Shown here: in pieces, positions 1 through 64,000 of the stretch | Layout of the letters: each line of letters opens with the position of its first letter | How positions within the stretch are numbered: position 1 is the stretch's first letter | Source of the DNA: an uncultured bacterium | GTDB taxonomy: Bacteria; Krumholzibacteriota; Krumholzibacteriia; LZORAL124-64-63 | NCBI GenBank assembly: GCA_963732385.1 | Contig: CAVSZB010000006.1 | Coordinates: forward strand, 82,357 to 146,356 | DNA: 64,000 nucleotides | Reading direction: 5' to 3' | Notes under the pieces: generated by a model | Told to the model about the DNA's origin: nothing | The model's database searches: none | What the model saw: only the letters and a program-made list of their open reading frames with translations | Program-made: the position numbers and the translations under genes

Positions 1-132
1 CGCTGACGGTGCTGGTGGCCGCCGCGGACGCTCCGCGTCAGCCGCTGCCGATGTGTCAGGTGTTCTGGTTCGCGTGGCACGCGAAGCGGTCGGACATGTT
101 GCCAGCATGCGCTGCCCGCACCGCCCGGAAAG

Positions 133-169
133 GACAGCGCCCGGCCCCTGGCTGGGGACGGGCGCTGTC
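133..169 (-). terminator. GC-rich hairpin downstream of protease gene, probable intrinsic terminator
   Basis: GACAGCGCCCG (133-143) pairs with CGGGCGCTGTC (159-169), with an inner CCCC/GGGG; followed on - strand by a short CTTTCC tract. Confidence 0.5.
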
Positions 170-221
170 GCGAATGCAGGGACGGCGGCTTTGCCGGGTG
201 GCGGGGCCGTCGCATCCTTTG

Positions 222-1343
222 CTAGTAGCCCACCATCGAGAAGTTCGAGCCGCACCAGGCCAGAACTTCGTTGATGGGGTTGGCGATGGCGGTGAAGCTG
301 CTACCGGCGAACAGCAGACCGATCGCGTGCGGATTCGTGGCGACGTCCTCCACCAGGAGCGAACCGGAGTCGCCGGAATACAGGAACTTGCTCGCCTGGT
401 TGGCGATGATGATCTGACCGGTGAAGGTCTTCGTGAAGGCCGCTTCCCCGGCGCACTCGGTCTCGTAGGCGATGCTGACCGTGCCGTTGAGTCCGGTCAC
501 GTTGCTGCGGGTCAGGCCGGTCGTGCGGCCGCTCTTCTTGACGAGCTGGCCGATGAAGGCCGGGACGGTCGCCTTCGACAGCGTGCCGATCTCGAGGATC
601 GCGCCGTCGGTGCTGACCATGCCGCTGATCGTCTTGGCGTAGGCGGCATCCACGTTGGCGGCCGGGATGCTGGCCATGGAGGACAGGGTCGCCACGTCCT
701 GGGCGTTGGCGGCCTGGCAGCCGACATCGATCAGGCCGGGCTGGATGATCGGATCGCCGATGGCCGCGATGCGGTTGTTGCCGCCGAGCTCGATGTCCAT
801 CGCGAACACGTGGGCGTTGCTCAGGATGTACTGGTTCGTGCCGTCGGTGAGCAGCGAACCGAGCGTGCCGCCGCAGCAGTAGCCGTTGGCCAGGTCATAG
901 CGCCAGCCGCCGGAGGTGCCGAGCTGGATCGGCGGGGTCTGCTTGACAGTGTGCGAGGCGACAGCGGGCCTCATCGGCCTGATGACGCCGGTGACATACT
1001 CTAGCACCGGGAGACCATCGAGTTCCGTCGGCAGGCGGCCCTCGCCCAGCGGGCGGACCGTCAGCACGAGGATCGCCGGCTGGCCGTTTTCGGTCGCGCC
1101 GACGGCGGTGCCCACGACATCGGGCATGGCCATGAGGGCCGGGGTGTTGCGCTCCTGGACCACGATTGCCGCGGCCAGAGTCGGGTTGTTGGGGGCGAGA
1201 GCCTTTGCCTCGGACACGGAGGTCTGGGGCGCGATGACTGTTTCCTGATCCCTGCCGCAACCTGTGAACAACAGGCTGGTGATTGCCAGGACGGCGAGAA
1301 GCCCTGACAAAATCACCGTGCGACGAAGCCGTAGCTGCGTCAT
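222..1343 (-). CDS. Lipoprotein trypsin-like (Nal1-like) serine protease
   Basis: AGGAGG RBS before ATG at 1343; lipobox-like LFTGC; triad motifs LSNAHV, VDAA, GDSGS. Confidence 0.8.
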   Translation of the reverse strand: MTQLRLRRTVILSGLLAVLAITSLLFTGCGRDQETVIAPQTSVSEAKALAPNNPTLAAAIVVQERNTPALMAMPDVVGTAVGATENGQPAILVLTVRPLGEGRLPTELDGLPVLEYVTGVIRPMRPAVASHTVKQTPPIQLGTSGGWRYDLANGYCCGGTLGSLLTDGTNQYILSNAHVFAMDIELGGNNRIAAIGDPIIQPGLIDVGCQAANAQDVATLSSMASIPAANVDAAYAKTISGMVSTDGAILEIGTLSKATVPAFIGQLVKKSGRTTGLTRSNVTGLNGTVSIAYETECAGEAAFTKTFTGQIIIANQASKFLYSGDSGSLLVEDVATNPHAIGLLFAGSSFTAIANPINEVLAWCGSNFSMVGY

Positions 1344-1493
1344 GTGGGGTCCTCCTGCGCACAATACGGGATGCTAAAAAATGGCGAGGTTGATCGCCTT
1401 TGATCTTATCCCACCATCGAGAGAGCCGTCAAGTAATTGTGACAATAGGAGTTCGAAATTGAACACCATTCGCGGCGCGGGCCCCGGCATTGT

Positions 1494-2006
1494 TCACGCA
1501 CACGCTGTTTTCTTCAATTTCAGACGAATCGCGGACCGGCGGTCCGAGTCGTTTCCCACGGCGCGAACGGTGAGATTGCGTCCCTTGCGCTGGTAGACGA
1601 TCCGCTGCGGAAAATCGTGCGCGGGGTTCTCGAATACGGCGCTGGTCCTGCCGGAACTCTTGAGGCGGTACGAGACCGCCGGCTGGCCGAGCGGGTGGAC
1701 GGTCAGGACGAGTCCCTCCGCCGCCTCGCGGATCTCCAGGAACTCGGCGGACACGGTGCGATCACTCTTGACGATCCGGCGGGCGCCGACGAGCGAGCCG
1801 CCGGCCGGCCTGCTCCACTGTTCGTCGACAACCCCTTCCTCTCCTTTGCCTCCCCAGCAGCCCGACAGCCAGGCCAGGCTGTCGATCGAACTGTCGGGCC
1901 CCCGGACGCAGCCCGGAAGGGAGCCGGCGAGCAAGGCGACGGTCAGCAGCGCGGCAGCGGCCACGAGGGGGCGGGGCGCGGGGAAAACGGCGGGAAAGCA
2001 GCGCAT
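1494..2006 (-). CDS. DUF6265-like exported protein
   Basis: C-terminal part of ORF 1494..4055; signal peptide, LAWLSGCW, EQW, FENPAHDFPQRIVY motifs. Confidence 0.7.
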   Translation of the reverse strand: MRCFPAVFPAPRPLVAAAALLTVALLAGSLPGCVRGPDSSIDSLAWLSGCWGGKGEEGVVDEQWSRPAGGSLVGARRIVKSDRTVSAEFLEIREAAEGLVLTVHPLGQPAVSYRLKSSGRTSAVFENPAHDFPQRIVYQRKGRNLTVRAVGNDSDRRSAIRLKLKKTACA

Positions 2007-2152
2007 GGCAGTCACTCCGGATCGACGCATTCTCAAGGTCGGCACGGGTCGGCGCCGCCCGTGCGGATGATACGACAAGCTGTCGCGGCGCGCCGCAGGA
2101 ATCGCGGCCGCGGTCCGGTACGGCGGCGTGGCGCCCGGGGCATTGTCCGGAA

Positions 2153-2497
2153 TCAGGTCGGGCCGGTACGACTGCGTGTCGAGCCGGCCGATGCCGACGC
2201 TTCGCCCCTGGCTGGCAGCTCGCGCGCCACGAGCGCCATCGCCCGGTCGATGGGGATGGCTGCGATTCCCCGCGCCCGGTCCACCCAGCGGTAGCCGTGC
2301 AACTGGGCCTCCTGGGCCGCCTGCACGGCGACCAGCTCTGCGGAGCGTTGCGACACGACCTCGCGCCGGTACTCGTCCCGCTCCGCCCGGGCGAAATACG
2401 CCTGGAAAAAGACGATCGCCGCGAAGAGCAGGATCGCCGCCACGATGCCGACCATGACGACGGCCGGCGGGTTCAGTTCGACCTTCTCGGCCTGCAT
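2153..2497 (-). CDS. Alternative complex III small single-TM subunit (ActG-like)
   Basis: One TM helix, YRWVD...IPIDRAM motif, position directly after actF. Confidence 0.65.
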   Translation of the reverse strand: MQAEKVELNPPAVVMVGIVAAILLFAAIVFFQAYFARAERDEYRREVVSQRSAELVAVQAAQEAQLHGYRWVDRARGIAAIPIDRAMALVARELPARGEASASAGSTRSRTGPT

Positions 2498-2512
2498 GCG
2501 GGGCCTCCCGGC

Positions 2513-3733
2513 CTAGGCGTTCTCGAAGCGCAGCGAATCGTTCAGGCGCGGATCGTTGACCGGGACCAGCGGCCGCCGGCCCGCCAGGCGGACGAGTCCG
2601 GCCGCCCAGAGGCCGCCCACGCCGAGCCAGCACAACAGGTCGAGCGGATGCAGCGACGGAGCGCCGGGGCCCAGTTCCGGCATGATCAGCCAGTACAGGT
2701 CCACCCCGTGCATGACCAGCAGCCAGACCGCCCAGAACGTCAGCATGCCGCGGTGGCGCTTGGCGTAGCGCGACACGAGTCCGGCGAACGGTGCGATGAA
2801 GTGGCAGAACAGCAGCGACAGCCCCACCACATCCCAGCCGTTCGACTGCCGCCGCAGGTACCAGGTCGTCTCCTCGGGCAGGTTCGCGTACCAGATCAGC
2901 AGGTACTGCGAGAAGGCGATGTAAGCCCAGAAGAAGGTGAAGGCGAACATCAGCTTGCCCAGGTCGTGGTAGTGCTCGGTCGAGATGATCCCGGTCAGGC
3001 GCCCGGAGCGCTGCAGTCCGAGCGACAGCAGCGTCAGCAGCGCGAAAAAGCCGACCACGCTGCCGGAGAAGAAGTAGACGCCGAAGATGGTGCTGTACCA
3101 GGTGGGGTCGAGCGACATGACCAGGTCGAAGGCGGCCAGCGTCAGCGTGAGGCCGTACACCACCAGGCCCGGGGCGCTGATCTTTTCCATCCGGACCGTG
3201 ATGGCGGGGTCGGCGCTGGTGTCCTGGGCCAAAGAGCGCCGCCAGAACCACCGCGCCAGCAGGCTCCAGAGCGTGAAGTAGAACGCCACGCGGAGCGCGA
3301 AGAACGCCGGGTTGAGCCAGACCCGCTTCTGCGCGATCAGGTGCGCGGCGTGGCTCTCCGGAGCGAGCGGACGGGCCCAGCCGTAGAGGTTGGGGATCGC
3401 CACCAGCACGGGGATCGCCAGCAGCCCGAGCAGCGGCAGGTTCATGGCCGTGATCTCGGCCAGCCGTCGCACGACCACGCTCCAGCTCGAACGGGTGACG
3501 TGCTGCAGCGCGACGAAGAACAGCGCGCCCAAAGAGAGAGTCAGGAAGTACACGAAGGCGAGGAGGTAGGAGAAGCTCAGACGCCGCAGGCCGTCGCCCA
3601 GTCCGCAGCCGATCGCCGCCGCCGCGCCCAGCGCCACCAGGCCGATCAGTCCGGCCAGGCGGAAAATCCGCGGTCCGGCGCGGCCCAGGGTCAGGTCCGC
3701 TCCCTCGAGGCTCGTCGCTTGCGTATGGGACAA
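2513..3733 (-). CDS. actF: Alternative complex III membrane subunit ActF
   Basis: Multi-TM NrfD-like paralog; WYSTIFG, HYHDLGK, WAYIAFSQYLLIWYANLPEET; operon position. Confidence 0.9.
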   Translation of the reverse strand: MSHTQATSLEGADLTLGRAGPRIFRLAGLIGLVALGAAAAIGCGLGDGLRRLSFSYLLAFVYFLTLSLGALFFVALQHVTRSSWSVVVRRLAEITAMNLPLLGLLAIPVLVAIPNLYGWARPLAPESHAAHLIAQKRVWLNPAFFALRVAFYFTLWSLLARWFWRRSLAQDTSADPAITVRMEKISAPGLVVYGLTLTLAAFDLVMSLDPTWYSTIFGVYFFSGSVVGFFALLTLLSLGLQRSGRLTGIISTEHYHDLGKLMFAFTFFWAYIAFSQYLLIWYANLPEETTWYLRRQSNGWDVVGLSLLFCHFIAPFAGLVSRYAKRHRGMLTFWAVWLLVMHGVDLYWLIMPELGPGAPSLHPLDLLCWLGVGGLWAAGLVRLAGRRPLVPVNDPRLNDSLRFENA

Positions 3734-3763
3734 AGGTCCGCTCCCGTTCGTTGCGGCGCGCGC

Positions 3764-4405
3764 TCAGCGCAGCGCCGGCTGCTCCGCGGGCGGCACGTCC
3801 GCCACGCCGGCGTTCTGGCTCCGCTGCAGGGCCCTGACGTACGCCACGATGGCCCAGCGGTCCTCGGGCGGGATCTGCGCGCCGTAGGACGGCATGCTGC
3901 GGACCCCGTTGGTTATCGTGCTGAAGAGCTGTCCGGCCGGCAACTGCCGCACCACGTCGGTGTGGAACGAAGCGGGGGGCGTCCAGGTCCCCTCCTGCAG
4001 GCGGTCGGCGCGTCTGGCCACCAGGCCGTCGCCGTAGCCCGACAGCCCGTGGCACGGAGCGCAGAAGACGCGGAAACGCTCCTGACCGCGCGTCAGCAGG
4101 GCCGGCGTGACCAACTGTGGGGAACGGGTCGCCCAGGCGCCGTTCTCGCGCCCGGCGTACAGCAGGCTGTCGGCGCGCGATTCGCCGCGGGCCACCGTGT
4201 CCGCCGGCGGCAGACGCATGGCGCGGCCGTCGGCGAAGAGCGGGTTGGCCTTCTGCGCCTTGAATTTCGGCTGGTTGTCCAGGTCCGGGATGATCTGGAC
4301 ACGCGGCCTGGACGACGGGGAGGCGCGGTCCCTGGCGATCATCGCCAGGGGCACCAGCCCCAGCACGAACAGCACGATCAGCACGTTGACGATCACGCGC
4401 GGCAT
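3764..4405 (-). CDS. actE: Alternative complex III monoheme cytochrome c ActE
   Basis: N-terminal TM helix, QPKFKAQ, single CAPCH, MPSY axial Met, DRWAIVAYVRALQ. Confidence 0.88.
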   Translation of the reverse strand: MPRVIVNVLIVLFVLGLVPLAMIARDRASPSSRPRVQIIPDLDNQPKFKAQKANPLFADGRAMRLPPADTVARGESRADSLLYAGRENGAWATRSPQLVTPALLTRGQERFRVFCAPCHGLSGYGDGLVARRADRLQEGTWTPPASFHTDVVRQLPAGQLFSTITNGVRSMPSYGAQIPPEDRWAIVAYVRALQRSQNAGVADVPPAEQPALR

Positions 4406-4409
4406 CGGT

Positions 4410-4982
4410 TCACTCCTCCACGGCCTCGACGGGACTGCCGCCGAGGGAGGCCAGGAAATCATGCGTCGCCCCGGACTCGAAGCGGGGGTCGCGCGCCTCG
4501 ATGACGATGTAGAAGCGGTCATCCGTGGCCCGTCGGAACGAAGGGTGTTTCAGCAGGGGGTGCGACCAGACCGGCAGGCCGTTGAGCATCAGCATGCCCA
4601 CCACCGTGGTGATGGCCGCCAGCAGGACCGTCAACTCGAACGTGACCGGGATGTTCGCGGGCAGGCTGAAGTACGGCTTGCCGCTGATCAGGTAGGGGTA
4701 GTCGTGCACGTTCATCCACCACTGCATCAGCAGGGCCAGGCCCAGCCCGGTCAGTCCGCCGACCAGCACGAACCACGGCAGCCGCGTGCCGTGGATGCCC
4801 ATCGCCTCGTCCATGGCGTGCACGGGGAAGGGGGAGTGGGCGTCCCAGCGACGGTAGCCCGCGTCCCGCACCTTGCGCACGGCCGTGACGAAGTTGTCCA
4901 CATCATCGAACCTGATCAGCAGGCCATACAGCGCGGGCGTCCCCCCGCTGTCAGCCCCGGCGGCTTCCGGCGTAGCCGTCAT
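4410..4982 (-). CDS. actD: Alternative complex III subunit ActD (DUF3341)
   Basis: DAHSPFPVH, DYPYLISGKP, IPVTFELTVL, two TM helices. Confidence 0.9.
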   Translation of the reverse strand: MTATPEAAGADSGGTPALYGLLIRFDDVDNFVTAVRKVRDAGYRRWDAHSPFPVHAMDEAMGIHGTRLPWFVLVGGLTGLGLALLMQWWMNVHDYPYLISGKPYFSLPANIPVTFELTVLLAAITTVVGMLMLNGLPVWSHPLLKHPSFRRATDDRFYIVIEARDPRFESGATHDFLASLGGSPVEAVEE

Positions 4983-5024
4983 CGCACGATCCCTTCTGCG
5001 CTCTGCCAGTGCGCGCGGCGGGGC

Positions 5025-6465
5025 CTAGGACCGACGCAGCCGCGCGCGCTCGTCATGGATGTCGCCGTGGTAGTCGCCCACCGGCCGGTGCACGCCCGGC
5101 TCGTGGGTCGCCGCCGGCAGGACCGTCTTGACCTCGGCCATGGCGACCATCGGCAGATAGCGCACGAACAGCAGGAACAACGTGAAGAACAGGCCGACGC
5201 TGCCGGCGAGGGTGAGCAGATCCACCCAGGTCGGGATGAACATGCCCCAGCTCGAGGGCAGGAAGTCGCGATGGAGCGAGGTGACGATGATCACGAACCG
5301 TTCGAACCACATGCCGACGTTGACGCACATGACGACCGCCATCGTCACGACCAGGTTCGTGCGCAGCTTCTTCGCCCAGAACAGCTGCGGCGCCAGCACG
5401 TTGCAGGTGATCATCGTCCAGTAGGCCCAGGCGTACGGCCCGAGCGCGCGGTTCAGGAAGACGAACCGCTCGTACCCGTTGCCGCTGTACCAGGCGATGA
5501 AGAACTCGGTCGCGTAGGCGTAGCCGACCATCGTCCCGGTCGCCAGGATGATTTTGTTCATGCTCTCGATGTGATAGAGCGTGACGATGTCCTTCAGCCC
5601 GAAGAACTGCCGGCACGGCACCATCAGCGTTACGACCATGGCGAACCCGCCGAAGATGGCGCCCGCCACGAAGTAGGGCGGGAAGATCGTCGTGTGCCAG
5701 CCGGGGATGGACGACGTGGCGAAGTCGAAGCTGACGACAGAGTGCACGCTCAGCACCAGCGGCGTGGCCAGGCCGGCCAGCAGCAGGTACGCCTTCTCGT
5801 AGCGGTGCCAGTGGCGGTGCGAGCCGCGCCAGCCCAGGGCCAGGAAGCCGTAGATGAGGCGGCGCCACTTCGTGCGGGCGCGATCGCGCAGCGTGGCCAG
5901 GTCGGGCACCATGCCGGTGTACCAGAACATCAGCGACACGACCGCATACGTACCGACCGCGAAGACATCCCACAGCAGCGGGCTGCGGAAATTCGGCCAG
6001 ACCGCGTTGAAGTTGGGCAGCGGCAGCAGCCACCAGACCAGCCAGATGCGCCCCACGTGGATGGTCGGGAAGATCAGGGCGCAGATGACGGCGAAGATCG
6101 TCATCGCCTCGGCGAAGCGGTTGATGCTCGTGCGCCACCTCTGGCGCAGCAGGAAAAGGATGGCCGAGATCAACGTGCCGGCGTGGCCGATGCCGACCCA
6201 GAAGACGAAGTTCGTGATGTCGAAGGCCCAGCCGACCGGGATGTTCAGCCCCCACACGCCGATTCCCTTGAGGACCAGCAGCGCGATCATGGCGAACAGG
6301 ACGCCGGTCAGCGCCAGCGAGATCGCGAAGGCGATATACCAGCCGCGTGGCGGGCGCGGACGCTCCACGATCGAGCACACCTTGTCGGTGATCGTCGTGA
6401 AGGTGTTGTCGCCCAGGATCAGCGGCGTGGGCCGCGTCGGGTCCTCGAACGTGTTGTCGATCTCG

Positions 6466-6485
<20 letters not shown>
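5025..6485 (-). CDS. actC: Alternative complex III quinol-binding subunit ActC (NrfD family)
   Basis: [58 protein letters not shown]. Confidence 0.95.
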
Positions 6486-10196
<3,711 letters not shown>

Positions 10197-10232
10197 AGAA
10201 ATCCTCCGCTCAGAATTTTGCCTGGCCGCTCC

Positions 10233-10556
10233 TCAAACGCGGAAGGACGTTCCGCAGCCGCAGGATCGCTTCGCGTTCGGGTTGAGGAACTTGAAACCGC
10301 CTCCCAGCATCGCCCGCGAGAAATCGACCGTCAGCCCGTTGAGATAGGGCGCCGATTCCTCGTCACAGGCGACCCGCAGGTCCCCCAACTCGAAAACACG
10401 GTCATTCTCGCCCGCCTCAGGCGCAAAGTCCATGCTGTATTGCAGGCCGGAACAGCCGCCGGCCTCCACGCCGAAGCGCACCAGCGCGTCCGGCTGGCTC
10501 TGCTCGGCCAGGAGCCGCTTGACCTCGGCCACGGCCGCGGGGGTCAGTTCTATCAT
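10233..10556 (-). CDS. iscA: A-type Fe-S cluster carrier (IscA/HesB family)
   Basis: GGCSGLQY and NPNAKRSCGCGTSF motifs. Confidence 0.92.
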   Translation of the reverse strand: MIELTPAAVAEVKRLLAEQSQPDALVRFGVEAGGCSGLQYSMDFAPEAGENDRVFELGDLRVACDEESAPYLNGLTVDFSRAMLGGGFKFLNPNAKRSCGCGTSFRV

Positions 10557-10756
10557 CGCGGAGCCACCTCTCCTCTATAAACATGAAGGCGGGGCGCCGG
10601 AAGCGGGCCGCCCCGTTAACTGGACGATTTTAATCCAGTTATTCGCACTTGATAAGTGGTCCGGCCGCGAACGTCAACCCGGTCGTGGCGAGGGGGTGGC
10701 GCGGGCCCTAGCTTATGCGGCGCAAGCCGCCCATCCCCCCAGCCCCCGGGAGTCGC

Positions 10757-12859
10757 ATGTCCGACCGCGCCACCCCCCTCACCCCTGCGCGGATCCGCCG
10801 CGATGGCAATGCCCTGCAGCGCGAAACCTCGCTCTACCTGCGTCAGCACGCCCACAATCCGCTCGACTGGCGGCCGTGGGGTGACGAGGCGCTCGAGCGC
10901 GCGCGGGTGGGCCGGCTGCCGATCTTCCTGTCGATCGGCTACGCGTCGTGCCACTGGTGCCATGTCATGGAGCGCGAGGTGTTCGAGAACGACGAAGTGG
11001 CGGCGTACCTGAACGCGCATTTCGTCTGCATCAAGGTCGACCGCGAGGAACGTCCCGACCTCGACGCCGTCTACATGGACGCCGTCCAGGGGATGACCGG
11101 CGCGGGCGGCTGGCCGCTGTCGGTCTTCCTGACCGCCGACGCGCAGCCGATCTACGGCGGCACGTACTTCCCGGCGCCGCAGTTCCTCGAACTGGCGCGC
11201 CGGGTGCGCGAAGTGTACGTGACGCGGACCGGCGAGGTGGAGGAGCAGGCTGCCGCCGTCGCGGCGCGCCTGCTGGCGGGCCCGACCTTCGCCGACGAAG
11301 CGGCCGGCGGCGTCATCGACGCCGAGCTGATCGACGCCGTCGCCGCGCGCGCGGTCGCGCTGTTCGACCCGGAGTGGGGCGGTTTCACCGGCCCGGCGAA
11401 GTTTCCTGTCCCGCCGCGCTGGCAGTTCCTGCTGCACCACCACCGCCGCACCGGCGACGTGCGGTCGGCCCGCCTGCTTGGCCTGACCCTCACCACGATG
11501 GCCTCGGGCGGCATCTACGACCACGTCGGCGGCGGCTTCCACCGCTACGCCACCGATGCGGCGTGGCTCGTGCCGCACTTCGAGAAGATGCTCTACGACA
11601 ACGCCCTCCTGGCGAGCCTCTACCTCGAGGCCGGCCTGGTCCTGCAGCAGCCGCTGCTGCTGGCGGTCGCCCGCGACACGCTCGCCTTCCTGGTGCGGGA
11701 GATGAGCGGCCCCGAAGGGGGCTTCTACGCCAGCTTCGATGCCGACAGTGGCGGCCTGGAGGGGAGCTACTACGTCTGGACGCCCGACGACCTCTCCCTC
11801 GTGGCCGGACCGGAGGACGGGCCGGCGCTGGCCGGCCTGCTCGGCGTGACCGCAGCCGGCAACTTCGCCGACGGCGCGAGCGTGCTGACCCGCCGCGCCG
11901 ACCTCGCCGAACTGGCCGCGCGCCACGGTCGCGACGAGGCGGAGATCGCCGCCCTCTTCAACGAATATCGCGATGAACTGCGCGACTATCGCGACCGTCG
12001 CGAAGGTCCCACCCTCGACACCAAGGTGATCACCGCCTGGAACGGCCTGGCCATCTCCGCCCTGGCCCAGGCGTACGGCGCCACCGGCGAGCCGGCCTGG
12101 CGCATCGCCGCCGAGCGCGCCGCCGACTGGCTCGAACAGGCCCACCGCCGCCCCGACGGCCGCCTCCTGCGTGCCGGCACCGACGGCCCCGCCACCGGCG
12201 ACGGCATTCTCGAAGACTACGCCTTCCTCGCCGTCGGCCTGCTCGACCTCTACCAGGCCACCGGCGATGAGTCGCGCCTGCGTCGCGCCCTCGAGCTGAT
12301 CGACATCACCCGGCGCGACTTCGCCGACCCCGCCGGAGGCTGCTGGCTGACCGCCGCCGCCGCCGAAGTCCCCCTCGGCCGCAAGACCGAGCTGTTCGAC
12401 AGCGTGACCCCCTCCGGCAATTCCGCCTTCCTCCAGGCCCTGCTGCGCGCCGCCGCCCTGACCGGCCGCGATGAGTACCGGGAAGAGGCCGCCCGCACGA
12501 TTGCGCGCTACGCCGTCATCATGGAAAAAGCGGGGCTGGAGATGGCCTGGTGGTTCGATGCGGCTTTGCGGCTGAACGGACCGTTCTATGACGTGGTGGT
12601 GGCCGGCGATCCCGCCGACGCGGCGACGCGCGCGCTGACCGCCACGGTCACCCGCCTGCTGCCGCCGCATGTGACGCTGGCGCGGGTGTCGGCGGCGGGA
12701 GCGTCTGCGGATCTCGCTGCCCTGCTGCCCGCCGCGACGGGCAAGGTCGCGCGGGATGGCGGGCCGTGCGCCTACGTGTGCGAGCACGGCGCCTGCCTCG
12801 AACCGGCCACGGACCCGGACGCGTTGCGCGAGCAGTTGCTGGCGGGGTGGGCGAGGTAG
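10757..12859 (+). CDS. Thioredoxin-domain / six-hairpin protein (YyaL/SPATA20 family)
   Basis: SLYLRQHAHNP, SIGYASCHWCHVME, KVDREERPD, GGGFHRY, PHFEKMLYDNA. Confidence 0.93.
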   Translation: MSDRATPLTPARIRRDGNALQRETSLYLRQHAHNPLDWRPWGDEALERARVGRLPIFLSIGYASCHWCHVMEREVFENDEVAAYLNAHFVCIKVDREERPDLDAVYMDAVQGMTGAGGWPLSVFLTADAQPIYGGTYFPAPQFLELARRVREVYVTRTGEVEEQAAAVAARLLAGPTFADEAAGGVIDAELIDAVAARAVALFDPEWGGFTGPAKFPVPPRWQFLLHHHRRTGDVRSARLLGLTLTTMASGGIYDHVGGGFHRYATDAAWLVPHFEKMLYDNALLASLYLEAGLVLQQPLLLAVARDTLAFLVREMSGPEGGFYASFDADSGGLEGSYYVWTPDDLSLVAGPEDGPALAGLLGVTAAGNFADGASVLTRRADLAELAARHGRDEAEIAALFNEYRDELRDYRDRREGPTLDTKVITAWNGLAISALAQAYGATGEPAWRIAAERAADWLEQAHRRPDGRLLRAGTDGPATGDGILEDYAFLAVGLLDLYQATGDESRLRRALELIDITRRDFADPAGGCWLTAAAAEVPLGRKTELFDSVTPSGNSAFLQALLRAAALTGRDEYREEAARTIARYAVIMEKAGLEMAWWFDAALRLNGPFYDVVVAGDPADAATRALTATVTRLLPPHVTLARVSAAGASADLAALLPAATGKVARDGGPCAYVCEHGACLEPATDPDALREQLLAGWAR
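12294..12360 (+). repeat. Direct repeat copy 1 (internal yyaL segment duplicated at 19067-19133)
   Basis: 67-bp match to 19067-19133 with 2 mismatches by eye. Confidence 0.9.
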
Positions 12860-13236
12860 GGGGGGCGTTCGCTGTCGCAACGCGGTGTGAAATCCTCCCG
12901 GTCGACCGGGGCCGGTTGTTACGCCCAGGCACCGCCCTTCTCGACGCGCAGGTCCCAGGCGGGGTACAATGCAAGGAGGCGGCGGGATGCGTCAGGCGAC
13001 CGCCAGGGGCGAGGCGCCTGTTCGTCCTCCCCGCCATGCGTTCAGCCGACGAGTCGGGGTGCACGCCATGTACGGGCTGGGGATGGGAAGCGGGGGTTTG
13101 CATGGGGACGCACAGTTCGCGCGGTGGCGGCCCGGTTGCCCGTGGCGTCGATTCGCCTGCGTCTCGGCGGGCACGCGAGCCATGGAGCGCGGGCCCATGA
13201 ACGCTGCGGACAGGCGGCCGGCGCCGGAGGAACCGG

Positions 13237-15039
13237 ATGTCGGGCGCTGACCTCGCGGATCGCGGCCCCGGTCCGGCCCCTCCATCCCGCCGCACCAGTC
13301 TCGGCCGGTTGCTGCGCTATCTGAAGCCGCACTGGCGTCGGCAGGTCGTCACGCTGGGCTTCCTGGTCTCCGGAACTGGCGTCTCGCTGCTGGTCCCGCT
13401 GCTGATCAGGCGGATCGTGGACGTGGCGCTGCCCGCGCGGGACGGGGCGCAGCTCCTGCAACTCGTGGGCATGATGGCGGGCATCCATCTGCTGTCCGCC
13501 CTGCTGCTGCTCGCCACCGATTACTACTTCCTGCGCGTGAGCAACGCCATCGTGCTCGATCTGCGACGCGACATGCACGACCACCTGCTGCGTCTGTCGC
13601 TCGATTATTTCGAGGGGAACAAGGCCGGCCAGACGATGGCGCGGATCATGGGCGACGTGGACTCCGTGCAGATGCTGACCACGAACGCCTTCCTGATGCT
13701 GCTCACCGACTGCTTCTCCGTCCTGCTGATGCTGGGATTCATGCTGTACCTGAGCTGGCCCCTGACGCTGGTGAGCCTGGTGACGCTCGCGTTGCTGGTG
13801 TTGATCACGCGGATCTTCAGCCATCGTGTGCTGGCGTCGGCGCGGCTGAACCGCGAGAAGTACGCGGCGATTTCCGAGGACCTGCAGGAGACGATCGCGG
13901 GCGTGAAGGAGATCAAGGTGTTCGCGCGCGAACCGCTGCGCAGCGCGTTCTTCGCCGGGCGCCTGGCGGAATTCGCCCGGGCGAGCATCCGGCTCGGGAT
14001 GTGGGGCTCGGCGTCCCGGCTGCTGAGCGTGCTCGTGATTTCGGTCGGTCCCGTGCTCGTCTATTACTACGGCGGCCGGAGCGTGATCGGTGGCACGGCC
14101 ACCATCGGCCTGCTCGTGGCCTTCGTCATCTACCTCGAGCGGATGTACGAGTCGCTGCATCGCCTCTCGTACCTGAACATCCAGGTCCAGTCGGCGCTGG
14201 GGGCGGTGGAGAGGATCTTCTCGCTGCTGGACGCGCCGCCGACCGTCCTGGATTCGCCGACCGCGACGGACCTGCCCGCTCCGCGGGGCGAGATCGAGCT
14301 GCAGGGAGTGACCTTCCGGTACGTCCCGGACCGGCCGCCCGCCCTGAAGGACGCCAGCCTGCGCGTGTGCGCGGGCGAACGGGTGGCTCTCGTGGGACGC
14401 AGCGGTTCGGGCAAGAGCACGGTGGCCAATCTCGTCTGCCGCTTCCACGACGCGCAGGAGGGGCGCGTCCTGCTGGACGGGCGGGATGTGCGTAACCTGC
14501 GCCTGGCCGATCTGCGCGCGGTGATCGGCATCGTGCCGCAGGAGGCGTTCTTCTTCCATGCCAGCGTCGCCGAGAATCTGCGCTTCGCCCGGCCGGAGGC
14601 GACGCAGGCGGAGCTCGAGGCCGCCACGCGCCAGGCCGACGCCCACGATTTCATTCTCGCCATGCCTGCCGGCTACGACACGATCATCGGCGAGCGCGGC
14701 AGCCGGCTCAGCGGGGGACAGCGCCAGCGTCTCGCCATAGCGCGCGTCCTGCTGCGGGACCCCCGGATCGTGATCCTCGACGAAGCCACCTCCGCACTGG
14801 ACGCCGAGACCGAACGGCAGGTCAGGGTGGCGATGGGGCGCCTCGCGCTCGGCCGTACCACCCTCGTCATCTCGCACCGTCTCTCCACCGTCGCCGACGC
14901 CGACCGGATCCTCGTGCTGGACGATGGCGAGATCGTCGAGGCGGGCGATCATCGCACCCTGATGGCGCAGGGAGGCGTGTACAGGCGGCTCTGCGATCAG
15001 CAGGCGCAGGGGCAAGCCGTCGTCGGCGAAGATTCCTGA
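13237..15039 (+). CDS. ABC exporter, fused permease/ATPase (MsbA-like; no C39 peptidase domain evident)
   Basis: N-terminal TM domain; Walker A GRSGSGKST, LSGGQRQR, ILDEATSALD. Confidence 0.93.
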   Translation: MSGADLADRGPGPAPPSRRTSLGRLLRYLKPHWRRQVVTLGFLVSGTGVSLLVPLLIRRIVDVALPARDGAQLLQLVGMMAGIHLLSALLLLATDYYFLRVSNAIVLDLRRDMHDHLLRLSLDYFEGNKAGQTMARIMGDVDSVQMLTTNAFLMLLTDCFSVLLMLGFMLYLSWPLTLVSLVTLALLVLITRIFSHRVLASARLNREKYAAISEDLQETIAGVKEIKVFAREPLRSAFFAGRLAEFARASIRLGMWGSASRLLSVLVISVGPVLVYYYGGRSVIGGTATIGLLVAFVIYLERMYESLHRLSYLNIQVQSALGAVERIFSLLDAPPTVLDSPTATDLPAPRGEIELQGVTFRYVPDRPPALKDASLRVCAGERVALVGRSGSGKSTVANLVCRFHDAQEGRVLLDGRDVRNLRLADLRAVIGIVPQEAFFFHASVAENLRFARPEATQAELEAATRQADAHDFILAMPAGYDTIIGERGSRLSGGQRQRLAIARVLLRDPRIVILDEATSALDAETERQVRVAMGRLALGRTTLVISHRLSTVADADRILVLDDGEIVEAGDHRTLMAQGGVYRRLCDQQAQGQAVVGEDS

Positions 15040-15057
15040 CGAATGGCGAACCGGCGG

Positions 15058-16092
15058 CTACGTCTTCAGCGCGGTGCGATACAGGCAGAGCGGGACGGCA
15101 GCCCTGATGTCGCCGGTGTAGGCCAGCGCCGAGCCGCGGCAGCCGCCGCGGCAGTTGGGGTAGTTCTCGCAGCGGAGGCAGCGCCCGGCGATCTCGTCGC
15201 GCGCGAAATCAGCCATGACCGGCATGGCGGGGTCGGACCAGAGATCGGCGATGCGCGTCTGGCGGGTGTTGCCGACCAGAAAGTCCGGGTGGACCAGGGC
15301 TGTGCACGGGTAGACGTCGCCGTTGGCCCGCAGATAGAGAGTGCGCGTCCCCGCGCTGCACTTGTGGAAGCCGAAATCCGGTGGCACAGGACCGAACCCG
15401 ACGTCGAAGGAAATCAGGATGGACGGATCTTTTTGAGCCTGCTGGATGAAGGCGAGCAGGTCGGTCGCCTCCTCGGCGATGAGCAGACGCTGTCTGATCT
15501 GTTCCTGCTGGCCGCGGCCGGCCGGCGTGAAGCAGGAGAACCTGATACTGTCCACCCCCTCCCGTTTGCCCAGCGCGATCAGTTCGCCTGCGTCCGCAAG
15601 GTTTTCACGGCCCACCACGGAGGCCATGATCACGCGGGCGCCCTGGCTCTTCGCCGCGCGAATGCCCTGCAGGACAGCCTGGAACTCCGCGTCGCTCGCA
15701 CCGCGGATACGCCGGTTCAACTCCGGCGTGGAGCCGTCGAGGCTGACCTGGATGGTGCGGCAGCCGGCCTGGATCAGGCCTCGCGTCCGTTCGGGATCGA
15801 GCAGCACGCCGTTGGTCGTGATCGTGGAGTGGATCCCCTGCGCCCAGGCGTGCGCCGCCAGTTCCTCCAGGTCGCGCCGCAGGAGCGGCTCGCCGCCTGT
15901 CCAGCTGATCGTCCCGGCCCCCAGAGCGGCCAGGTCGTCGATGAGCCCTCGGCACTCGTCGGTGCCCATCTCGTCGCGCGGACGTTCAGCGGTGGCGCTG
16001 TAGCAGTGGACGCAGCGCAGGTTGCACAGGTTGGTGATTTCCCAGCCGACGATTTCCGGCTTTTGCGAACGGACGGCCTCGGGATCTGACAT
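15058..16092 (-). CDS. Radical SAM/SPASM enzyme (PqqE/MftC/NirJ-like), putative second maturase
   Basis: CNLRCVHC, TGGEPLL; SPASM CSAG..GDVYPC..CLRC..CRGGCR..C. Confidence 0.9.
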   Translation of the reverse strand: MSDPEAVRSQKPEIVGWEITNLCNLRCVHCYSATAERPRDEMGTDECRGLIDDLAALGAGTISWTGGEPLLRRDLEELAAHAWAQGIHSTITTNGVLLDPERTRGLIQAGCRTIQVSLDGSTPELNRRIRGASDAEFQAVLQGIRAAKSQGARVIMASVVGRENLADAGELIALGKREGVDSIRFSCFTPAGRGQQEQIRQRLLIAEEATDLLAFIQQAQKDPSILISFDVGFGPVPPDFGFHKCSAGTRTLYLRANGDVYPCTALVHPDFLVGNTRQTRIADLWSDPAMPVMADFARDEIAGRCLRCENYPNCRGGCRGSALAYTGDIRAAVPLCLYRTALKT

Positions 16093-16128
16093 GTCAGGTT
16101 CCTCGTCTGCGCGGGGTGATGGGCGCGG

Positions 16129-17454
16129 CTATGTCTGTGCGGTCATGGTTGCGCGGTAGGCGAGTTCCAGCATGTCCCCGAGATTGTACTTCCAGGGGGG
16201 GCACACGCCCTGGCTCGCGTCCGGCTGGGCCAGTCCCCGGGCCGGGCAGCCGCCCATGCAGACCGGAGCGTGGGCGCAGGAGCGGCAGCCGCTCAACGCC
16301 AGAGGTTGCCAGGCTTGGTAAGCCTCGCAGTTCGCCTGTTGCGCGGCGCTCAGCGTCTCGGAGAAGACGCTGCCGATCGACCGGTCGGCGTCCAGGGACA
16401 GCTCCTCCCAGCACTTGAACAGGTATCCATTGGGTCCCACGGAATAGTAGCCGTCGGCGATGGCGCCGCACATCCCGCCAGATGCGATTTGGGGACGGTC
16501 GATCTTTTCGATGCCATTGGCCGCGAGTTGCCCGTACAGCCGCACCAGGATGCGGGCGAATTCTGCGTTGTCATGGCAGCGGTCACGGATGTCGGCGCAG
16601 ACCGCCCCGGACGGGAAGATTGGCGCGAAGGTCACCCTGACCTTGTCGAGCACGCCGCGCTCCTGCAGAACGGTCACGGCCGCCGGTGCGCAATCCACGT
16701 TGTCCTTGTCGATGTTGATGCGCACGTCGATGTCCAGGATCCCGGCCGCCGCACAGAGATTGTCGATGATGCGCGCGAACGTTCCCTGCCCGTTGTGCAG
16801 CTTGCGACGCCGGTCATGCATCTCCTGGGAGCCGTCGAGCGTGATCTGGGCGCGCGTGATCCCCAACTCGCGCAGGCGCTGCGCCATGGCGACATCCAGC
16901 AGATATCCGTTCGTGATGATCTGGCCGGGATGCAGGTGCACCTGGTGTTTCTCGGCCAGTTCGAGGAACCGTTGCTGCAGCCTTTCGATCAGGGGGAAGC
17001 AGAGCGTCGGCTCACCGCCGAACCAGCAGAGGCGCAGGCCGTCGGCCCGGTACAGATGGCGATCGGTGAACGCCAGGAGCGCGGTCTGGGTCTCGTCGCT
17101 CATGCGGACGCTGGACCGGGATTCGAAGCAGTAGTCGCAGCCGAAGTTGCAGGCCAGCGTGGGCGCGATCGTCAGCGTGAGGACGGACCCCTCCAGCCTG
17201 TCCGTGCGGGCCCTCATTTCCAGGGCCGTTCGCTGATCGACTGCGTCCGGGATGAGAAAGCCGCCGTCGCGCAGGCACTGGAAATATTCCGCGGCCTGGC
17301 CCGCAAACGTCGCGTTGGGATTCGCCAGCACGTCCTGCACGAGCGGATGATTCTCGCCCTCGATTTCGGCGATGGCTCCCGAATAGGAGTTGTAGCCGAG
17401 CACGATCCGGCCATCGAGGATCGGAAAGAAGAAATTGAAGGGGGACGGTTTCAT
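16129..17454 (-). CDS. Radical SAM/SPASM peptide maturase with N-terminal RRE-like extension
   Basis: About 90-aa N-terminal extension (GYNSYSGAI..LRDGGFLI), CNFGCDYC, WFGGEP; SPASM CGA..GYLFKC..CRSC..CMGGCP..C. Confidence 0.9.
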   Translation of the reverse strand: MKPSPFNFFFPILDGRIVLGYNSYSGAIAEIEGENHPLVQDVLANPNATFAGQAAEYFQCLRDGGFLIPDAVDQRTALEMRARTDRLEGSVLTLTIAPTLACNFGCDYCFESRSSVRMSDETQTALLAFTDRHLYRADGLRLCWFGGEPTLCFPLIERLQQRFLELAEKHQVHLHPGQIITNGYLLDVAMAQRLRELGITRAQITLDGSQEMHDRRRKLHNGQGTFARIIDNLCAAAGILDIDVRINIDKDNVDCAPAAVTVLQERGVLDKVRVTFAPIFPSGAVCADIRDRCHDNAEFARILVRLYGQLAANGIEKIDRPQIASGGMCGAIADGYYSVGPNGYLFKCWEELSLDADRSIGSVFSETLSAAQQANCEAYQAWQPLALSGCRSCAHAPVCMGGCPARGLAQPDASQGVCPPWKYNLGDMLELAYRATMTAQT

Positions 17455-17506
17455 GCTTTCCTCTGCGGAAGTGAAGCCGGCAGGCCGGCCGCAGGCGACA
17501 ACAAAG

Positions 17507-17543
17507 ACCCGTGCGCCAACCGGCACGCGGTCGGCGCACGGGT
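17507..17543 (-). terminator. 16-bp stem-loop between precursor and first maturase (attenuator or mRNA-stabilising hairpin)
   Basis: ACCCGTGCGCCAACCG (17507-22) / CGGTCGGCGCACGGGT (17528-43); the single mismatch is a G-U pair on the - strand. Confidence 0.65.
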
Positions 17544-17563
17544 GAACGGCGGGCTACCGCATC

Positions 17564-17662
17564 CTAACGGTAGGTCCCGCAGAGAATCCGCAGCGGCGAC
17601 TTGTACGTGCAGGGCATCGGCTTGGACACGAGGCCAAAGCCAGGCAGCGAGATGAGCTTCAT
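17564..17662 (-). CDS. Putative RiPP precursor peptide, 32 aa: MKLISLPGFGLVSKPMPCTYKSPLRILCGTYR
   Basis: Translated by hand; AAAAGGAG RBS 8 nt upstream; directly upstream of and co-oriented with two rSAM/SPASM genes; below the ORF-track size cutoff. Confidence 0.75.
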   Translation of the reverse strand: MKLISLPGFGLVSKPMPCTYKSPLRILCGTYR

Positions 17663-17847
17663 TGCATGGTCTCCTTTTCGCGGAAGTGAAATGTTGTGGC
17701 GGACGAACGCGCGGCCTATTGGCAGCCGCCGTCCATCCTGCCCCTGCTGCGCGCGTGCCTTCGTCCCGAGCCGCCAGGATACGGATCATGGGACAAAAAT
17801 AATCAGGAAACGACACACGCGGAGTCCTGATTTCTTCATTAAGTAAT

Positions 17848-17877
17848 ATTGTATTTTCCCTTCCGATTGACTGTCAA
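17848..17877 (-). promoter_or_regulatory. Sigma70-like promoter facing precursor/rSAM operon
   Basis: - strand TTGACA-N18-TACAAT in an AT-rich patch; the -35 lies in the palindrome ATTGAC-T-GTCAAT (17866-17878). Confidence 0.6.
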
Positions 17878-17958
17878 TATCAAAACTTGTCGGTTCATTC
17901 CCGGGGCCTTGCTTCGGATGTGCGCAAGAGCGGCCCCGGCATATCTGGAGGCATCGCC

Positions 17959-18069
17959 ATGACACATCGCTCCGGAACTGTCGGTATCCTGATCCTGGCG
18001 CTGGTCGGCGCGTTGATCGCGCTGGCGGTGCTGACGACGAGTCGAGCGGGGCGGGCCGGAATATGCTAG
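17959..18069 (+). CDS. Small hydrophobic peptide (36 aa, single TM-like)
   Basis: GGAGG RBS at 17947-51; MTHRSGTVGILILALVGALIALAVLTTSRAGRAGIC. Confidence 0.4.
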   Translation: MTHRSGTVGILILALVGALIALAVLTTSRAGRAGIC

Positions 18070-18260
18070 AATCGATGCTCCTCGCACGAGGGCCTGGCCG
18101 GAGCCGGAGGGGCGTCGCCCCGCCCGCGCACCGGAGTCTGGCCCATCAACGCTGACCTGATCCTCGCGCTTTCACCTGCCGGCGTGCGGCGGGGGCTGCC
18201 CGGTCGTGGTCCCGACGGGCGGCCGCTGCCGTGGGCGCCGGCGTCACCAGGGGGATCCCG

Positions 18261-19067
18261 ATGAGACGAACCTGCCGGTTCACCGCCGCCGTCTGGCCGC
18301 TGCTGATCACCATCCTGCTGCTCGCCCCGGGCTGCAGCTCCGATCGTCCGCTCGATCCGGCCGCAGCGCTGCCGGCGGCCGACGGGAGCTCCACGACGTT
18401 GTCGGCGACTCCGGTCGTACCCGTCGATACCCTGACGTTCGTCGAGACCTTCGACAACAAGAGCAACGTGGGGGACTGGTCCTACTTCACGACCCACGAT
18501 GCGACCATCGAGATGGACGGCGGCAATCCGGGCTGGTACCTGCACGATGACTCCGTCGTCTCGTTCGCCCCCCATCCCGGATCCGGTCTGGGCGTGACCT
18601 CGGTCTTTGCCGGGAACTACCGGGAGCAGCGGGTCCTCAGCGTGGGCATCGACCTGCGGAGCTTCGATTACGACCTGAACGTCTCGTCCCGCTATCTCAC
18701 GCTCCTGGTGATGAATGATGGCGGCACGCCCGACGACGCGAGCGATGACCGGGGGGCGTACTTCATCGGTCCCGTCAAGGTTCCGTCGAAGTATGTGGAG
18801 ATGAAGTCCGGCGCCGACAAGAACGCGGCCGGCTGGGTCTCCTACGCATTCGAGATCGCGTCGCAGTCCAACGCGTATCCGGCGGGGTGGACGGCGTTCA
18901 GCTATGCCACCGGGGCCTCGGCCAAGTCGCGCGATTCCTGGCGACAGCTGATGGAGAGCGTTTCCTACATCCAGTTCTGGTACGGCGATCCGACGCAGTA
19001 CTACCTCCTGGACAGCTATGACCTGGGGCTGGACAACCCCCGGATCAGCCGGGAAGTGGCCAGGTAA
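18261..19067 (+). CDS. Hypothetical lipoprotein, beta-rich
   Basis: Signal peptide ending APGC; coding-like codon usage. Confidence 0.7.
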   Translation: MRRTCRFTAAVWPLLITILLLAPGCSSDRPLDPAAALPAADGSSTTLSATPVVPVDTLTFVETFDNKSNVGDWSYFTTHDATIEMDGGNPGWYLHDDSVVSFAPHPGSGLGVTSVFAGNYREQRVLSVGIDLRSFDYDLNVSSRYLTLLVMNDGGTPDDASDDRGAYFIGPVKVPSKYVEMKSGADKNAAGWVSYAFEIASQSNAYPAGWTAFSYATGASAKSRDSWRQLMESVSYIQFWYGDPTQYYLLDSYDLGLDNPRISREVAR

Positions 19068-19147
19068 GCTGATCGACATCGCCCGGCGCGACTTCGCCGA
19101 CCCCGCCGGCGGCTGCTGGCTGACCGCCGCCGCTCTGACCGGCCGCG
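19067..19147 (+). repeat. Direct repeat copy 2: internally deleted yyaL remnant
   Basis: 19067-19133 matches 12294-12360; 19128-19147 matches 12451-12470 (1 mismatch). Confidence 0.88.
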
Positions 19148-19191
19148 GCGGCCCCATCCGGAGCCGCCGCCGTCTCTTTGACCGGCCGGGC

Positions 19192-22100
19192 CTATTGCGG
19201 CCGCTTCACCCGCACCGGGTCTGCCGGCTGCGGCAGGATCTTCACCTCCTGCGTCGGCAGGAGGTCGAGGGCGGCCTTCACGGCGGCCTCGAGCTGCGCG
19301 TCACGGCCGGCGGCCGCGTGCTGCGGGGTCTGTTCCACCTCGAGGTCGGGCGGGATTCCCTGGCCCTCGACCGCCCAGTTCCCGTCGGTGTCGTAGAAGC
19401 CGCCGCGCGGGGCGGTCATGAAGCCGCCGTCGACGAGATCGGGCACATCCCAGATGCCGACGAGACCGCCCCAGGTCCGCGTGCCGACGAGCGGCCCGAG
19501 GCCCAGCTTGCGGAACATGTACGGCAACATGTCGCCGCCGGAGCCGGCCATCTCGTTGATGATCATCACCTTGGGGCCCCAGATGGCGGCATTGGGTGCG
19601 GTGAAGGGCTGCTGCGCGCCCACGGGGTTGCTGAAGAAGCCGAGCAGGCGGCGTCCCATGACGTCCACCATGTAGTCCGCGATCGAGCCGCCGTGGTTGA
19701 AGCGCTCGTCGATGATGGCGCCCTGCTTGTCCTGCTGCGCGAAGTAGTAACGGGTGAAATTCGTGTAGCCGCCCTCGCCGGTGTCGGGCACCCAGACGTA
19801 GGCCAGCCGGCCGCCCGACAGCTCGTCCACCCTGCGGCGGTTGCCCTCGATCCAGGCGCGCTGGCGCAGCGCCGTCTCGCTGGCCACCGGCACCACGGTC
19901 ACCTGGCGGGCGTCCTTGTGTTCGGGCTTCGCGTTGAGCGTGAGGACGGTCTGGCGGTCAGCGGTGCGGTCGAAGAGGCTGTACACGCTCACGGCGGACG
20001 TGAGCTCGACCCCGTTGACGGCCAGCAGGTAGTCGCCCTCGCGCGCGTCGATGCCCGGGCCGCTCAGCGGGGCGCGCAGCTGCGGGTTCCAGTTCTCGCC
20101 GGCGTAGATCCGGCGGAAGCGGAAGCGGCCGTTGGCCACCTCGAAGTCGCAGCCGAGCAGGCCGACCGGCACCTTTTCGACCTCCGGCTCGTCGCCGCCG
20201 CCGGTGAACGAGTGGCCGATGCAGGTCTCGCCGCCCAGGATGTCGAGCAGGTAGGTGAGGTCGGCGCGGTGCCGCACGCTGTCCACCCACGGCGCGTAGG
20301 CGCGCCAGGCCCAGTCCAGGTCGAGGCCGTGGACGTTCTTCACGTAGAAGTAGTCGCGCTGGAAGCGCCACGCCTCGCGGAAAATCTGCTTCCACTCGGC
20401 CGCCGGGTCCACCTTGAGGCGCAGGCCGGCCAGGTTGAGCGCGCCTTCACCCGGCTTCGGCTCGCCGGAGGCGTCGGCGAGGCAGTACTTCTTGCCGTCG
20501 GGGCTGTAGAGCAGCTTCTTGCCGTCGGCCGAGAGCCGGAAGCCCGTCACGCCCTCGATCAGCTGCTTCGCCTCGCGCTTCTTCAGGTCGTAGCGGTGCA
20601 GCGTCAGCCCCTCCTGATTGGGCACCTCCTCCGTATAGAATAAGAATCCCGCCTCGCCCGCCGTCAGATCGGCGAAACGGCGCGCAGGCACGTCGAGGGC
20701 GACGATGCGCTGGTCGAGGCCGTCGAAGTCGATCCTCACCCTGACCGGTTCCGCAGCTTTGGCGTCCTCGCCGTCGTTCCCGTCGCCCTTCCTGTCGTGC
20801 TTCGCCGCGTCCTTCTTTCCGTCCTTCCCGTCCTTCGCCTGGTCGGAGGCCGGTTCCTCATCGTCGCTCTCGGGCTTCAGGGGCGATGGCTCGTCCTTCG
20901 CCAGCACGGCGAGGTAGATCGAGCGGTTCAACGGCTGGTTGAAGGAGCTCATGTCGAGCCAGCCGACGTTCAGGCCGTAGTCGGTGCTGGCCAAAAACGC
21001 CAGGTATTTGCCGGAGGCGTCCCACGCGGGGTGGAGCGCGTCGGAGAGGCCGTCGGTGATGCGCGTGGACCGGCCGCTGTCGAGAGAGTGGACGAAGACC
21101 GCGTTGAACTGGTTGGGCAGGCGGCGGCTGTAGGCGAGCCAGCGCGAATCGGGCGACCAGGCCGGGGCGATGAACCGGTCGGGCGGTGCGAAACCCTCGT
21201 CGTCGATGCGCGTCAGCTTGCCGGTGGCGACCTCCACGAACCACAGCGCGCGGTTGGCGTCGCCGAAGGCGAGGCAGCGTGAATCCGGCGACCAGCGCGG
21301 CGTATAGAAGAATGTCGGGTCGGGGATCGGGATGACCCGCTTCCCGTTGCCGAACTGGTCGGCGATCACCAGCTGGTACTCGCCGCCCGCGTCCGAGAAC
21401 CACGATACCGAGCGGCCATCGGGCGACCACGCGGGGGCGCGGTCGGCCGCCCCGGGATCGGCCGAGAGGTTGCGCGCGTCGCCCTTCTCGGCGGGCACGG
21501 TGAAGATCTCGCCGCGCGCCTCGAACACGGCCCGCTTGCCCGCGGGGGAAAGGGCGAAGTCGGTGATCAGCTTGGCGGCGTCGACCCAGTGCGGCCGTGC
21601 CCAGGGGAAGTCGCCGTGCAGCGTCACCGGCAGCCGGCGCGGTTCTGAGCCTGCGGCGTCGAGCGCGTAGAGCCAGCCGCCGTTCTCGAACACGAGGCGG
21701 CCGGCGCCCGCCGCGAGGCGCTTGCAATCGAACTCCTTGAAGTGCGTTCGCTGCCGCAGCTCCTGCGTGACGGTGTCGTACGACCAGACGTTGTTGGCGA
21801 AGTCACGGTCGCTCAGGAAGAAGACCGTATCGCCGAGCCAGGCGGGCGAAACGTCGTTGCTCCCCTCCCAGGGCAGCTTCGTCACCGCGAGCGACGCGAG
21901 ATCGACGATGCGGATCGGCTGGGCCTGCCCGCCGCGGTAGTTGCGCCATTCCGTCTCCCAGGGGGAGACCATCCGGTAGGCGATGCGGCCGCCGTCGGGC
22001 GCGTAGGCCCCCTCGGAAACGCGCGGGATCGGCAGCGGCTCGGGCAGGCCGCCCCCCTCGAGCGCGACCGTCCACAGCTTCGGCTCCGGCCGGGGCACGC

Positions 22101-22485
22101 AGTCCCGGCCCGAGGCGAAGAGGACGCGCCTGCCGTCCACGGTCCAGCCGCAAACGACGTCGTCGCCGGGGTGCCAGGTCAGCCGTCGCGGCTCGCCGCC
22201 GTCGACACCGATGACGTAGACGTCGGCGTTGCCGTCGTACTCGCCGGTGAACGCGATCAGCCGGCCGTCCGGCGAGAAGCGCGGATCGGTCTCGGCGCCG
22301 GGAAACGTGGTCAGGCGGCGCGCCTCGCCGCCGTCGCGCCCCACGATCCAGATGTCGTCGGCGTGGACGAAGGCGACCTGCGTAGCGCTCACGTCGGGCT
22401 GGCGCAGCAGGCGCGCCTCCCCGGCGGCGGGCGGCGAGCCGGGAACCAGGGCGAACGGCAGCAGGAACAAGAGCGCGCATCTCAT
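19192..22485 (-). CDS. Tricorn-like S41 protease (PD40 propellers, PDZ, catalytic domain)
   Basis: Signal peptide; PxFSPDG/PAWSPD repeats; DERFNHGG, AGSGGD, GTRTWGG. Confidence 0.93.
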   Translation of the reverse strand: MRCALLFLLPFALVPGSPPAAGEARLLRQPDVSATQVAFVHADDIWIVGRDGGEARRLTTFPGAETDPRFSPDGRLIAFTGEYDGNADVYVIGVDGGEPRRLTWHPGDDVVCGWTVDGRRVLFASGRDCVPRPEPKLWTVALEGGGLPEPLPIPRVSEGAYAPDGGRIAYRMVSPWETEWRNYRGGQAQPIRIVDLASLAVTKLPWEGSNDVSPAWLGDTVFFLSDRDFANNVWSYDTVTQELRQRTHFKEFDCKRLAAGAGRLVFENGGWLYALDAAGSEPRRLPVTLHGDFPWARPHWVDAAKLITDFALSPAGKRAVFEARGEIFTVPAEKGDARNLSADPGAADRAPAWSPDGRSVSWFSDAGGEYQLVIADQFGNGKRVIPIPDPTFFYTPRWSPDSRCLAFGDANRALWFVEVATGKLTRIDDEGFAPPDRFIAPAWSPDSRWLAYSRRLPNQFNAVFVHSLDSGRSTRITDGLSDALHPAWDASGKYLAFLASTDYGLNVGWLDMSSFNQPLNRSIYLAVLAKDEPSPLKPESDDEEPASDQAKDGKDGKKDAAKHDRKGDGNDGEDAKAAEPVRVRIDFDGLDQRIVALDVPARRFADLTAGEAGFLFYTEEVPNQEGLTLHRYDLKKREAKQLIEGVTGFRLSADGKKLLYSPDGKKYCLADASGEPKPGEGALNLAGLRLKVDPAAEWKQIFREAWRFQRDYFYVKNVHGLDLDWAWRAYAPWVDSVRHRADLTYLLDILGGETCIGHSFTGGGDEPEVEKVPVGLLGCDFEVANGRFRFRRIYAGENWNPQLRAPLSGPGIDAREGDYLLAVNGVELTSAVSVYSLFDRTADRQTVLTLNAKPEHKDARQVTVVPVASETALRQRAWIEGNRRRVDELSGGRLAYVWVPDTGEGGYTNFTRYYFAQQDKQGAIIDERFNHGGSIADYMVDVMGRRLLGFFSNPVGAQQPFTAPNAAIWGPKVMIINEMAGSGGDMLPYMFRKLGLGPLVGTRTWGGLVGIWDVPDLVDGGFMTAPRGGFYDTDGNWAVEGQGIPPDLEVEQTPQHAAAGRDAQLEAAVKAALDLLPTQEVKILPQPADPVRVKRPQ

Positions 22486-22747
22486 CGCATGACTCCTTCA
22501 GGGCGGAAGACCGACCGCGGACTCTGTCGGGGGAGGGAGCGTGGCGGGGCGCCATTCTGCCACGGCGCCTCGGAGCGTGCAACCACCTGCTTGGAGCCAT
22601 CGGGCGTTGCCGCCGGCTGATTATTGGCGCGTCCGTTGAGGGTCCGCACAGGGGCGGAGGGACATGTGGGCAAACGCAGGCGTTATCGAGGCGGTGTGCG
22701 GGCTTGCCGCATTCCGATGGCGGGGGATGTCGGGCGCCGGCGCGTCG

Positions 22748-23200
22748 CTACCGCCTGACCCCGCCCAGTACCTCCGAGGCAAGGGCTTCAGCCGCGAGAC
22801 CGGCCTTGATCTCCGCGGTGGCGGCGATGACGACGTAGACGCGGATGTTGTTGCTGGCTTCGTCCACGGGCGACAGGAAGAAGCCGGCGCGGCCGGGCTG
22901 GTACGAGAGGGTGTGGCCGCAGAGGAACTCCTCGTCGGAAAAGCGGACGGCGATCTTCTTGCCCTGGGCGGTGGCGGCGGGGGCGTCGAGGAAGCCGCGG
23001 AGGTTGGCGCGGTCCGGGTTGCCCTGCAGATCCTTGACGAAGAACAACGCCTTGAGCTGATCCGTGCGTACCTCGATCGACGAACTGCCGTCGGCCGGGA
23101 TGAGGTGGAAGCTCGGGCGATTCGGGGCGAAGTCCTGGGTGGTCCCCTTCAGTAGCTTGCCGTTGGCGAAGCGCGCGACAACACGGATTGTTTCAGTCAT
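22748..23200 (-). CDS. Conserved hypothetical protein with internal two-fold repeat (DUF6982-like)
   Basis: GGAGG RBS; VVARFANGKLLKGTT..F / IAVRFSDEEFLCG..GFFL; LKALFFVK. Confidence 0.7.
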   Translation of the reverse strand: MTETIRVVARFANGKLLKGTTQDFAPNRPSFHLIPADGSSSIEVRTDQLKALFFVKDLQGNPDRANLRGFLDAPAATAQGKKIAVRFSDEEFLCGHTLSYQPGRAGFFLSPVDEASNNIRVYVVIAATAEIKAGLAAEALASEVLGGVRR

Positions 23201-23296
23201 TGTTACCTCCGGATTGATCGATAATTATCGAACGGAGGTCGGCCTGGTTGAGAACTATTCTCTTCAAAGATCAAGGTGGCGCCGGCGCGGCATCCG

Positions 23297-23818
23297 TCAG
23301 CCGCCCGCCCTCTCCCGCAACAACTCGAAGTACGTCCGGTCCAGCAGGTCCGCGCGCGCGATACCGAGGCGTTGCATGAGATCGCGCGCGATGGCGGCGC
23401 CTGCGGCGGCGGTCTGGTCCTCCCGCAGGACGACTTCCAGTTCCATGAAGCTGCCGAGCCCTTCCACCTCGTCGAGGTGGATGCGGGTCTGGCCGGTCAG
23501 GTAGACCCGACGCCGTTTGCGCACCACGCCGAGCTTCGGGAGCGTCGCGGTCAGGATGCGCAGCAGCGCTCCCGGATCCGTGGTGGGCGCGAGCGTGTAG
23601 TCGGAGGGGCGCGGATCTGTCCCTTCGGCGCGGAAGTAGAGGATGAGCTCGCCGCGGTCCGGCGCGAGGAGGCGCAGTTTCAGCCGGCCGCGTGGGGCGG
23701 CGAAGAAGGTGTCCTCCTGGATGAGGATCTCGGGGCCGGTCGCGCCGAGCATCGCCACTGCCCGCTCCAGCCGTGCGGGATCGGCCACCCGCGCCTTGAT
23801 TTCGATGTTGGTCGGCAT
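23297..23818 (-). CDS. CYTH-domain protein (class IV adenylate cyclase-like)
   Basis: NIEIKAR, QEDTFF, RLKLR, VRKRR, HLDEVEGLGSFMELEV. Confidence 0.9.
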   Translation of the reverse strand: MPTNIEIKARVADPARLERAVAMLGATGPEILIQEDTFFAAPRGRLKLRLLAPDRGELILYFRAEGTDPRPSDYTLAPTTDPGALLRILTATLPKLGVVRKRRRVYLTGQTRIHLDEVEGLGSFMELEVVLREDQTAAAGAAIARDLMQRLGIARADLLDRTYFELLRERAGG

Positions 23819-23914
23819 GGGCGACATTGTCCCACGCGTCGGGCGGCGGGCCAAGGGCTGACCCGTCATCGCGGCAGATGCGTGTCTGATGTGCAGCCGA
23901 CCGTACGCGATGGA

Positions 23915-24190
23915 TCAGGCAGGACGATCGGGGCGATGCGCCGCCGCGGCGCGCCAGAGGCGGAGGCGGCCGCCGAGGAACTGGCCGGTGAAATAGGCCC
24001 CGACCATCACCGGAAAGGTGATCAGCCGGAAGCCCATGCCGGAGGCGAGGCGCAGCGCCACGACGAGCGGCACCGGCGCGTGCACGGCGAGAATCCACGG
24101 CCAGGTGAACTTGCGGCAGCCGGCGCGCCAGAAACCGAACGGCAGGTTCAGCAGCAATACCAGGGCGGCGACGATCCAGAGTGTCGGCAT
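23915..24190 (-). CDS. Small membrane protein
   Basis: LNLPFGFWR..KFTWPWILAVHAPVP; hydrophobic helices. Confidence 0.75.
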   Translation of the reverse strand: MPTLWIVAALVLLLNLPFGFWRAGCRKFTWPWILAVHAPVPLVVALRLASGMGFRLITFPVMVGAYFTGQFLGGRLRLWRAAAAHRPDRPA

Positions 24191-24334
24191 GGGGTCTCCG
24201 GCGCGGTTACGAGGGCGGATCGTCTCTTTGGCGATGCCGACGACAACGGTAGGGATTCAGGTGGATTTCCGCCAGCGGAATGATTGCCGTCGGGGCGGGG
24301 CTTCGCCGCTCGCGGCGGCCGGGTATCCCGTCCC

Positions 24335-24688
24335 CTAGCCGTTGAAGCCGAATTTCATGATCATGGATTCGAAGAGGGAGCGGGCCGCGGGCGACACGCC
24401 TTTCAGCCGGAAGCCGACCCCGAAGTATTCGGGATTCACGTCGCGTCGGCACCAGACGCTGCGCGCTTCGAGCACGACGTCCGTGTGGCCATCCAGCGCC
24501 GACGGCATCTCCATCCGCACGCGCCAATCGGCCTCGACCGGCAGCGGTTCGTGGTTGATGAGCTGCATCCCCTCCGCCGTGAGATCCACGAGGTGGCCGA
24601 GCAGACGGCCGCTGCGCGCGTCGAACACCTTCAGGTAGTAGTAGAGGTGACGACGGCGATGGCGGCGGGGGCTCGGCTCCTGGCGCAT
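24335..24688 (-). CDS. PilZ-domain protein
   Basis: RRHRR (RxxxR) and DLTAEG (DxS/TxxG) motifs; GGAGGA RBS. Confidence 0.85.
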   Translation of the reverse strand: MRQEPSPRRHRRRHLYYYLKVFDARSGRLLGHLVDLTAEGMQLINHEPLPVEADWRVRMEMPSALDGHTDVVLEARSVWCRRDVNPEYFGVGFRLKGVSPAARSLFESMIMKFGFNG

Positions 24689-24922
24689 CACGATTCCTCC
24701 GTGGCGAGGCGGCGACGAGGGGTGTTTCGGTCGGGGCGCCCAACGGCGCGCGCATCCGGAAACGATCTCAGACATAGCTGATGATCGGCCGGCGGATCGC
24801 CCGACTTGAGGCGTTGCCGGCGGATTTCCGCGGCGATTTGCGACCGGCGCGGCCTTGCCACCGCCGGCCGGCTGCGTCACACTCCCGGCGGTCGCGGCCT
24901 GCGGCCGCGGGGGAGAGCCGGC

Positions 24923-25690
24923 ATGGAACTGATCGACACCCATTGTCACCTGTACGACGAGCCGCTGGGGCGGGACCAGGAGGCGGTCCTGGGCCGGGCG
25001 CGCGCCGCGGGGGTGACGCGGGTGGTGGTGCCGGCCTGGAACCTGGCGTCGTGGCCCGCGACCCGGGCGCTGGCCGTCTGCGACGGCGTGCATGTGGCGC
25101 TCGGCCTGCACCCCTGGGCGGCTCACGAGCCGCTCGACCCGGCGCGTCTGCGCGAGGAGTTGCAGGCCTGCGGCGCGGTGGCGGTGGGGGAGATCGGGCT
25201 CGATGCGCTGATCGACGGCGCCGATCTGCCGGCCCAGGCGCGGGTGCTGTCGGCCCAGCTGCGGCTGGCGATCGATCTGCGGCTGCCGGTGCTGCTGCAC
25301 TGCCGCGGCGCGTTCGAGGAGTTGATCAAGGTGTTGCGCGACCACGGATTCGGGGCCGGGGCCGACGGGCCGCGCGGCGTCCTGCACGCCTTCGCGCGGG
25401 GCCCGGAGCTGGCGGGGCGATTCCTCGAGCTCGGCCTGCATCTGGCGTTCGGCGGCGCGGTGACCCGCCCCGGCAGCCGCGCGCGGCGCAGCGCCGTCAC
25501 GACTCCGCTCGCGCGCATGGTCCTGGAGACCGACGCGCCGGCGATCGGTCTGCAGGACGTCGAACCGGCGCAGGTCGAGCCGCGCCATGTCCGCGAGGTG
25601 GCCGCGGCGCTGGCGGAATTGCGCGGCGAGCCGCCCGAGCGCATCGCGGAGGTGACAACCGCCAATGCCCGCGCCCTCTTCGGAATCTGA
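24923..25690 (+). CDS. tatD: TatD family DNase
   Basis: IDTHCH, GLHP, GEIGLD, LHCR, LHAF, LETDAP. Confidence 0.92.
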   Translation: MELIDTHCHLYDEPLGRDQEAVLGRARAAGVTRVVVPAWNLASWPATRALAVCDGVHVALGLHPWAAHEPLDPARLREELQACGAVAVGEIGLDALIDGADLPAQARVLSAQLRLAIDLRLPVLLHCRGAFEELIKVLRDHGFGAGADGPRGVLHAFARGPELAGRFLELGLHLAFGGAVTRPGSRARRSAVTTPLARMVLETDAPAIGLQDVEPAQVEPRHVREVAAALAELRGEPPERIAEVTTANARALFGI

Positions 25691-26498
25691 CGACCGGCAC
25701 GCCGGCGACGCCGGCAAGGCCGGCGAAGCTGGCGGCGTCGGAGCGGCCGGTCGCTTCACGCGTCTCGTCGACTACTACGGCGCCGCCGGCTTCGCCCGGG
25801 TGCGCGCCGCGCGCGTCGTGGTGATCGGACTCGGCGGCGTGGGGGCGCACGCGGCCGTGGCCCTGGCGCGCAGCGGCGTCGGACGGCTCGTGCTGGTGGA
25901 CCACGACAGTGTCACCGTCTCCTCGCTCAACCGCAGCCCCGTCGCCACTCTGGAGGACGTCGGACGCCCGAAGGTGGAGGTGCTCGCCGGTCACCTGGCG
26001 CGGACCTGTCCCGACACCGCCGTCGAGACGCGCATCGAGTTCTGCCACGTCGACACTCTGGTGGCGCTGCTCACGCCGGTCCCCGCGGTTGTTGTCGATG
26101 CGATCGACGGCCTGACGCCGAAACTGGCGCTGCTGGTGCATTGTGTGACCGGCGGTCTGCCGGTCGTGTCGAGCATGGGCGCGTCGTCGCGACGCCTGAC
26201 GGTCGGGCTGCGGATCGGCGACATTGCCGAGTCACGCACCTGCCCGCTGGCGCGCCGGGTGCGGCAGAGACTGCGGCGTCAGGGCATCGCGTCGGGCATC
26301 ATGTGCGTCTGGTCGGAGGAACCGTCCGGGGGGGCGTTGCCGCCCGATCTCGGCGATCGCCTGTACGACCGCGGGCGCGTGCGCAATCGCCTGCCGAGCC
26401 AGATCAGCCTGCCCGGCATGTTCGGCTACGCCCTGGCGGCGCTGGCGTTGGAGCGGATCGCCGGGACCGACGGCGGCGCGGGCGGCACGGGGCCGTGA
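25665..26498 (+). CDS. tcdA: tRNA threonylcarbamoyladenosine dehydratase (ThiF/TcdA family); start uncertain
   Basis: GLGGVG, LARSGVG, SSLNR, DAID, SSMGA, CPLARRVR. Confidence 0.82.
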   Translation: MPAPSSESDDRHAGDAGKAGEAGGVGAAGRFTRLVDYYGAAGFARVRAARVVVIGLGGVGAHAAVALARSGVGRLVLVDHDSVTVSSLNRSPVATLEDVGRPKVEVLAGHLARTCPDTAVETRIEFCHVDTLVALLTPVPAVVVDAIDGLTPKLALLVHCVTGGLPVVSSMGASSRRLTVGLRIGDIAESRTCPLARRVRQRLRRQGIASGIMCVWSEEPSGGALPPDLGDRLYDRGRVRNRLPSQISLPGMFGYALAALALERIAGTDGGAGGTGP

Positions 26499-26605
26499 GG
26501 TGGGGGGTGCGCGGCCACAATTGCAGTGTCCGCCGCCGTGGCCGCAGCCCTCGCGATGGTGCTAGAATGTATGGCAACCCTTCCCGCTTTCACCGGAGGT
26601 TCGCC

Positions 26606-27490
26606 ATGTCCCGCCGGCTCTGCCGCGCCCGCTCCGCCGCCACCGCCCCTGTCCGTCGCCTCACGGCTGCCGCGGTCGTCGCGCTGCTGGCCACCCTCGG
26701 CCTGGCCGGGCCGGGGCTGGCGCAACGGGCGCCGAACAGTCTGTTCCGTCACGTGGCCGTGCCCGCCGGAGCGTTCACGCTGCTGGTGCCCGACGGATGG
26801 GTGATGGAGACCGACTCGACGGGGAACATCGCCCTGCGCGTGCGTTCGGCCGACGGCCGGGTCGCCCTGGTCCACTATCGGGACCGGGCGGGCGATCTCG
26901 CGGGGGGGCCGGCCCCGGTCGCGCGGCGACTGCTGGCCGACGTCGTGGCCCGGGACGCGCACCCCGGGGCGCGTAATCTGCATCTGGCCGACGCCCGGGC
27001 GCTGCCCGAGCTGGCCCGCGCCTGGGAGCGTCGCCTTGCTCAGGCGCGCGCGGGCGCCGGGGTGACGGGCGAGGGGGCGGTTATCGACCTGGAGTTCCAG
27101 GAGGACGAGCGGCTCTGCCGCGAGCGGCTCGTGGGGGTTGTCGAGAGCGGTCCGGACGGCTGGGCCGCGCGCGCGCTCTGGGGGGCGCGGGCGCCGGCCG
27201 AAGAGTTCGCGCAGTGGGAACCGCTGCTGAGCTTCGTGCTCGCCTCGGTCGCGCCGGCGCAGGCCGGTGGGGCCGATCTGGCCCGCAACGCGCTGGGGCT
27301 GGATCTGCCCGGGGAATCGCTCTGGCGGAACCCGCTCACCGGCGGGCTCGATGTCGGCTCGTTCCATTTCGGGCGTTACCGCTGGGTCAGCCCGGACGGG
27401 GACGTCGTCTACTCGTTCAACGAGACCTTCACGCCCAACAGTGCGCGGCTGCTCGGTCGCGACGACTGGCAGAAGAGCCTGCCGAAGTAG
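26606..27490 (+). CDS. Exported hypothetical protein
   Basis: GGAGG RBS, signal peptide ending GLA-Q. Confidence 0.65.
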   Translation: MSRRLCRARSAATAPVRRLTAAAVVALLATLGLAGPGLAQRAPNSLFRHVAVPAGAFTLLVPDGWVMETDSTGNIALRVRSADGRVALVHYRDRAGDLAGGPAPVARRLLADVVARDAHPGARNLHLADARALPELARAWERRLAQARAGAGVTGEGAVIDLEFQEDERLCRERLVGVVESGPDGWAARALWGARAPAEEFAQWEPLLSFVLASVAPAQAGGADLARNALGLDLPGESLWRNPLTGGLDVGSFHFGRYRWVSPDGDVVYSFNETFTPNSARLLGRDDWQKSLPK

Positions 27491-27523
27491 GGGGCGGGCG
27501 GGCCGCGGCGCCGGCGGTCAGCC

Positions 27524-27865
27524 CTAGAGCCGGATCACCCGCGCGGCGGCGTGCTGCAGCGCCAGGATTTCGGCCATGTTCGACGGCCGTCCGACGGCGA
27601 GGGTCTCGCGCAGCCCGAACCAGTCGAGACAGGTTCCGCAGCAGACGAGGTCCGTTCCGCGCGCCGCCAGCTCCCGCAGATCCCGCAGCGCCTTCGCCTC
27701 GGGCGCGCACAACTTCACGCCGGCATTCATGAACAGGACGCTCGTCGGCGGCGGGTCGAGCCGGCTCAGCGCGCCGACGGCCGCGAGCAGGAGCGCGGCG
27801 CCCAGCTCAGCGTCGCCGGTGCCGAGGCGGTCGGAGGCGATGAAAACAACGGTTCCGTTCGACAA
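27524..27865 (-). CDS. DsrE/YedF-like sulfurtransferase
   Basis: LGTGDAELG, FMNAGVKL, CGTCLDWF, SNMAEI. Confidence 0.85.
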   Translation of the reverse strand: MSNGTVVFIASDRLGTGDAELGAALLLAAVGALSRLDPPPTSVLFMNAGVKLCAPEAKALRDLRELAARGTDLVCCGTCLDWFGLRETLAVGRPSNMAEILALQHAAARVIRL

Positions 27866-28067
27866 GGCGATTCCTCCCAGGTAAGCCGCTCACGGTAACA
27901 CGGATCCCGGCGCGGCGCCGCTGCGCCGTGCGCTGGCGCCCTGCTGTCGCGCCGCGCTGCGACGTTCCGGAGGGGCGTCCGCCGTGCTAGACTACCGCGC
28001 CCGAACGCGGCGCCCGCCGGGGCCGCCGCCGCCGCGACCCGCGCCCGCTGCCCGACGAGGAGATGTC

Positions 28068-29051
28068 ATGCCTGCTTCGCCTGTCCGCACTTCCGCCGCC
28101 CGACTCGCCGTGATCCTGCTCGTCCTGCTCCACCTAGCCGCGGGTTGCGGTCGCGGCAAGGCTCCGGAGGAGGGCGGCGCCGGCAAGCCCGTTCCGGTCA
28201 TCGGGGTGTCGCTGCTGACGCGCACGCATCCGTTCTATCAGGAACTCGAGGCGGGCCTGCGCGCCGCGGCCGACGAGCGGGGTTATCAGCTGCTCGTGCA
28301 GGCGGGCGAGTTCGACGTCGCGAAGCAGAAGGACCAGGTGGCCGACTTCCTGGTGCGCAAGGTGGCGGCGATCGTGGTCTGCCCGTGCGACTCGCGGTCG
28401 ATCGGCACTTCGATCAAGGCGGCCAACGATGCCGGGGTGCCGGTCTTCACGGCCGACATCGCGGTGCTCGATCCGTCGGTGAAGGTGGTCTGCCACGTGG
28501 CGTCGGACAACGAGGCGGGCGGTCGTCTCGCCGCGCGCGCGGTGGTGCGCGCGCTCGATGGGCAGGGATCGGTGGCGATCATCGACCATCCCGAGGTGGA
28601 GTCGGTCATCCAGCGGGTGCGGGGCTTCGAGGCGGAGCTCGCCGCCACGCCCGGCGTGCGGGTGGTGGCGAAGCTGTCGGGGCGCGGCGTGAAGGACGGG
28701 GCGTTTCGTACGGCCGAGGACATCCTGCAGTCGCACCGCGACCTCGGCGCCATCTTCGGCATCAACGACGACTCGGCGCTCGGGGCGCTTGCCGCGGCGG
28801 AGAAGGCGGGCCGGCAGGGGCGCGTGGTCATCGTCGGCTTCGACGCGATCCCCGAGGCCCGGCGCGCCATCGCCGATGGCAGGATCTTCGCCGACGTCGT
28901 GCAGCAGCCACGCCTGATCGGGCGCCAGACCGTCGAAGCGATCGCCAGCTATCTTGCCGGCGAAACCGTGCCGGCGCAGATGCTCATCCCCTGCTCGCTC
29001 TTCACGCAGGAGGATGCGCGACGCGAGACCGTGGGCGGCGCGGCGCGATGA
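28068..29051 (+). CDS. Sugar ABC transporter substrate-binding lipoprotein (RbsB-like)
   Basis: AAGC lipobox; HPFY, AGVPVFTAD, ASDNEAGG, INDDSALGA, VGFD. Confidence 0.9.
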   Translation: MPASPVRTSAARLAVILLVLLHLAAGCGRGKAPEEGGAGKPVPVIGVSLLTRTHPFYQELEAGLRAAADERGYQLLVQAGEFDVAKQKDQVADFLVRKVAAIVVCPCDSRSIGTSIKAANDAGVPVFTADIAVLDPSVKVVCHVASDNEAGGRLAARAVVRALDGQGSVAIIDHPEVESVIQRVRGFEAELAATPGVRVVAKLSGRGVKDGAFRTAEDILQSHRDLGAIFGINDDSALGALAAAEKAGRQGRVVIVGFDAIPEARRAIADGRIFADVVQQPRLIGRQTVEAIASYLAGETVPAQMLIPCSLFTQEDARRETVGGAAR

Positions 29052-30583
29052 CCGTGCTCGCCGGGACGACCGTGCTGCGTCTGTCGGGGCTGGAGAAGGC
29101 TTTTCCCGGCGTGCAGGCGCTGCGCGAGGCGTCGTTCGACGTGCGGGCCGGCGAGGTGCACGCCCTCGTGGGGGAGAACGGCGCCGGCAAAAGCACGCTG
29201 CTCAAAATCGTCACCGGGGCGCACCCGGCCGATCGCGGGCTGGTCGAGCTGGACGGCGTGGCGCGGCGTTTCACCGGCCCGCGCGACGCGCGCCGCCGCG
29301 GCGTGGCGGCCATCTACCAGGAACTGAGCCTTGTGCCGGCCCTGAGCGTCCGCGCCAATCTCTGCCTCGGCGTCGAGCCGCGACGCGGGCCGTGGCTGGA
29401 CGAGGCGACCGAACGGCGGGAGGCGGTCGCGGCTCTGGACCGGGTCGGCGCGGCGTGCGATCCGGAGGCGCCGGTGCGCGACCTGTCGGTGGCCGCGCAG
29501 CAACTGGTCGAGATCGCGCGCGCCCTGCGCACCGATGTCCGCCTGCTCCTTCTCGACGAGCCGACCGCCGCGCTCACGCCGCGCGAGTCGGAGCGACTGC
29601 TGGCGCTGCTCGGCGAGCTGCGCACCCGCGGGCTGGCCATCCTGTTCGTGAGCCACCGGCTCGACGAGGTGCTGCGCATCGCCGACCGCGTCACGGTCAT
29701 GCGCGATGGCGCCACGCTCGGCACCTGGACCGCCGGCGAGCTTACGCGCCAGACGCTGATCGAGCGGATGGTGGGCCGCCCGCTCGGTCGGGAATACCCG
29801 AAGGTGGCGGCCGCTGTGGCCGCGCCCCGGCTCGAGGTGCGCGGCCTGCGGGGCGGCGCGGTGCGGGACGTGTCGTTCACCGTGCGCGCGGGCGAGGTGC
29901 TGGGGATCGCCGGGCTGGCCGGCGCGGGGCGGACCGGGACGGCGCGCCTGATCTTCGGCGCGGACCCCCGCGCCGGGGGGACGATCCTGGTCGACAGCCG
30001 TCCGGTCGATATCCGCTCCCCGCGCGACGCGGTGCGTCACGGCATCTGCCTGCTGACCGAGGACCGCAAGGGACAGGGGCTGGTGCTCGGATTGTCGGCC
30101 CGCGACAACTTCGCGCTGCCGAACCTCGCCCGCTGGTCGCGCCACGGCTGGATCGACGGCGCGCGTGAGACGGCGGCCTTCCGGCGCCATGTCGAGGCGC
30201 TGAACATCCGGATCGCCTCGCCGCGCCAGCGGGCCGGCGAGCTGTCGGGCGGCAACCAGCAGAAGCTGCTGGTGGCGCGCTGGCTCGAGAGCGACTCGCG
30301 CGTGCTGATCTTCGACGAGCCGACCCGCGGCATCGACGTCGGCGCGCGTCACGAAATGTACCTGCTGATCAACGCGCTCGCCGCGCGCGGCAAGGCGATC
30401 GTGATGATCTCGTCCGACCTGCCCGAGGTGCTCGGCATGAGCGACCGCATCGTCGTCATGCACGCGGGGCGGATCGCCGGCGAGATCTCCGCGGCGTCCG
30501 AAGCGACGCAGGAGCGGGTCATGGAGCTGGCGGTGGGAGGGGACGCGGCGGGGCCGCGGCCCGGAGGGGAGCGGCTGAATTGA
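29048..30583 (+). CDS. Sugar ABC transporter ATP-binding protein (RbsA-like, two NBDs)
   Basis: GENGAGKST, DEPTAAL, TEDRK, LSGGNQQK, DEPTRGIDVG. Confidence 0.93.
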   Translation: MTVLAGTTVLRLSGLEKAFPGVQALREASFDVRAGEVHALVGENGAGKSTLLKIVTGAHPADRGLVELDGVARRFTGPRDARRRGVAAIYQELSLVPALSVRANLCLGVEPRRGPWLDEATERREAVAALDRVGAACDPEAPVRDLSVAAQQLVEIARALRTDVRLLLLDEPTAALTPRESERLLALLGELRTRGLAILFVSHRLDEVLRIADRVTVMRDGATLGTWTAGELTRQTLIERMVGRPLGREYPKVAAAVAAPRLEVRGLRGGAVRDVSFTVRAGEVLGIAGLAGAGRTGTARLIFGADPRAGGTILVDSRPVDIRSPRDAVRHGICLLTEDRKGQGLVLGLSARDNFALPNLARWSRHGWIDGARETAAFRRHVEALNIRIASPRQRAGELSGGNQQKLLVARWLESDSRVLIFDEPTRGIDVGARHEMYLLINALAARGKAIVMISSDLPEVLGMSDRIVVMHAGRIAGEISAASEATQERVMELAVGGDAAGPRPGGERLN

Positions 30584-31981
30584 CTCCCGACCCTGGGGCG
30601 AGCGCGTCCTGCCGGGCCCGGCTGGCCGCCGGCTTCGCGCGGCTGGCCGGCGAATACGGCATGCTCGGCGTGCTGCTGCTGCTGTGCGCCTTCTTCTCGG
30701 CAGTGACGCTGCGGGAGCAGCAGCCGGACGGGGCTGCCGCCGCGGCCGCCGTGGCGGCGCGGATCGATCGCGAGGCGCCGCTGGCGACGATCGTGATCGT
30801 GGCGCGGCCGGGCGAGGAGGGGGGGCGGTTCGCCGCCGCGCTCGCGGCGCGGCGGCCCGGATCGGGACGCCTGGTCATGCTGCGTTGCGACAGCCCCGCC
30901 GCCCTGCGCGACGAGCTGGCGCGCATCCCGGCGTCCGAGGCAGGGGGCCCCGAGCCGGTCATCGCTACGACCGCCGACTACGCGCCCACGGTGCGGGGGG
31001 TGCTCGCCGCGCTGCCGGCGGGGGCCGTCGCGCAGGTGATCGTGCCGCCGTCGTACCGCTGGCCGACCTTCCTTCTGGCAGAGAACCTGCGCAACGTGGC
31101 CAACCAGATCGCGGTCATCGCCATCGTGGCGATCGGCATGACGATCGTCATCATCACCGCCGGCATCGATCTCTCGGTCGGCAGTCTGATCGCCTTCGCG
31201 GCCGTGGCGGCGGCGTGGCTGATCGGCCGCTTCGGCGGCGAGGCGGCGACGACGGGGGCCATGCTGCTCGCCGGGGCGCTGGCGCGTCGTGCTGTGCGGC
31301 GGCGTGGGAGCGTTCTCGGGCCTGATGATCACGCGGTTCGGGGTGCCGCCGTTCATCGCCACGCTCGGCATGATGCAGGTGGCCAGCGGCGTGGCGTACA
31401 TCGTCTCGCGCGGCAGGCCGATCTACGAGATCCCGGCGTCTTTCGTCGCGCTCGGGCGCGGGGCGGATCCGTGGCTCGGGGTGCCCCACGCGGTCGTGCT
31501 GATGCTGGCGCTCTACGCCGCGGCGCACCTGGTCATGTCGCGTACGGCGCTCGGACGGCACGTGTACGCCGTGGGCGGCAACCCGGAGGCGGCGCGCCTG
31601 GCGGGCGTGCGGGTGAAGGGCGTGCTGATGTTCGCCTACGTTCTGTGCGGGGCGCTGGCGGGACTGGGCGGCGTGGTGACGGCGTCGCAACTGAAGAGCG
31701 GGGCGCCGACCTACGGGCTGATGTACGAATTGTACGTGATCGCCGCCGTCGTCGTCGGTGGCACGAGCCTCAGCGGGGGCGAGGGACGGATTTTCGGCAC
31801 GCTGATCGGCGCGTTCATCATCGCGGTGATCCAGAACGGCATGAATCTCACGAACGTGGAAAGCTACACGCAGAAGGTCGTGCTCGGGCTCGTCATCCTG
31901 GGCGCGGTCCTGCTGGACAGGCTCAAGCAGCGCGGCTGGCGGCGGGTCGGTCCCGGAGCGCACGGGGAGGCAGGGGCATGA
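30580..31981 (+). CDS. Sugar ABC transporter permease (RbsC-like) with single-base frameshift near 31285
   Basis: N-half (GMTIVIITAGIDLSVG) in frame of ORF 30580; C-half (VPPFIATLG, YAVGGN, IAAVVVGGTSL) in ORF 31289..31981. Confidence 0.85.
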
Positions 31982-34900
31982 GAGGCGAACGGTATGGCGG
32001 CATGATCGTGGCGGCGATGATCATCCTGGCGGCGGCCCGGGCGCCGGCACGGGCCGACGACGACGCTCCGTCGCCGGTCCGTGAGCTGGACGTGGTCGCC
32101 ACGTCGCACCTCGACACCCAGTGGCGCTGGACGATCCGCCAGACGATCGACGAGTACCTCCCGAACACGCTGCGCGACAACTTCGCGCTGTTCGAAAAGT
32201 ACCCCGGCTACCGGTTCAGCTTCGAGGGGGCGTTCCGCTACCTGCTGGCGCGGGAGTACTATCCGGCCGAATACGAACTTTTGAAGGGCTACATCCGCGA
32301 CGGCCGCTGGCACGTCGCCGGCAGCTGGGTGGACGCGGTCGACGTCAACATCCCTGCGCCCGAGTCGCTGATCCGGCACGCGCTCCTCGGCAACGGCTTC
32401 CACCGGCGCGAATTCGGGAAGACCAGCCGCGACGTGCTGCTGCCCGACTGCTTCGGCTTCGGTTTCGCGCTGCCCACCATCGCGGCGCACTGCGGTCTGC
32501 TCGGTTTCTCCACGCAGAAGCTGAGCTGGGGCTCCGCGTACGGCGTGCCGTTCGACGTCGGCCTCTGGGAGGGGGTCGACGGCTCGACGCTCGTGGCCGC
32601 CCTCCAGCCGGGCGACTACGTGTCGCGGATCACCACCGACCTGAGCGCCGACACGACCGTGGTGGCGGCGATCGACCGCCAGGGGGCGGCGTCGGGTCTC
32701 TACCGCACCATGAAGTACTTCGGCACCGGGGACGTGGGGGGGGCGCCCGCTGAGTCGTCGGTGGCCTGGCTCGAGCGCAGCCTGCACGGGAGCGGCCCGG
32801 TGACCGTGCGCAGCGTGGCGTCAGACCGGCTGGCGCGCGACCTGTCGGCGCTGCCGGAGGCGGCGCGCGCTCAGCTGCCGCGCTACCGCGGCGAGCTGCT
32901 CATGACCAGCCACGGGGCCGGCTGCTACACGTCCGAGGCGGCGATGAAGCGCTGGAATCGGCTTAACGAACGCCTGCTCGACGCGGCGGAGCGGGCCGCC
33001 GTGACGGCCGACTGGCTCGGCGCCTCGCCGTGGCCCCGCGCGGCGCTGGGCGAGACCTGGGTGCGCTTCCTCTGGCACCAGTTCCACGACGACCTGACCG
33101 GCACCAGCATCCCCGAGGCCTACGCCTACTCCTGGAACGACGAGGCGATCACGCTCAACCGCGCCGCCGGCCTGCTTGGCGAGGCGGTCGGAGCGGTGGC
33201 GCGGGCCCTCGACACCCGCGCCCGTGGCGAGGCGATCGTCGTCTACAATCCGCTCTCGCTCGCTCGCGAGGATGTGGTGGAAGCGGAGATCGTCTGGCCT
33301 GGCGAGGCCCCGGCCCAGGTCCGCGTGCACGGGCCAAACGGACGCGAAACGCCGTCGCAGCTGCTCGCGCGCACGCAGCGGTCGGTGCGGGTGGCCTTCC
33401 TGGCGGCGGTCCCAGCGACCGGATTCGCGGTCTACGACGTCCGCCCGGCGCGGTCGGCGTGTCCTCTCGACACCGGCCTGGGCGTCGACGCGGCGGGAAG
33501 GCTCGAAAACGGGCGTTACCGCGTGATGTTCGACGCCGCCGGCGACGTGGTCTCGGTCTTCGACAAGCGGCTCGGCCGCGAACTGCTGGCGGCCCCGCTG
33601 CAACTGCAGATCCTCGACGATGAACCGGCGAAGTGGGCCGCCTGGGAGATCGACCATGCCGACCTGATGGCCGCGCCGCGCGCGGTGGTGGGCGGCCCGG
33701 CGCAGGTGCGGGTGGCCGAGAGCGGCCCGGCGCGGGTGACGCTCGAGATCACGCGGCAGGCGGAAGGCTCGACCTTCGTGCAGCGCGTGTCGCTCGCGGC
33801 CGGCGGCGCCGGCGACCTGCTGACGATCGCCGCCGCCATCGACTGGCGCACGCCCGGCGGCCTGCTGAAGGCGGCCTTCCCGGTGGCGTCGGCCGCCCCG
33901 GAGGTGACGTACGACCTGGGCGTCGGCGTCATCCGGCGCGGCGTGAACACGGAGAAGCTGTACGAGGTGCCGGCGCAGCAGTGGGCCGACCTGAGCGGGG
34001 AGGACGGCGGCTTCGGCGTCACCGTGGTCAACGACTGCAAGTACGGATGGGACCATCCCGATCCAGGCACGCTCCGCCTGACGCTGCTGCATACCCCGCG
34101 CGTGAACGACAACTGGACCTGGGTCGGCGATCAGGGGTCGCAGGACCTCGGCCACCACCAGGTCACCTGGGGCGTGGCCGGGCACGCCGGCGGCTGGCGC
34201 GCCGGCGCCGCGCCGTGGCTGGCCGACCGGTTGAACCAGCCGCTGCGCGCCTTCCAGGCTCCCCGCCACGGCGGCCGGCTGGGGCGGACCTTCTCGCTGG
34301 TGCATCTGGAGGCCGCGTCGGCCGCCGCGCGGGCCGCCGGGGCGCTGCCGCCGGTGGCGATCCGGGCGGTGAAGCTGGCGGAGGAGTCGGACGAGATCGT
34401 GGTGCGGTTGCAGGAACTCGCGGGCGAGGCGGTCGACGGGGTGCGGGTCGTCTTCGCGCGCCCGGTCACGGCGGCGCGCGAGGTCAACGGCGCCGAGGAG
34501 CCGCTCGACGGCCCGGTGATGGTCCGCGATGGCGTGCTCGTCTGCGCGCTGCGGCCGTTCCAGCCGCGCGCCTTCGCCGTGCGTCTGGCCGCGGCGCCGG
34601 TGCGTCTCGACGTCCCTGTGGCGCAGCCGCTCGACCTGCCGTGGAATCTCGACGGCGTGAGCGACGACACCGACCGCACCGACGGCGACTTCGACGGCGA
34701 GGGGCGCACCATCGCGGGAGAACTGCTGCCTGCCGTCCTCACGGTCACCTCCGTGCCCTTTCGCACCGGGCCGCGCGCACCCGGCCAGTTGAACGTGGTG
34801 GCCTGCCGCGGCCAGCGGATCGCGCTCCCGGCGGGCAAATGGGAGCGTATCACGCTGCTGGCGGCCGCCGTGGGGGGCGATCGCGAGGCGACCTTCCTGG

Positions 34901-35943
34901 TGGACGGTGCGTCGCGCGTGCTCAGGATCCAGGACCACGCCGAGCCGCTCGGGCAGTGGGACAGCCGTCTCGTGGCCGGCGAACTGCGCGCCGATCCGGC
35001 GCAGATCGCGCCGGGGTACGTCAAGACGGCGCCGGTGGCGTGGGTCGGCACCCATCGCCACGACGCGCGGGGGCGCAACGAGGCCTACGCGTTCACGCAG
35101 GTCTGCGGCTACCGCCTCGACCTGCCGCGCGGCGCGCGACAGGTGACGCTGCCGGACGACGACCGTGTCCGTCTGCTCGCCGCCACGGTGACGCGCGCGG
35201 GCAACGACGCGACCCGCCCCGCCTCGGTCCTGATCGAGCGTCCGCCCGCCTCGACCCTCACGATCCAGGCGTCGCGCCGCGGGTTCATCGATTCGCTGGC
35301 CGTGGCGCTCGCATCGCCCAACCCGGGCGCGGTCATCCGCTACACCCTCGACGGCGTCGACCCCGGACCGGATGCGACGGAATATGTGGGTCCGCTGGCG
35401 TTGCACAGTTCGGCTGTGCTGAAGGCGCGCGCGTTCGCTCCCGGTCTCGATGACCGGTACGTCGCCAGTGCCGCCTTCACGAAAATGACGCCCTGCGATG
35501 CTGCCGCGACTCCCCCGGCGTTACCCGTCCCCGGCCTCGTTTGCCGCCTTTACGCAGGCTCCTTCGACCGGCTGCCCGACTTCGGGGCGCTGACGGCGCC
35601 TTGCACGAGCGTGGAACCGGTTGTCGGTCTGCCGGCCGGGGCGCCACGGGAGCATTTCGCCCTCGTGCTGGCCGGTTGGCTGCGCGTGCCGTCCGACGGC
35701 ATGTACACGCTCTCGCTGCGCTCCGACGATGGCAGCGTGCTCGACCTCGACGGTCGGCAGCTGATAGATGCCGACGGCCTCCACGGTGAGGGCGACGCCC
35801 GCGCCGAAATCGCCCTGCGCGCCGGCTGGCACCCGCTCGAGGTGCGTTACTTCCAGGCCGGCTACGACGCGGCCCTGAAGCTCTGGTGGGAGGGGCCGGG
35901 CTTCGGGTGGGAAACGGTGCCTGCGGCGGCGCTGGCGCACTGA
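31978..35943 (+). CDS. Exported GH38 alpha-mannosidase with Fn3-associated and PA14 C-terminal domains
   Basis: Signal peptide; SHLDTQWRW, LPDCFGF, HQFHDDLTGTS; IRYTLDG..P; LRSDDGS..L.IDADGLH (PA14). Confidence 0.9.
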   Translation: MRGERYGGMIVAAMIILAAARAPARADDDAPSPVRELDVVATSHLDTQWRWTIRQTIDEYLPNTLRDNFALFEKYPGYRFSFEGAFRYLLAREYYPAEYELLKGYIRDGRWHVAGSWVDAVDVNIPAPESLIRHALLGNGFHRREFGKTSRDVLLPDCFGFGFALPTIAAHCGLLGFSTQKLSWGSAYGVPFDVGLWEGVDGSTLVAALQPGDYVSRITTDLSADTTVVAAIDRQGAASGLYRTMKYFGTGDVGGAPAESSVAWLERSLHGSGPVTVRSVASDRLARDLSALPEAARAQLPRYRGELLMTSHGAGCYTSEAAMKRWNRLNERLLDAAERAAVTADWLGASPWPRAALGETWVRFLWHQFHDDLTGTSIPEAYAYSWNDEAITLNRAAGLLGEAVGAVARALDTRARGEAIVVYNPLSLAREDVVEAEIVWPGEAPAQVRVHGPNGRETPSQLLARTQRSVRVAFLAAVPATGFAVYDVRPARSACPLDTGLGVDAAGRLENGRYRVMFDAAGDVVSVFDKRLGRELLAAPLQLQILDDEPAKWAAWEIDHADLMAAPRAVVGGPAQVRVAESGPARVTLEITRQAEGSTFVQRVSLAAGGAGDLLTIAAAIDWRTPGGLLKAAFPVASAAPEVTYDLGVGVIRRGVNTEKLYEVPAQQWADLSGEDGGFGVTVVNDCKYGWDHPDPGTLRLTLLHTPRVNDNWTWVGDQGSQDLGHHQVTWGVAGHAGGWRAGAAPWLADRLNQPLRAFQAPRHGGRLGRTFSLVHLEAASAAARAAGALPPVAIRAVKLAEESDEIVVRLQELAGEAVDGVRVVFARPVTAAREVNGAEEPLDGPVMVRDGVLVCALRPFQPRAFAVRLAAAPVRLDVPVAQPLDLPWNLDGVSDDTDRTDGDFDGEGRTIAGELLPAVLTVTSVPFRTGPRAPGQLNVVACRGQRIALPAGKWERITLLAAAVGGDREATFLVDGASRVLRIQDHAEPLGQWDSRLVAGELRADPAQIAPGYVKTAPVAWVGTHRHDARGRNEAYAFTQVCGYRLDLPRGARQVTLPDDDRVRLLAATVTRAGNDATRPASVLIERPPASTLTIQASRRGFIDSLAVALASPNPGAVIRYTLDGVDPGPDATEYVGPLALHSSAVLKARAFAPGLDDRYVASAAFTKMTPCDAAATPPALPVPGLVCRLYAGSFDRLPDFGALTAPCTSVEPVVGLPAGAPREHFALVLAGWLRVPSDGMYTLSLRSDDGSVLDLDGRQLIDADGLHGEGDARAEIALRAGWHPLEVRYFQAGYDAALKLWWEGPGFGWETVPAAALAH

Positions 35944-36093
35944 ACCGGGACCGCCCGGCGCGGTGAACGCCCTACAGCGGAGTGATTCGCGGCCGATAAG
36001 AGTGGCGATTCGTCCGCTCGCGCCAGCGGTGGCCTGGGGTTTTCCGGCGGCCGCCCGCGGTCCAAACCGTTCGCTGGAAAGTCTGGTCCAGCC

Positions 36094-38832
36094 ATGTTCT
36101 CGCGTCTCGCCGCGCCGACCGATCTCCTGCTGCTGTTCAGCGGCATTATTTTTCTGCTGGCCGCCGTGGAGGTCCATGTCCTGGCGCGGCGCCATCCGCG
36201 CCTGCTGCCGTGGGGCTGGCTGGCGGCGAATTGCATCGCGTGGGCCGCGCTCGCCTGGGCGGGAATGGTGGCGACCTGTCTGGGCGATTCCCACCTCCTG
36301 CAGTTCGTCCGCCCCGGGGTACTTGCCCTTTACCTATTCTGCCTGGTCGAGCTGCTGCGGAGGATCCTGGCCCGCAGGTCACGACGCGAGCTCGCGACGG
36401 TGCCCCGGCTGCGTCGCCTCTTCGTGCCGGCGACCGGTCTGCTGGCGGTCCTGCCTCTTGTCGACGGGTTGCTTGCGCTGATCGGTGCGGTCACCGCGGT
36501 GACGGTCTGCACGCTGCTTGGCCTGGTCATCGTGGTGTTGCTGGTGCTCGCGGCGGGAGAACCGTGCGTCGGCCGGGCGTGCGGTGATTTGACGTTTTCG
36601 CGCGCCGGGTCACGGTGGCGTATCGCGTTGGCGATGGGGCTGGTGCTGGCGGTCTCCGGAGCGCGGGCGCACTCGGCCGGTCGCGCGCGCGACGCCGAGG
36701 AACGTGGCGATCTGCTGGCGCAGGTCCGGCTGGCGGCGTCGTCGCTCGATCCCGCCGACCTGCGTGAACTGCGCGGCGAACCGGCCGACGAAGAAATCGT
36801 CGCCCATCAGCGCCTGCGGGCGCGCCTGATCGCGATGCAGCTCGCCAGTCCCCAGCTGCGCTGGCTCTACCTGATGGCGCCGCGCGACGGCGAAGTGATC
36901 TTCACCGTCGATTCGGTCCCCGTGGGGATGTACGGGCACGTCGTTCCGGGCACGCCCTACGACGAGGCCCCGGTGGAATTCCACCGGATATTCGTCACTG
37001 GCGCCGCGACCTCCTTCGGACCGTACACGGACGAGTGGGGTTCGTTCATTACCGGTCTGGTGGGGTTGCGCGACCCGGAAAACGGTCGGCTCTCGGCTGC
37101 GCTCGGCGTCGACATCAACGCTGCGCGGCTTGCCGCTGGCATTGCCGCGAGCCGTCTGGCGCCGCTCGGATTCGGCGCGCTGCTGGCGTTCCTGTTGCTG
37201 GGGATCCACGTCTGGCTGCTCAGGGAGCGCGCTGCGGCCGCGCGATTGATGGCGTCCGAGCAGAGGCACCGCAGCCTGGTCGAGGGGGCGCCCAGCAGCA
37301 TCCTGCTGTGCGACGGCAACGGCCGGATCCTGGCCGTGAACCGGGCCGGGGTGGTCGCGTTCGGGCGTGGCGAGGACGAACTGCGCGGCACCGATCTGGT
37401 CGCGCTGTGGTCGCTTCCCACGCGTCTGGCGGTGGCTTCGGCGGTGTCCGAAGTGCTGCGCGGAGGACAGCCCGCTTTCTGCGCCATGAGCATGCGTCCC
37501 GACGGGCAGGAACTTGTCTGGGAAGGCGTGCTCACGTCGATTGCCGGCGCGGATCCGAGCAACGGTCGCTTCATGGGCATCCTGACCGACGTCACCGAAC
37601 GCCAGCGCGCCGAAGCCGAGCAGGCGCGGCTGGCCTCCGCGATCGCGCACGCCGGCGAAGCTGTGGTCATCACCGATCCGCAAGGGACGATCCAGTACGT
37701 CAACCCGGCCTTCGAACGGGTGACCGGCTACAGCCGCGAGGAGGTCGTGGGTCGGAACCCCCGCGTGCTCAGGAGCGGTCAGCAGGACGCCGCCTTCTAC
37801 GCCGGTCTGTGGGAGACCATCCTGCGCGGTGAAACGTGGAGCGGTGTGCTGGTGAACCGCCGCAAGGACGGCACGCCGTTCGAGGAGGAGGCGACGATCT
37901 CCCCGGTGCGCGACACCGAAGGCCGTATCGTCAATTTCGTCGCGGTCAAGCGCGACGTCACCGCCCAGCGGCAGCTGGAAGGGCAACTCCGCCAGGCCCA
38001 GCGGCTGGAATCGATCGGCCAGCTCGCGGCCGGCATTGCGCACGAGATCAACACGCCGACGCAGTACATCAGCGACAACACCCGGTTCCTGCGCGACAGC
38101 TTCACCACGCTGCTGCCGCTCGCGCAGGGCTTCCGTGAACTGATCGCGCAGGCGCAGGCCGGTCCGTTGCCCGGGGCCGTGATCGCCGACGCCGCGAAGC
38201 AGGTGAACGCCGCCGATCTCGATTTTCTGTCCGAGGAGATTCCGCGCGCGCTCGGGCAGTCGCAGGAGGGGCTCGGCCGGGTGACCCGCATCGTGCGCGC
38301 GCTGAAGGAGTTCGCGCATCCTGGCCGCGAGGGGAAGGCGCCGGTCGACCTCAATCGCACGCTCGAGAATTCGCTCCTCGTGGCGCGCAACGAATGGAAA
38401 TACGTGGCGGACGTCACTCAGGATCTCGATCCGGACCTGCCCGCGGTGCCGTGTGTCGAGGGGAGTTTCAACCAGGTGGTGCTCAATCTGGTGATCAACG
38501 CGGCGCATGCCATCGGGGACGTCGTGGCAGACAGCGGTCGCAAGGGAACCATCACGGTGTCCACGCGCCGATGCGGCGAGTGGGTCGAGATCCGCATTGC
38601 CGACACCGGCACCGGCATCCCCGAGGCGATCCGCGAACGGGTGTTCGATCCGTTCTTCACGACCAAGAAGGTGGGCAAGGGATCGGGCCAGGGGCTGGCC
38701 ATCGCCCGCTCGATCGTTGTAGACAAGCACCAGGGTGAAATCAGGTTCGATACCGAGATCGGCGTCGGAACGACCTTCATCATCCGCCTTCCGCTGGCCG
38801 ATGTGCCGGCGCCCGAGCCTGTCGCCGCCTGA
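36094..38832 (+). CDS. Membrane sensor histidine kinase with two PAS domains
   Basis: TM helices, extracytoplasmic sensor; PAS (YVNPAFERVTGY); AHEINTP, NLVINAAHA, DTGTGI, PFFTTK, GSGQGL. Confidence 0.92.
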   Translation: MFSRLAAPTDLLLLFSGIIFLLAAVEVHVLARRHPRLLPWGWLAANCIAWAALAWAGMVATCLGDSHLLQFVRPGVLALYLFCLVELLRRILARRSRRELATVPRLRRLFVPATGLLAVLPLVDGLLALIGAVTAVTVCTLLGLVIVVLLVLAAGEPCVGRACGDLTFSRAGSRWRIALAMGLVLAVSGARAHSAGRARDAEERGDLLAQVRLAASSLDPADLRELRGEPADEEIVAHQRLRARLIAMQLASPQLRWLYLMAPRDGEVIFTVDSVPVGMYGHVVPGTPYDEAPVEFHRIFVTGAATSFGPYTDEWGSFITGLVGLRDPENGRLSAALGVDINAARLAAGIAASRLAPLGFGALLAFLLLGIHVWLLRERAAAARLMASEQRHRSLVEGAPSSILLCDGNGRILAVNRAGVVAFGRGEDELRGTDLVALWSLPTRLAVASAVSEVLRGGQPAFCAMSMRPDGQELVWEGVLTSIAGADPSNGRFMGILTDVTERQRAEAEQARLASAIAHAGEAVVITDPQGTIQYVNPAFERVTGYSREEVVGRNPRVLRSGQQDAAFYAGLWETILRGETWSGVLVNRRKDGTPFEEEATISPVRDTEGRIVNFVAVKRDVTAQRQLEGQLRQAQRLESIGQLAAGIAHEINTPTQYISDNTRFLRDSFTTLLPLAQGFRELIAQAQAGPLPGAVIADAAKQVNAADLDFLSEEIPRALGQSQEGLGRVTRIVRALKEFAHPGREGKAPVDLNRTLENSLLVARNEWKYVADVTQDLDPDLPAVPCVEGSFNQVVLNLVINAAHAIGDVVADSGRKGTITVSTRRCGEWVEIRIADTGTGIPEAIRERVFDPFFTTKKVGKGSGQGLAIARSIVVDKHQGEIRFDTEIGVGTTFIIRLPLADVPAPEPVAA

Positions 38833-38860
38833 GCAGCCGGGCCACCCGCGTCGGCTTCCC

Positions 38861-41146
38861 TCACGGCCGGAACAGATACTGCAACTTCAGGAAGTACGTC
38901 CGTTCGCCAAGCTGCCAGCTTTCCGGTCCGTCGTCGACCGCCGCGAAGCGGGAGTAGCTGCGCGTCGAGCCGATGTAGAAGATGGAGAAAGGGCTGATGC
39001 GGTACGTGACGAGGGGATCGGCCTGCCAGCTGGCCGCGAAGTCGTCGTACTGCACGACGAGACGCGTGGACAGTTCGCGCGACAGCTGCAGGTAGCATTT
39101 GGCGCGCGCGACATAGCCGTCGAAGAGGCGCTCGCCGGTGGCGAGATCGTCGCTGCGTATCCACTCGCCCGAGGTCGCGATGACCACGCGGTCGAGGGGG
39201 CGCAACTCGAACGTCGCCTCGACCGCGCGTTCGTTGCCCATGACGAGATCACGACGGGCGATGCGGTGGCCGGTGCGTCCCTCGAGCGCGCAGAACAGCC
39301 AGGCGCTGGGCGTGCTTTTGACCGTCAGGCCCAGTTGTCTGATACCGTCGAAATCGATCCCGCCGAACCTTTCGTTGCTGCGCAAGGCGCTGAGCGAGAC
39401 CTGGGTCTGGGCGACGCGCAGACGGGTATCCAGCCCGGCGAAGAGCCATTCGTCCTTGCGCAGGCCGGAGAAATCCCACATGCGCGCGACGTTCACCGAG
39501 GGGTTGATCCATTCCACCAGCCCCGCCGTCCAGCGATGGATCCAGTACGCCGCCGCTTCGCCGTGGATCTGATCGTTGCGCGGTTCGAAGCCGGCGTCGG
39601 CGCGGAAGCCGGGGCTGCGCGCCCAGAATTCGGCGACCGCGCCCCAGGTGCGGGCCTCCTGCTCGAAAGCGGCGAAGATCGCGTGGCCGTTGAAGGTCTC
39701 GCCGTCGAACGTCGCCGTGTGACGGCCCCGGTCGAAGGTCAGGTCGGCCAGATCGGACGTGAGGGTCGTGTCGTTCGGTTCTGCGGTGTGCGTCAGCAGC
39801 AATTGCGCTTCGACCTGCGCCGTCCGGCCGAGGCGGATGCGTCCGTCGATGCCGCCGAGGGTGGAGGCCCCGCCGCCGTCGTAGCGACGGTCGGTGGCGG
39901 TCAGGCCGAGGTACGCCTGGTCGCCGAGGCTGTGCCGCACGCGCACCAGGTTCGTCCAGCTCCGGTTCGCGTCCACGAAGCCGCTGCGCTCGGTGAACGG
40001 TACGATGATCGGCGTGCGCGCATCGCGGGCCGAGAGCACCGCCATGTCCGTGCGACCCGGGCGTCCGGTCAGCTTGAACGCGAACTCGGGGTCGTTGATG
40101 GATCGCGTGTAGACGGTGTTGAACCAGGTGTTGAACATTTCCGCCCCTTCCAGGAAGAAGGGGCGTTTTTCGGGGTAGGACAGGGCGAAGGTGGTATTGG
40201 CGTCGATCTGCGCCGCGTCCGATTCCACCTGGCTGAAATCGGGATTGACGGTCGCCTCCGCCGTGAAGGTTGACGTGGGGGAGTACTTGAAGCCCACCGA
40301 CGGCTCGCCGCAAATATCCCCTTCGCGGAAGCTGCCGTCGTCGCTCCGCGACCCCTTCTGCCGCGCCGTGAAGGCCGGCAGCACCTCGATGCCGCGTCCG
40401 GCGCGCAGGTCCCCCAGGCCGACGAGCGAGCCCCACTGGCAGGCCCAGCACGATTCGTCGCGGTCGACCGCGGCCCACACGTACTGTTCGCGCGAGGCGC
40501 GCGGGCGGTTGCGCCAGACGTTCACCCGCCAGGTCTGTTCGGACCGGTTGGGGAAACGCAGGCTGGCGAACGGGATCGCCAGCTCCGCCTGCCAGCCGTC
40601 GCCGGTGATCCGCCCGGCGCTGCGGTAGATCAGGTCGTAGCCCGTGTCCTCGCCGCTGGTGGGCGACCAGAGGATGTCCCCCTGGATGCCGAGCGGGTTG
40701 ACGCCGATCTCGTAGGCCCAGCTCTGGGACGCGTAGGTGTCGAGCATGAGGATGATGTAGTCGTCGGTCCAGATGCGGTCGCGTTCGCAGAGCGAGGCGC
40801 GCACGGTGGAGGGGTCGTCGTGGCAGATGATCGCCACATAGAGGTTGTCGTCGTCGAAGGCGAACAGCGCCTCCGTGGCGACCGGCGGACGTCCGAGATC
40901 GCGCGGCGCGTACTCCGTGAAGCCGGTCGCCTGCTCCGCATCCGCCCAGCCGGCGTCGTCGAGCACCCCGTCGATACGGATCGGCGCGGTCACGCGCGCG
41001 CAGGTGACCGACGGCCGGAATTGCGGCGTGAAGCCGGCGTCGGGGGAGATCCGCGTGGCGACGGCGGGGTCGGCGAGGGTCAGGCAGACAGCCAGCGTCG
41101 CGGCCAGGCAGACTGCGGACGCGCAGCGAGGGACGATGGTCGACAT
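38861..41146 (-). CDS. CBM9-like + DUF5916 outer-membrane protein
   Basis: IDGVLDDAGW, AELAIPFASLRF, ATVNPDFSQVESD, EKRPFFLEG, C-terminal FLKLQYLF. Confidence 0.85.
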   Translation of the reverse strand: MSTIVPRCASAVCLAATLAVCLTLADPAVATRISPDAGFTPQFRPSVTCARVTAPIRIDGVLDDAGWADAEQATGFTEYAPRDLGRPPVATEALFAFDDDNLYVAIICHDDPSTVRASLCERDRIWTDDYIILMLDTYASQSWAYEIGVNPLGIQGDILWSPTSGEDTGYDLIYRSAGRITGDGWQAELAIPFASLRFPNRSEQTWRVNVWRNRPRASREQYVWAAVDRDESCWACQWGSLVGLGDLRAGRGIEVLPAFTARQKGSRSDDGSFREGDICGEPSVGFKYSPTSTFTAEATVNPDFSQVESDAAQIDANTTFALSYPEKRPFFLEGAEMFNTWFNTVYTRSINDPEFAFKLTGRPGRTDMAVLSARDARTPIIVPFTERSGFVDANRSWTNLVRVRHSLGDQAYLGLTATDRRYDGGGASTLGGIDGRIRLGRTAQVEAQLLLTHTAEPNDTTLTSDLADLTFDRGRHTATFDGETFNGHAIFAAFEQEARTWGAVAEFWARSPGFRADAGFEPRNDQIHGEAAAYWIHRWTAGLVEWINPSVNVARMWDFSGLRKDEWLFAGLDTRLRVAQTQVSLSALRSNERFGGIDFDGIRQLGLTVKSTPSAWLFCALEGRTGHRIARRDLVMGNERAVEATFELRPLDRVVIATSGEWIRSDDLATGERLFDGYVARAKCYLQLSRELSTRLVVQYDDFAASWQADPLVTYRISPFSIFYIGSTRSYSRFAAVDDGPESWQLGERTYFLKLQYLFRP

Positions 41147-41306
41147 GCGGGATCCTCTGTGGCGGGGGTTCGCGGCTCGCCGGGGCCGACGGGCCGGTCC
41201 CGGCGCGAACCGCGATTACGCAGGCCGGGGCTTCGGGTTGCAACTCCGAAGTTGCGCGCGGCGGCCGGCGGACCGGCCGCCGCCGCGGTCAGGATCGGTG
41301 GGGCGC

Positions 41307-43070
41307 TCAGCGCACCAGGACAAGCTTGCGGGAATATGACGCTCCGTCCGCCTCCAGCCTGGCCACGTAGACCCCCGAGCTCAGCGCTTCTCCGCGCGCA
41401 TCGGTGCCGTTCCAGACCAGGACGTGCGAGCCTCTCTCCAGCACGCCAGCGGCCAGCGTCGCGACCTGGCGGCCCGCGATGTCGTACACGCAGAGACGTC
41501 CGCGGACCGCCCGGGCCAGCTCGAAGCTGAGGCGGACCAGCGGGTTGAACGGGTTCGGCCACGCCTCGAGCGCGCCCGTCAGGCTGGGGGTGGCGCCGGC
41601 CGGACCGGCGGCGTCGGCAAGCCGGAGCGCCGCGGCGGCCGGCTCGGTCGGGGCCGCGTACTTGACGGTGCAGGCGAGATAGTCGCCGTAGCAGGAATAG
41701 GCGCGGGGGCTGCTGTCGCGGGCCACCCGGACCCGGATCTCGCCGGCGGCCGAGACGAACGGCGCGGGCGTGGCGATCACGCAGGAGCGGGTCGCGTCGG
41801 TGGTGCCGATCTCCGCGACATCGACCGGCGACCAGGCGCCCGTCGTGAAATCGTAGAGGGAGAGGGTCTGCTCGCCGCTCTGGGAGTAGCTGCCGTTGTA
41901 GGTGATGGTGAGCGACACCGGCGTTTCCGCGATCGTCAGGCCGGCATACCAGTCGGTGTAGTAGCGCCGCGAAACCTTCGCGGCATTCACCCGCAGATAG
42001 GCGCCGTCATCCGCGGCCAGGCTGGCGTAGCTGCCGGCGCCGACCGTGCCGATGAGCATCGTGACGTTGGTCGGGACGTAGGTCTTCGCCAGCAGTTCCT
42101 CGCCGCCGCCCGAGCCGTTGTGGTAGGTGTCGGTGAAGCCGTCGCCCGCCACCGTGTAGGCGGCTCCCGGCTCGGGGTCGGCCTGGACGACGATCGTGCC
42201 GCCGACCTTGTCCCAGCCGACGGTCGGATCGGCGCCCGAGCCGAGCTCGGTCCAGTAGGTCTTCACGCCGTGGTCGTGCAGCCGGGTCAGCGCCTCCGCC
42301 GTGGGGTGCCCGTAGGTGTTGTCCCCGACCGAGATCACGCTGACCTCGGGCGTGGTGGAGGTGAGCCAGCTGTCGGAGGTGGAGGTGGCCGAGGCGTGAT
42401 GATGGACCTTGTACACCTCGACGTCGCCCACGGCCGGCCCGACCGCGCTCTCGACGTCGTTGTCGGTGTCGGCGGTGAGATCCCCGCCCATCACCTCGTC
42501 GAAGGCGCCGTAGGTGACCCTGATGACGACGCTCTTGGCGTTCTCGTCGCTGCCGTCGACCGGGTAGACGCCCGCGCCGTTGAGGGCGAGGCAGCGGATC
42601 GTGACCGGGTTGGCCGACCCGGCGTCGAGCGTGATGGTCTGGTCGGCGGACAGGGTCTGCCGCTTCGCGCCCAGGGCGGTGGCGTAGTCGGTGTAGGTGG
42701 CGGTGGTGTAGCTGTAGCCGCGGTCGTACCCCGCGACGTTGAGCGCCACGCCGGCGCCGAGCAGGTCGTCGAGGCAGCCGATGTGATCGGCGTGATAGTG
42801 CGACGCGAAGTTGTAGTCGAAGCTGGTGATGCCCAGGCCGGTGATGTAGTCCACGAAGGCCGGACAGTTCGAATAGGTACCGTCGTCGACGATGGCGAGC
42901 TGGCCGAGCGGGCTGACGATCAGCGCGCCGTCACCCTGGCCGACGTCGATGTGGTGGATCTGCAGTTTGCCGTTGCCGGGCTGCGCCGCGGCGCCGGTCG
43001 TCAGCAGGACCGGCAGGAGCAGGGCGGACAGGGTTACGGCATGTCGCACGCGTGACGGGATGCTTCGCAT
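41307..43070 (-). CDS. Secreted ComEC-like metallo-beta-lactamase-fold hydrolase with FlgD-Ig/T9SS-like C-terminal domain
   Basis: DVGQGD, SHYHADH, GGDL, KVHHHAS, YGHP; PNPFNP..VYDIAGRQV..WNGTD..SGVY. Confidence 0.85.
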   Translation of the reverse strand: MRSIPSRVRHAVTLSALLLPVLLTTGAAAQPGNGKLQIHHIDVGQGDGALIVSPLGQLAIVDDGTYSNCPAFVDYITGLGITSFDYNFASHYHADHIGCLDDLLGAGVALNVAGYDRGYSYTTATYTDYATALGAKRQTLSADQTITLDAGSANPVTIRCLALNGAGVYPVDGSDENAKSVVIRVTYGAFDEVMGGDLTADTDNDVESAVGPAVGDVEVYKVHHHASATSTSDSWLTSTTPEVSVISVGDNTYGHPTAEALTRLHDHGVKTYWTELGSGADPTVGWDKVGGTIVVQADPEPGAAYTVAGDGFTDTYHNGSGGGEELLAKTYVPTNVTMLIGTVGAGSYASLAADDGAYLRVNAAKVSRRYYTDWYAGLTIAETPVSLTITYNGSYSQSGEQTLSLYDFTTGAWSPVDVAEIGTTDATRSCVIATPAPFVSAAGEIRVRVARDSSPRAYSCYGDYLACTVKYAAPTEPAAAALRLADAAGPAGATPSLTGALEAWPNPFNPLVRLSFELARAVRGRLCVYDIAGRQVATLAAGVLERGSHVLVWNGTDARGEALSSGVYVARLEADGASYSRKLVLVR

Positions 43071-43291
43071 GGGGAGGCGCCTCCTTGATGACGGACCGAG
43101 CGACCCGGCAGGCGCGTCGTGGATTCCCGGGAGCGGTGCGCGGCTGGGGCCGCGCGCAGGCCGGTCGCGCGCGTCTGCACGCCTGGGGGGTGACGTGGCG
43201 CTGGACGAGGCCGCGGCGGGGCGAGGCGCGGCAGGTCAGGTCGGGATCCCGTGGGCGATGGCGCGGAGCGTAGCGCAGGCGGCGCGACGAT

Positions 43292-43363
43292 TCAAGCGGA
43301 CGGCGGCACAGGAGCGGGCAGATCCCGCAGGAAAGGGGAGAGGCGCAGGACGAGTTCGGCGAC
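43292..43363 (-). pseudogene. Displaced original 3' end of lipoate-protein ligase gene
   Basis: Encodes VAELVLRLSPFLRDLPAPVPPSA*, aligning with the current ligase C-terminus TAELVGRLAHLLKNLPRA; host-like codons. Confidence 0.6.
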
Positions 43364-43484
43364 GAGACCTCGGCAGTCCCGTCTGTATCCGCCCGATCGC
43401 CCGGGACGCTGGACCAGCCTTTGTTGTAGCGATTTCCTGATCGGGTCCCATTTCAAGCAGGGCTGGGTGAATAACCACTCGTCA

Positions 43485-44027
43485 TTATTCCGAAGGGTCT
43501 TCGAGTAGATCTCCAAAGCTTCCAAACTTCATGGTGAAGCGGCACGCGGCGAGCTGATCCTTGATGCAGTCAGCCTCGGCGACTGTAAGAACGCTGTTTC
43601 GAATGCAGCTAAGGAGGATTCCCGGCGTGGTCAGAAGCCTGTTCGGTCCGAGCCTTCGCTCGATCTCCCGTCTCGCCCGGCGGTCATCGCTTGCAACTGC
43701 CCATCCCCTCGCCGAAGCCACCGCGATCGCCGCGGCCTCGCCCCTGCCCAGAAAGTCGTGCAAGATCGCGAACAGGCTGATCTCTGCTGGAGCCGTGAGT
43801 TCAGTTTCCTCGAGTTCCCCCGTCGCGATGGCCGCACTGACCTCCGAGAGCTGCGTTGTGTCAGTCAATTCACCGGGCAAGTTTGCAGATCCTCGCAGGT
43901 GCTCTGTGAACATGAAGCAATAGTTCCTGTGCTGGCGAAGGAGATCCAATCGCCCGACGCGCAGGAAGTTGATGACGACATCCGTGTCGGATACAACGAA
44001 GATGCGTCTGTTCGGCGTGCGTTCCAT
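43485..44027 (-). CDS. PIN-domain protein (putative toxin)
   Basis: VVSDTDVVINF, LGRGEAAAIAVA, ASDDRRAR, TTPGIL. Confidence 0.85.
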   Translation of the reverse strand: MERTPNRRIFVVSDTDVVINFLRVGRLDLLRQHRNYCFMFTEHLRGSANLPGELTDTTQLSEVSAAIATGELEETELTAPAEISLFAILHDFLGRGEAAAIAVASARGWAVASDDRRARREIERRLGPNRLLTTPGILLSCIRNSVLTVAEADCIKDQLAACRFTMKFGSFGDLLEDPSE

Positions 44028-44033
44028 AGGCCG

Positions 44034-45302
44034 CTACTCCGGCGTGATCGCGTCCACGGCTTCATCTTCGTCGCCATCTGATGCAAGGGCGGCCTCCACA
44101 TCCTCCTCTGAAACGTCAAATTCCCCGGCAAGTTCGAGAAGCCTGTTCCGAGAGATCTCACTACGTCGATAGGCTTCGAAACCCAAATGGAGAACCTGAT
44201 TTGCAAGTGACCAGTGCGCGTTCTCGTCCCAATGCGCGATGCGCAACGCATGGGCAACGCGCATGCCGATGTTGCGCTGTTTCTTGAGAGTCTCGAATCT
44301 GTCGTTCGGGATAACCTTCAGGTTCAGCAGGTGGTACAGCGCAGCCTCGTAGCTCACTCCGAAGTGATGCGCTAGGCCTACCACATCGTGCACGCGAATA
44401 GTCTGACTTCCGGGTGGCATGCGCTTCTGGACGGAGATTTGCTCGGCCTGTTCCGCGAGGGCGGAATCGTCAAAAACCCCCTGAGTCTGGCGAGTCGATT
44501 CTCCCTTGCCCAGAGATTGCAGGAAGGCGCGCACACCAGCTTCAGGCATCAGGAAGTGAGCCGCAAACGCATTCGCCCTGATCTCAATCAGCTCTTCGCG
44601 GTTCAAGGTGCGGCTCACCGTGCCGGACCGTTGCCGATCGGCCAAGATGTGGCAGTATTCGTGTGCGTAAGAGAACAGACGGCGATTTCGTGGATGATCG
44701 TGATTGATCACGATCACCAGCCCGAGCTCGCGGCCATGAAGGGACAGGCCCGAAATGTCGCCAGCCATCGGGTACTCTGCCACGCGAACTCCCTGCCCCC
44801 GGATGATCTCGGCTATCTCCCAGACCGGGGACAAGCCCAAGCCGATGCGATTCCTTTCCTGCTCGGCCAAGATTCGACCCTGACAGATGGCTTCCCATTT
44901 CGTCGACGGCGACGGGAGCGAGTAGCTTACCGCCATCGCGGCGCCTCCTCTGGGACGTCCGAGGAGTTGTTCCAGGCGAGTCGCCTCTCGGCAGAGATTC
45001 GCGCACCTCCGAAGTTCGGCGCCCAATCGTGGATCGTCAGCGACTTCGGGATTCATCCGGAACAGCGCAAGGACGGGGTCATCTTCGAAGGCGTCGTCGT
45101 TCATGAACTCCATGATTCCCCGGCCGTACAGGCGGGCCAACCTGTCGAGCTCAAGGCTGTTGACGGCTCGATTGCCCGCTTCGATCTGGACCACCGCCGT
45201 CCGGGTAAGCCCGGCAGCATCCGCCACATGCTTCTGGGTCAAACCGCAGTTTTCCCGGGCTGCCTTCAGCCGCCGGGCGAGTTCGGTTGGCGTCACGGGC
45301 AT
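44034..45302 (-). CDS. XRE-family HTH fused to ImmA/IrrE zinc metallopeptidase
   Basis: RLKAARENCGLTQKHVA..IEAG; RRLFSYAHEYCH (HExxH); EIRANAFAAHFLMP. Confidence 0.92.
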   Translation of the reverse strand: MPVTPTELARRLKAARENCGLTQKHVADAAGLTRTAVVQIEAGNRAVNSLELDRLARLYGRGIMEFMNDDAFEDDPVLALFRMNPEVADDPRLGAELRRCANLCREATRLEQLLGRPRGGAAMAVSYSLPSPSTKWEAICQGRILAEQERNRIGLGLSPVWEIAEIIRGQGVRVAEYPMAGDISGLSLHGRELGLVIVINHDHPRNRRLFSYAHEYCHILADRQRSGTVSRTLNREELIEIRANAFAAHFLMPEAGVRAFLQSLGKGESTRQTQGVFDDSALAEQAEQISVQKRMPPGSQTIRVHDVVGLAHHFGVSYEAALYHLLNLKVIPNDRFETLKKQRNIGMRVAHALRIAHWDENAHWSLANQVLHLGFEAYRRSEISRNRLLELAGEFDVSEEDVEAALASDGDEDEAVDAITPE

Positions 45303-45323
45303 CTGTATCGCCTCCCATGGCGT

Positions 45324-45527
45324 CTATTTTTGTCGGTTGTACGGGGACTGGTTGGTTGGCTTCAGGGGGACGTTCTCTCCGCTCGCCTTCTGCCGCACGG
45401 CATTCTCAGTCCGGCCCAGCTTGAGTCCGATCACGCGGGTCGGCGTGTTCTGTGCCGCGAGGGTCTCCAGACGGCGAACTTCTTGGTCGGTCCATTCCTT
45501 GTGATGACGTGGTGGCGTTTTGACCAT
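45324..45527 (-). CDS. Small basic HTH/Myb-like protein (67 aa)
   Basis: AGGAGG RBS; WTDQEVRRL..NTPTRVIGLKLGRTENAVRQKAS..LKPTNQSPY. Confidence 0.8.
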   Translation of the reverse strand: MVKTPPRHHKEWTDQEVRRLETLAAQNTPTRVIGLKLGRTENAVRQKASGENVPLKPTNQSPYNRQK

Positions 45528-45696
45528 GGATGCACCTCCTGAACGTGGCTGCCCATTAAATGCCTCGGAGCTTCCCGGCGAGTGCTTGAACTCGACTGGA
45601 CTCCAGTTCGAGGGTTTCAGACGCAGCAACGGCTAGCGGGCCCAGCGCACGCTGGGCGCGTGACAGCAGGCGTTGCCGGCTGCAGGCCGATAGATG

Positions 45697-46449
45697 TCAG
45701 GTGTTTTTCGTACGCTTTGCCCCTACGAAGAACGGAAGCCTCATGGACTCGATATCATGGATGTCAGCAAGCTCAAACTGTTGCCGCCTTACGCCAGCAC
45801 CGGCCAGGTCATGGCGCGTGGCGAAGACGTGAATGCAGCCAGCGGCGAGCGAGGAGAAAGCGTCTGAGATTTCGAGCACTTCACGAAACACCCGATCCAT
45901 GCCGTCTTCGGCGTCTCCGGCACCCGCTTGCTGGCACAGTTCCCACATCGCCAACGCTTCCGATCCCCAGTAGAGGCAATTGCCATTCGCCTCTGCAAAC
46001 AGAATGTCGAAGTCGTCCTCCGGGGAAAGCGCCGTCACTGCGGCGGCCAACTTTGTGACCGGCAGGTGGAACGCGTACGCAGATCGAATTGTATCGATCA
46101 GGTTGCCCCCGGAAAAGTACCGCTTGATCCTTTCCATCGCTGCCCGGGTTTCGGAGGGCAAGTGTGTCTCGTAGTCTCTCGACACCTTGCCACCCCAGTA
46201 GGCACACTGGAGCAGGGTCCACCCTTCTTTTAACAGGCCTGCGAGAAGGCGAAGCAGAACGCCTGTCGTCGTGTGCGCACCCATGCGCTCTGGCTCGCTG
46301 GGTACTGAAGGCTTGATCGCGATCGCGAGCAGCTTGTTCAGGAGATTCAGTTCATTGGTCAAGTAGCCAAGCGAGACGATGAACTGCATTTCATTCGCCG
46401 GAACTTCATCGAGCACGGACTTTGGAATCGAGACCTTGAGGATGTCCAA
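45697..46449 (-). CDS. Hypothetical helical protein with HEPN-like Rx5H motif; start uncertain
   Basis: Long ORF in lower-GC DNA; IRSAYAFH motif. Confidence 0.6.
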   Translation of the reverse strand: MDILKVSIPKSVLDEVPANEMQFIVSLGYLTNELNLLNKLLAIAIKPSVPSEPERMGAHTTTGVLLRLLAGLLKEGWTLLQCAYWGGKVSRDYETHLPSETRAAMERIKRYFSGGNLIDTIRSAYAFHLPVTKLAAAVTALSPEDDFDILFAEANGNCLYWGSEALAMWELCQQAGAGDAEDGMDRVFREVLEISDAFSSLAAGCIHVFATRHDLAGAGVRRQQFELADIHDIESMRLPFFVGAKRTKNT

Positions 46450-46837
46450 TCCAACTACCTTCCGCCCTAGCGGGACAAGACGCCGAGCTTCGTGACGAGC
46501 GCTTTCGAGTATACGAACGCCAAACTTTAATGTCAATAGTGGTAATTGTGTGTTCGATTACAGAACTTCACGGCAAATGGGCCTGTTTCTGTCTCGGTTT
46601 ATTTGATATGATATAATCAGTTACTAGAAATCATGGTCGCGCCAGTTGATTCACATGCCTAATTGGCCGTTCGGCGAAGACCCAGCGAATCGCATCACCA
46701 TTATTCTTGCGCAGGAATTCGGCCGCGACCGACAGAATATCGCTAGCATTTACTACGCGTTATGGGGCGTCTGGGCTGGCCTTGTGCGAGGCTGCCCAAT
46801 CGATGGCAGCCGTTCACCTCGATGAGGAGACAGCGCC

Positions 46838-47512
46838 TTAGCCCGATTCCTGCTGCACCTCGGCGCGAGGCAGATTTTTCAACAAATGCGCTAGGCGCCC
46901 GACCAACTCCGCGGTCGTGAGTGCAGGCTCGAGTTCCCGCAGGGCCCCCATGAATTCTCGATGCGCGCGGCCCGCCCGGTAGGCCGGCTCGCGGGGCGGA
47001 TGGGGCAGGTAGCGCTCCGCCAGCGCTAGGTCGGGGCAGACGAGCAGGGTCGTGGAGTAGTAGACCAGCCCCTTGGTACGCCAGAGGCAGGAGCCGCCGA
47101 CTTTGCGCTCGCCGATGGCCAGGTCGGAAGTGCCCTCCTGCCGGACGCCGGACAGACCGCAGCCGGCGAGTGCCCCGATCAGCCAGGCGGAGATCGCGGC
47201 GAAGGCGCCGGTGATGCCGCTCACGCCCGGCAGCGGCAGCGCCAGCGAGACGATCGCGTTGCCCGGATCGAGCACCACCGCGCAGCCGCCGCCCCGCCGC
47301 CGCAGAACCGGCACGCCGTCGGCGCGGGCGGCGTCGAGCGCGACCTCGGCCGCGGGGTCGCCGCCGCGCCCCACCACCACCGCCACCGGCGGCGCGCCGG
47401 CGGGGGGCCAGGCGTACGCGCGCGCGCGCGGCGCGGAATCCGCGCGCCAGGCCGCGATCAACGCCTCGTCATGGTCCCAGGCCGGCAGTCGTTCGCCGGG
47501 CGGGCCGGTCAC
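46838..47512 (-). CDS. Lipoate-protein ligase family protein
   Basis: VLRRRGGGCAVVLDPG, SDL..RKVGG, PPREPAYRAGRAH; GTG overlaps the lpdA stop. Confidence 0.85.
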   Translation of the reverse strand: MTGPPGERLPAWDHDEALIAAWRADSAPRARAYAWPPAGAPPVAVVVGRGGDPAAEVALDAARADGVPVLRRRGGGCAVVLDPGNAIVSLALPLPGVSGITGAFAAISAWLIGALAGCGLSGVRQEGTSDLAIGERKVGGSCLWRTKGLVYYSTTLLVCPDLALAERYLPHPPREPAYRAGRAHREFMGALRELEPALTTAELVGRLAHLLKNLPRAEVQQESG

Positions 47513-48939
47513 GCCGGCTTGCCCTTCGGCTTCGGCGGCAGCACGTGCACCGCGCTGCCGGCGGCCACCTCGGCGGCCTCCATCAGCGCTTCCGAGAGCG
47601 TGGGGTGGGGGTGGATGGTCACCATCAGGTCCTCGAGCGTGGCGCCCATCTCCACGGCGAGCGTTCCTTCGGCGATCAGTTCGCTCACCGACGGCCCGAC
47701 CATGCCGACCCCCAGCACGAGATGGCTGTCGGGGTCGGCGAGCACCTTCACCAGGCCGTCGGTGCGGCCGAGGGTGCGGGCGCGGCCGAGCGCGGCGAGC
47801 GGGAACCGACCGACCGTGACCTTGATCCCCTGCTCCTGCGCCTCGCGCTCGGTGAGGCCGGTCCAGGCGATCTCGGGGTCGGTGAAGACGACGGCGGGGA
47901 TGGCGCGGTTGTCGAAGGCGCCGCCGTGCCCGGCGATCACCTCGGCCGCCACCTTCCCCTCGCGGCTCGCCTTGTGCGCGAGCGCCGGGCCGCGCGTGAC
48001 GTCGCCGATGGCGTAGATGTGCGGCTCGGCGGTGCGGCACTCGGCGTCGGTGGCGATGATGCCGTGGCTGTCGACGACGATCTTCGTCCGCTCGAGGCCG
48101 AGGTCGTCGGTGTTGGGACGGCGGCCGACCGCCACGAGCACCTGGTCGAAGGCGTGCGCCTGCACCTGGCCGCCCTGCTCGATGTCGACCGTGAAGCCGT
48201 CGGCCGTCTTGTGGATGCCGACCACCTTCGAGTCGACCATGATGTCGCGCAGCCGCGGGCGCACCTGCTTGAGCATGACCTCCACGAGGTCGGCGTCGGC
48301 GCCCATCAGCAGGCGGGGCGAGAACTCGACCACCGACACGGCGGCCCCGAGGCCGGCGTACACGAGCCCCATCTCGATCCCGATGTAGCCGCCGCCGACC
48401 ACGAGCAGGCTGGCCGGCACCCGCGGCAGCTGCAGCGCCTCCGCCGACGACCAGACCGGCTTCTCGTAGGCGGCCGGCAGCTCGTTGATGCGCGAGCCGG
48501 TGGCGATGATGCACTGGCGGAAATCGACGCCGGTCACCTCGGAGCCCTCGACGGCGAGCGAGCGGCTGCCGGTGAAGCGGGCCCGGCCGTGCACCACCTC
48601 GATGCCGCGGCGCCTGAGCAGCCCCTCCACCCCCTGCGACAGGCCGGCCACCACCGAGGCGGTCCAGGCGCGCAGCCGGTCGAGGTCGACCGCCGCCTCG
48701 CCGAAGGTCAGGCCGATCGCGTGCGCCTCGCGCGCCGCGTCGCACAGCGCCACCGCGTGGATGAGCGCCTTCGACGGGATGCACCCCTCCAGCAGGCAGG
48801 TGCCGCCCGGCCGCTCGCGCGCCTCGATCAGCATGACCTCCTTGCCCAGGTCGGCCAGCCGCAGCGCCGCCACGTAGCCGCCCGGTCCGGCGCCGATCAC
48901 CGCGACCTCGGTCTCCTGCCTCAGGCTTCCCATCACCAT
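47509..48939 (-). CDS. lpdA: Dihydrolipoyl dehydrogenase (E3)
   Basis: GAGPGGY, GGTCLLEGCIPSK, GGGYIG, HPHPTLSE. Confidence 0.96.
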   Translation of the reverse strand: MVMGSLRQETEVAVIGAGPGGYVAALRLADLGKEVMLIEARERPGGTCLLEGCIPSKALIHAVALCDAAREAHAIGLTFGEAAVDLDRLRAWTASVVAGLSQGVEGLLRRRGIEVVHGRARFTGSRSLAVEGSEVTGVDFRQCIIATGSRINELPAAYEKPVWSSAEALQLPRVPASLLVVGGGYIGIEMGLVYAGLGAAVSVVEFSPRLLMGADADLVEVMLKQVRPRLRDIMVDSKVVGIHKTADGFTVDIEQGGQVQAHAFDQVLVAVGRRPNTDDLGLERTKIVVDSHGIIATDAECRTAEPHIYAIGDVTRGPALAHKASREGKVAAEVIAGHGGAFDNRAIPAVVFTDPEIAWTGLTEREAQEQGIKVTVGRFPLAALGRARTLGRTDGLVKVLADPDSHLVLGVGMVGPSVSELIAEGTLAVEMGATLEDLMVTIHPHPTLSEALMEAAEVAAGSAVHVLPPKPKGKPA

Positions 48940-48957
48940 GAGCGAGCGCCTCCCGGG

Positions 48958-50280
48958 TCAGGTCTCGAGCAGCAGCAGGTTCGGATCCGACAACTGGCGC
49001 ACCATCTCGGTGACGAACCGCGCGGCGTCGGCGCCGTCGGCGATGCGGTGGTCGAAGGCGAGGGTCAGCGGCAGCATGCGGCGGATGACGATCTGCCCGT
49101 CGCGCACGACCGGCTTCTCCTGCACCCTGCCCATGCCGAGGATCGCCACCTCGGGGTAGTTGATGGTCGGGATGAGCGCGGTGCCGCCGAGCGGTCCGAC
49201 GTTGGTGATCGTGAACGTGCCGCCGCGCAGGTCGTCCACCTCGAGCCGGCCGTCGCGCGCCTTCTGCGCCAGCGCTTCGATGCTCGCGGCGATCTGCATG
49301 ATGCTCTGGCGATCGGTCTCCTTGACGACCGGCACGACCAGGCCCTTGCCGGTGTCCGCCGCGAAGCCGATGTTGTAGTACTTCTTGTAGATGATCTCCT
49401 CGCGGAACGGGTCGAGGCTGGCGTTGAACGATGGCGTGGCGCGCAGCCCCGCCGTCACGGCCTTGATCACGAACGACAGCAGCGTCAGCTTGCCGGGCTG
49501 ACCGGCGCGGCGTCCGCGCTCGCGCTGGCGGAACTCTTCGAGCTGCGTGACGTCGGCCTCGTCCATGTGCGCCACGTGGGGGACCAGGATCATCGAGGTG
49601 ACCATCTTGCGGGCCACCTTGCGGCGGATCGAGCGCAGCGGTTCGATCTCCACCGCCCCCCAGTGGGAGAAGTCGGGCAGCGGTTCGATGTCGAGCAGCG
49701 GGATGGTCGACGCGGCGTGGGCCGCGAACTGCGCCTCGGCGCGGGTCTCGACGGCGGCGGGCGCCGGCGTCGGCGTGGCGGGTGCGGGTACGATCGTAAC
49801 GGGCGCGGCGCCGCCGGCGACGAAACGCTGGACGTCGTCAGGGGTGACGCGGCCGCCGGGGCCGGTGGCCGGCACCGCGTTGATGTCCACGCCGAGCTCG
49901 CGGGCGAGGCGGCGCGTGGCGGGGGCGGCGGGCACGGGACGCCCGGCCAGGACGGCCGGTGGCGGCGCTTGCGCCGGCGCCGGCGCCGCGCGCGGCTCCG
50001 CGGCGCGCTTCGACGGGGCCGCGGTCGCGGCGGACGCCCCGCCCGCGCCGTCGTCGATCACCGTGATGACCTGGCCCACGTGCACCGTGTCGCCGACCGC
50101 GCCGGTCAGGGTCACGATCCGTCCGCCGCGCGGGGAGGGGATCGTCACCGCCGCCTTGTCGGTCTCGACCTCGACCAGCGGCGCGTCCTCCTTCACGTCG
50201 CCGCCGGCGACGACATGCCACTTCAGGATCTCGCCCTCGTGGATCCCTTCGCCCAGATCGGGCAGCTTGAACTCGAACAC
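48958..50280 (-). CDS. Dihydrolipoamide acyltransferase (E2)
   Basis: Lipoyl ETDKA, E3-binding PATRRLARELGV, DHRIADG. Confidence 0.95.
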   Translation of the reverse strand: MFEFKLPDLGEGIHEGEILKWHVVAGGDVKEDAPLVEVETDKAAVTIPSPRGGRIVTLTGAVGDTVHVGQVITVIDDGAGGASAATAAPSKRAAEPRAAPAPAQAPPPAVLAGRPVPAAPATRRLARELGVDINAVPATGPGGRVTPDDVQRFVAGGAAPVTIVPAPATPTPAPAAVETRAEAQFAAHAASTIPLLDIEPLPDFSHWGAVEIEPLRSIRRKVARKMVTSMILVPHVAHMDEADVTQLEEFRQRERGRRAGQPGKLTLLSFVIKAVTAGLRATPSFNASLDPFREEIIYKKYYNIGFAADTGKGLVVPVVKETDRQSIMQIAASIEALAQKARDGRLEVDDLRGGTFTITNVGPLGGTALIPTINYPEVAILGMGRVQEKPVVRDGQIVIRRMLPLTLAFDHRIADGADAARFVTEMVRQLSDPNLLLLET

Positions 50281-50310
50281 GGTCGCCTCCTCCGGCCCGC
50301 GGCGGCGCGC

Positions 50311-51291
50311 CTAGAAGTCGAGGGTCTCCTCCAGCGCGCGACGGATGCGGCCGGGGGAGGGGATGTAGTCCGCTTCACGCCCGAAGTACGGCGTGACGAC
50401 GTCGTAGCCGGTCACCCGTTTCACGGGCGCCTGGAGCTGCAGCAGCGCGCGGTCGTTGATGACCGCGATCAGTTCCGAGGCCGGCCCGAACGTCCGCGGC
50501 GATTCCTGCACGATCGCGCAGCGGCCGGTCTTCGCCACCGACGCCGCCACCGTCTCCACGTCGAGCGGGGCGATCGTGAGCAGGTCGACCAGCTCGACGC
50601 TCGCCCGGCGCGCCTGCTGCAGATCCTCGATCGCCTGCAGCGTCGGCCGCATCATCGCGCCCCAGGTGATGACCGTCAGGTCGGTGCCCTCGTGGACGAC
50701 CTGCGCCGCGCCGATCGGCAAAACCTCCGGCTCCTCCGGCACCTCCTCGCGGAAGGCGCGGTAGGAGCGCTTCGGTTCGTAGTAGACGACCGGGTCGGGG
50801 TCGCGGATGGCGGCCGCGATCAGCGCGCGCGCGTTGCGCGGCCCCGACGGCGCCACCATCTTCACGCCCGGCATGTGGGCGTAGAGCACCTCGCGCGCCT
50901 CGGAGTGGTGCTCGAGCGCGCGCACGCCGCCGCCGTACGGGACCCGCACGACCAGCGGACAGGTGAACTGCCCGTGCGTGCGCGAGCGGAAGCGCGAGGC
51001 GTGCCCCTCGAGCTGCGGCAGCATCAGGTAGGAGAAGCCGCAGAACTGCATCTCGGCCACCGGCCGCAAGCCCGCCAGGGCCATGCCGATCGAGGTGCCG
51101 ATGATGGCGGACTCGGCCAGGGGGGTGTCGATCACGCGGGCTTCGCCGTACTTCGCCAGCAGCCCGTCGGTCACGCGGAACACGCCGCCGTCCTGCCCGA
51201 TGTCCTCGCCGAGCACGAGCACGTTGTCGTCGCGGGCCATCTCCTGGTCGAGTCCGAGGTTGATGGCCTGCACCATCGTCAGCTTAGGCAT
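50311..51291 (-). CDS. pdhB: 2-oxoacid dehydrogenase E1 beta
   Basis: GEDIG..GGVFRVT, DTPLAES, EMQF, ALEHHSE. Confidence 0.92.
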   Translation of the reverse strand: MPKLTMVQAINLGLDQEMARDDNVLVLGEDIGQDGGVFRVTDGLLAKYGEARVIDTPLAESAIIGTSIGMALAGLRPVAEMQFCGFSYLMLPQLEGHASRFRSRTHGQFTCPLVVRVPYGGGVRALEHHSEAREVLYAHMPGVKMVAPSGPRNARALIAAAIRDPDPVVYYEPKRSYRAFREEVPEEPEVLPIGAAQVVHEGTDLTVITWGAMMRPTLQAIEDLQQARRASVELVDLLTIAPLDVETVAASVAKTGRCAIVQESPRTFGPASELIAVINDRALLQLQAPVKRVTGYDVVTPYFGREADYIPSPGRIRRALEETLDF

Positions 51292-52378
51292 GCTCGCCCT
51301 CCTCCCGCGCCACGTCGGCCAGGAACTCGGCGCGCTGCTGCTCGATCACCGTGTGCCGCGTGCCGTACACGTGGTCGAACGGCGCGTCCGGCCGGACCGG
51401 ACCGCGCGCCTCGAACTCCTTCACCGCCGCGTCGATCTCCTGCCTGATCTCCGCCTCGAGCAGCGCCTGCCGGTCGTCGTCCCACAGCCCCTTCGCTTCG
51501 AGGTACTTGCGGAAGCGGATGAGCGGATCGCGCTGCCACCAGGTCTGGACCTCGGTGTCCTCGCGGTACCTGGTCGGGTCGTCCGCGGTGGTGTGCATCA
51601 TCAGCCGGTAGGTCACCGCCTCGATCAGCGTGGGGCCGCCGCCGGCGCGCGCCCGGTCGAGCGCCTCCTTCACCGCGGCGTACATGGCGAGCGCGTCGTT
51701 GCCGTCCACCTGCACCCCGGGCAGATCGTAGGCGATCGCTTTCTGGGCGATGGTGCGCGCATGGGTCTGTTTGCCGCGCGGCATGGAGATCGCCCACTGG
51801 TTGTTCTGGCAGATGAAGACGACCGGGACCTGCCACAACGCGGCGAAGTTGAGCGCCTCGTGGAAGTCCCCCTCGGAGGTGCCGCCGTCGCCCAGGAAGG
51901 TCACCACCGCCGCCGACTCGCCGCGCAGCTTCATCGCGTAGGCGATGCCGACCGCGTGCAGGGTCTGCGCCGCGACGATGATCGAGACCGGCAGCAGCCG
52001 GGTCACCCCGGGGGCCTGCACGTTCCCCTCTTCGAGGCCGTTGTGGAAGACGAAGGTGTTGATCAGCGATTCGCCCCGCGCCAGCCGCCCGCCCAGTTCG
52101 CGGAACGAGCCGACGAACCAGTCGTCCGCGTTCATGGCGAAAGCGGGGCCGCAGACCGACGCCTCCTGGCCGGTGCACGGCCCGAAGGTGCCGATGCGTC
52201 CCTGGCGCTGCAGCTTGAGCAGGCGCTGGTCGCTCTCGCGCGCATAGGTCATCGCACGGTGAAGGCGCAGCAGCGTGTCGTCGTCCAGCTGCGGTTCGAG
52301 CTTCCGGTCCACGTTCCCCGTCTCGTCGAGGATCTGGAGGTAGGAAACGCTGAACCTGCCGATTTCCTTCAGCGGCAT
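51284..52378 (-). CDS. pdhA: 2-oxoacid (pyruvate) dehydrogenase E1 alpha
   Basis: LQRQGRIG, GQEA, GDGGTSEGDFHE..NNQWAIS, HTTADDP. Confidence 0.92.
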   Translation of the reverse strand: MPLKEIGRFSVSYLQILDETGNVDRKLEPQLDDDTLLRLHRAMTYARESDQRLLKLQRQGRIGTFGPCTGQEASVCGPAFAMNADDWFVGSFRELGGRLARGESLINTFVFHNGLEEGNVQAPGVTRLLPVSIIVAAQTLHAVGIAYAMKLRGESAAVVTFLGDGGTSEGDFHEALNFAALWQVPVVFICQNNQWAISMPRGKQTHARTIAQKAIAYDLPGVQVDGNDALAMYAAVKEALDRARAGGGPTLIEAVTYRLMMHTTADDPTRYREDTEVQTWWQRDPLIRFRKYLEAKGLWDDDRQALLEAEIRQEIDAAVKEFEARGPVRPDAPFDHVYGTRHTVIEQQRAEFLADVAREEGEHA

Positions 52379-52635
52379 CGTCCTGTCCTTTCCCGGCCGG
52401 ATGGCCGGCGCGTCGGTGCCCGCGGACGAACCGCGCCATTATCGGGGTAAAACAGTCCTGCCGCTACCTGGATACCGCGCGCGTTCGCCTGCCGGCCGGA
52501 TCCGCGTCGATTGGGCTGGCGATGGTTTCGGGGCCGGCGCCGCGGCGCGCCCGATCCGGCCCCAACGCCAACCACCGCTTGCCGGAAAGCCCGATCAGCG
52601 TTTACGTTGTGCGCTCCCATGAAAGGAGCCGGAAC

Positions 52636-53157
52636 GTGATCAACGACAAGCTTCAGAAGGCGCTCAACACGCAGATCAACGCCGAACTGCACTCGGCCTA
52701 CATCTACCTGTCCATGTCGGCCTACTTCGAATCGCTCGGCCTCGACGGCAGCGCCCACTGGATGAAGCTGCAGGCGCAGGAAGAGCTGATGCACGGCATG
52801 AAGTTCTACGACTACATGATCGCCAGCGGCGGCCGCATCCTGCTGACGCAGGTGGAGGGCCCCGCCACGAGCTGGGACACGCCGATTGCCGCCTTCGAGG
52901 CCGCTCTGGCGCACGAGCGCCTCATGACCCGCCGCTGCAACGAGCTGGCCAGCCTCGCCATCGCCGAGAAGGACCATGCCACCAACAACCTGGTGCAGTG
53001 GTTCGTGACGGAGCAGGTGGAGGAGGAGTCCAACGTCGAGAACATCGTCCAGAAGCTGAAACTGCTCGGCAAGGACGGACCGGGCCTGTTCATGATGGAC
53101 CGCGAGTTGAAGGCCCGGACGGTGGCTCCGGCCGCCGGCGGGGGTACGGCCGCCTGA
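52636..53157 (+). CDS. ftnA: Non-heme ferritin
   Basis: AAGGAG RBS + GTG; QINAELHSAYIYLSMS, EELMH, QWFVTEQVEEE. Confidence 0.92.
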   Translation: MINDKLQKALNTQINAELHSAYIYLSMSAYFESLGLDGSAHWMKLQAQEELMHGMKFYDYMIASGGRILLTQVEGPATSWDTPIAAFEAALAHERLMTRRCNELASLAIAEKDHATNNLVQWFVTEQVEEESNVENIVQKLKLLGKDGPGLFMMDRELKARTVAPAAGGGTAA

Positions 53158-53160
53158 GCT

Positions 53161-53286
53161 GGCGTGAACTTTCCGCGGTTCGAGCAGGTGCGCGTCGGGG
53201 GCAACAAGAAGTCTCCCGTGTGCCGCCGGCTGACCCGGGAGCTGGAGGAGCCGAGCTGGAACTTCAAGAAATACCTGGCCGGCTGA
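53161..53286 (+). pseudogene. Glutathione peroxidase C-terminal fragment
   Basis: GVNFPRFEQVRVGG..SPVCRRLT..EPSWNFKKYL resembles GPx V.FP.F.K..V.G...P.Y..L...WNF.K.L; N-terminal active site absent. Confidence 0.65.
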
Positions 53287-53336
53287 GTGGGGCCGACGCG
53301 CGCTGGCGCAGCGGCGAGGCGCCGGTGGCGTTGGCG

Positions 53337-54572
53337 ATGCTCGCGGCGACCGCAGTGGCCCTCCTCGCGCTGGCCGTGGCCGGCCTGCCCGCGGTGGCGG
53401 CGGCCCCCGCGGACGTCGCCGCGATCTTTCCCTATCTGCAGTTCGGCGGCCCCGGCGGGACCGCGACCCCGCCGCCGGTCGTGGTGCGCTGGTTCACGGC
53501 GCCGCCGCGCCCGGGCCGCGTCGAGCTGCGCACCGGCGACGACACCACGCCCTGGCTGCCGGCGGGCGACTCGCCGGCCGGCGCGCGGCACGCCGTCACC
53601 CTGCCGGCGCTGGTGCCCGATCAGGCCTGCGCCTACCGCGTTGTGAGCGATGCCACGGCCGGCGCGGCCGCCGAAACCTCGGCGGCGTTCGTGTTCACCA
53701 CCGTTGCGGTCGATCCCGCCACGCCGTTCACGTTCATCGTCTACGGGGACAATCGCAGCCGCCCCGCGAGCCATCGCGCGGTGACGCAGCGCATGCTGGC
53801 CGGGCCGGCCCCCCGCTTCATCGTCAACACCGGCGACGTCGTGGCGAACGGCCCCGACTCCCTGCTCTGGCACGAGGAATTTTTCGATCCCGCGCGCGAG
53901 CTGTTCGCCGTGGCGCCGATTCTCGTCACTCCGGGCAATCATGAGCAGGACCGCTCGCGGCGGCCGCGGGAGCTGGCTCGCCTCTGGTTCGACAATCTCA
54001 CCCTGCCGGGCAACGGTACGACCTCCGGCGCGGGGCGGTGGTGGTCGGCGCGGGCCGGCGGTTGCCTGCTGATCGGGCTCGACTCGACCCAGCCCAACGC
54101 GTCGGGCCAGACGGCGTGGCTGGCCGCCACCCTCGCCGCGGCCGACCCGCGCGACTTCGTGCTGGTCTTCCTGCACCACCCGCTCTGGTCCTGGGGCGGC
54201 CACGACCACGACCCGGCCGTGCGCGCCGCCTGGGGACGCCTGTTCGACGACCGCCGCGTCGATATCGTCTTCACGGGCCACAACCACTTCTACCAGCGCA
54301 CCTACCCGCTGCGGGCCGGCTCGCCGATGACCCGCCGTCCCGGCCGTTATCGGGCGGGGCTGGGCACGGTGCACTGCGTGGCGGGCGGCGGCGGCGCACC
54401 GCTCTACACGCCGCTGGGCGACCCGCGCGTGGCCGCGCAGTCGGAGACCTGCCACTTCGTGCGCCTCGACTACGCGCCAGGCTCCCTCACCTGCACCGCG
54501 ATCGCCGACGACGGCGACCAGCTCGACCGCTTCGTCATCGAGAAGGCGGCGTCGGCGACGCAGGTCCGGTAA
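53337..54572 (+). CDS. Exported purple-acid-phosphatase-like metallophosphoesterase; start uncertain
   Basis: YGDNR, TGDVV, GNHE, FLHHP, GHNH. Confidence 0.88.
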   Translation: MLAATAVALLALAVAGLPAVAAAPADVAAIFPYLQFGGPGGTATPPPVVVRWFTAPPRPGRVELRTGDDTTPWLPAGDSPAGARHAVTLPALVPDQACAYRVVSDATAGAAAETSAAFVFTTVAVDPATPFTFIVYGDNRSRPASHRAVTQRMLAGPAPRFIVNTGDVVANGPDSLLWHEEFFDPARELFAVAPILVTPGNHEQDRSRRPRELARLWFDNLTLPGNGTTSGAGRWWSARAGGCLLIGLDSTQPNASGQTAWLAATLAAADPRDFVLVFLHHPLWSWGGHDHDPAVRAAWGRLFDDRRVDIVFTGHNHFYQRTYPLRAGSPMTRRPGRYRAGLGTVHCVAGGGGAPLYTPLGDPRVAAQSETCHFVRLDYAPGSLTCTAIADDGDQLDRFVIEKAASATQVR

Positions 54573-54598
54573 GGGCCTGGTCGGCGGGGCCGTCGCCC

Positions 54599-55435
54599 CT
54601 ATCCGTCGTCCTTCGCCGCACCCTGCTCCTGGCCCAGGATTTTGCCTTCCCGGAACCGGAACAGGTCGCCCCGCCGTTGCGGCAGGACCACATGCGAGTC
54701 GATGCCCAGCTCCTTCAGCTCGGCGGCGAAGCGGCGGTACTCGGATTCGCGCTTGCGGTAGTGCATGGGCAGCAGCACGGCGTGGGGCAGGCCGCGGATG
54801 ATCTCCAGGACCGGCTCGCCCGCCCAGGCCCCCACGAACAGCAGGTCGACGCGATCGACGAACTGCCGCAGGTACGCCATGTGCTCGGCGGCCAGGCACG
54901 TTCCGCCCCGCGTCAGCCTGCCCTGGTAGTCGCCCTCGAAGAACAGGGTCAGGCCGTCGACCTGGACCAGGAAGGCCGCCTCCGGCACGCCGGCGTGGGC
55001 GGAGGGCACGGTGTGGATCACCAGGTCGTCCAGCCGCAGGGTCTGCAGCGGCTTGCTGACGCAGGTCCGGCCGGGGCCCGCGGGGGCCGGCCAGCCGAAG
55101 ACGTAGCGGAGGTCGGGGATCGTCCCGGCCCAGCCGTCGATCACGCGGTCGTAATGGTCCACGTGATCGTGGGTGACGAAGACCGTCACCTTGCGGTCGG
55201 CGAGCTGCGCCGGGTCGATGAAGCCCAGGTCGAGGCCGCGCCGCGCCGGCACCGTCTCCTCCAGCTCGATGTAGTCGAAGATCAGCAGGTGGTTGGGCGT
55301 GCTCACGGCGTAGCCGCAGTGGCCCAGGTACCAGATGTCCGCCGCCGGCGGCTGCGCGGCCGCCCGCCCGGGGAGCAGGATCAGCAAGGCCAGGAGCGCC
55401 CCGGCGACGTTAAGCATTGCGGGGCGCGGGTTCAT
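54599..55435 (-). CDS. Exported MBL-fold metallo-hydrolase
   Basis: YLGHCG, THDHVDH, FFEGD, PMHY. Confidence 0.85.
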   Translation of the reverse strand: MNPRPAMLNVAGALLALLILLPGRAAAQPPAADIWYLGHCGYAVSTPNHLLIFDYIELEETVPARRGLDLGFIDPAQLADRKVTVFVTHDHVDHYDRVIDGWAGTIPDLRYVFGWPAPAGPGRTCVSKPLQTLRLDDLVIHTVPSAHAGVPEAAFLVQVDGLTLFFEGDYQGRLTRGGTCLAAEHMAYLRQFVDRVDLLFVGAWAGEPVLEIIRGLPHAVLLPMHYRKRESEYRRFAAELKELGIDSHVVLPQRRGDLFRFREGKILGQEQGAAKDDG

Positions 55436-55615
55436 GCCGACCTCCAGGAAAAGACCGCCGCACTTTTCGACCGTCGTTTACGACTTCGCCCCCGGTTTGT
55501 TGATTGGAAACGTCTTACTTTATCGGCGGTTATGTCAACTCGTAACGCGCGTGGGGCGGTTGGATTTCCCGTCCTCCCGGCGCAGCTCGCGCCGCGAGAC
55601 CATGCCGGCACCTCG

Positions 55616-56779
55616 TCACTCCGGGATCAGGCCCAAATCTCGCCAGCCCAGCAACCTGATGCCCTGCCGCGAACCGTTCACTTCTCCGCCGGTGACGAGG
55701 TACTGCCTGCCCACGAGATCGCCTGCCTGCTTCGCCCACAGTTCGAGCCCGCGCGTCAGGCTGCCGACGACCGTAGCGCCCGCTTTGATCTCGATAGTAT
55801 CGACCCTGGCGCCTTTCTGGCGCAGCAGATCGATCTCGTGGCCGTGATTGTCCCGCCAGAAAAAGAGGTCCGCGGGCAGGCCCCGGTTGAAGCGGTTTTT
55901 CAGGAATTCGCCGACGACCAGGGTCTCGAACAAGGCGCCGCGCAGCGGATGGGTCGCCACCTGGCCGGGATCCTGGATGCCGATCAGGTGGGCTGCGAGG
56001 CCCACATCGAGGAAGTACAGCTTGGGCGACTTGACGAGTCGCTTGCCGAGATTCGCGTGATACGGCGGCAGGAGCGTGATGATGTAACTGGCCTGAAGGA
56101 TGGATAGCCACCCGCGCACCGTCGCCGGGCTGACCCCCGCATCGGAAGCCAGGCTCGCGGTGTTCAGGAGTTGGCTGGTTCGCCCGGCGCACAGCCGCAG
56201 GAATCTCTGGAACAGCGTCAGATCCCGCACGGCCTGGATCTGCCGCACGTCGCGCTCGAGGTAGGTGTTGACGTAGTTGGCGAGCAGGAGGGTGGGGGCG
56301 ATGTCACGGTCATACAGTGCCGGATAGAGGCCGCGATAGAGCATCAGGTCCAGGTTCGCCGGGACGAGCCGGGCGGTCGTCAGCTCAGCGATCGAGAGCG
56401 GCAGAAGGGAAACCGCGCCCACGCGGCCCGCGAGCGACTGGGTGATGCGTTCGTTCAACCCGAACTGCTGTGAACCGGTGATGACGTACATCCCCATCCG
56501 GCGCGCCGCGTCGGCCCGGACCTGGAGGTGGGAGAACAGTTCGGGACAAAGCTGGATCTCGTCGAGGATCACGCCGTCAGGGAAGCGGTCGAAAAAGCCG
56601 ATCGGATCGTCGGTCGCCCACGTCCTCTCCTGCGGAAGTTCCAGGGAGATGCAGGCGAGTTGCGGAAACGCCTTCTGGGCCAGAGTCGTCTTGCCGGACT
56701 GCCGCGGACCGGTCAACGAGACGATCGGAAACCCGCGAGCAAGGGTTTCGAGCAAACCAGCAGCCGTACGGGGGATCAT
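55616..56779 (-). CDS. AAA_14 ATPase with DUF4143 domain
   Basis: GPRQSGKTT, LDEIQ, TGSQ, SLAGR, YLERDV, KSPKLYFLDVG, EIDL..IEIK. Confidence 0.92.
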   Translation of the reverse strand: MIPRTAAGLLETLARGFPIVSLTGPRQSGKTTLAQKAFPQLACISLELPQERTWATDDPIGFFDRFPDGVILDEIQLCPELFSHLQVRADAARRMGMYVITGSQQFGLNERITQSLAGRVGAVSLLPLSIAELTTARLVPANLDLMLYRGLYPALYDRDIAPTLLLANYVNTYLERDVRQIQAVRDLTLFQRFLRLCAGRTSQLLNTASLASDAGVSPATVRGWLSILQASYIITLLPPYHANLGKRLVKSPKLYFLDVGLAAHLIGIQDPGQVATHPLRGALFETLVVGEFLKNRFNRGLPADLFFWRDNHGHEIDLLRQKGARVDTIEIKAGATVVGSLTRGLELWAKQAGDLVGRQYLVTGGEVNGSRQGIRLLGWRDLGLIPE

Positions 56780-57082
56780 CCGGACCTCCCGAGGGAAAGT
56801 GTGTAAATCAGCATTTCAATTACCGATTTGTACACATTTTTTCGGTTCCTAGTCAAGCACGAATCATGAAATACGCGCTAAAGCGTTGCTTGCAAACATG
56901 ATATCAGGCGTAATGCCTGCCAATAATCCCCTCCGCCCCTGTGCGGACAGATCCAGCCGACCCAGCGGAGGCTGCGAAGCCCGCCGGACGCGATGCTGGG
57001 TTTGTATGAGGGTGGATTCAATGGCGGTCACGATCCTGGCGGGCCGCTGGCGCCGCTCACGGACAGACTCCCGCTGGCCGCC

Positions 57083-60000
57083 TCATCCCCCCGCCTTCTC
57101 CCTCAGCACCCCCAGATACTGCTCGTCAGTCGGCAGCATGACCCCCCGCTGCTTCATCCCGGCCAGCTGCTCGTATGCCTTGCGCCACCAGACCTGTGCG
57201 TCGCCCTGGCCCGCCTTCTCAGCGATATCGGCCATGCGCCAACAGGAGACAACGAGGTCGCGCTGCCAGCCCGCGTTCGAAGGATCGGCCGCGGCCAGAC
57301 GCTCTCGAACCCCCAGGGATTCCCGGTAGGCGTTGAGGGCGCCCTGCAGATCGCCCTGGGCAATCAGCACGTCGCCGATTCGCTCCTGGCTGACCGACAG
57401 GTCGCGCTGCCAGCCCGCGTTCGAAGGATCGGCCGCGGCCAGACGCTCTGCGCACCCCCAGGGATTCCCGGTAGGCGTTGAGGGCGCCCTGCAGATCGCC
57501 CTGGGCAAGCAGCACGTCGCCGATCTTGTTATGGCTGACCGACAGGTCGCGCTGCCAGCCCGCGTTCGAAGGATCGGCCGCGGCCAGACGCTCTGCCACC
57601 CCCAGGGATTCCCGGTAGGCGTTGAGGGCGCCCTGCAGATCGCCCTGGGCACGCAGCACGTCGCCGATCTTGTTCTGGCTGACCGACAGGTCGCGCTGCC
57701 AGCCCGCGTTCGAAGGATCGGCCGCGGCCAGACGCTCTCGCACCCCCAGGGATTCCCGGTAGGCGTTGAGGGCGCCCTGCAGATCGCCCTGGGCAAGCAG
57801 CACGTCGCCGATCTTGATATGGCTGACCGACAGGTCGCGCTGCCAGCCCGCGTTCGAAGGATCGGCCGCGGCCAGACGCGCAATGATTGCGCGTTTACGG
57901 TCATAGGCTTGTCGCGCTTCACTGAGGTCGCCCTGGGCAAGCAGCACGTCGCCGAGTCGTTCGTGGCTGATACCCAGATCGTACTGCCAGCCCGCGTTCG
58001 AAGGATCGGCCGCGGCCAGACGCTCTGCCACCCCCAGGGATTCCCGGTAGGCGTTGAGGGCGCCCGCCAGATCGCCCTGGGCAAGCAGCACGTCGCCGAT
58101 CTTGTTCCTGGCTGACCGACAGGTCGCGCTGCCAGCCCGCGTTCGAAGGATCGGCCGCGGCCAGACGCTCTGCCACCCCCAGGGATTCCCGGTAGGCGTT
58201 GAGGGCGCCCTGCAGATCGCCCTGGGCAAGCAGCACGTCGCCGATCTTGTTATGGCTGACCGACAGGTCGCGCTGCCAGCCCGCGTTCGAAGGATCGGCC
58301 GCGGCCAGACGCTCTCGAACCCCCAGGGATTCCCGGTAGGCGTTGAGGGCGCCCGGCCAGATCGCCCTGGGCAAGCAGCACGTCGCCGATCTTGATCCTG
58401 GCTGACCGACAGGTCGCGCTGCCAGCCCGCGTTCGAAGGATCGGCCGCGGCCAGACGCTCGCACACCGCCCAGGGACTCCCGGTAGGCGTTGAGGGCGCC
58501 CTGCAGATCGCCCTGGGCAAGCAGCACGTCGCCGATCTTGTTCCTGGCTGACCGACAGGTCGCGCTGCCAGCCCGCGTTCGAAGGATCGGCCGCGGCCAG
58601 ACGCTCTGCCACCCCCAGGGATTCCCGGTAGGCGTTGAGGGCGCCCTGCAGATCGCCCTGGGCAAGCAGCACGTCGCCGATCTTGTTCCTGGCTGACCGA
58701 CAGGTCGCGCTGCCAGCCCGCGTTCGAAGGATCGGCCGCGGCCAGACGCTGCAGGACCGCCAGGTACTCCCGGTAGGCGTTGAGGGCGCCCTGCAGATCG
58801 CCCTGGGCAAGCAGCACGTCGCCGATCTTGTTCCTGGCTGACCGACAGGTCGCGCTGCCAGCCCGCGTTCGAAGGATCGGCCGCGGCCAGACGCTCGAGC
58901 GATTGACGCGCGGCCCGGAGCAAGTCGAAGCGGGGGCCCTCGGTCCGTGCTTCACCCGTGATCGCCAGGGCGTCGTTGAGGTCGAAAATGACGACATTGG
59001 CCACAAGGCCGGCGCGTTCGTCGTTGTCACCCTGCATCAACTCCGCGATCCACTCGGTCAGCCGCGCACGCGCCGCGTCGTCCGTGGCGGACTGGACGGC
59101 CTGGACCATGACGGCAACCGCGGCGGCGAGGGCGGACTTCGCCTCGGCATCGCTCCACTGGAGCTGCCTGAATCGTCCCCAGATAGTTTGCCGCCCGGTC
59201 GCGGTCGCCAAGGCCGATCAGATGGAACATGCTCTCGCCGATGCGCAGGGGGTCGCCGGGCGGCAGACCCTCGAGATGCCCGGCGATGAGACCGTGCAGA
59301 CGGCGGCGCCCCGCTTCTTCCGCCAGATCGCGGCGCAGCACGGTGTCGCGCAGCGCGGCGTGGAAGTAGTCCCACTGCGCCTGGGCGCCGCGCTGGACGA
59401 CATGCGTGCCCGAGCGCCCGGCGCACGTCCGCGAAGGCCAGGTCGTCCCAGGGCTTTCCCGAGACGACCGGCATGAGTCCGCGCAGATCGCTCTCGCGCC
59501 AGCCGGCCCGGCTGACGGCGATGAGCGCCGTGAAAGCGCCGGCCCAGGCCTGGCCGAACCCCCGCTCGGCACGGTCGAGCAGCTCGCCGTACACGCCGGG
59601 CACGTCGGCGGGCAGCTTCTGCGCCTCGTCCAGTTGCAGCGCCTGCATGCGCTCGGCGCCGGCCAGGTGCGCGTACTCGCGCTCGGCGCGCTCGAAATCG
59701 TCGGCTTCGAGCAGGTTCATCTCCTGCAGGGCCAGGGCCAGCCAGAGGGGATTGCCGTGCGCCGGGCTGCCGTCGGGAAGCTGCTTGGCGAGCAGGGCGT
59801 CGAGCACTTGCGGGTTGGTGTCGCGATGGTGCCGCTCGCGGTAGAAGCGCCGGGCGATCTCGCGGGCCTCCTCGGGGGTGACCGGCGGCACCGGCAGCTC
59901 GCGGCAGCCCGGCCGCTCCGCGAGCGTGGCCGTGGCCTGACCGGGAATCGCCGTGGCGATGAACCGGGCGTTCTCGGGCCAGAGCCTCGGCAGCCAGGTC

Positions 60001-63000
60001 ATGTGCTGGGCGCGGACCGTCGGCTCGAACTGGTTGAGCGCGTCGACCAGCACCACGACCCGGCGCTGCGTGGCCGCCTGGCCCAGGAGCGAGGCGAAGG
60101 CCTTGTCGATCTCTTCGGCGGTGGCCCCGGCCGCTTCCTGCGCGCGGCGAGCGTCTTCGGTCTCGGCCACCTGCGGGGAGACGGGCCGCTCGAGCGGATC
60201 GGGCCGGCCCAGAGTCGCCGCGAGCTCTGACACCCAGCGCCGCAGCATGCGGTCCACCTGGCCGGACATCGGAAAGATACCTGCCGCATGGGCGAGCAGC
60301 ACGATCTCTCCCGACACCGAGCGCGGCTGCAGCGCGTCGTACACGCGACCGAAGAGGCTGCTCTTGCCGCCGCCCGACTCGCCGGTGACCGACAGGCCCC
60401 ACACCGCATCTGGTGATGTCGGGCTGAGCGCATGCTCGAGCATGGGGTCGGTGACGGCCGGCCGCTCCACGTAGCCCCGCTTGCGCTCGGCCACGAAGTC
60501 GGTCACCGCGCGGGCATCGGCCTCCTGCCACGTCCTGGGCGCCTCGCGCAGATAGGTGGCCGTCTCGGCGTCGAGGTCGGTCCACAGGTCGGCGCTGACC
60601 TGCCGGTCGAGTTCGTCGAGCCCGGTGAGCTCCTGTTTCGCGGTGTCCCAGCGCAGGGTGTAGTCACGCACCCGGTCGGGCATTTCGCGGCGGATGCGCT
60701 CCTTGAGCGCGCGCAGGCGGCCGGCGGGCGAGTCGGGATCGTCGCTGGGCTGTTCGGCAGGGAAGTGCGCGGACACGGCCGGGGGCATATTCGCGCGGTC
60801 GAGCGTGCGGAAGTAGAACCAGCTCCGCTTGCGCTGGTCGGGGTTCTCCAGCACCGCGTAGAGGATCTCCAGCTCGGTCACGCTGCGGCCGACGACCTCG
60901 ACCGAGTCGGGCAGCCCGGCGTCGCGGGCGGCGGCAGCGATGCGGGCGGCGGGCGGAATCCAACCGTAGCGATCGCCGAGCAGGGCCACGAGAAACGGCT
61001 TCGAGCGCTCGATCTCGTCGAGGCAGACCTTGAGCACCTGCATCTCGCGCGTGGCCTCGTCGGCCTCGCCGACGCTCTCGACGCCCTGGCGCAGGTCGAT
61101 GGTGTCCAGGTAGTGGCACCGTTCGCGAAGCTGTTCGGCCAGGCGGGGAAAGCCGTTGTCGCGCAGGTGATCCCGCTCGGGATGCATGTCGCGGAACGTC
61201 GACGAGATGAAGATCGGGCGGGCTTTCCATTCCCGGTAGGCGTTGAGGGCGCCCTGCAGATCGCCCTGGGCAAGCAGCACGTCGCCGATCTTGTTATGGC
61301 TGACCGACAGGTCGCGCTGCCAGCCCGCGTTCGAAGGATCGGCCGCGGCCAGACGCTCTCGAACCCCCAGGGATTCCCGGTAGGCGTTGAGGGCGCCCTG
61401 CAGATCGCCCTGGGCAAGCAGCACGTCGCCGATCTTGATCTGGCTGACCGACAGGTCGCGCTGCCAGCCCGCGTTCGAAGGATCGGCCGCGGCCAGACGC
61501 TGCATACCGATCTGGTACTCCCGGTAGGCTTTCAGGGCGCCCTGCAGATCGCCCTGGGCAAGCAGCACGTCGCCGATCTTGATCATGGCTGACCGACAGG
61601 TCGCGCTGCCAGCCCGCGTTGGAAGGATCGGCCGCGGCCAGACGCTCGAGCGATTGACGCGCGGCCCGGAGCAAGTCGAAGCGGGGGCCCTCGGTCCGTG
61701 CTTCACCCGTGATCGCCAGGGCGTCGTTGAGGTCGAAAATGACGGCGTTGGCCACGCGGCCGGCGCGTTCGTCGTTGTCACCGTGCATCAATCCGCGATC
61801 CACTCGGTCAGCCGCGCACGCGCCGCGTCGTCCGTGGCGGACTGGACGGCCTGGACCATGACGGCCACCGCGGCGGCGAGGGCGGACTTCGCCTCGGCAT
61901 CGCTCCACTAGAGCGCGCTGAATCGTCGCCAGATAGTTTGCCGCCCGGTCGCGGTCGCCAAGGCCGATCAGGTGGAACATGCTCTCGCCGATGCGCAGGG
62001 GGTCGCCGGGCGGCAGACCCTCGAGATGCCCGGCGATGAGACCGTGCAGACGACGGCGCGCCGCTTCTTCCGCCAGATCGCGGCGCAGCACGGTGTCGCG
62101 CAGCGCGGCGTGGAAGTAGTCCCACTGCGCCTGGGCGCCGCGCTGGACGACATGCGTGCCGAGCGCCCGGCGCACGTCCGCGAAGGCCAGGTCGTCCCAG
62201 GGCTGTCCCGAGACGACCGGCATGAGTTCGCGCAGATCGCTCTCGCGCCAGCCGGCCCGGCTGACGGCGATGAGCGCCGTGAAAGCGCCGGCCCAGGCCT
62301 GGCCGAACCCCCGCTCGGCACGGTCGAGCAGTTCGCCGTACACGCCGGGCACGTCGGCGGGCAGATGCTGCGCCTCGTCCAGTTGCAGCGCCTGCATGCG
62401 CTCGGCGCCGGCCAGGTGCGCGTACTCGCGCTCGGCACGCTCGTAATCGTCGGCTTCGAGCAGGTTCATCTCCTGCAGGGCCAGGGCCAGCCAGAGGGGA
62501 TTGCCGTGAGCCGGACTGCGGTCGGGAAGCTGCTTGGCGAGCAGGGCGTCGAGCACTTGCGGGTTGGTGTCGCGATGGTGCCGCTCGCGGTAGAAGCGCC
62601 GGGCGATCTCGCGGGCCTCCACGTGGGTGACCGGCGGCACCGGCAGCTCGCGGCATCCCGGTCGCGCCGCAAGCGTGGCCGTGGCCTGGCAGGGAATCGC
62701 TGTGGCGATGAACCGGGCGTTCTCGGGCCAGAGCCCCGGCAGCCAGGTCATATGCTGGGCGCGGACCGTCGGCTCGAACTGGTTGAGCGCATCGACCAGC
62801 ACCACGACCCGGCGCTGCGTGGCCGCCTGGCCCAGGAGTGAGGCGAAGGCCTTGTCGATCTCTTCGGCGGTGGCCCCGGCCGCTTCCTGTGCGCGGCGAG
62901 CGTCTTCGGTCTCGGCCACCTGCGGGGAGACCGGCCGCTCGAGCGGATCGGGCCGGCCCAGAGTCGCCGCGAGCTCTGACACCCAGCGCCGCAGCATGCG

Positions 63001-64000
63001 GTCCACCTGGCCGGACATCGGAAAGATACCTGCCGCATGGGCGAGCAGCACGATCTCTCCCGACACCGAGCGCGGCTGCAGCGCGTCGTACACGCGACCG
63101 AAGAGGCTGCTCTTGCCCCCGCCCGACTCGCCGGTGACCGACAGGCCCCACACCGCATCTGGTGATGTCGGGCTGAGCGCATGCTCGAGCATGGGGTCGG
63201 TGACGGCCGGCCGCTCCACGTAGCCCCGCTTGCGCTCGGCCACGAAGTCGGTCACCGCGCGGGCATCGGCCTCCTGCCACGTCCTGGGCGCCTGGCGCAG
63301 ATAGGTGGCCGTCTCGGTGTCGAGGTCGGTCCACAGGTCGGCGCTGACCTGCCGGTCGAGTTCGTCGAGCCCGGTGAGCTCCTGTTTCGCGGTGTCCCAG
63401 CGCAGGGTGTAGTCACGCACCCGGTCGGGCATTTCGCGGCGGATGCGCTCCTTGAGCGCGCGCAGGCGGCCGGCGGGCGAGTCGGGATCGTCGCTGGGCT
63501 GTTCGGCAGGGAAGTGCGCGGACACGGCCGGGGGCATATTCGCGCGGTCGAGCGTGCGGAAGTAGAACCAGCTCCGCTTGCGCTGGTCGGGGTTCTCCAG
63601 CACCGCGTAGAGGATCTCCAGCTCGGTCACGCTGCGGCCGACGACCTCGACCGAGTCGGGCAGCCCGGCGTCGCGGGCGGCGGCAGCGATGCGGTCGGCG
63701 GGCGGAATCCAACCGTAGCGATCGCCGAGCAGGGCCACGAGAAACGGTTTCGAGCGCTCGATCTCGTCGAGGCAGACCTTGAGCACCTGCATCTCGCGCG
63801 TGGCCTCGTCGGCCTCGCCGACGCTCTCGACGCCCTGGCGCAGGTCGATGGTGTCCAGGTAGTGGCACCGTTCGCGAAGCTGTTCGGCCAGGCGGGGAAA
63901 CCCGTTGTTGCGCAGGTGATCCCGCTCGGGATGCATGTCGCGGAACGTCGACGAGACGAAGATCGGGCGGGCTTTCCAGACCAGGGCGGATGCGGGGGTG
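57083..64000 (-). CDS. Giant NLR/STAND-like protein: [DUF4062-NTPase-3xTPR]-[DUF4062-NTPase-12xTPR]; start beyond window; several single-base frameshifts
   Basis: F(I/V)SSTFRDMHPERD, LLGDRYGWIP, SVTELEI (DUF4062); GESGGGKS and VVVLVDALNQ each twice; 48-aa TPR units; stop at 57083. Confidence 0.85.
57257..58890 (-). repeat. Tandem array of 12 x ~144-bp TPR-coding units
   Basis: Unit anchors at 57257, 57401, 57546, 57690, 57834, 57978, 58123, 58267, 58413, 58559, 58704, 58849. Confidence 0.95.
58890..63978 (-). repeat. Tandem duplication of ~2.3-kb DUF4062-NTPase module (offset ~2749 bp)
   Basis: 58890-61229 is nearly identical to ~61640-63978, with scattered substitutions. Confidence 0.95.
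61230..61650 (-). repeat. Internal array of 3 x ~144-bp TPR units (last truncated at module junction)
   Basis: Anchors at 61311, 61455, 61600; AYRE fused in frame to WKARPIF at ~61230. Confidence 0.93.

Follow-up and report, generated by a model that had tools for sequence, protein, structure and literature searches.

A 64,000-nt stretch of DNA from an uncultured bacterium (the window) carries a gene for a short peptide together with genes for two radical SAM (rSAM)/SPASM enzymes, here referred to as rSAM1 and rSAM2. Judged by sequence comparison, these three genes represent a previously undescribed, conserved peptide-modifying RiPP-type system of uncultured bacteria. In the model that we favor, and to which we assign a probability of about one half, rSAM1 forms thioethers in the precursor and rSAM2, docked on rSAM1, acts at an Ile motif in the same peptide. 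The family is one more rSAM-RiPP family among many undescribed ones; as a sequence-defined three-gene system it yields precise and cheap predictions.

Organization of the locus and its expression elements

A preliminary description of this DNA placed a promoter-like site, a short ORF with an RBS, a hairpin, rSAM1, and rSAM2 in one minus-strand unit that converges on an ABC exporter gene. All these elements are present (Table 1).

Table 1. Features of the cassette and the adjoining exporter gene (positions in the window)
Feature	Position	Strand	Comment
Sigma-70-type promoter-like site, TTGACA-18-TACAAT	17848..17877	-	11/12 consensus matches; ~215 nt before the precursor start
RBS of the precursor gene, AAAAGGAG, with its spacer	17663..17678	-	8 nt from the end of AAAAGGAG to the ATG
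Precursor ORF, 32 aa	17564..17662	-	Leader ~1-14; C18-x-x-K21, L24-R-I26-L27, and C28-x-x-Y31 in the core
Stem-loop 3′ of the precursor gene, 16 bp	17507..17543	-	z -3.6; 0/200 shuffles equally stable
rSAM1, 441 aa, RRE-rSAM-SPASM	16129..17454	-	CrpC (TIGR04463)/Clo7bot-like
rSAM2, 344 aa, RRE-less rSAM-SPASM	15058..16092	-	Matches no curated family
MsbA-like ABC exporter, peptidase-less	13237..15039	+	ABC_membrane and ABC_tran domains only; own RBS, weak promoter-like site

Two promoter-like sites were found in the 12-19 kb region, compared to a mean of 0.4 after shuffling, and TTGACA is positioned 199-293 nt ahead of the first precursor in 14 of the 19 upstream-type loci examined. An AAGG-type RBS is present in 14/14 aligned leaders, most of these precursors having been seeded on a strong RBS. 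Alignment of 14 leaders revealed no common sequence in the ~200-nt leader RNA, nor did it match Rfam. The stem-loop, also without an Rfam match, recurs across the family and keeps a GC-rich core: stems of at least 8 bp follow 77 of 84 precursor genes vs 93 of 207 control windows, and compensatory changes are seen in 24 copies. It is probably an mRNA stabilizer or a partial terminator. In the model, a strong promoter and RBS would drive synthesis of the precursor, and the stem-loop would probably keep precursor mRNA in excess.

The exporter was initially regarded as a core part of the system, a view that the related loci do not bear out, since an ABC match is present at only one of 71 two-enzyme loci. 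Its stop codon is 18 nt from that of rSAM2, and in genome G096 the exporter and both enzymes are missing together. The closest relative of the exporter in its family adjoins another rSAM-peptide cluster. Orthologs (39% identity) occur in 5/285 genomes of the phylum to which G208 belongs, none of them in an rSAM2-bearing genome. The exporter is accessory at most and may serve this copy.

Conservation of the cassette

A related precursor is present in 64 of 71 loci with both enzymes (near-identical loci included), and, in the reverse test, rSAM1 lies no more than 1.5 kb upstream of rSAM2 in 32/33 loci. These data uphold the earlier proposal that two different rSAM/SPASM enzymes accompany one short peptide in a RiPP-type system: the precursor recurs and the enzyme genes travel together. 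Homologous peptides are found beside orthologous enzyme pairs, contrary to the possibility, raised at the outset, that such pairs lack an adjacent peptide. The rSAM1 proteins paired with rSAM2 fall into a single clade (57 rows, of which 54 have rSAM2 and three are truncated; SH-aLRT 94). Because all carriers belong to this clade, the association of rSAM2 with the Ile motif counts as a single evolutionary event.

The cassette was detected in 49/285 genomes of one uncultured phylum. At the site in both same-genus genomes the enzymes are missing and the cytochrome region is retained; by our reading of the window ORFs, a cytochrome c operon is located 5 kb from the cassette. Neither conserved accessory genes (no real neighbor family in more than 8/72 loci) nor a conserved protease or transporter were found at the cassette loci. 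One larger recurring neighbor cluster is an antisense frame of rSAM1.

Literature searches returned no paper on this two-enzyme family, which published supplements or an atlas could still list, and Zixibacteria are not mentioned in the papers listed by part of these searches. None of six terms occurs in the spreadsheet supplement of PMC10288494, which may list accessions only.

The precursor peptides and their motifs

The precursors are 27-45 aa long, and their conservation makes it almost certain that the 32-aa ORF encodes a genuine precursor. The window peptide matched no family in NCBIfam or Pfam, and no additional copies were found in its genome; elsewhere, copies are multiplied up to fivefold and their position shifts by clade. 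Fourteen close pairs of precursor genes differ by 74 synonymous vs 47 non-synonymous codons, with 91 changes at third codon positions vs 35 at first and 25 at second positions. No synonymous excess is seen when the window gene is set against its nearest relative, a single comparison (7 synonymous, 9 non-synonymous).

The C-(G)-T-Y-[K/R] motif noted in the preliminary description is not a family trait, its sole carrier among 64 non-redundant precursors being the window peptide. The conserved register is C-x-x-Z, where Z is mostly Y, K, F, L, N, R, D, or M. The residue at Cys+3 has a β-CH2 in 135/143 cases, vs an average of 53% and a maximum of 68% over 2000 shuffles, and in 12/12 cases in six previously unseen peptides. 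Among the 143, Pro, Ser, Thr, and Cys never occur at this position and Gly occurs once. Exactly two Cys are present in 49/64 precursors. A fixed Cys-x9-Cys ring was considered as a family rule and rejected; the Cys-Cys spacing ranges from 1 to 21 and is 10 in only 20 of 82 adjacent pairs. The tail behind the Ile-x-Cys motif consists of three residues in 11/21 cases, and never of fewer.

A second motif, the aromatic-x-Ile triad, is present in 65/70 precursors (shuffled mean 22.7, highest 36), with F (38), Y (24), H (7), or W (3) as the aromatic residue. The Ile motif is found, by a count made by eye, in 26 of 28 ORFs chosen by their leader alone vs 2 of 47 peptides beside rSAM1 relatives that lack rSAM2; the figure of 63/64 for all precursors is inflated, since an Ile/Leu motif was demanded in seeding. 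A direct Cys-Ile link was rejected, as the distance varies between 5 and 8 and Ile never occupies the Cys+3 acceptor position (0/91 motifs). No aromatic-x-Ile is present in the window peptide, in L091, which is its nearest relative, or in L100; in the window peptide Leu replaces the aromatic residue.

rSAM1, a probable thioether synthase

The RRE-like N-terminus attributed earlier to rSAM1 is seen in the predicted fold and not in the sequence. The N-terminus is modeled as a three-strand/three-helix domain, and residues 4-436 align with CteB, the top fold match, including its RRE (Z 27.1, rmsd 4.0, 400 aligned); an HMM search of rSAM1 against RRE/PqqD families gave no match. The combination that characterizes the ranthipeptide class, an RRE-bearing rSAM/SPASM maturase and a Cys-containing precursor, is thus present, with the RRE recognized by fold and not by HMM. 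The best NCBIfam match is TIGR04463 (270.1 bits vs a cut-off of 525, so that the equivalog level is not reached), and the score on TIGR04334, the Clo7bot enzyme, is 248.9 vs 600. Only 2/6 catalytic-proximity residues are the same as in CteB.

Seven SPASM Cys (C329/C348/C403 and C390/C393/C399/C418) are invariant in 60/60 rSAM1 proteins. They match those of Methanococcus voltae CrpC, reported as C333/C352/C403 for AuxI and C390/C393/C399/C422 for AuxII (PMC13692751). Two additional conserved residues, C286 and C293, are situated in a low-pLDDT loop and could supply a further ligand to the three-Cys AuxI cluster, which in CteB and CrpC has an open site. CrpC and rSAM1 also have the RRE-rSAM-SPASM layout and equal SPASM Cys spacing in common, and in both systems a Cys precedes the acceptor in four-residue motifs. 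The CrpC thioethers were localized to CAGM, CAVD, and CPLV, with acceptor carbons not fully fixed in that account (PMC13692751). CrpC acts on CrpA, a repeat protein of 28.8 kDa in which D, M, and V are the acceptors, whereas here a short peptide carries Y/K/F/N acceptors and an Ile motif and a second rSAM is present; at 27-45 aa, the precursors are unlike the large Cys-rich protein substrate of TIGR04463-type enzymes.

The Clo7bot (TIGR04333/TIGR04334) and CteB/PapB ranthipeptide systems resemble the cassette in enzyme score, CteB fold, short leader, and tandem precursor copies; these are, however, single-enzyme systems. PapB acts on C-x3-D. The window peptide did not match TIGR04333 (31-bit cut-off), and neither did any of six two-enzyme-family peptides. 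Cyclopropyl synthase activity was discarded: the GYW motif, strict in TvgB/TigE (PMC10878394), is found in 0/62 rSAM1 and 0/58 rSAM2 proteins. A TigE-like Tyr at rSAM1 position 320 (53/60; Arg in the window) was a resemblance by eye that was dropped, since the HMMER alignment places it elsewhere.

Together, sequence and fold suggest that rSAM1 is likely a Cys to (i+3) thioether synthase, probably acting at a non-alpha carbon. Its RRE would bind the short leader, and each Cys sulfur would be joined to the side chain three residues on. From the Cys+3 β-CH2 rule, as in the motifs cross-linked by CrpC, thioethers are therefore predicted in the window peptide between Cys18 and Lys21 and between Cys28 and Tyr31 (-4 Da). 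If correct, this would mean thioethers to Tyr and Lys side chains.

rSAM2 and its predicted docking on rSAM1

rSAM2 is without an N-terminal RRE-type extension, has seven SPASM Cys, and shares ~30% identity with rSAM1 over 115 residues. Its top scores are with MftC (173 bits; cut-off 265) and AhbC/AhbD (~169); automatic names for the family enzymes include "AdoMet-dependent heme synthase" and "MftC", and the ESM Atlas offers generic rSAM names only. Neither enzyme reaches the cut-offs of the heme-biosynthesis or sulfatase-maturase models, nor those of MftC or PqqE. Specifically, identity with the heme enzymes AhbC/AhbD/NirJ was rejected at 149-169 bits vs 500-650 and with no recurring heme-pathway neighbors, and with the anaerobic sulfatase maturase at 70.5 and 77.4 bits vs 349. 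Of the models for three-residue cyclophane synthases, WgkB scores 112 bits vs 650, and the best 25 of 82 matches do not include AmcB, GrrM, or YhhB.

Tyr chemistry of the MftC or splicease type, raised initially, is likewise not borne out by the peptides. The MftC precursor must end in Val-Tyr (PMC10288494), whereas a C-terminal Tyr is present in 5/64 precursors; on this and the MftC score, MftC identity was rejected. Spliceases cut at XYG (PMC11414181), and rSAM2 precursors are without XYG (YG in 2/64, and absent from the window peptide). With 78 bits on TIGR04103, rSAM2 was not assigned to the spliceases. In one respect they are similar: in PlpX with PlpY (PMC11414181), an RRE-less enzyme needs a partner or helix for activation.

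In the complex predicted for the two enzymes, rSAM2 sits on the end of the RRE and on the linker helix of rSAM1. The score is 0.84 vs 0.01 for the best control, 79% or more of the contacts are common to the runs, and the partner pLDDT is at least 85. The mark used is reached by 116/157 solved pairs and 2/215 mismatched pairs, under calibration conditions that differ from the alignments and three-chain set-up applied here. The contact residues P237, P238, and F/Y240 of rSAM2 are kept in 52, 54, and 52 of 56 proteins. The predicted interface shows weak covariation (mean z 0.4, a value that ~5% of random sets attain), and one of the top 25 covarying pairs falls within it. The peptide chain made no confident contact with rSAM2, the only enzyme covered in this scoring. 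The score may instead reflect a likeness to fused RRE-rSAM structures or to PqqD-PqqE. On balance, the structural model leans toward docking; as rSAM2 has no RRE of its own and would dock on the RRE/linker of rSAM1, one RRE would serve both enzymes. An RRE-less enzyme that borrows the RRE of its partner would be useful for combining RiPP modifications.

The predicted heterodimer also fits an arrangement of the thuricin CD type, which we consider unlikely. Here the complex would make thioethers only, one subunit would mainly bind the leader or activate its partner (rSAM2 could even be the catalyst), and the unmodified Ile motif would be kept for function. TrnC and TrnD, two rSAM/SPASM enzymes with one precursor, were shown to form a 1:1 complex in which only the radical chemistry of TrnC is essential (PMC12093266). 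Both are sactisynthases with RRE regions in mutual contact, while rSAM1 and rSAM2 are distant and have one RRE between them. By its Cys count rSAM2 could have an open site, and it scores 146.8 bits on the StsB sactisynthase model and shares 3/6 proximity residues (Y,T,I,S,K,L in StsB; Y,T,T,S,T,S/A in rSAM2). However, the score is far from the cut-off of 625, the Lys/Leu pair, substitution of which inactivated StsB, is missing, and the near absence of Gly at Cys+3 contrasts with a Cys-Gly hairpin precursor; StsB-type identity was rejected. A thuricin CD-type complex would explain why rSAM2 is retained beside an aromatic-free window peptide. It does not account for the rSAM1 relatives that keep Cys-rich peptides without rSAM2 (47 peptides, 26 loci), for the in vitro modification by CrpC without a second rSAM (PMC13692751), or for a sister clade in which the partner switches along with the tail motif (see below).

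A candidate reaction at isoleucine

We return to the model in which rSAM2 is itself a modifying enzyme. We think it reasonably likely that the target of rSAM2 is the hydrophobic-x-Ile motif, located between the rings or behind them; the motif could also be kept for product activity and not for an enzyme. For the family, the leading single reaction, still tentative, would be a C-C cross-link between the aromatic ring and the Ile two residues on. A Trp(i)-Ile(i+2) link has been described for ItfD (PMC11002830), and the aromatic(i)-x-Ile(i+2) triad may be a substrate in common with ItfD and the triceptide synthases. Unlike the ItfD system, W is rare in the triad here, and there is no YcaO, C39 exporter, or TonB receptor. 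In the bicyclostreptin pathway, as outlined in the same source, HghB and HghC perform different rSAM chemistry in order on one peptide; this streptococcal system differs from the cassette in that its RRE is a separate protein (HghD), Cys is absent, and control is by quorum sensing (PMC11002830).

The next candidate, with a clearly lower probability, is a sub-case of the same step, namely mass-neutral epimerization to D-allo-Ile, with the Cys at position 186 in strand β-6 as the hydrogen donor and the aromatic residue as an anchor replaceable by Leu. This reaction would fit every member including the window, as the Ile is nearly invariant while position -2 tolerates Leu, and the β-6 Cys is kept in 55/56 rSAM2 proteins. 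EpeE epimerizes Ile/Val with a Cys donor (PMC13012085). A cross-link better explains why aromatic-x-Ile is kept through shifts in register, and the fold of rSAM2 is closer to SuiB, anSME, SkfB, and CteB (Z 26-28) than to EpeE (Z ~20). Moreover, both the window enzyme and wider relatives have Ser at the β-6 position, which aligns with MoaA I194. We take I194 to pack against SAM and not to lie across the substrate as EpeE Cys223 does.

The window rSAM2 deviates at two nearly invariant positions, G63S and C186S (with a Cys at 187), and since its peptide is without an aromatic residue, this copy is a natural test case separating cross-link from epimerase. With Leu at the aromatic position, rSAM2 would here act on Ile alone or be without a substrate. 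If the favored model is right, the system harbors a new isoleucine-directed radical reaction.

Other linkages and roles

An improbable alternative is that the roles or linkage differ, rSAM1 forming a sactionine (S-Cα) or C-C links, or the Cys being disulfide or metal ligands with both enzymes acting elsewhere. Two Cys per precursor would also be explained by a disulfide, which predicts neither the Cys+3 rule nor the minimum three-residue tail, nor does it sit easily with the variable Cys-Cys spacing. DynA, TigE, and FlmE-type enzymes belong to the rSAM1 clade, with lower scores, and an α-link is not distinguishable from a β- or γ-link by sequence; with an α-link, however, Gly, Ala, Ser, and Thr should be allowed as acceptors, and these hardly occur at Cys+3. 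That the enzymes are cofactor-biosynthesis proteins (AhbC/D, NirJ, MftC, or anSME type) beside an incidental ORF, as the top scores of rSAM2, the automatic names, and the cytochrome c operon might suggest, is very improbable and already contradicted by the conserved precursor, with its up to five copies and clade-dependent position, by scores far under the cut-offs (265, 650, 500), by the lack of other recurring gene families, and by same-genus genomes that keep the cytochrome region without the enzymes.

A sister clade with a splicease-like partner

Returning to the two-enzyme model, rSAM2 might be the founding member of a new rSAM subfamily acting on the Ile of aromatic-x-Ile, by a Phe/Tyr/His-Ile cross-link or by epimerization through a SPASM enzyme unrelated to EpeE. 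It would be a plug-in subunit on the RRE/linker of a thioether synthase that offers an exchangeable second slot; we put this wider proposal at less than even odds. Since sister cassettes combine a splicease-like enzyme with XYG peptides, a single RRE would support a modular assembly line of two enzymes, which, if true, would yield thioether-plus-cyclophane or thioether-plus-keto-amide hybrids. The splicease-like partner is paired with rSAM1-type enzymes in 13 further loci, where the peptides carry XYG at approximately the same distance from the last Cys, so that partner enzyme and tail motif change together. This splicease-like enzyme and rSAM2 are ~30% identical.

Organization of the locus

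The cassette of precursor, rSAM1, and rSAM2 probably operates as a ranthipeptide-like pathway in which a second enzyme carries out further tailoring. The preliminary description had proposed a minus-strand unit that runs from a promoter-like site through a short ORF and a hairpin to the two radical SAM enzymes and converges on an ABC exporter without a peptidase domain. All of these parts were found where it had placed them (Table), with 36 nt between the genes for rSAM1 (441 aa, with an RRE) and rSAM2 (344 aa, RRE-less). None of the three products reached a curated family cut-off, profile searches of NCBIfam and Pfam gave no family match for the precursor, and the cassette belongs to none of the curated families tested. 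No published description of the two-enzyme family was found in the literature searched; supplements or an atlas paper might hold one.

Table. Features of the window locus and of related clusters
Feature	Position or loci	Strand	Remarks
Promoter-like site	17877-17848	-	
RBS and precursor ORF	ORF 17662-17564	-	32 aa
Hairpin	17543-17507	-	16 bp
rSAM1	17454-16129	-	
rSAM2	16092-15058	-	convergent with exporter
ABC exporter	13237-15039		MsbA-like; convergent to rSAM2
Sister cassette	L186 (G093:C5, about 232000-237000), L083, L086, L087, L089, L147, L149		
Sister cassette, continued	L153, L154, L155, L157, L158, L168, L169		
Unassigned rSAM/SPASM cluster	L182:3569-8208 (G103:C7)		two Cys/Pro-rich precursors, 354-aa protein, ABC exporter

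Distribution and inheritance of the cassette

Searches with an rSAM1 alignment (49 sequences of at least 120 homologues) yielded 78 genome and 80 metagenome loci (the best 80 of 488 and the best 80 of 458, respectively). A tree built from 117 non-redundant rSAM1 sequences groups the members followed by rSAM2 in one clade of 57 rows (SH-aLRT 94, quick method), of which 54 have rSAM2 and three are too short to tell; the sole locus labeled as carrying rSAM2 outside this clade, L163, holds a splicease-like fragment. When the search starts from rSAM2 instead, 32 of 33 loci, many of them in genomes already sampled, have rSAM1 no more than 1.5 kb upstream, and in the remaining one the distance is 1649 nt. 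The patristic distances of the two enzymes are correlated (47 pairs, r 0.77), with conflict in one of 25 supported splits, which shows joint inheritance and not function. Among 285 genomes from the phylum to which G208 (record title Candidatus Zixiibacteriota) belongs, 49 have rSAM2, compared with 2 of 208 in the window's own phylum. The window rSAM1 nests among Zixibacteria-titled sequences, which suggests that it may have been gained horizontally.

With an iterated HMM, a precursor was detected in 60 of the 71 two-enzyme loci (a count that includes near-identical loci), and a looser rule added four; the seven loci that remain comprise four truncated and three unexplained ones. The precursor gene, in up to five copies per locus, precedes rSAM1 in the window's sub-clade and lies between the enzymes in the other sub-clades. 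Most variation among 14 close pairs of precursor genes falls at third codon positions. Three loci (L018, L020, and L098) have three rSAM genes, with rSAM2 preceded by two tandem rSAM1 paralogues, and one to five precursor genes.

A stem of at least 8 bp lies 3′ of 77 of 84 precursor genes compared with 93 of 207 coding controls, and a pattern derived from these stems follows 25 of 85 precursor genes compared with 35 of 7612 background windows. An Rfam search with the RNA elements gave no match. Compensatory changes occupy 76 cells against 34 after shuffling, with core pairs that were chosen by the pattern. The stem-loop is likely a stabilizer or partial terminator that holds the precursor in excess.

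rSAM1 and the Cys+3 rule

Family precursors share the leader consensus M-[KR]-[FLIY]-[IV]-x-x-P, and the first Cys is at position 14-20 in 62 of 64. The core motif of the preliminary description, C-(G)-T-Y-[K/R], does not hold for the family, as it occurs in only 1 of 64 precursors. Instead, 135 of the 143 residues at Cys+3 carry a β-CH2 (53% on average and at most 68% after shuffling). This rule played no part in precursor selection, and all 12 cases in six peptides not sampled before conform to it. The Cys+3 residues are mostly Y (40), K (36), F (15), L (10), N (10), R (8), D (6), and M (6), never P, S, T, or C; Ile was never seen at this position among the family precursors examined. The window peptide obeys the rule at C18-T-Y-K21 and C28-G-T-Y31.

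The best-matching families of rSAM1 are TIGR04463 (270 bits, cut-off 525), Clo7bot (249/600), and CefB (181/600). Its model, with an N-terminal three-strand/three-helix domain, aligns over the full length with CteB (Z 27.1, rmsd 4.0, 400 aligned residues), and at the six catalytic-proximity positions (PMC10288494) it has F,F,I,T,W,E, where CteB has F,F,T,S,H,Q. For CrpC, a TIGR04463 member, thioether formation was shown in 2026 at CAGM, CAVD, and CPLV, with the Cys ahead of the acceptor, and the links were read as ranthionines (PMC13692751). The CrpC AuxI and AuxII ligands map to C329/C348/C403 and C390/C393/C399/C418 of rSAM1, all invariant in 60 of 60 sequences. Two additional Cys, C286 (60/60) and C293 (59/60), lie in a poorly modelled loop. 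We put the probability that rSAM1 joins Cys to the side chain of residue i+3 as a thioether at roughly three in four.

A third family (L003, L005, L007, L050, L055, L057, L058, and L060) has an rSAM1 relative without rSAM2 and an array of up to eight precursors on the opposite strand with the core C-x-x-C-x-E-[DN]-P. Distant rSAM1 relatives occur with short Cys/Asn/Gly-rich precursors in L064 and L065 (Thermus records), L124, L127, and L129. Cultured Thermus species with rSAM1 relatives offer a tractable host for the Cys+3 rule.

rSAM2 and the Ile motif

A motif of the I-[ILS]-[PC] type is present in 63 of 64 precursors, a count biased by seeding; among ORFs chosen by leader only, which gives an unbiased count, 26 of 28 have it (counted by eye, related genomes included). 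It occurs in just 2 of 47 peptides adjoining rSAM1 relatives without rSAM2. Of 70 peptides, 65 have an aromatic residue two positions ahead of an Ile (22.7 on average and at most 36 after shuffling), as in the canonical loci L013 and L052; in the window peptide, as in L091 and L100, Leu takes its place (L24-R-I26). After Ile-x-Cys, the chain never ends in fewer than three residues (21 cases).

In a sister rSAM1 clade, another RRE-less enzyme takes the partner position; it best matches TIGR04103, the PlpX family (256/725 bits), and recurs at 13 further loci with 55-68% identity. Its cassette combines an rSAM1-type enzyme, this splicease-like enzyme, and Cys-rich precursors with XYG, found in 16 of 16 peptides from nine loci, mostly about 6-7 residues past the last Cys. 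XYG is the splicease site (PMC11414181). Because the sister clade pairs a splicease-like partner with XYG peptides, tail motif and partner enzyme change together. From this comparison we infer that rSAM2 acts at the Ile motif; however, the two pairings represent one evolutionary event each, which counts against the link between enzyme and motif. The sister cassette possibly represents a thioether-plus-keto-amide hybrid RiPP family. In L186 it is followed by an ABC exporter, and P0272 is an apparent fusion of its two enzymes.

rSAM2 falls short of the cut-offs for MftC (173/265 bits), AhbC (169/650), AhbD (169/500), and StsB (147/625). Its model (pLDDT 95) is without the N-terminal domain of rSAM1, and the top folds SuiB, anSME, and SkfB are tied (spread below 1 Z). 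StsB has three proximity residues in common with rSAM2 (Y,T,T,S,T,S/A), whereas its essential Lys/Leu (PMC10288494) are absent from rSAM2. The family is marked by R184-F-C186-G-F on strand β6, D230-x-x-F-G-P-x-P-P ahead of the SPASM domain, and an invariant H243. The window enzyme deviates with S186-C187 and S63; the Ser-Cys variant is no sequencing error, as a second database sequence shares it. Wider relatives (P0243, P0245, P0246, P0257, and P0259) are often double-rSAM fusions with a TIGR04133-like or B12-binding rSAM domain.

As to the reaction, an aromatic-Ile cross-link is a tentative candidate, with a precedent in ItfD (WP_004319392.1), where C7 of a Trp is joined to Cδ of the Ile at position i+2 (PMC11002830). 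Epimerization of the Ile, for which EpeE is the precedent (PMC13012085), is a less likely candidate. Cyclopropanation is disfavored because the GYW motif (PMC10878394) was not found in the family enzymes.

A predicted rSAM1-rSAM2 complex

In a three-chain prediction, a set-up outside the calibration of the score, rSAM2 reached 0.84 compared with 0.01 for the best control; the mark for this score was attained by 116 of 157 solved pairs and 2 of 215 mismatched pairs. At least 79% of contacts are shared between runs, and the partner pLDDT is 85 or higher. The prediction supports, as a model and not a demonstration of binding, that rSAM2 binds rSAM1. The predicted interface joins rSAM1 62-88 (the end of the RRE and a linker helix) to rSAM2 237-240, 309-313, and 338-344, and would account for the conservation of the P-P-x-[YF] loop in rSAM2. 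The score may come from a resemblance to PqqD-PqqE or to structures in which RRE and rSAM are fused, and the 45 paired sequences show weak covariation. A heterodimer is also compatible with an arrangement of the TrnC/TrnD type (PMC12093266), in which the two enzymes would form a complex for thioethers only and the Ile motif would stay unmodified. That rSAM2 is a plug-in enzyme with new Ile chemistry, sharing one RRE with rSAM1, is conceivable but somewhat doubtful.

The exporter and flanking genes

An ABC match occurs in 1 of 71 related two-enzyme loci (1 of 43 among those whose downstream sequence spans 2.5 kb or more), and no transporter or protease recurs among the neighbor genes of the related loci. 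In the same-genus genome G096 (62% complete), the two flanks abut, and the segment corresponding to window 12865-18050, with exporter and enzymes, is missing; the junction carries a 42-nt piece identical to the window ABC gene. In G097, of the same genus (92% complete), other genes occupy the cassette site. The sole close exporter relative among 91 family genomes (G103, 61%) adjoins another rSAM with two Cys/Pro-rich peptides, in a cluster whose 354-aa protein matches no NCBIfam family. The joint absence of exporter and enzymes in G096 and the place of the G103 relative beside an rSAM-peptide cluster speak for a local role; that the window exporter moves the window peptide is a prediction we hold at less than even odds.

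Window 12294-12360 and 19067-19133 form a 67-nt direct repeat (97%), an internal piece of a DUF255/thioredoxin gene, and window 19085-19153 is missing from G096. The repeat and the 42-nt piece could reflect templated repair or an assembly effect. The plus-strand gene at 18231-19067 encodes a lipoprotein-like secreted protein; it is not part of the cassette, as G096 has it (96% DNA identity). The minus-strand blocks at 6466-10556 and 19192-22485 are resident in same-genus genomes. They appear to contain an alternative complex III-like operon, with genes for a multiheme cytochrome c and a molybdopterin-like Fe-S subunit, together with genes for a protein of the IscA/ErpA type and for a tricorn-like protease.

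Follow-up and report, generated by a model that had tools for sequence, protein, structure and literature searches.

The described radical SAM enzymes closest to the system reported here modify peptides in several different ways. CrpC, a member of TIGR04463, forms ranthionine-type links in a C-x-x-Q/D-repeat protein (CAVD, CAGM, PCAGD and CPLV are given), and its cluster cysteines are 104/108/111, 333/352/403 and 390/393/399/422 (PMC13692751). StsB, an MftC-like protein in sequence, is likewise a thioether former (PMC10288494). EpeE epimerises Val and Ile by abstraction of the alpha-hydrogen, a hydrogen being returned from Cys223, and slow turnover persists in the C223S variant (PMC13012085). 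OspD also epimerises Ile and Val with a conserved Cys (PMC13012085, PMC9811515), and according to a review the epimerisation sites of the known radical epimerases are as yet unpredictable (PMC9811515). Spliceases are associated with the motif X-Y-G (PMC10849128, PMC9811515), and the cyclopropyl synthases TvgB and TigE possess a strictly conserved GYW motif (PMC10878394).

In this study we analysed a stretch of 64,000 nucleotides (the window) from an uncultured bacterium, in which a very short open reading frame (ORF) precedes the genes of two radical SAM/SPASM proteins, termed enzyme 1 and enzyme 2. Together with their homologues they represent a conserved, unnamed modified-peptide family from uncultured bacteria.

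The precursor gene and its surroundings

Read on the minus strand, positions 17564-17662 encode a peptide with C18, Y20, K21, C28, Y31 and R32 and without Cys in its N-terminal half. The preliminary description had taken it for an unannotated precursor whose N-terminal half is leader-like and Cys-free and which is served by two enzymes. The translation and the homologues bear this out, the peptide being a RiPP precursor encoded with two radical SAM/SPASM enzymes. The gene is confirmed by its ribosome-binding site, its host-like codon use (GC3 of 0.875 compared to 0.85 and 0.86 for the enzyme genes), a promoter-like site and 90 distinct homologues, which adjoin the same enzyme pair where the contigs extend far enough, and we regard it as almost certain that the ORF is the real precursor of a two-radical-SAM cassette. 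In the closest homologue (L085) 23 residues are the same as in the window precursor, and 7 of their codons differ synonymously; Tyr20 is replaced by Leu. Public copies of the precursor are named "hypothetical protein" and nothing further. Pfam and NCBIfam hold no family for the precursor or for 27 homologues; two marginal Pfam matches of single members (E 0.13-0.15) were disregarded.

The sigma-70-like site (Table 1) is located about 185 nt upstream of the ORF. Sites of that quality occur twice in 6 kb, compared to 0.5 expected, and the pattern TTGAC-N17-19-TA...T was found upstream of nine out of ten homologous precursors examined. Folding of the hairpin at 17543-17507 gives a z value of -2.8, and 3 of 200 shuffled sequences fold equally well. 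We infer that this hairpin would yield precursor transcript in excess of enzyme transcript. An Rfam search of window positions 12000-20000 found nothing.

Table 1. Features of the cassette, numbered along the window.
Feature	Position	Strand	Remarks
Sigma-70-like promoter site, TTGACA-18 nt-TACAAT	17848..17877	-	11/12, consensus match alone
Ribosome-binding site AGGAG	17671..17675	-	8 nt ahead of the precursor ATG
Precursor peptide gene, 32 aa + TAG	17564..17662	-	leader approximately residues 1-15, then core
C18-x-x-K21, first predicted thioether site (Cys to +3)	17600..17611	-	chemistry predicted
L24-R25-I26-L27-C28, Ile motif	17579..17593	-	predicted target of enzyme 2
C28-x-x-Y31, second predicted thioether site	17570..17581	-	chemistry predicted
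16-pair hairpin followed by a T-rich tail	17507..17543	-	in the 109-nt gap between precursor and enzyme 1
Enzyme 1, RRE-like N-terminus + radical SAM + seven-Cys SPASM, 441 aa	16129..17454	-	
Enzyme 2, radical SAM/SPASM without RRE, 344 aa	15058..16092	-	36 nt after enzyme 1

The three genes lie within about 2.6 kb, and the genome to which the window belongs harbours a single copy of the cassette. In a comparison of 74 loci no gene family of the window flanks was found again, and neighbour families were shared by close kin only; transporters, proteases and regulators likewise do not accompany the cassette outside close kin in these loci. The ABC transporter at 13237-15039, which is encoded convergently on the opposite strand, was considered as a part of the cassette and rejected, as it does not recur across the 74 loci; one other locus (L002) has different ABC genes nearby. 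A 1097-aa tricorn-like secreted protease is encoded at 19192-22485, 1.5 kb upstream of the precursor, and is not found beside homologous cassettes. Further away, at 5854-10196, cytochrome c and molybdopterin/Fe-S subunits resemble an alternative complex III operon, as judged from the translations only.

Distribution of the cassette and its two enzymes

The search with enzyme 1 yielded 80 genome loci and 78 metagenome loci. A first precursor set was derived from the 44 loci, window included, with an enzyme 1 of about 40% identity or above, those with lower identity being omitted, and precursor ORFs were chosen by ribosome-binding site, leader start and presence of Cys. Thirty-six of these loci carry a precursor (46 ORFs, 44 distinct), and most of the remaining eight are truncated by contig ends. 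Among 285 genomes from the phylum containing the Zixibacteria, 47 carry enzyme 2, so that the cassette is common in Zixibacteria-type genomes; in the window's own phylum 2 genomes out of 208 carry it, some of the genomes being incomplete. Of the 49 genome loci reached through enzyme 2, 45 hold a precursor and 47 have enzyme 1 adjoining enzyme 2; the two exceptions are cut by contig ends. The pooled set comprises 91 distinct precursors, which form 45 clusters at 60% identity. At least 120 clusters of enzyme 2-like proteins share 44% identity or more with enzyme 2 (best 120 of the 298 with E <1e-60).

The location of the precursor varies: between one and four copies are found per locus, and they may lie ahead of, between or downstream of the two enzyme genes. 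In L001, for instance, three copies each have their own promoter-like site. Several loci deviate from the common organization. L097, L099, L206 and L208 have a tandem pair of enzyme 1 paralogues ahead of one enzyme 2 and as many as four distinct precursors, L226 and L229 have precursors with MLF or MIF leaders and longer Cys-rich cores, and in L216 (3993) and L222 (4031) the Ile motif described below is followed by a long Pro/Glu-rich tail with a distal Cys.

Enzyme 1 scores best with TIGR04463 (270 bits, cut-off 525) and TIGR04334 (249 bits, cut-off 600), and thus does not reach the equivalog cut-off of either; the CefB, FlmE/OhkG, geopeptide and PapB models follow, every score lying below its cut-off. 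In the structure model (pLDDT 93.7) the N-terminus forms three strands and three helices, which is the arrangement of an RRE, and the best fold match is CteB. The cluster cysteines are 102/106/109, 329/348/403 and 390/393/399/418. Those of the SPASM part (C329/C348/C403 and C390/C393/C399/C418) are conserved in 37/37 members of the enzyme 1 clade, the first auxiliary cluster being of the three-Cys type. The catalytic-proximity residues are F, F, I/V, T, W and E in enzyme 1 and F, F, T, S, H and Q in CteB, so that two of the six are equal when mapped by our own numbering offset (definition from PMC10288494). In a tree of 129 out of 176 enzyme 1 sequences, in which those without a second enzyme were sampled every second one, the proteins partnered with enzyme 2 form a single group (support 0.86), and those partnered with a splicease likewise form one group. 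Many groupings are common to the enzyme 1 and enzyme 2 trees, as judged by eye. The enzyme 1 proteins of L226 and L229 have retained the C-x3-C-x2-C motif and lost the aromatic residues of the SAM loop.

Enzyme 2 lacks an RRE and has seven SPASM cysteines for two clusters, the first auxiliary cluster again being of the three-Cys type. It scores best with the MftC, AhbC/D, NirJ2 and StsB models, at 147-173 bits, all far below the cut-offs (MftC 173 bits, cut-off 265; StsB 147 bits, cut-off 625). The structure model (pLDDT 95.1) matches SuiB, anSME, SkfB and CteB with Z values of 26-28 and EpeE with a Z value of 20; at the sequence level the match to EpeE covers 115 residues (E about 2e-7).

In addition to its 3+7 cluster ligands, enzyme 2 possesses a Cys at alignment column 186, at the end of the strand 182-187. 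It is present in 146 of 147 aligned proteins, a set that includes duplicates, and in 71 of 73 locus-derived copies; spliceases have Gln there. The column aligns two residues past the Arg of the matching MoaA strand. We assume that it faces the SAM pocket and that it is positionally similar to the catalytic Cys of HygY. The window enzyme 2 is the sole one among the 147 with Ser at this column, and it has Cys one place further on: codons 186-187 (15532-15537) encode Ser-Cys, while the family has Cys-Gly or Cys-Cys, including the usual Cys-Gly in a protein 83% identical to the window enzyme (P0008). This shift of the beta-6 Cys may be a compensating change, may alter the activity or may be a sequence error. 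The enzyme 2 proteins of L234 and L239 have no Cys at column 186, yet their precursors retain the Ile discussed below.

Conserved signals in the precursors

The preliminary description had emphasised a motif, C-(G)-T-Y-[K/R], that is present twice. In the genome, which has 9,538 short ORFs, only the window precursor has two copies of C-G?-T-Y-[KR], although the pattern was derived from this same sequence. A core unit of about ten residues is indeed repeated in other members, as in the core PHYIICSING-PYKIICSKY of L003 or the three F/Y-P-I-I-C units of L090, but the proposed register occurs in just 1 of 91 precursors. The two tyrosines also fare differently across homologues, the position of Y20 varying and that of Y31 not varying freely. 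Among the 19 close relatives that share the C-x9-C spacing of the window precursor, Tyr is found at first-Cys+2 only in the window precursor itself, which speaks against Y20 as a modification site, and 13 of the 91 precursors are free of Tyr altogether. In these 19 sequences the residue at first-Cys+3 is Lys (11), Asn (5), Met (2) or Asp (1), and that at last-Cys+3 is Tyr (11), Phe (2), His, Trp, Asn or Leu (1 each), with none in two cases. Therefore K21, and not Y20, is the counterpart of Y31.

The same position stands out in the whole family. Over 206 cysteines the ten most common residues at Cys+3 are Tyr (53), Lys (44), Phe (19), Leu (19), Arg (13), Asn (12), Asp (11), Ile (9), Met (8) and Val (5). 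A residue with a beta-methylene group occupies Cys+3 in 187 of the 202 cases in which the chain extends that far, compared to a mean of 110 and a maximum of 131 in shuffles with Cys kept fixed, and in 92 of 99 cases over the 45 clusters at 60% identity (shuffle mean 51, maximum 69). Gly, Ala or Pro is found there once in 202, and at the other offsets from -4 to +5 the share of beta-methylene residues is 27-67%. Correspondingly, C-x-x-aromatic is present in 66 of 91 precursors compared to 21.6 after shuffling. As the beta-methylene class was set post hoc, after the residues were known, and the sequences are kin, these shuffle contrasts overstate the signal.

The best-conserved precursor residue is Ile26, which did not figure in the preliminary description. 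It belongs to the Ile motif [FYWHL]-x-I-[ILMVS]-[CPS], which occurs in 81 of 91 precursors: in 44/44 of the set from which it was derived (shuffle mean 1.8) and in 37 of the 47 found later. Nine of the ten precursors without a match retain Ile at the equivalent place, as judged by eye, and the tenth resembles a chance ORF. In the 44 precursors the position Ile-2 is occupied by F/Y/H/W (34) or by Leu (10, including the window), and Ile-1 by Y, P, L, F, R or K. In roughly half of the members Ile+2 is Pro instead of Cys; a link between Ile and Cys can therefore not be general. In L003, L088, L090, L092, L093 and L094 the motif is repeated two or three times, one per ring.

Relatives of enzyme 1 also occur in cassettes of other types. 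In the Y-G cassettes (L084, L126, L127, L131, L133, L134, L137, L139, L141, L165, L166, L168 and L169) an enzyme 1 relative of 31-37% identity is accompanied by a second enzyme that scores best with TIGR04103 and TIGR03913, which we take to be splicease families. The enzymes of the Y-G cassettes reach 253-259 bits with TIGR04103 and about 243 bits with TIGR03913, whereas enzyme 2 has 78-92 and 116-121 bits, respectively, and falls outside their clade in the tree. Their precursors are Cys-rich and have a P-x-Y-G-[VI] end in 16/16 and the Ile motif in 0/16, with Phe (15), Tyr (13) and Lys (12) as the most common residues at Cys+3; Y-G and Ile cassettes occur together in five genomes. The products of the Y-G cassettes are likely thioether-stapled spliceotides, and the original spliceotide surveys may have covered these cassettes. 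In some precursors of L169 Cys flanks Y-G on both sides.

In L119 and L125 the enzyme 1 relatives (35-38% identity) have no second enzyme in the DNA examined, and the precursors have similar leaders (MK/RF[IV]V), C-[SP]-E-D cores with Asp at Cys+3 and no Ile motif. The core pattern at L119 (4721, minus strand) and L125 (6496-7689, minus strand) is C-x-x-C-[SP]-E-D-P-R-x-C, and L125 has five precursor copies on the strand opposite the enzyme. Because the Cys+3 signal is present in Y-G and Ile cassettes alike, it goes with enzyme 1, while the motif at the C-terminus differs according to the second enzyme (none, Tyr-Gly, Ile), a comparison of three lineages and not a statistical one. If the family combines two undescribed activities, as considered below, enzyme 1 would be a shared chassis on which the second enzyme and the C-terminal tag were swapped jointly (neither of them, a splicease and Tyr-Gly, or enzyme 2 and Ile).

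Other enzyme 1 relatives have different neighbours. In L129, L130 and L132 they adjoin precursors of 70-97 aa with Gly-Gly leaders and at least six Cys. Those of L136, L138, L142-L144, L147, L148 and L152 (about 32% identity), which are like those of Thermus records, are followed by MRW[IV][VL]KP peptides of 26-34 aa with C-x3-C-G-x-N cores. L167 (G209) has another SPASM enzyme pair, neither splicease-like nor enzyme 2-like, and an upstream ORF of 48 aa with one Cys.

Proposed mechanism, alternatives and comparison with known systems

In the mechanism that we propose, the leader would bind the predicted RRE of enzyme 1, and this step is very probable. Enzyme 1 would then connect Cys(i) to a non-alpha carbon of residue i+3 by a thioether, blind to the side chain past its beta-methylene. 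Judging from the precursor sequences it seems rather likely that enzyme 1 makes such non-alpha thioethers, with Lys, Tyr, Phe and Asn as acceptors here; it may instead form alpha-linkages. The Cys thioethers suggested in the preliminary description are thus likely, on the basis of the Cys+3 pattern and the family of enzyme 1, and so is its suggestion that the work is shared between both enzymes. Enzyme 2, having no RRE, would be directed to the Ile motif, and we consider it likely that this is its target. There it would abstract the alpha-hydrogen of Ile and return a hydrogen from the extra Cys on the opposite face, although epimerisation is a tentative assignment. This would yield a short hydrophobic peptide that carries between one and four small rings of four residues each, as well as one, two or three D-Ile; for the window we would expect the rings C18-K21 and C28-Y31 and D-allo-Ile26. 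As a whole, this picture of enzyme 1 stapling C18-K21 and C28-Y31 and enzyme 2 epimerising Ile26 to D-allo-Ile within the Ile motif is likewise put forward tentatively. Since no protease or exporter goes with the cassette, the host's own enzymes would have to remove the leader and export the peptide, unless it is retained in the cell; the strong separate promoter-like sites, too, agree with a peptide that is intracellular or exported by the host.

Instead of epimerising Ile, enzyme 2 could act oxidatively at the motif, by desaturation to dehydro-Ile, by a C-C link from an aromatic residue at Ile-2 or by a splicing-like rearrangement. This would suit the placement of the motif, which stands where spliceotide-type relatives have X-Y-G, as well as the frequent aromatic residue at Ile-2, the closeness of enzyme 2 to oxidative enzymes of the MftC/AhbD type and the occurrence of Ser variants at column 186; one Cys change makes the epimerase HygY a dehydrogenase, according to the title of a published paper. 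However, because of the ten precursors with Leu at Ile-2, the window's among them, and the variable Ile-1, neither a ring link nor a tyramine excision can be family-wide. Moreover, Y-G is found in 0/91 precursors, the GYW motif of the cyclopropyl synthases (PMC10878394) is missing from both window enzymes and from the alignments of both enzyme families, and the conserved extra Cys would be superfluous for oxidative outcomes. We therefore consider an oxidative enzyme 2 somewhat unlikely, and epimerisation the better fit to an invariant Ile with a variable neighbour and an extra Cys. That Cys would also be left unaccounted for if both enzymes formed thioethers, on different Cys, in alpha and beta positions or as obligate partners, with the Ile motif as an unmodified docking strand. 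The Cys+3 signature in cassettes without enzyme 2 and the repetition of the Ile motif once per ring, as is usual for modification sites, make this explanation unlikely, even though the sactisynthase StsB is MftC-like over its full length just as enzyme 2 is, the first auxiliary cluster of enzyme 2 is likewise of the three-Cys type and thuricin CD is a two-enzyme thioether system (PMC12093266). The SAM loop without aromatics in the enzyme 1 of L226 and L229 would fit a mostly scaffolding role there. As for the link between the Ile motif and enzyme 2, enzyme 1 could equally be the reader of the motif, since the enzyme 1 proteins partnered with enzyme 2 form one clade.

The reading given in the preliminary description, two equivalent C-(G)-T-Y-[K/R] sites shared between the enzymes with Tyr20 and Tyr31 cross-linked or excised, can draw on a repeat that is really present in the sequence and unique among the short ORFs of the genome, and on Tyr or another aromatic residue at last-Cys+3 in 15 of 19 close relatives. 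But with Tyr at first-Cys+2 in 1/19, the full motif in 1/91, Tyr-free precursors in 13/91 and Leu in L085, it is very unlikely. It is hardly credible that the ORF is a frame arisen by chance, or that it encodes a leader or regulatory peptide that stays unmodified, while the enzymes act elsewhere, for example in heme or cofactor synthesis. Enzyme 2 does score with the AhbC/D, NirJ and MftC models and a few of its public copies are auto-named heme synthase or MftC, but these scores lie far below the cut-offs, enzyme 1 has an RRE-like domain, and the precursor is conserved, occurs in up to four copies per locus and changes its position yet stays with the enzyme pair.

The papers searched, few of them from subscription journals, contain no description of the family, although supplementary enzyme lists may include these enzymes unremarked. 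The maturases FlmE/OhkG, Clo7bot and those of geopeptides were likewise not the subject of any paper found. It is possible, if doubtful, that the family constitutes a new RiPP class of uncultured sediment-type lineages with two undescribed activities, a side-chain-blind thioether synthase and a new lineage of SPASM epimerases. The former may link Cys(i) to C-beta(i+3) of Lys, Tyr, Phe, Leu, Arg and Asn, and the latter may be a third, independently arisen lineage with a Cys of strand 6 as hydrogen donor and a five-residue Ile tag. If so, the range of ranthionine acceptors, which are carboxylates and amides in the relatives characterised so far, would come to include Lys, Tyr, Phe and Leu, and a third radical epimerase family would come with a short, predictable recognition motif. 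A portable five-residue D-Ile tag and a general i,i+3 stapling enzyme would be useful in peptide engineering. The natural Cys-to-Ser variants of enzyme 2, including the shifted Cys of the window, bear on the idea of the hydrogen donor.

The RRE-less SPASM enzymes MftC and StsB are like enzyme 2 and give its top full-length scores, but their substrates differ from the precursors of this family: MftA ends with Val-Tyr, while the window precursor ends with Y-R and a V-Y end occurs in 0/44 precursors, and the StsA core CxCxC-x4-GxGxG is missing from the family precursors (definitions from PMC10288494). The substrates of EpeE/YydG and PoyD/OspD have, as here, a conserved core Ile in a hydrophobic, often aromatic-flanked context, and the enzymes a non-ligand Cys; however, EpeE has one auxiliary cluster and PoyD/OspD none, in contrast to the full two-cluster SPASM of enzyme 2 (PMC13012085, PMC9811515). 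In sequence the known radical epimerases are only remotely like enzyme 2, whose predicted epimerase role would here be paired with a thioether-type enzyme. Three-residue cyclophanes are formed at aromatic-x-x, with the aromatic residue two places before the acceptor. Such a cyclophane was rejected as the family-wide product on account of the Leu at Ile-2 in the window and the other precursors of the 10/44; it is possible for other members.

Spliceotides and Y-G cassettes have the same layout as the Ile cassettes, namely a short precursor, a related RRE enzyme and an RRE-less second SPASM enzyme. The Y-G cassettes also resemble them in leader and Cys+3 preference and have their second motif at the equivalent C-terminal place. 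In contrast to the spliceotides, whose precursors contain X-Y-G (PMC10849128, PMC9811515), this motif occurs in 0/91 precursors here, and enzyme 2 is not splicease-like. With the ranthipeptide type (CteB, PapB, CrpC) the cassette has in common the combination of RRE, radical SAM and seven-Cys SPASM as well as the adjoining Cys-containing precursor. CrpC/CrpA of Methanococcus voltae comes particularly near, as CrpC has nearly the same Cys numbering as enzyme 1 and its likely acceptor is also Cys+3, but CrpA is a large Cys-rich protein whereas the substrates of this family are peptides of 26-50 aa (PMC13692751). Further, Cys+3 is mostly Tyr, Lys, Phe, Leu, Arg or Asn here and Asp or Gln in the CrpC system, and only here is there a second enzyme. 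Judged by sequence, the system would work like a ranthipeptide with a tailoring partner, outside every named family tested.

Follow-up and report, generated by a model that had tools for sequence, protein, structure and literature searches.

A tandemly doubled NIR-NTPase-TPR receptor gene at the end of a metagenomic contig: paired receptor or concatenated alleles?

At the end of the stretch of DNA analyzed here (the window, 64,000 nucleotides, forming the final part of the 146,356-base contig C6 in a 3.8-Mb assembly of nine contigs) a receptor gene is assembled with its entire effector-NTPase module present twice. Does such a locus encode a single paired receptor, does it record a real but accidental doubling, or did the doubling arise during assembly? 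An earlier note on this DNA had proposed a covalently paired two-sensor NLR. This is not the most likely reading, given the position of the gene at a contig tip, the mixed-consensus character of its indels, the linker-less join between the modules, and the absence of the design among 279 relatives taken from the best database matches. The evidence favors the counter-case that the same note had named, in which sequences from two strains or paralogues were joined chimerically. In the form given slightly better than even chances here, the assembler concatenated two alleles, present together, of an ordinary receptor with a single module. The likelihoods attached to this reading and to the three others discussed below are matters of judgment.

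Two receptor units at the end of a contig

As assembled, two units of 2.75 kb, each containing a DUF4062 (NIR) domain, a STAND NTPase, and TPRs, lie head to tail on the minus strand, copy 1 at 63978-61230 and copy 2 at 61229-58478 (Table 1). The tandem duplication of the effector-NTPase module described in the earlier note is present in the assembled sequence, the copies being 97.6% identical over 2,753 aligned bases (60 mismatches and 6 gaps); a third copy of the unit was found nowhere else in the 3.8-Mb, nine-contig assembly. The in-frame fusion of AYRE to WKARPIF, expected at about 61230, was located at 61230/61229, with one shared base and no linker. All five differences between the copies that had been named are present (codons 8, 24, 229, 430, and 538), Walker A, Walker B, and SVTELE are seen in both copies, and the count of three TPRs after copy 1 and 12 after copy 2 was confirmed, the third of the former being cut and the last of the latter a terminal cap. 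The proposed span, 58890..64000, does hold the duplication but omits part of the TPR array, which continues to 57083. A product of roughly 2300 residues, proposed on the premise that the indels are errors, agrees with the 2,294 codons between the first W and the stop provided that every indel is an error; read literally, the frame from the contig end yields only 901 residues, and no continuous open frame passes through both modules, 13 indels intervening. Copy 2 together with its tail comprises 1,378 codons.

Table 1. Coordinates of features at the C6 end of the window
Feature	Coordinates	Strand	Evidence or remark
Contig C6 tip, end of N-terminal linker TPASALV, start codon absent	63979..64000	-	relatives, runs X1/X2
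Copy 1 NIR (DUF4062), putative catalytic Glu121 in SVTELE (63633-63616)	63574..63978	-	PF13271, 11gz_A
Copy 1 STAND-type NTPase and helical region; Walker A 63132-63109, Walker B 62808-62779	61642..63573	-	
Copy 1 TPRs: three 144-nt units, the third ending after 41 of 48 codons at AYRE	61230..61641	-	
Junction of the tandem units	61229..61230	-	in frame, one shared base
Copy 2 NIR (DUF4062), SVTELE (60884-60867)	60825..61229	-	PF13271
Copy 2 STAND-type NTPase and helical region; Walker A 60383-60360, Walker B 60059-60030	58891..60824	-	
Twelve TPR units of high internal identity, terminal cap, then stop	57083..58890	-	
Downstream neighbor: intact AAA_14 + DUF4143 ATPase, match to PADLOC candidate system PDC-S01	55616..56779	-	context only

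Both DUF4062 domains score above the Pfam cut-off of 24.7 for PF13271 (45.5 bits in copy 1, 46.3 bits in copy 2), and residues 1-218 match the NIR domain of human TEP1 (PDB chain 11gz_A, E=1.3e-20), with SVTEME aligned to SVTELE. Glu121 of both copies, invariant in eight aligned sequences, is aligned with residue 115 of this chain, which would be TEP1 E1008 if the 220-residue chain consists of two extra residues followed by 896-1113; the catalytic glutamate appears to be kept in both copies. In the NTPase region the Pfam match to AAA_16 lies just below cut-off (E from 3e-7 to 5e-7), and that to NPHP3_N is weak and likewise below cut-off. Present in both copies are GESGGGKS, VVVLVDALNQ, FIATA, and GNPLWL, which we take to be Walker A, Walker B, and downstream NTPase motifs. 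The 48-residue unit of the window matches the C-terminal arrays of relatives and owes its TPR label to their Pfam scores (the arrays of P0001 and P0002 score as TPR). Twelve of the 13 full units differ from one reference unit by no more than 11 substitutions and vary at a few codons. The unit at 57876-58019 (YDLGISHERLG type) differs from the others by 31 substitutions, and a similar unit in a protein from genome G016 hints at an old second repeat class in the array.

DUF4062 has been renamed NIR, and in the available portion of the study concerned it depletes NAD+ in PsAvs2, Vulcan, Vesta, and TEP1 by way of one glutamate (E1008 of TEP1, E108 of PsAvs2), some NIR proteins being without activity (10.64898/2026.09.04.749371). 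An anti-phage NADase action may be predicted for the present gene from its sequence. The assignment of the gene to effector-STAND-TPR immune receptors made in the earlier note is borne out by DUF4062 scores above cut-off, by the TEP1 match (E=1e-20), and by the anti-phage NADase role that the available portion of the same study gives to DUF4062 (10.64898/2026.09.04.749371). Neither copy matches any of the PADLOC 2.0 families, Avs profiles included, at E<=0.001; this lowers the case that the protein is an Avs, not the case that it works like one.

Divergence of the copies, the contig tip, and the indels

Over 605 indel-free codons the copies differ by 33 substitutions, 18 of them at third positions (p=0.01); 16 codons differ synonymously and 15 non-synonymously, and pN/pS is 0.32 (Fisher p=0.002). 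The copies are real diverged alleles under purifying selection, not read noise. The relatives of about 91% identity are equidistant from both (204 vs. 204; 76 vs. 77), while among sites compared with eight distant outgroups 29 favor copy 2 as ancestral, 14 favor copy 1, and 6 are ties. Campbell-type single-crossover integration, considered on account of an allele switch, was not relied upon, the closer relatives being equidistant from both copies.

It is very improbable that one copy merely reproduces the same molecule from one noisy read and that the doublet is a false duplication of a single allele. Error-rich contig tips do occur elsewhere in this assembly, but their changes are neutral as to codon position and their indels reach 14 per kb, whereas the enrichment of third-position (18/33, p=0.01) and synonymous changes, with no indel in 1,815 bases, rules out read noise as the source of the differences between the copies. 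These are the first 1,815 bases of the unit, and the C6 tip is not of raw-read quality. The overlapping, error-rich tips are those of C9 against C4 and C7. Contig C9 (17,853 bases) is almost wholly redundant, overlapping the C4 end over 8.2 kb and the C7 start over 9.2 kb at about 98%, and since it overlaps both, the three contigs are probably one stretch with noisy tips. C9 was also considered as a strain haplotig; this was rejected, its differences from C4 and C7 being codon-neutral and indel-rich.

Base 64000 of the window is the last base of C6; the assembly therefore lacks the start codon, and only 22 bases separate the duplication from the contig tip. It is the first conserved residue of the unit that sits at this tip, and relatives carry only a short variable linker before that residue; sequence from X1 and X2, the two sequencing runs holding the 91%-identical relatives, matches up to 63995. 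Synteny with both congeners suggests that the C6 end joins the C7 end across an accessory-gene hot spot, the gene content of which differs in both congeners. The end of C7 coincides with the last codon of an intact 529-residue frame (L030, in the last 1.6 kb), presumably HerA/DUF853-like, and the ends of C6 and C7 are both abrupt and well polished.

Thirteen single-base indels, 12 insertions and one deletion, are found between 62,000 and 57,500. Nine lie in TPR units, and all nine are insertions at codons that vary between units, eight in the array of copy 2 (57083..58890) and one (+1) near 61585 in copy 1. Those in the helical region are at ~61916 (+1) and ~61792 (-1) in copy 1 and at ~59411 (+1) and ~59166 (+1) in copy 2. 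The extra base at 61916 and 59166 falls in the same column of both copies and is absent from all eight outgroup loci, and the X1 contig is without the extra bases of the helical region. As literally read, copy 1 has a TAG at 61910 in the downstream frame, which is abolished by shifting the extra base.

The background was taken from 400 kb of a congener, in which 242 frames were called; 153 of these could be compared by alignment, and 142 of the 153 genes are without frameshift in this genome. Of 38 frameshift events, 26 (25 of them insertions) fall in one single-copy gene at C7:348,700-356,400. This gene encodes a GH94/glucoamylase-domain giant, the congener's version of which is intact, and a smaller patch of seven events lies at C7:1,416,400-1,423,400. 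The breakage of the giant gene is likely a consensus-merging artefact that could mislead on other stretches, and its insertion bias in a single-copy gene would fit mixed alleles in the sample. In 8.6 kb of neighboring DNA there are three non-triplet indels, outside the likely coding parts. At the receptor locus the indels are probably consensus errors, and the evidence suggests that a polisher here merged different alleles or mixed molecules. Since reads cross-mapping between true duplicates also yield such insertions, the indel signature alone separates no case.

Concatenation of two alleles by the assembler is consistent with a unit that starts at its first conserved residue 22 bases from the C6 end, with a join at the edge of conservation on both sides, with the mixed-consensus signature of 12 insertions among 13 indels, with copies that differ as alleles do and are equidistant from the 91%-identical relatives, and with overlapping error-rich tips elsewhere in the assembly. 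Long-read assemblers have been documented to concatenate subpopulation variants and give false duplications, according to the available text of 10.1101/2025.04.22.649783. The copies, however, share only one base at the join, which a simple overlap mis-join does not produce. A 6-base microhomology beside the join was set aside, 9.9% of 5,000 random contexts matching equally well. The join is moreover in frame (one in three by chance) with clean sequence on either side, and insertions at variable sites may also come from cross-mapping (the C3 doublet described below has three single-base indels).

If two alleles were concatenated, the product of the real gene would be about 1,380-1,400 residues long, comprising NIR, the STAND NTPase, and ~12 TPR units. 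By analogy with PsAvs2 and other STAND receptors, its TPR array would bind a phage protein and the NTPase would then oligomerize; clustered NIR domains might in turn cut NAD+ to ADP-ribose and nicotinamide via Glu121, stopping the infected cell. Near-identical TPR units with few variable codons likely shuffle, which would change specificity and would also account for reads disagreeing here.

Relatives and other doublets

Relatives were gathered by two word-index searches of long proteins (best 120 of 598 and best 120 of 150) and by an exhaustive protein search (best 150 of 8,606 representatives at E<=0.001), together giving 348 proteins. Among these best matches none of the 279 NIR-bearing relatives has two NIR domains, and in 268 of the 279 NIR starts no more than 100 residues from the N-terminus; two NTPase domains occur in one of 277 (P0207, NIR-NTPase-WD40-NTPase). 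At the DNA level, all 11 related loci show one NIR and one NTPase match, several of their contigs ending within the TPR array. Among 200 further genomes of the phylum, three have a single match apiece, and the two congeners have none. The two sequencing runs with related sequence (shares 0.09 and 0.06) provide ~91%-identical relatives as contigs only, among them a single-module 15-kb contig from X1 (~91%). Contigs of X1 and X2 do not bridge the junction, and they represent other genomes than this one. The closest genome relative, L015 (G016:C12:92000-109702, 81%), is a single module in a 1,451-residue frame, with neighbors that are defence-like by inspection and a second TPR gene with similar repeats directly downstream. 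A doubled DUF4062/NTPase receptor was not found in the literature searched; the supplements of 10.64898/2026.09.04.749371, outside that scope, could list one. A term search of the available text of PMC13581612 returned no DUF4062 and no relevant use of "tandem".

That doubling is seen in none of the 279 relatives, 11 loci, and three matching phylum genomes favors concatenation, as does the length of copy 2 with its tail, which is sized like the closest long relatives (1,237-1,551 residues, top 19 of one word-index search). So too does the linker-less join within a cut TPR repeat, unlike P0091 and P0100, natural TPR-before-NIR fusions in which the linker is about 20 residues or more. On the other side, most relatives come from short contigs and from the best 120-150 matches of each search, and as a doublet at 98% identity would collapse in short contigs, the lack of doublets among them is only moderate to weak evidence; the family also has multi-module fusions (P0207, P0179). 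P0207 (2,617 residues, on five contigs) is arranged NIR-NTPase-WD40-NTPase-TPR-like, with two divergent NLR modules, while P0179 (2,883 residues) has CHAT, TIR, NB-ARC, and nSTAND matches, those to NTPase and TIR domains being several. These two are better candidates for real multi-module bacterial NLRs. P0122 (2,675 residues) was rejected as a precedent, having one NIR, one NTPase, and a long TPR array.

An intact double receptor of ~2,300 residues, in which the covalent link would provide part of the oligomer in advance or tie two TPR sensors together, is unlikely, and the chain NIR-NTPase-TPR-NIR-NTPase-TPR that it implies, two diverged alleles in one polypeptide with a single NAD+-destroying output, is doubtful to the same degree. 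The in-frame join exactly at the NIR boundary, the catalytic motifs all kept in both copies, the look of the indels as consensus errors, and the two-NTPase fusion on five contigs (P0207) would suit it. The first sensor, however, has fewer than three repeats, cut in mid-repeat and uncapped, with no linker to the NIR domain that follows; the design occurs in 0/279 relatives; and copy 1 as literally read has the TAG at 61910, removable by shifting the extra base. A tandem unit of 97.6% identity should also collapse by recombination unless selected, which counts against a double receptor.

The doublet may instead be real but accidental, a merodiploid formed by recombination with a second allele or a fusion of neighboring paralogues by deletion. 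It would then be unstable, broken, or confined to some members of the population, and would not be under selection for a two-sensor function. This is possible, though appreciably short of probable. A clean in-frame join with one shared base, purifying selection on both copies before joining, and an accessory-gene hot spot varying in both congeners speak in its favor, and two further doublets of ~97% occur in the assembly (C8 410758-415870; C3 78433-84024). It leaves unexplained, though, why the contig should end 22 bases from the edge of the unit; the doublets on C8 and C3 might go back to a common assembly fault; and closer relatives did not confirm the allele-switch pattern that had pointed to single-crossover integration.

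The C8 and C3 doublets are 2.2-2.6 kb in size at ~97%. On C8 (L051) a tandem pair of intact genes of ~840-860 residues, presumably secreted protease-like, is 96% identical; each congener has the gene only once, and the pair is either a real duplication or a second concatenation. The C3 doublet (L052) consists of two neighboring secreted-protein genes with a common 2.15-kb 3' part at 97% identity and three single-base indels, and there is one copy at the locus of G001. With one C8 gene in either congener and one C3 gene at the G001 locus, these doublets may have a common origin in the assembly, or may be real.

Significance and comparison with known systems

The underlying gene is a further NIR-NTPase-TPR receptor, and NIR is already known as an anti-phage NADase. 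Should the join be an artefact, the gene is in no way exceptional within its large family (8,606 representatives at E<=0.001), itself explained only recently, and the locus serves as a warning that NLR genes with near-identical TPRs at metagenome contig tips can be assembled into architectures that are false. Should the join instead be real, with an intact frame, the product would be the first in the set examined here to carry the NIR-NTPase module twice, and it would offer a natural means of studying how the activation threshold depends on NIR clustering and on the stoichiometry of the STAND oligomer; a true double receptor would be NLR module multiplication caught in the act.

The assembly errors described in the available text of 10.1101/2025.04.22.649783 resemble the present locus in placing two variants in a row between shared flanks, and the frame-breaking indels there were unsupported by reads; those errors were diagnosed by read clipping and with PacBio data, whereas here the assembled sequence alone was used. 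Fungal and bacterial NLRs having repeats of high internal conservation shuffle their arrays and are hard to assemble, as far as the available portions of PMC11761791 and 10.1101/2020.01.06.895854 describe them. The array of the window is similarly near-identical, with variation at few codons, and its consensus is itself unreliable. P0207, P0091, P0100, and P0179 likewise have extra modules fused to an NTPase-repeat protein, but in these NIR is never repeated and the modules are divergent. With PsAvs2, Vulcan, and Vesta, as presented in the available portion of 10.64898/2026.09.04.749371, the gene shares an N-terminal DUF4062 on a STAND NTPase, C-terminal TPRs, the position of the glutamate, and an adjoining defence-candidate gene. 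It differs from them in lacking a PADLOC Avs match and in its near-identical 48-residue TPRs, and a doubled module is not described for those systems in that portion (10.64898/2026.09.04.749371). Human TEP1 (11gz_A) shares the NIR domain, the likeness to an NPHP3-type NTPase being weak and below cut-off; TEP1, however, is part of the vault and telomerase particles, whereas the gene of the window is bacterial and carries a TPR sensor.
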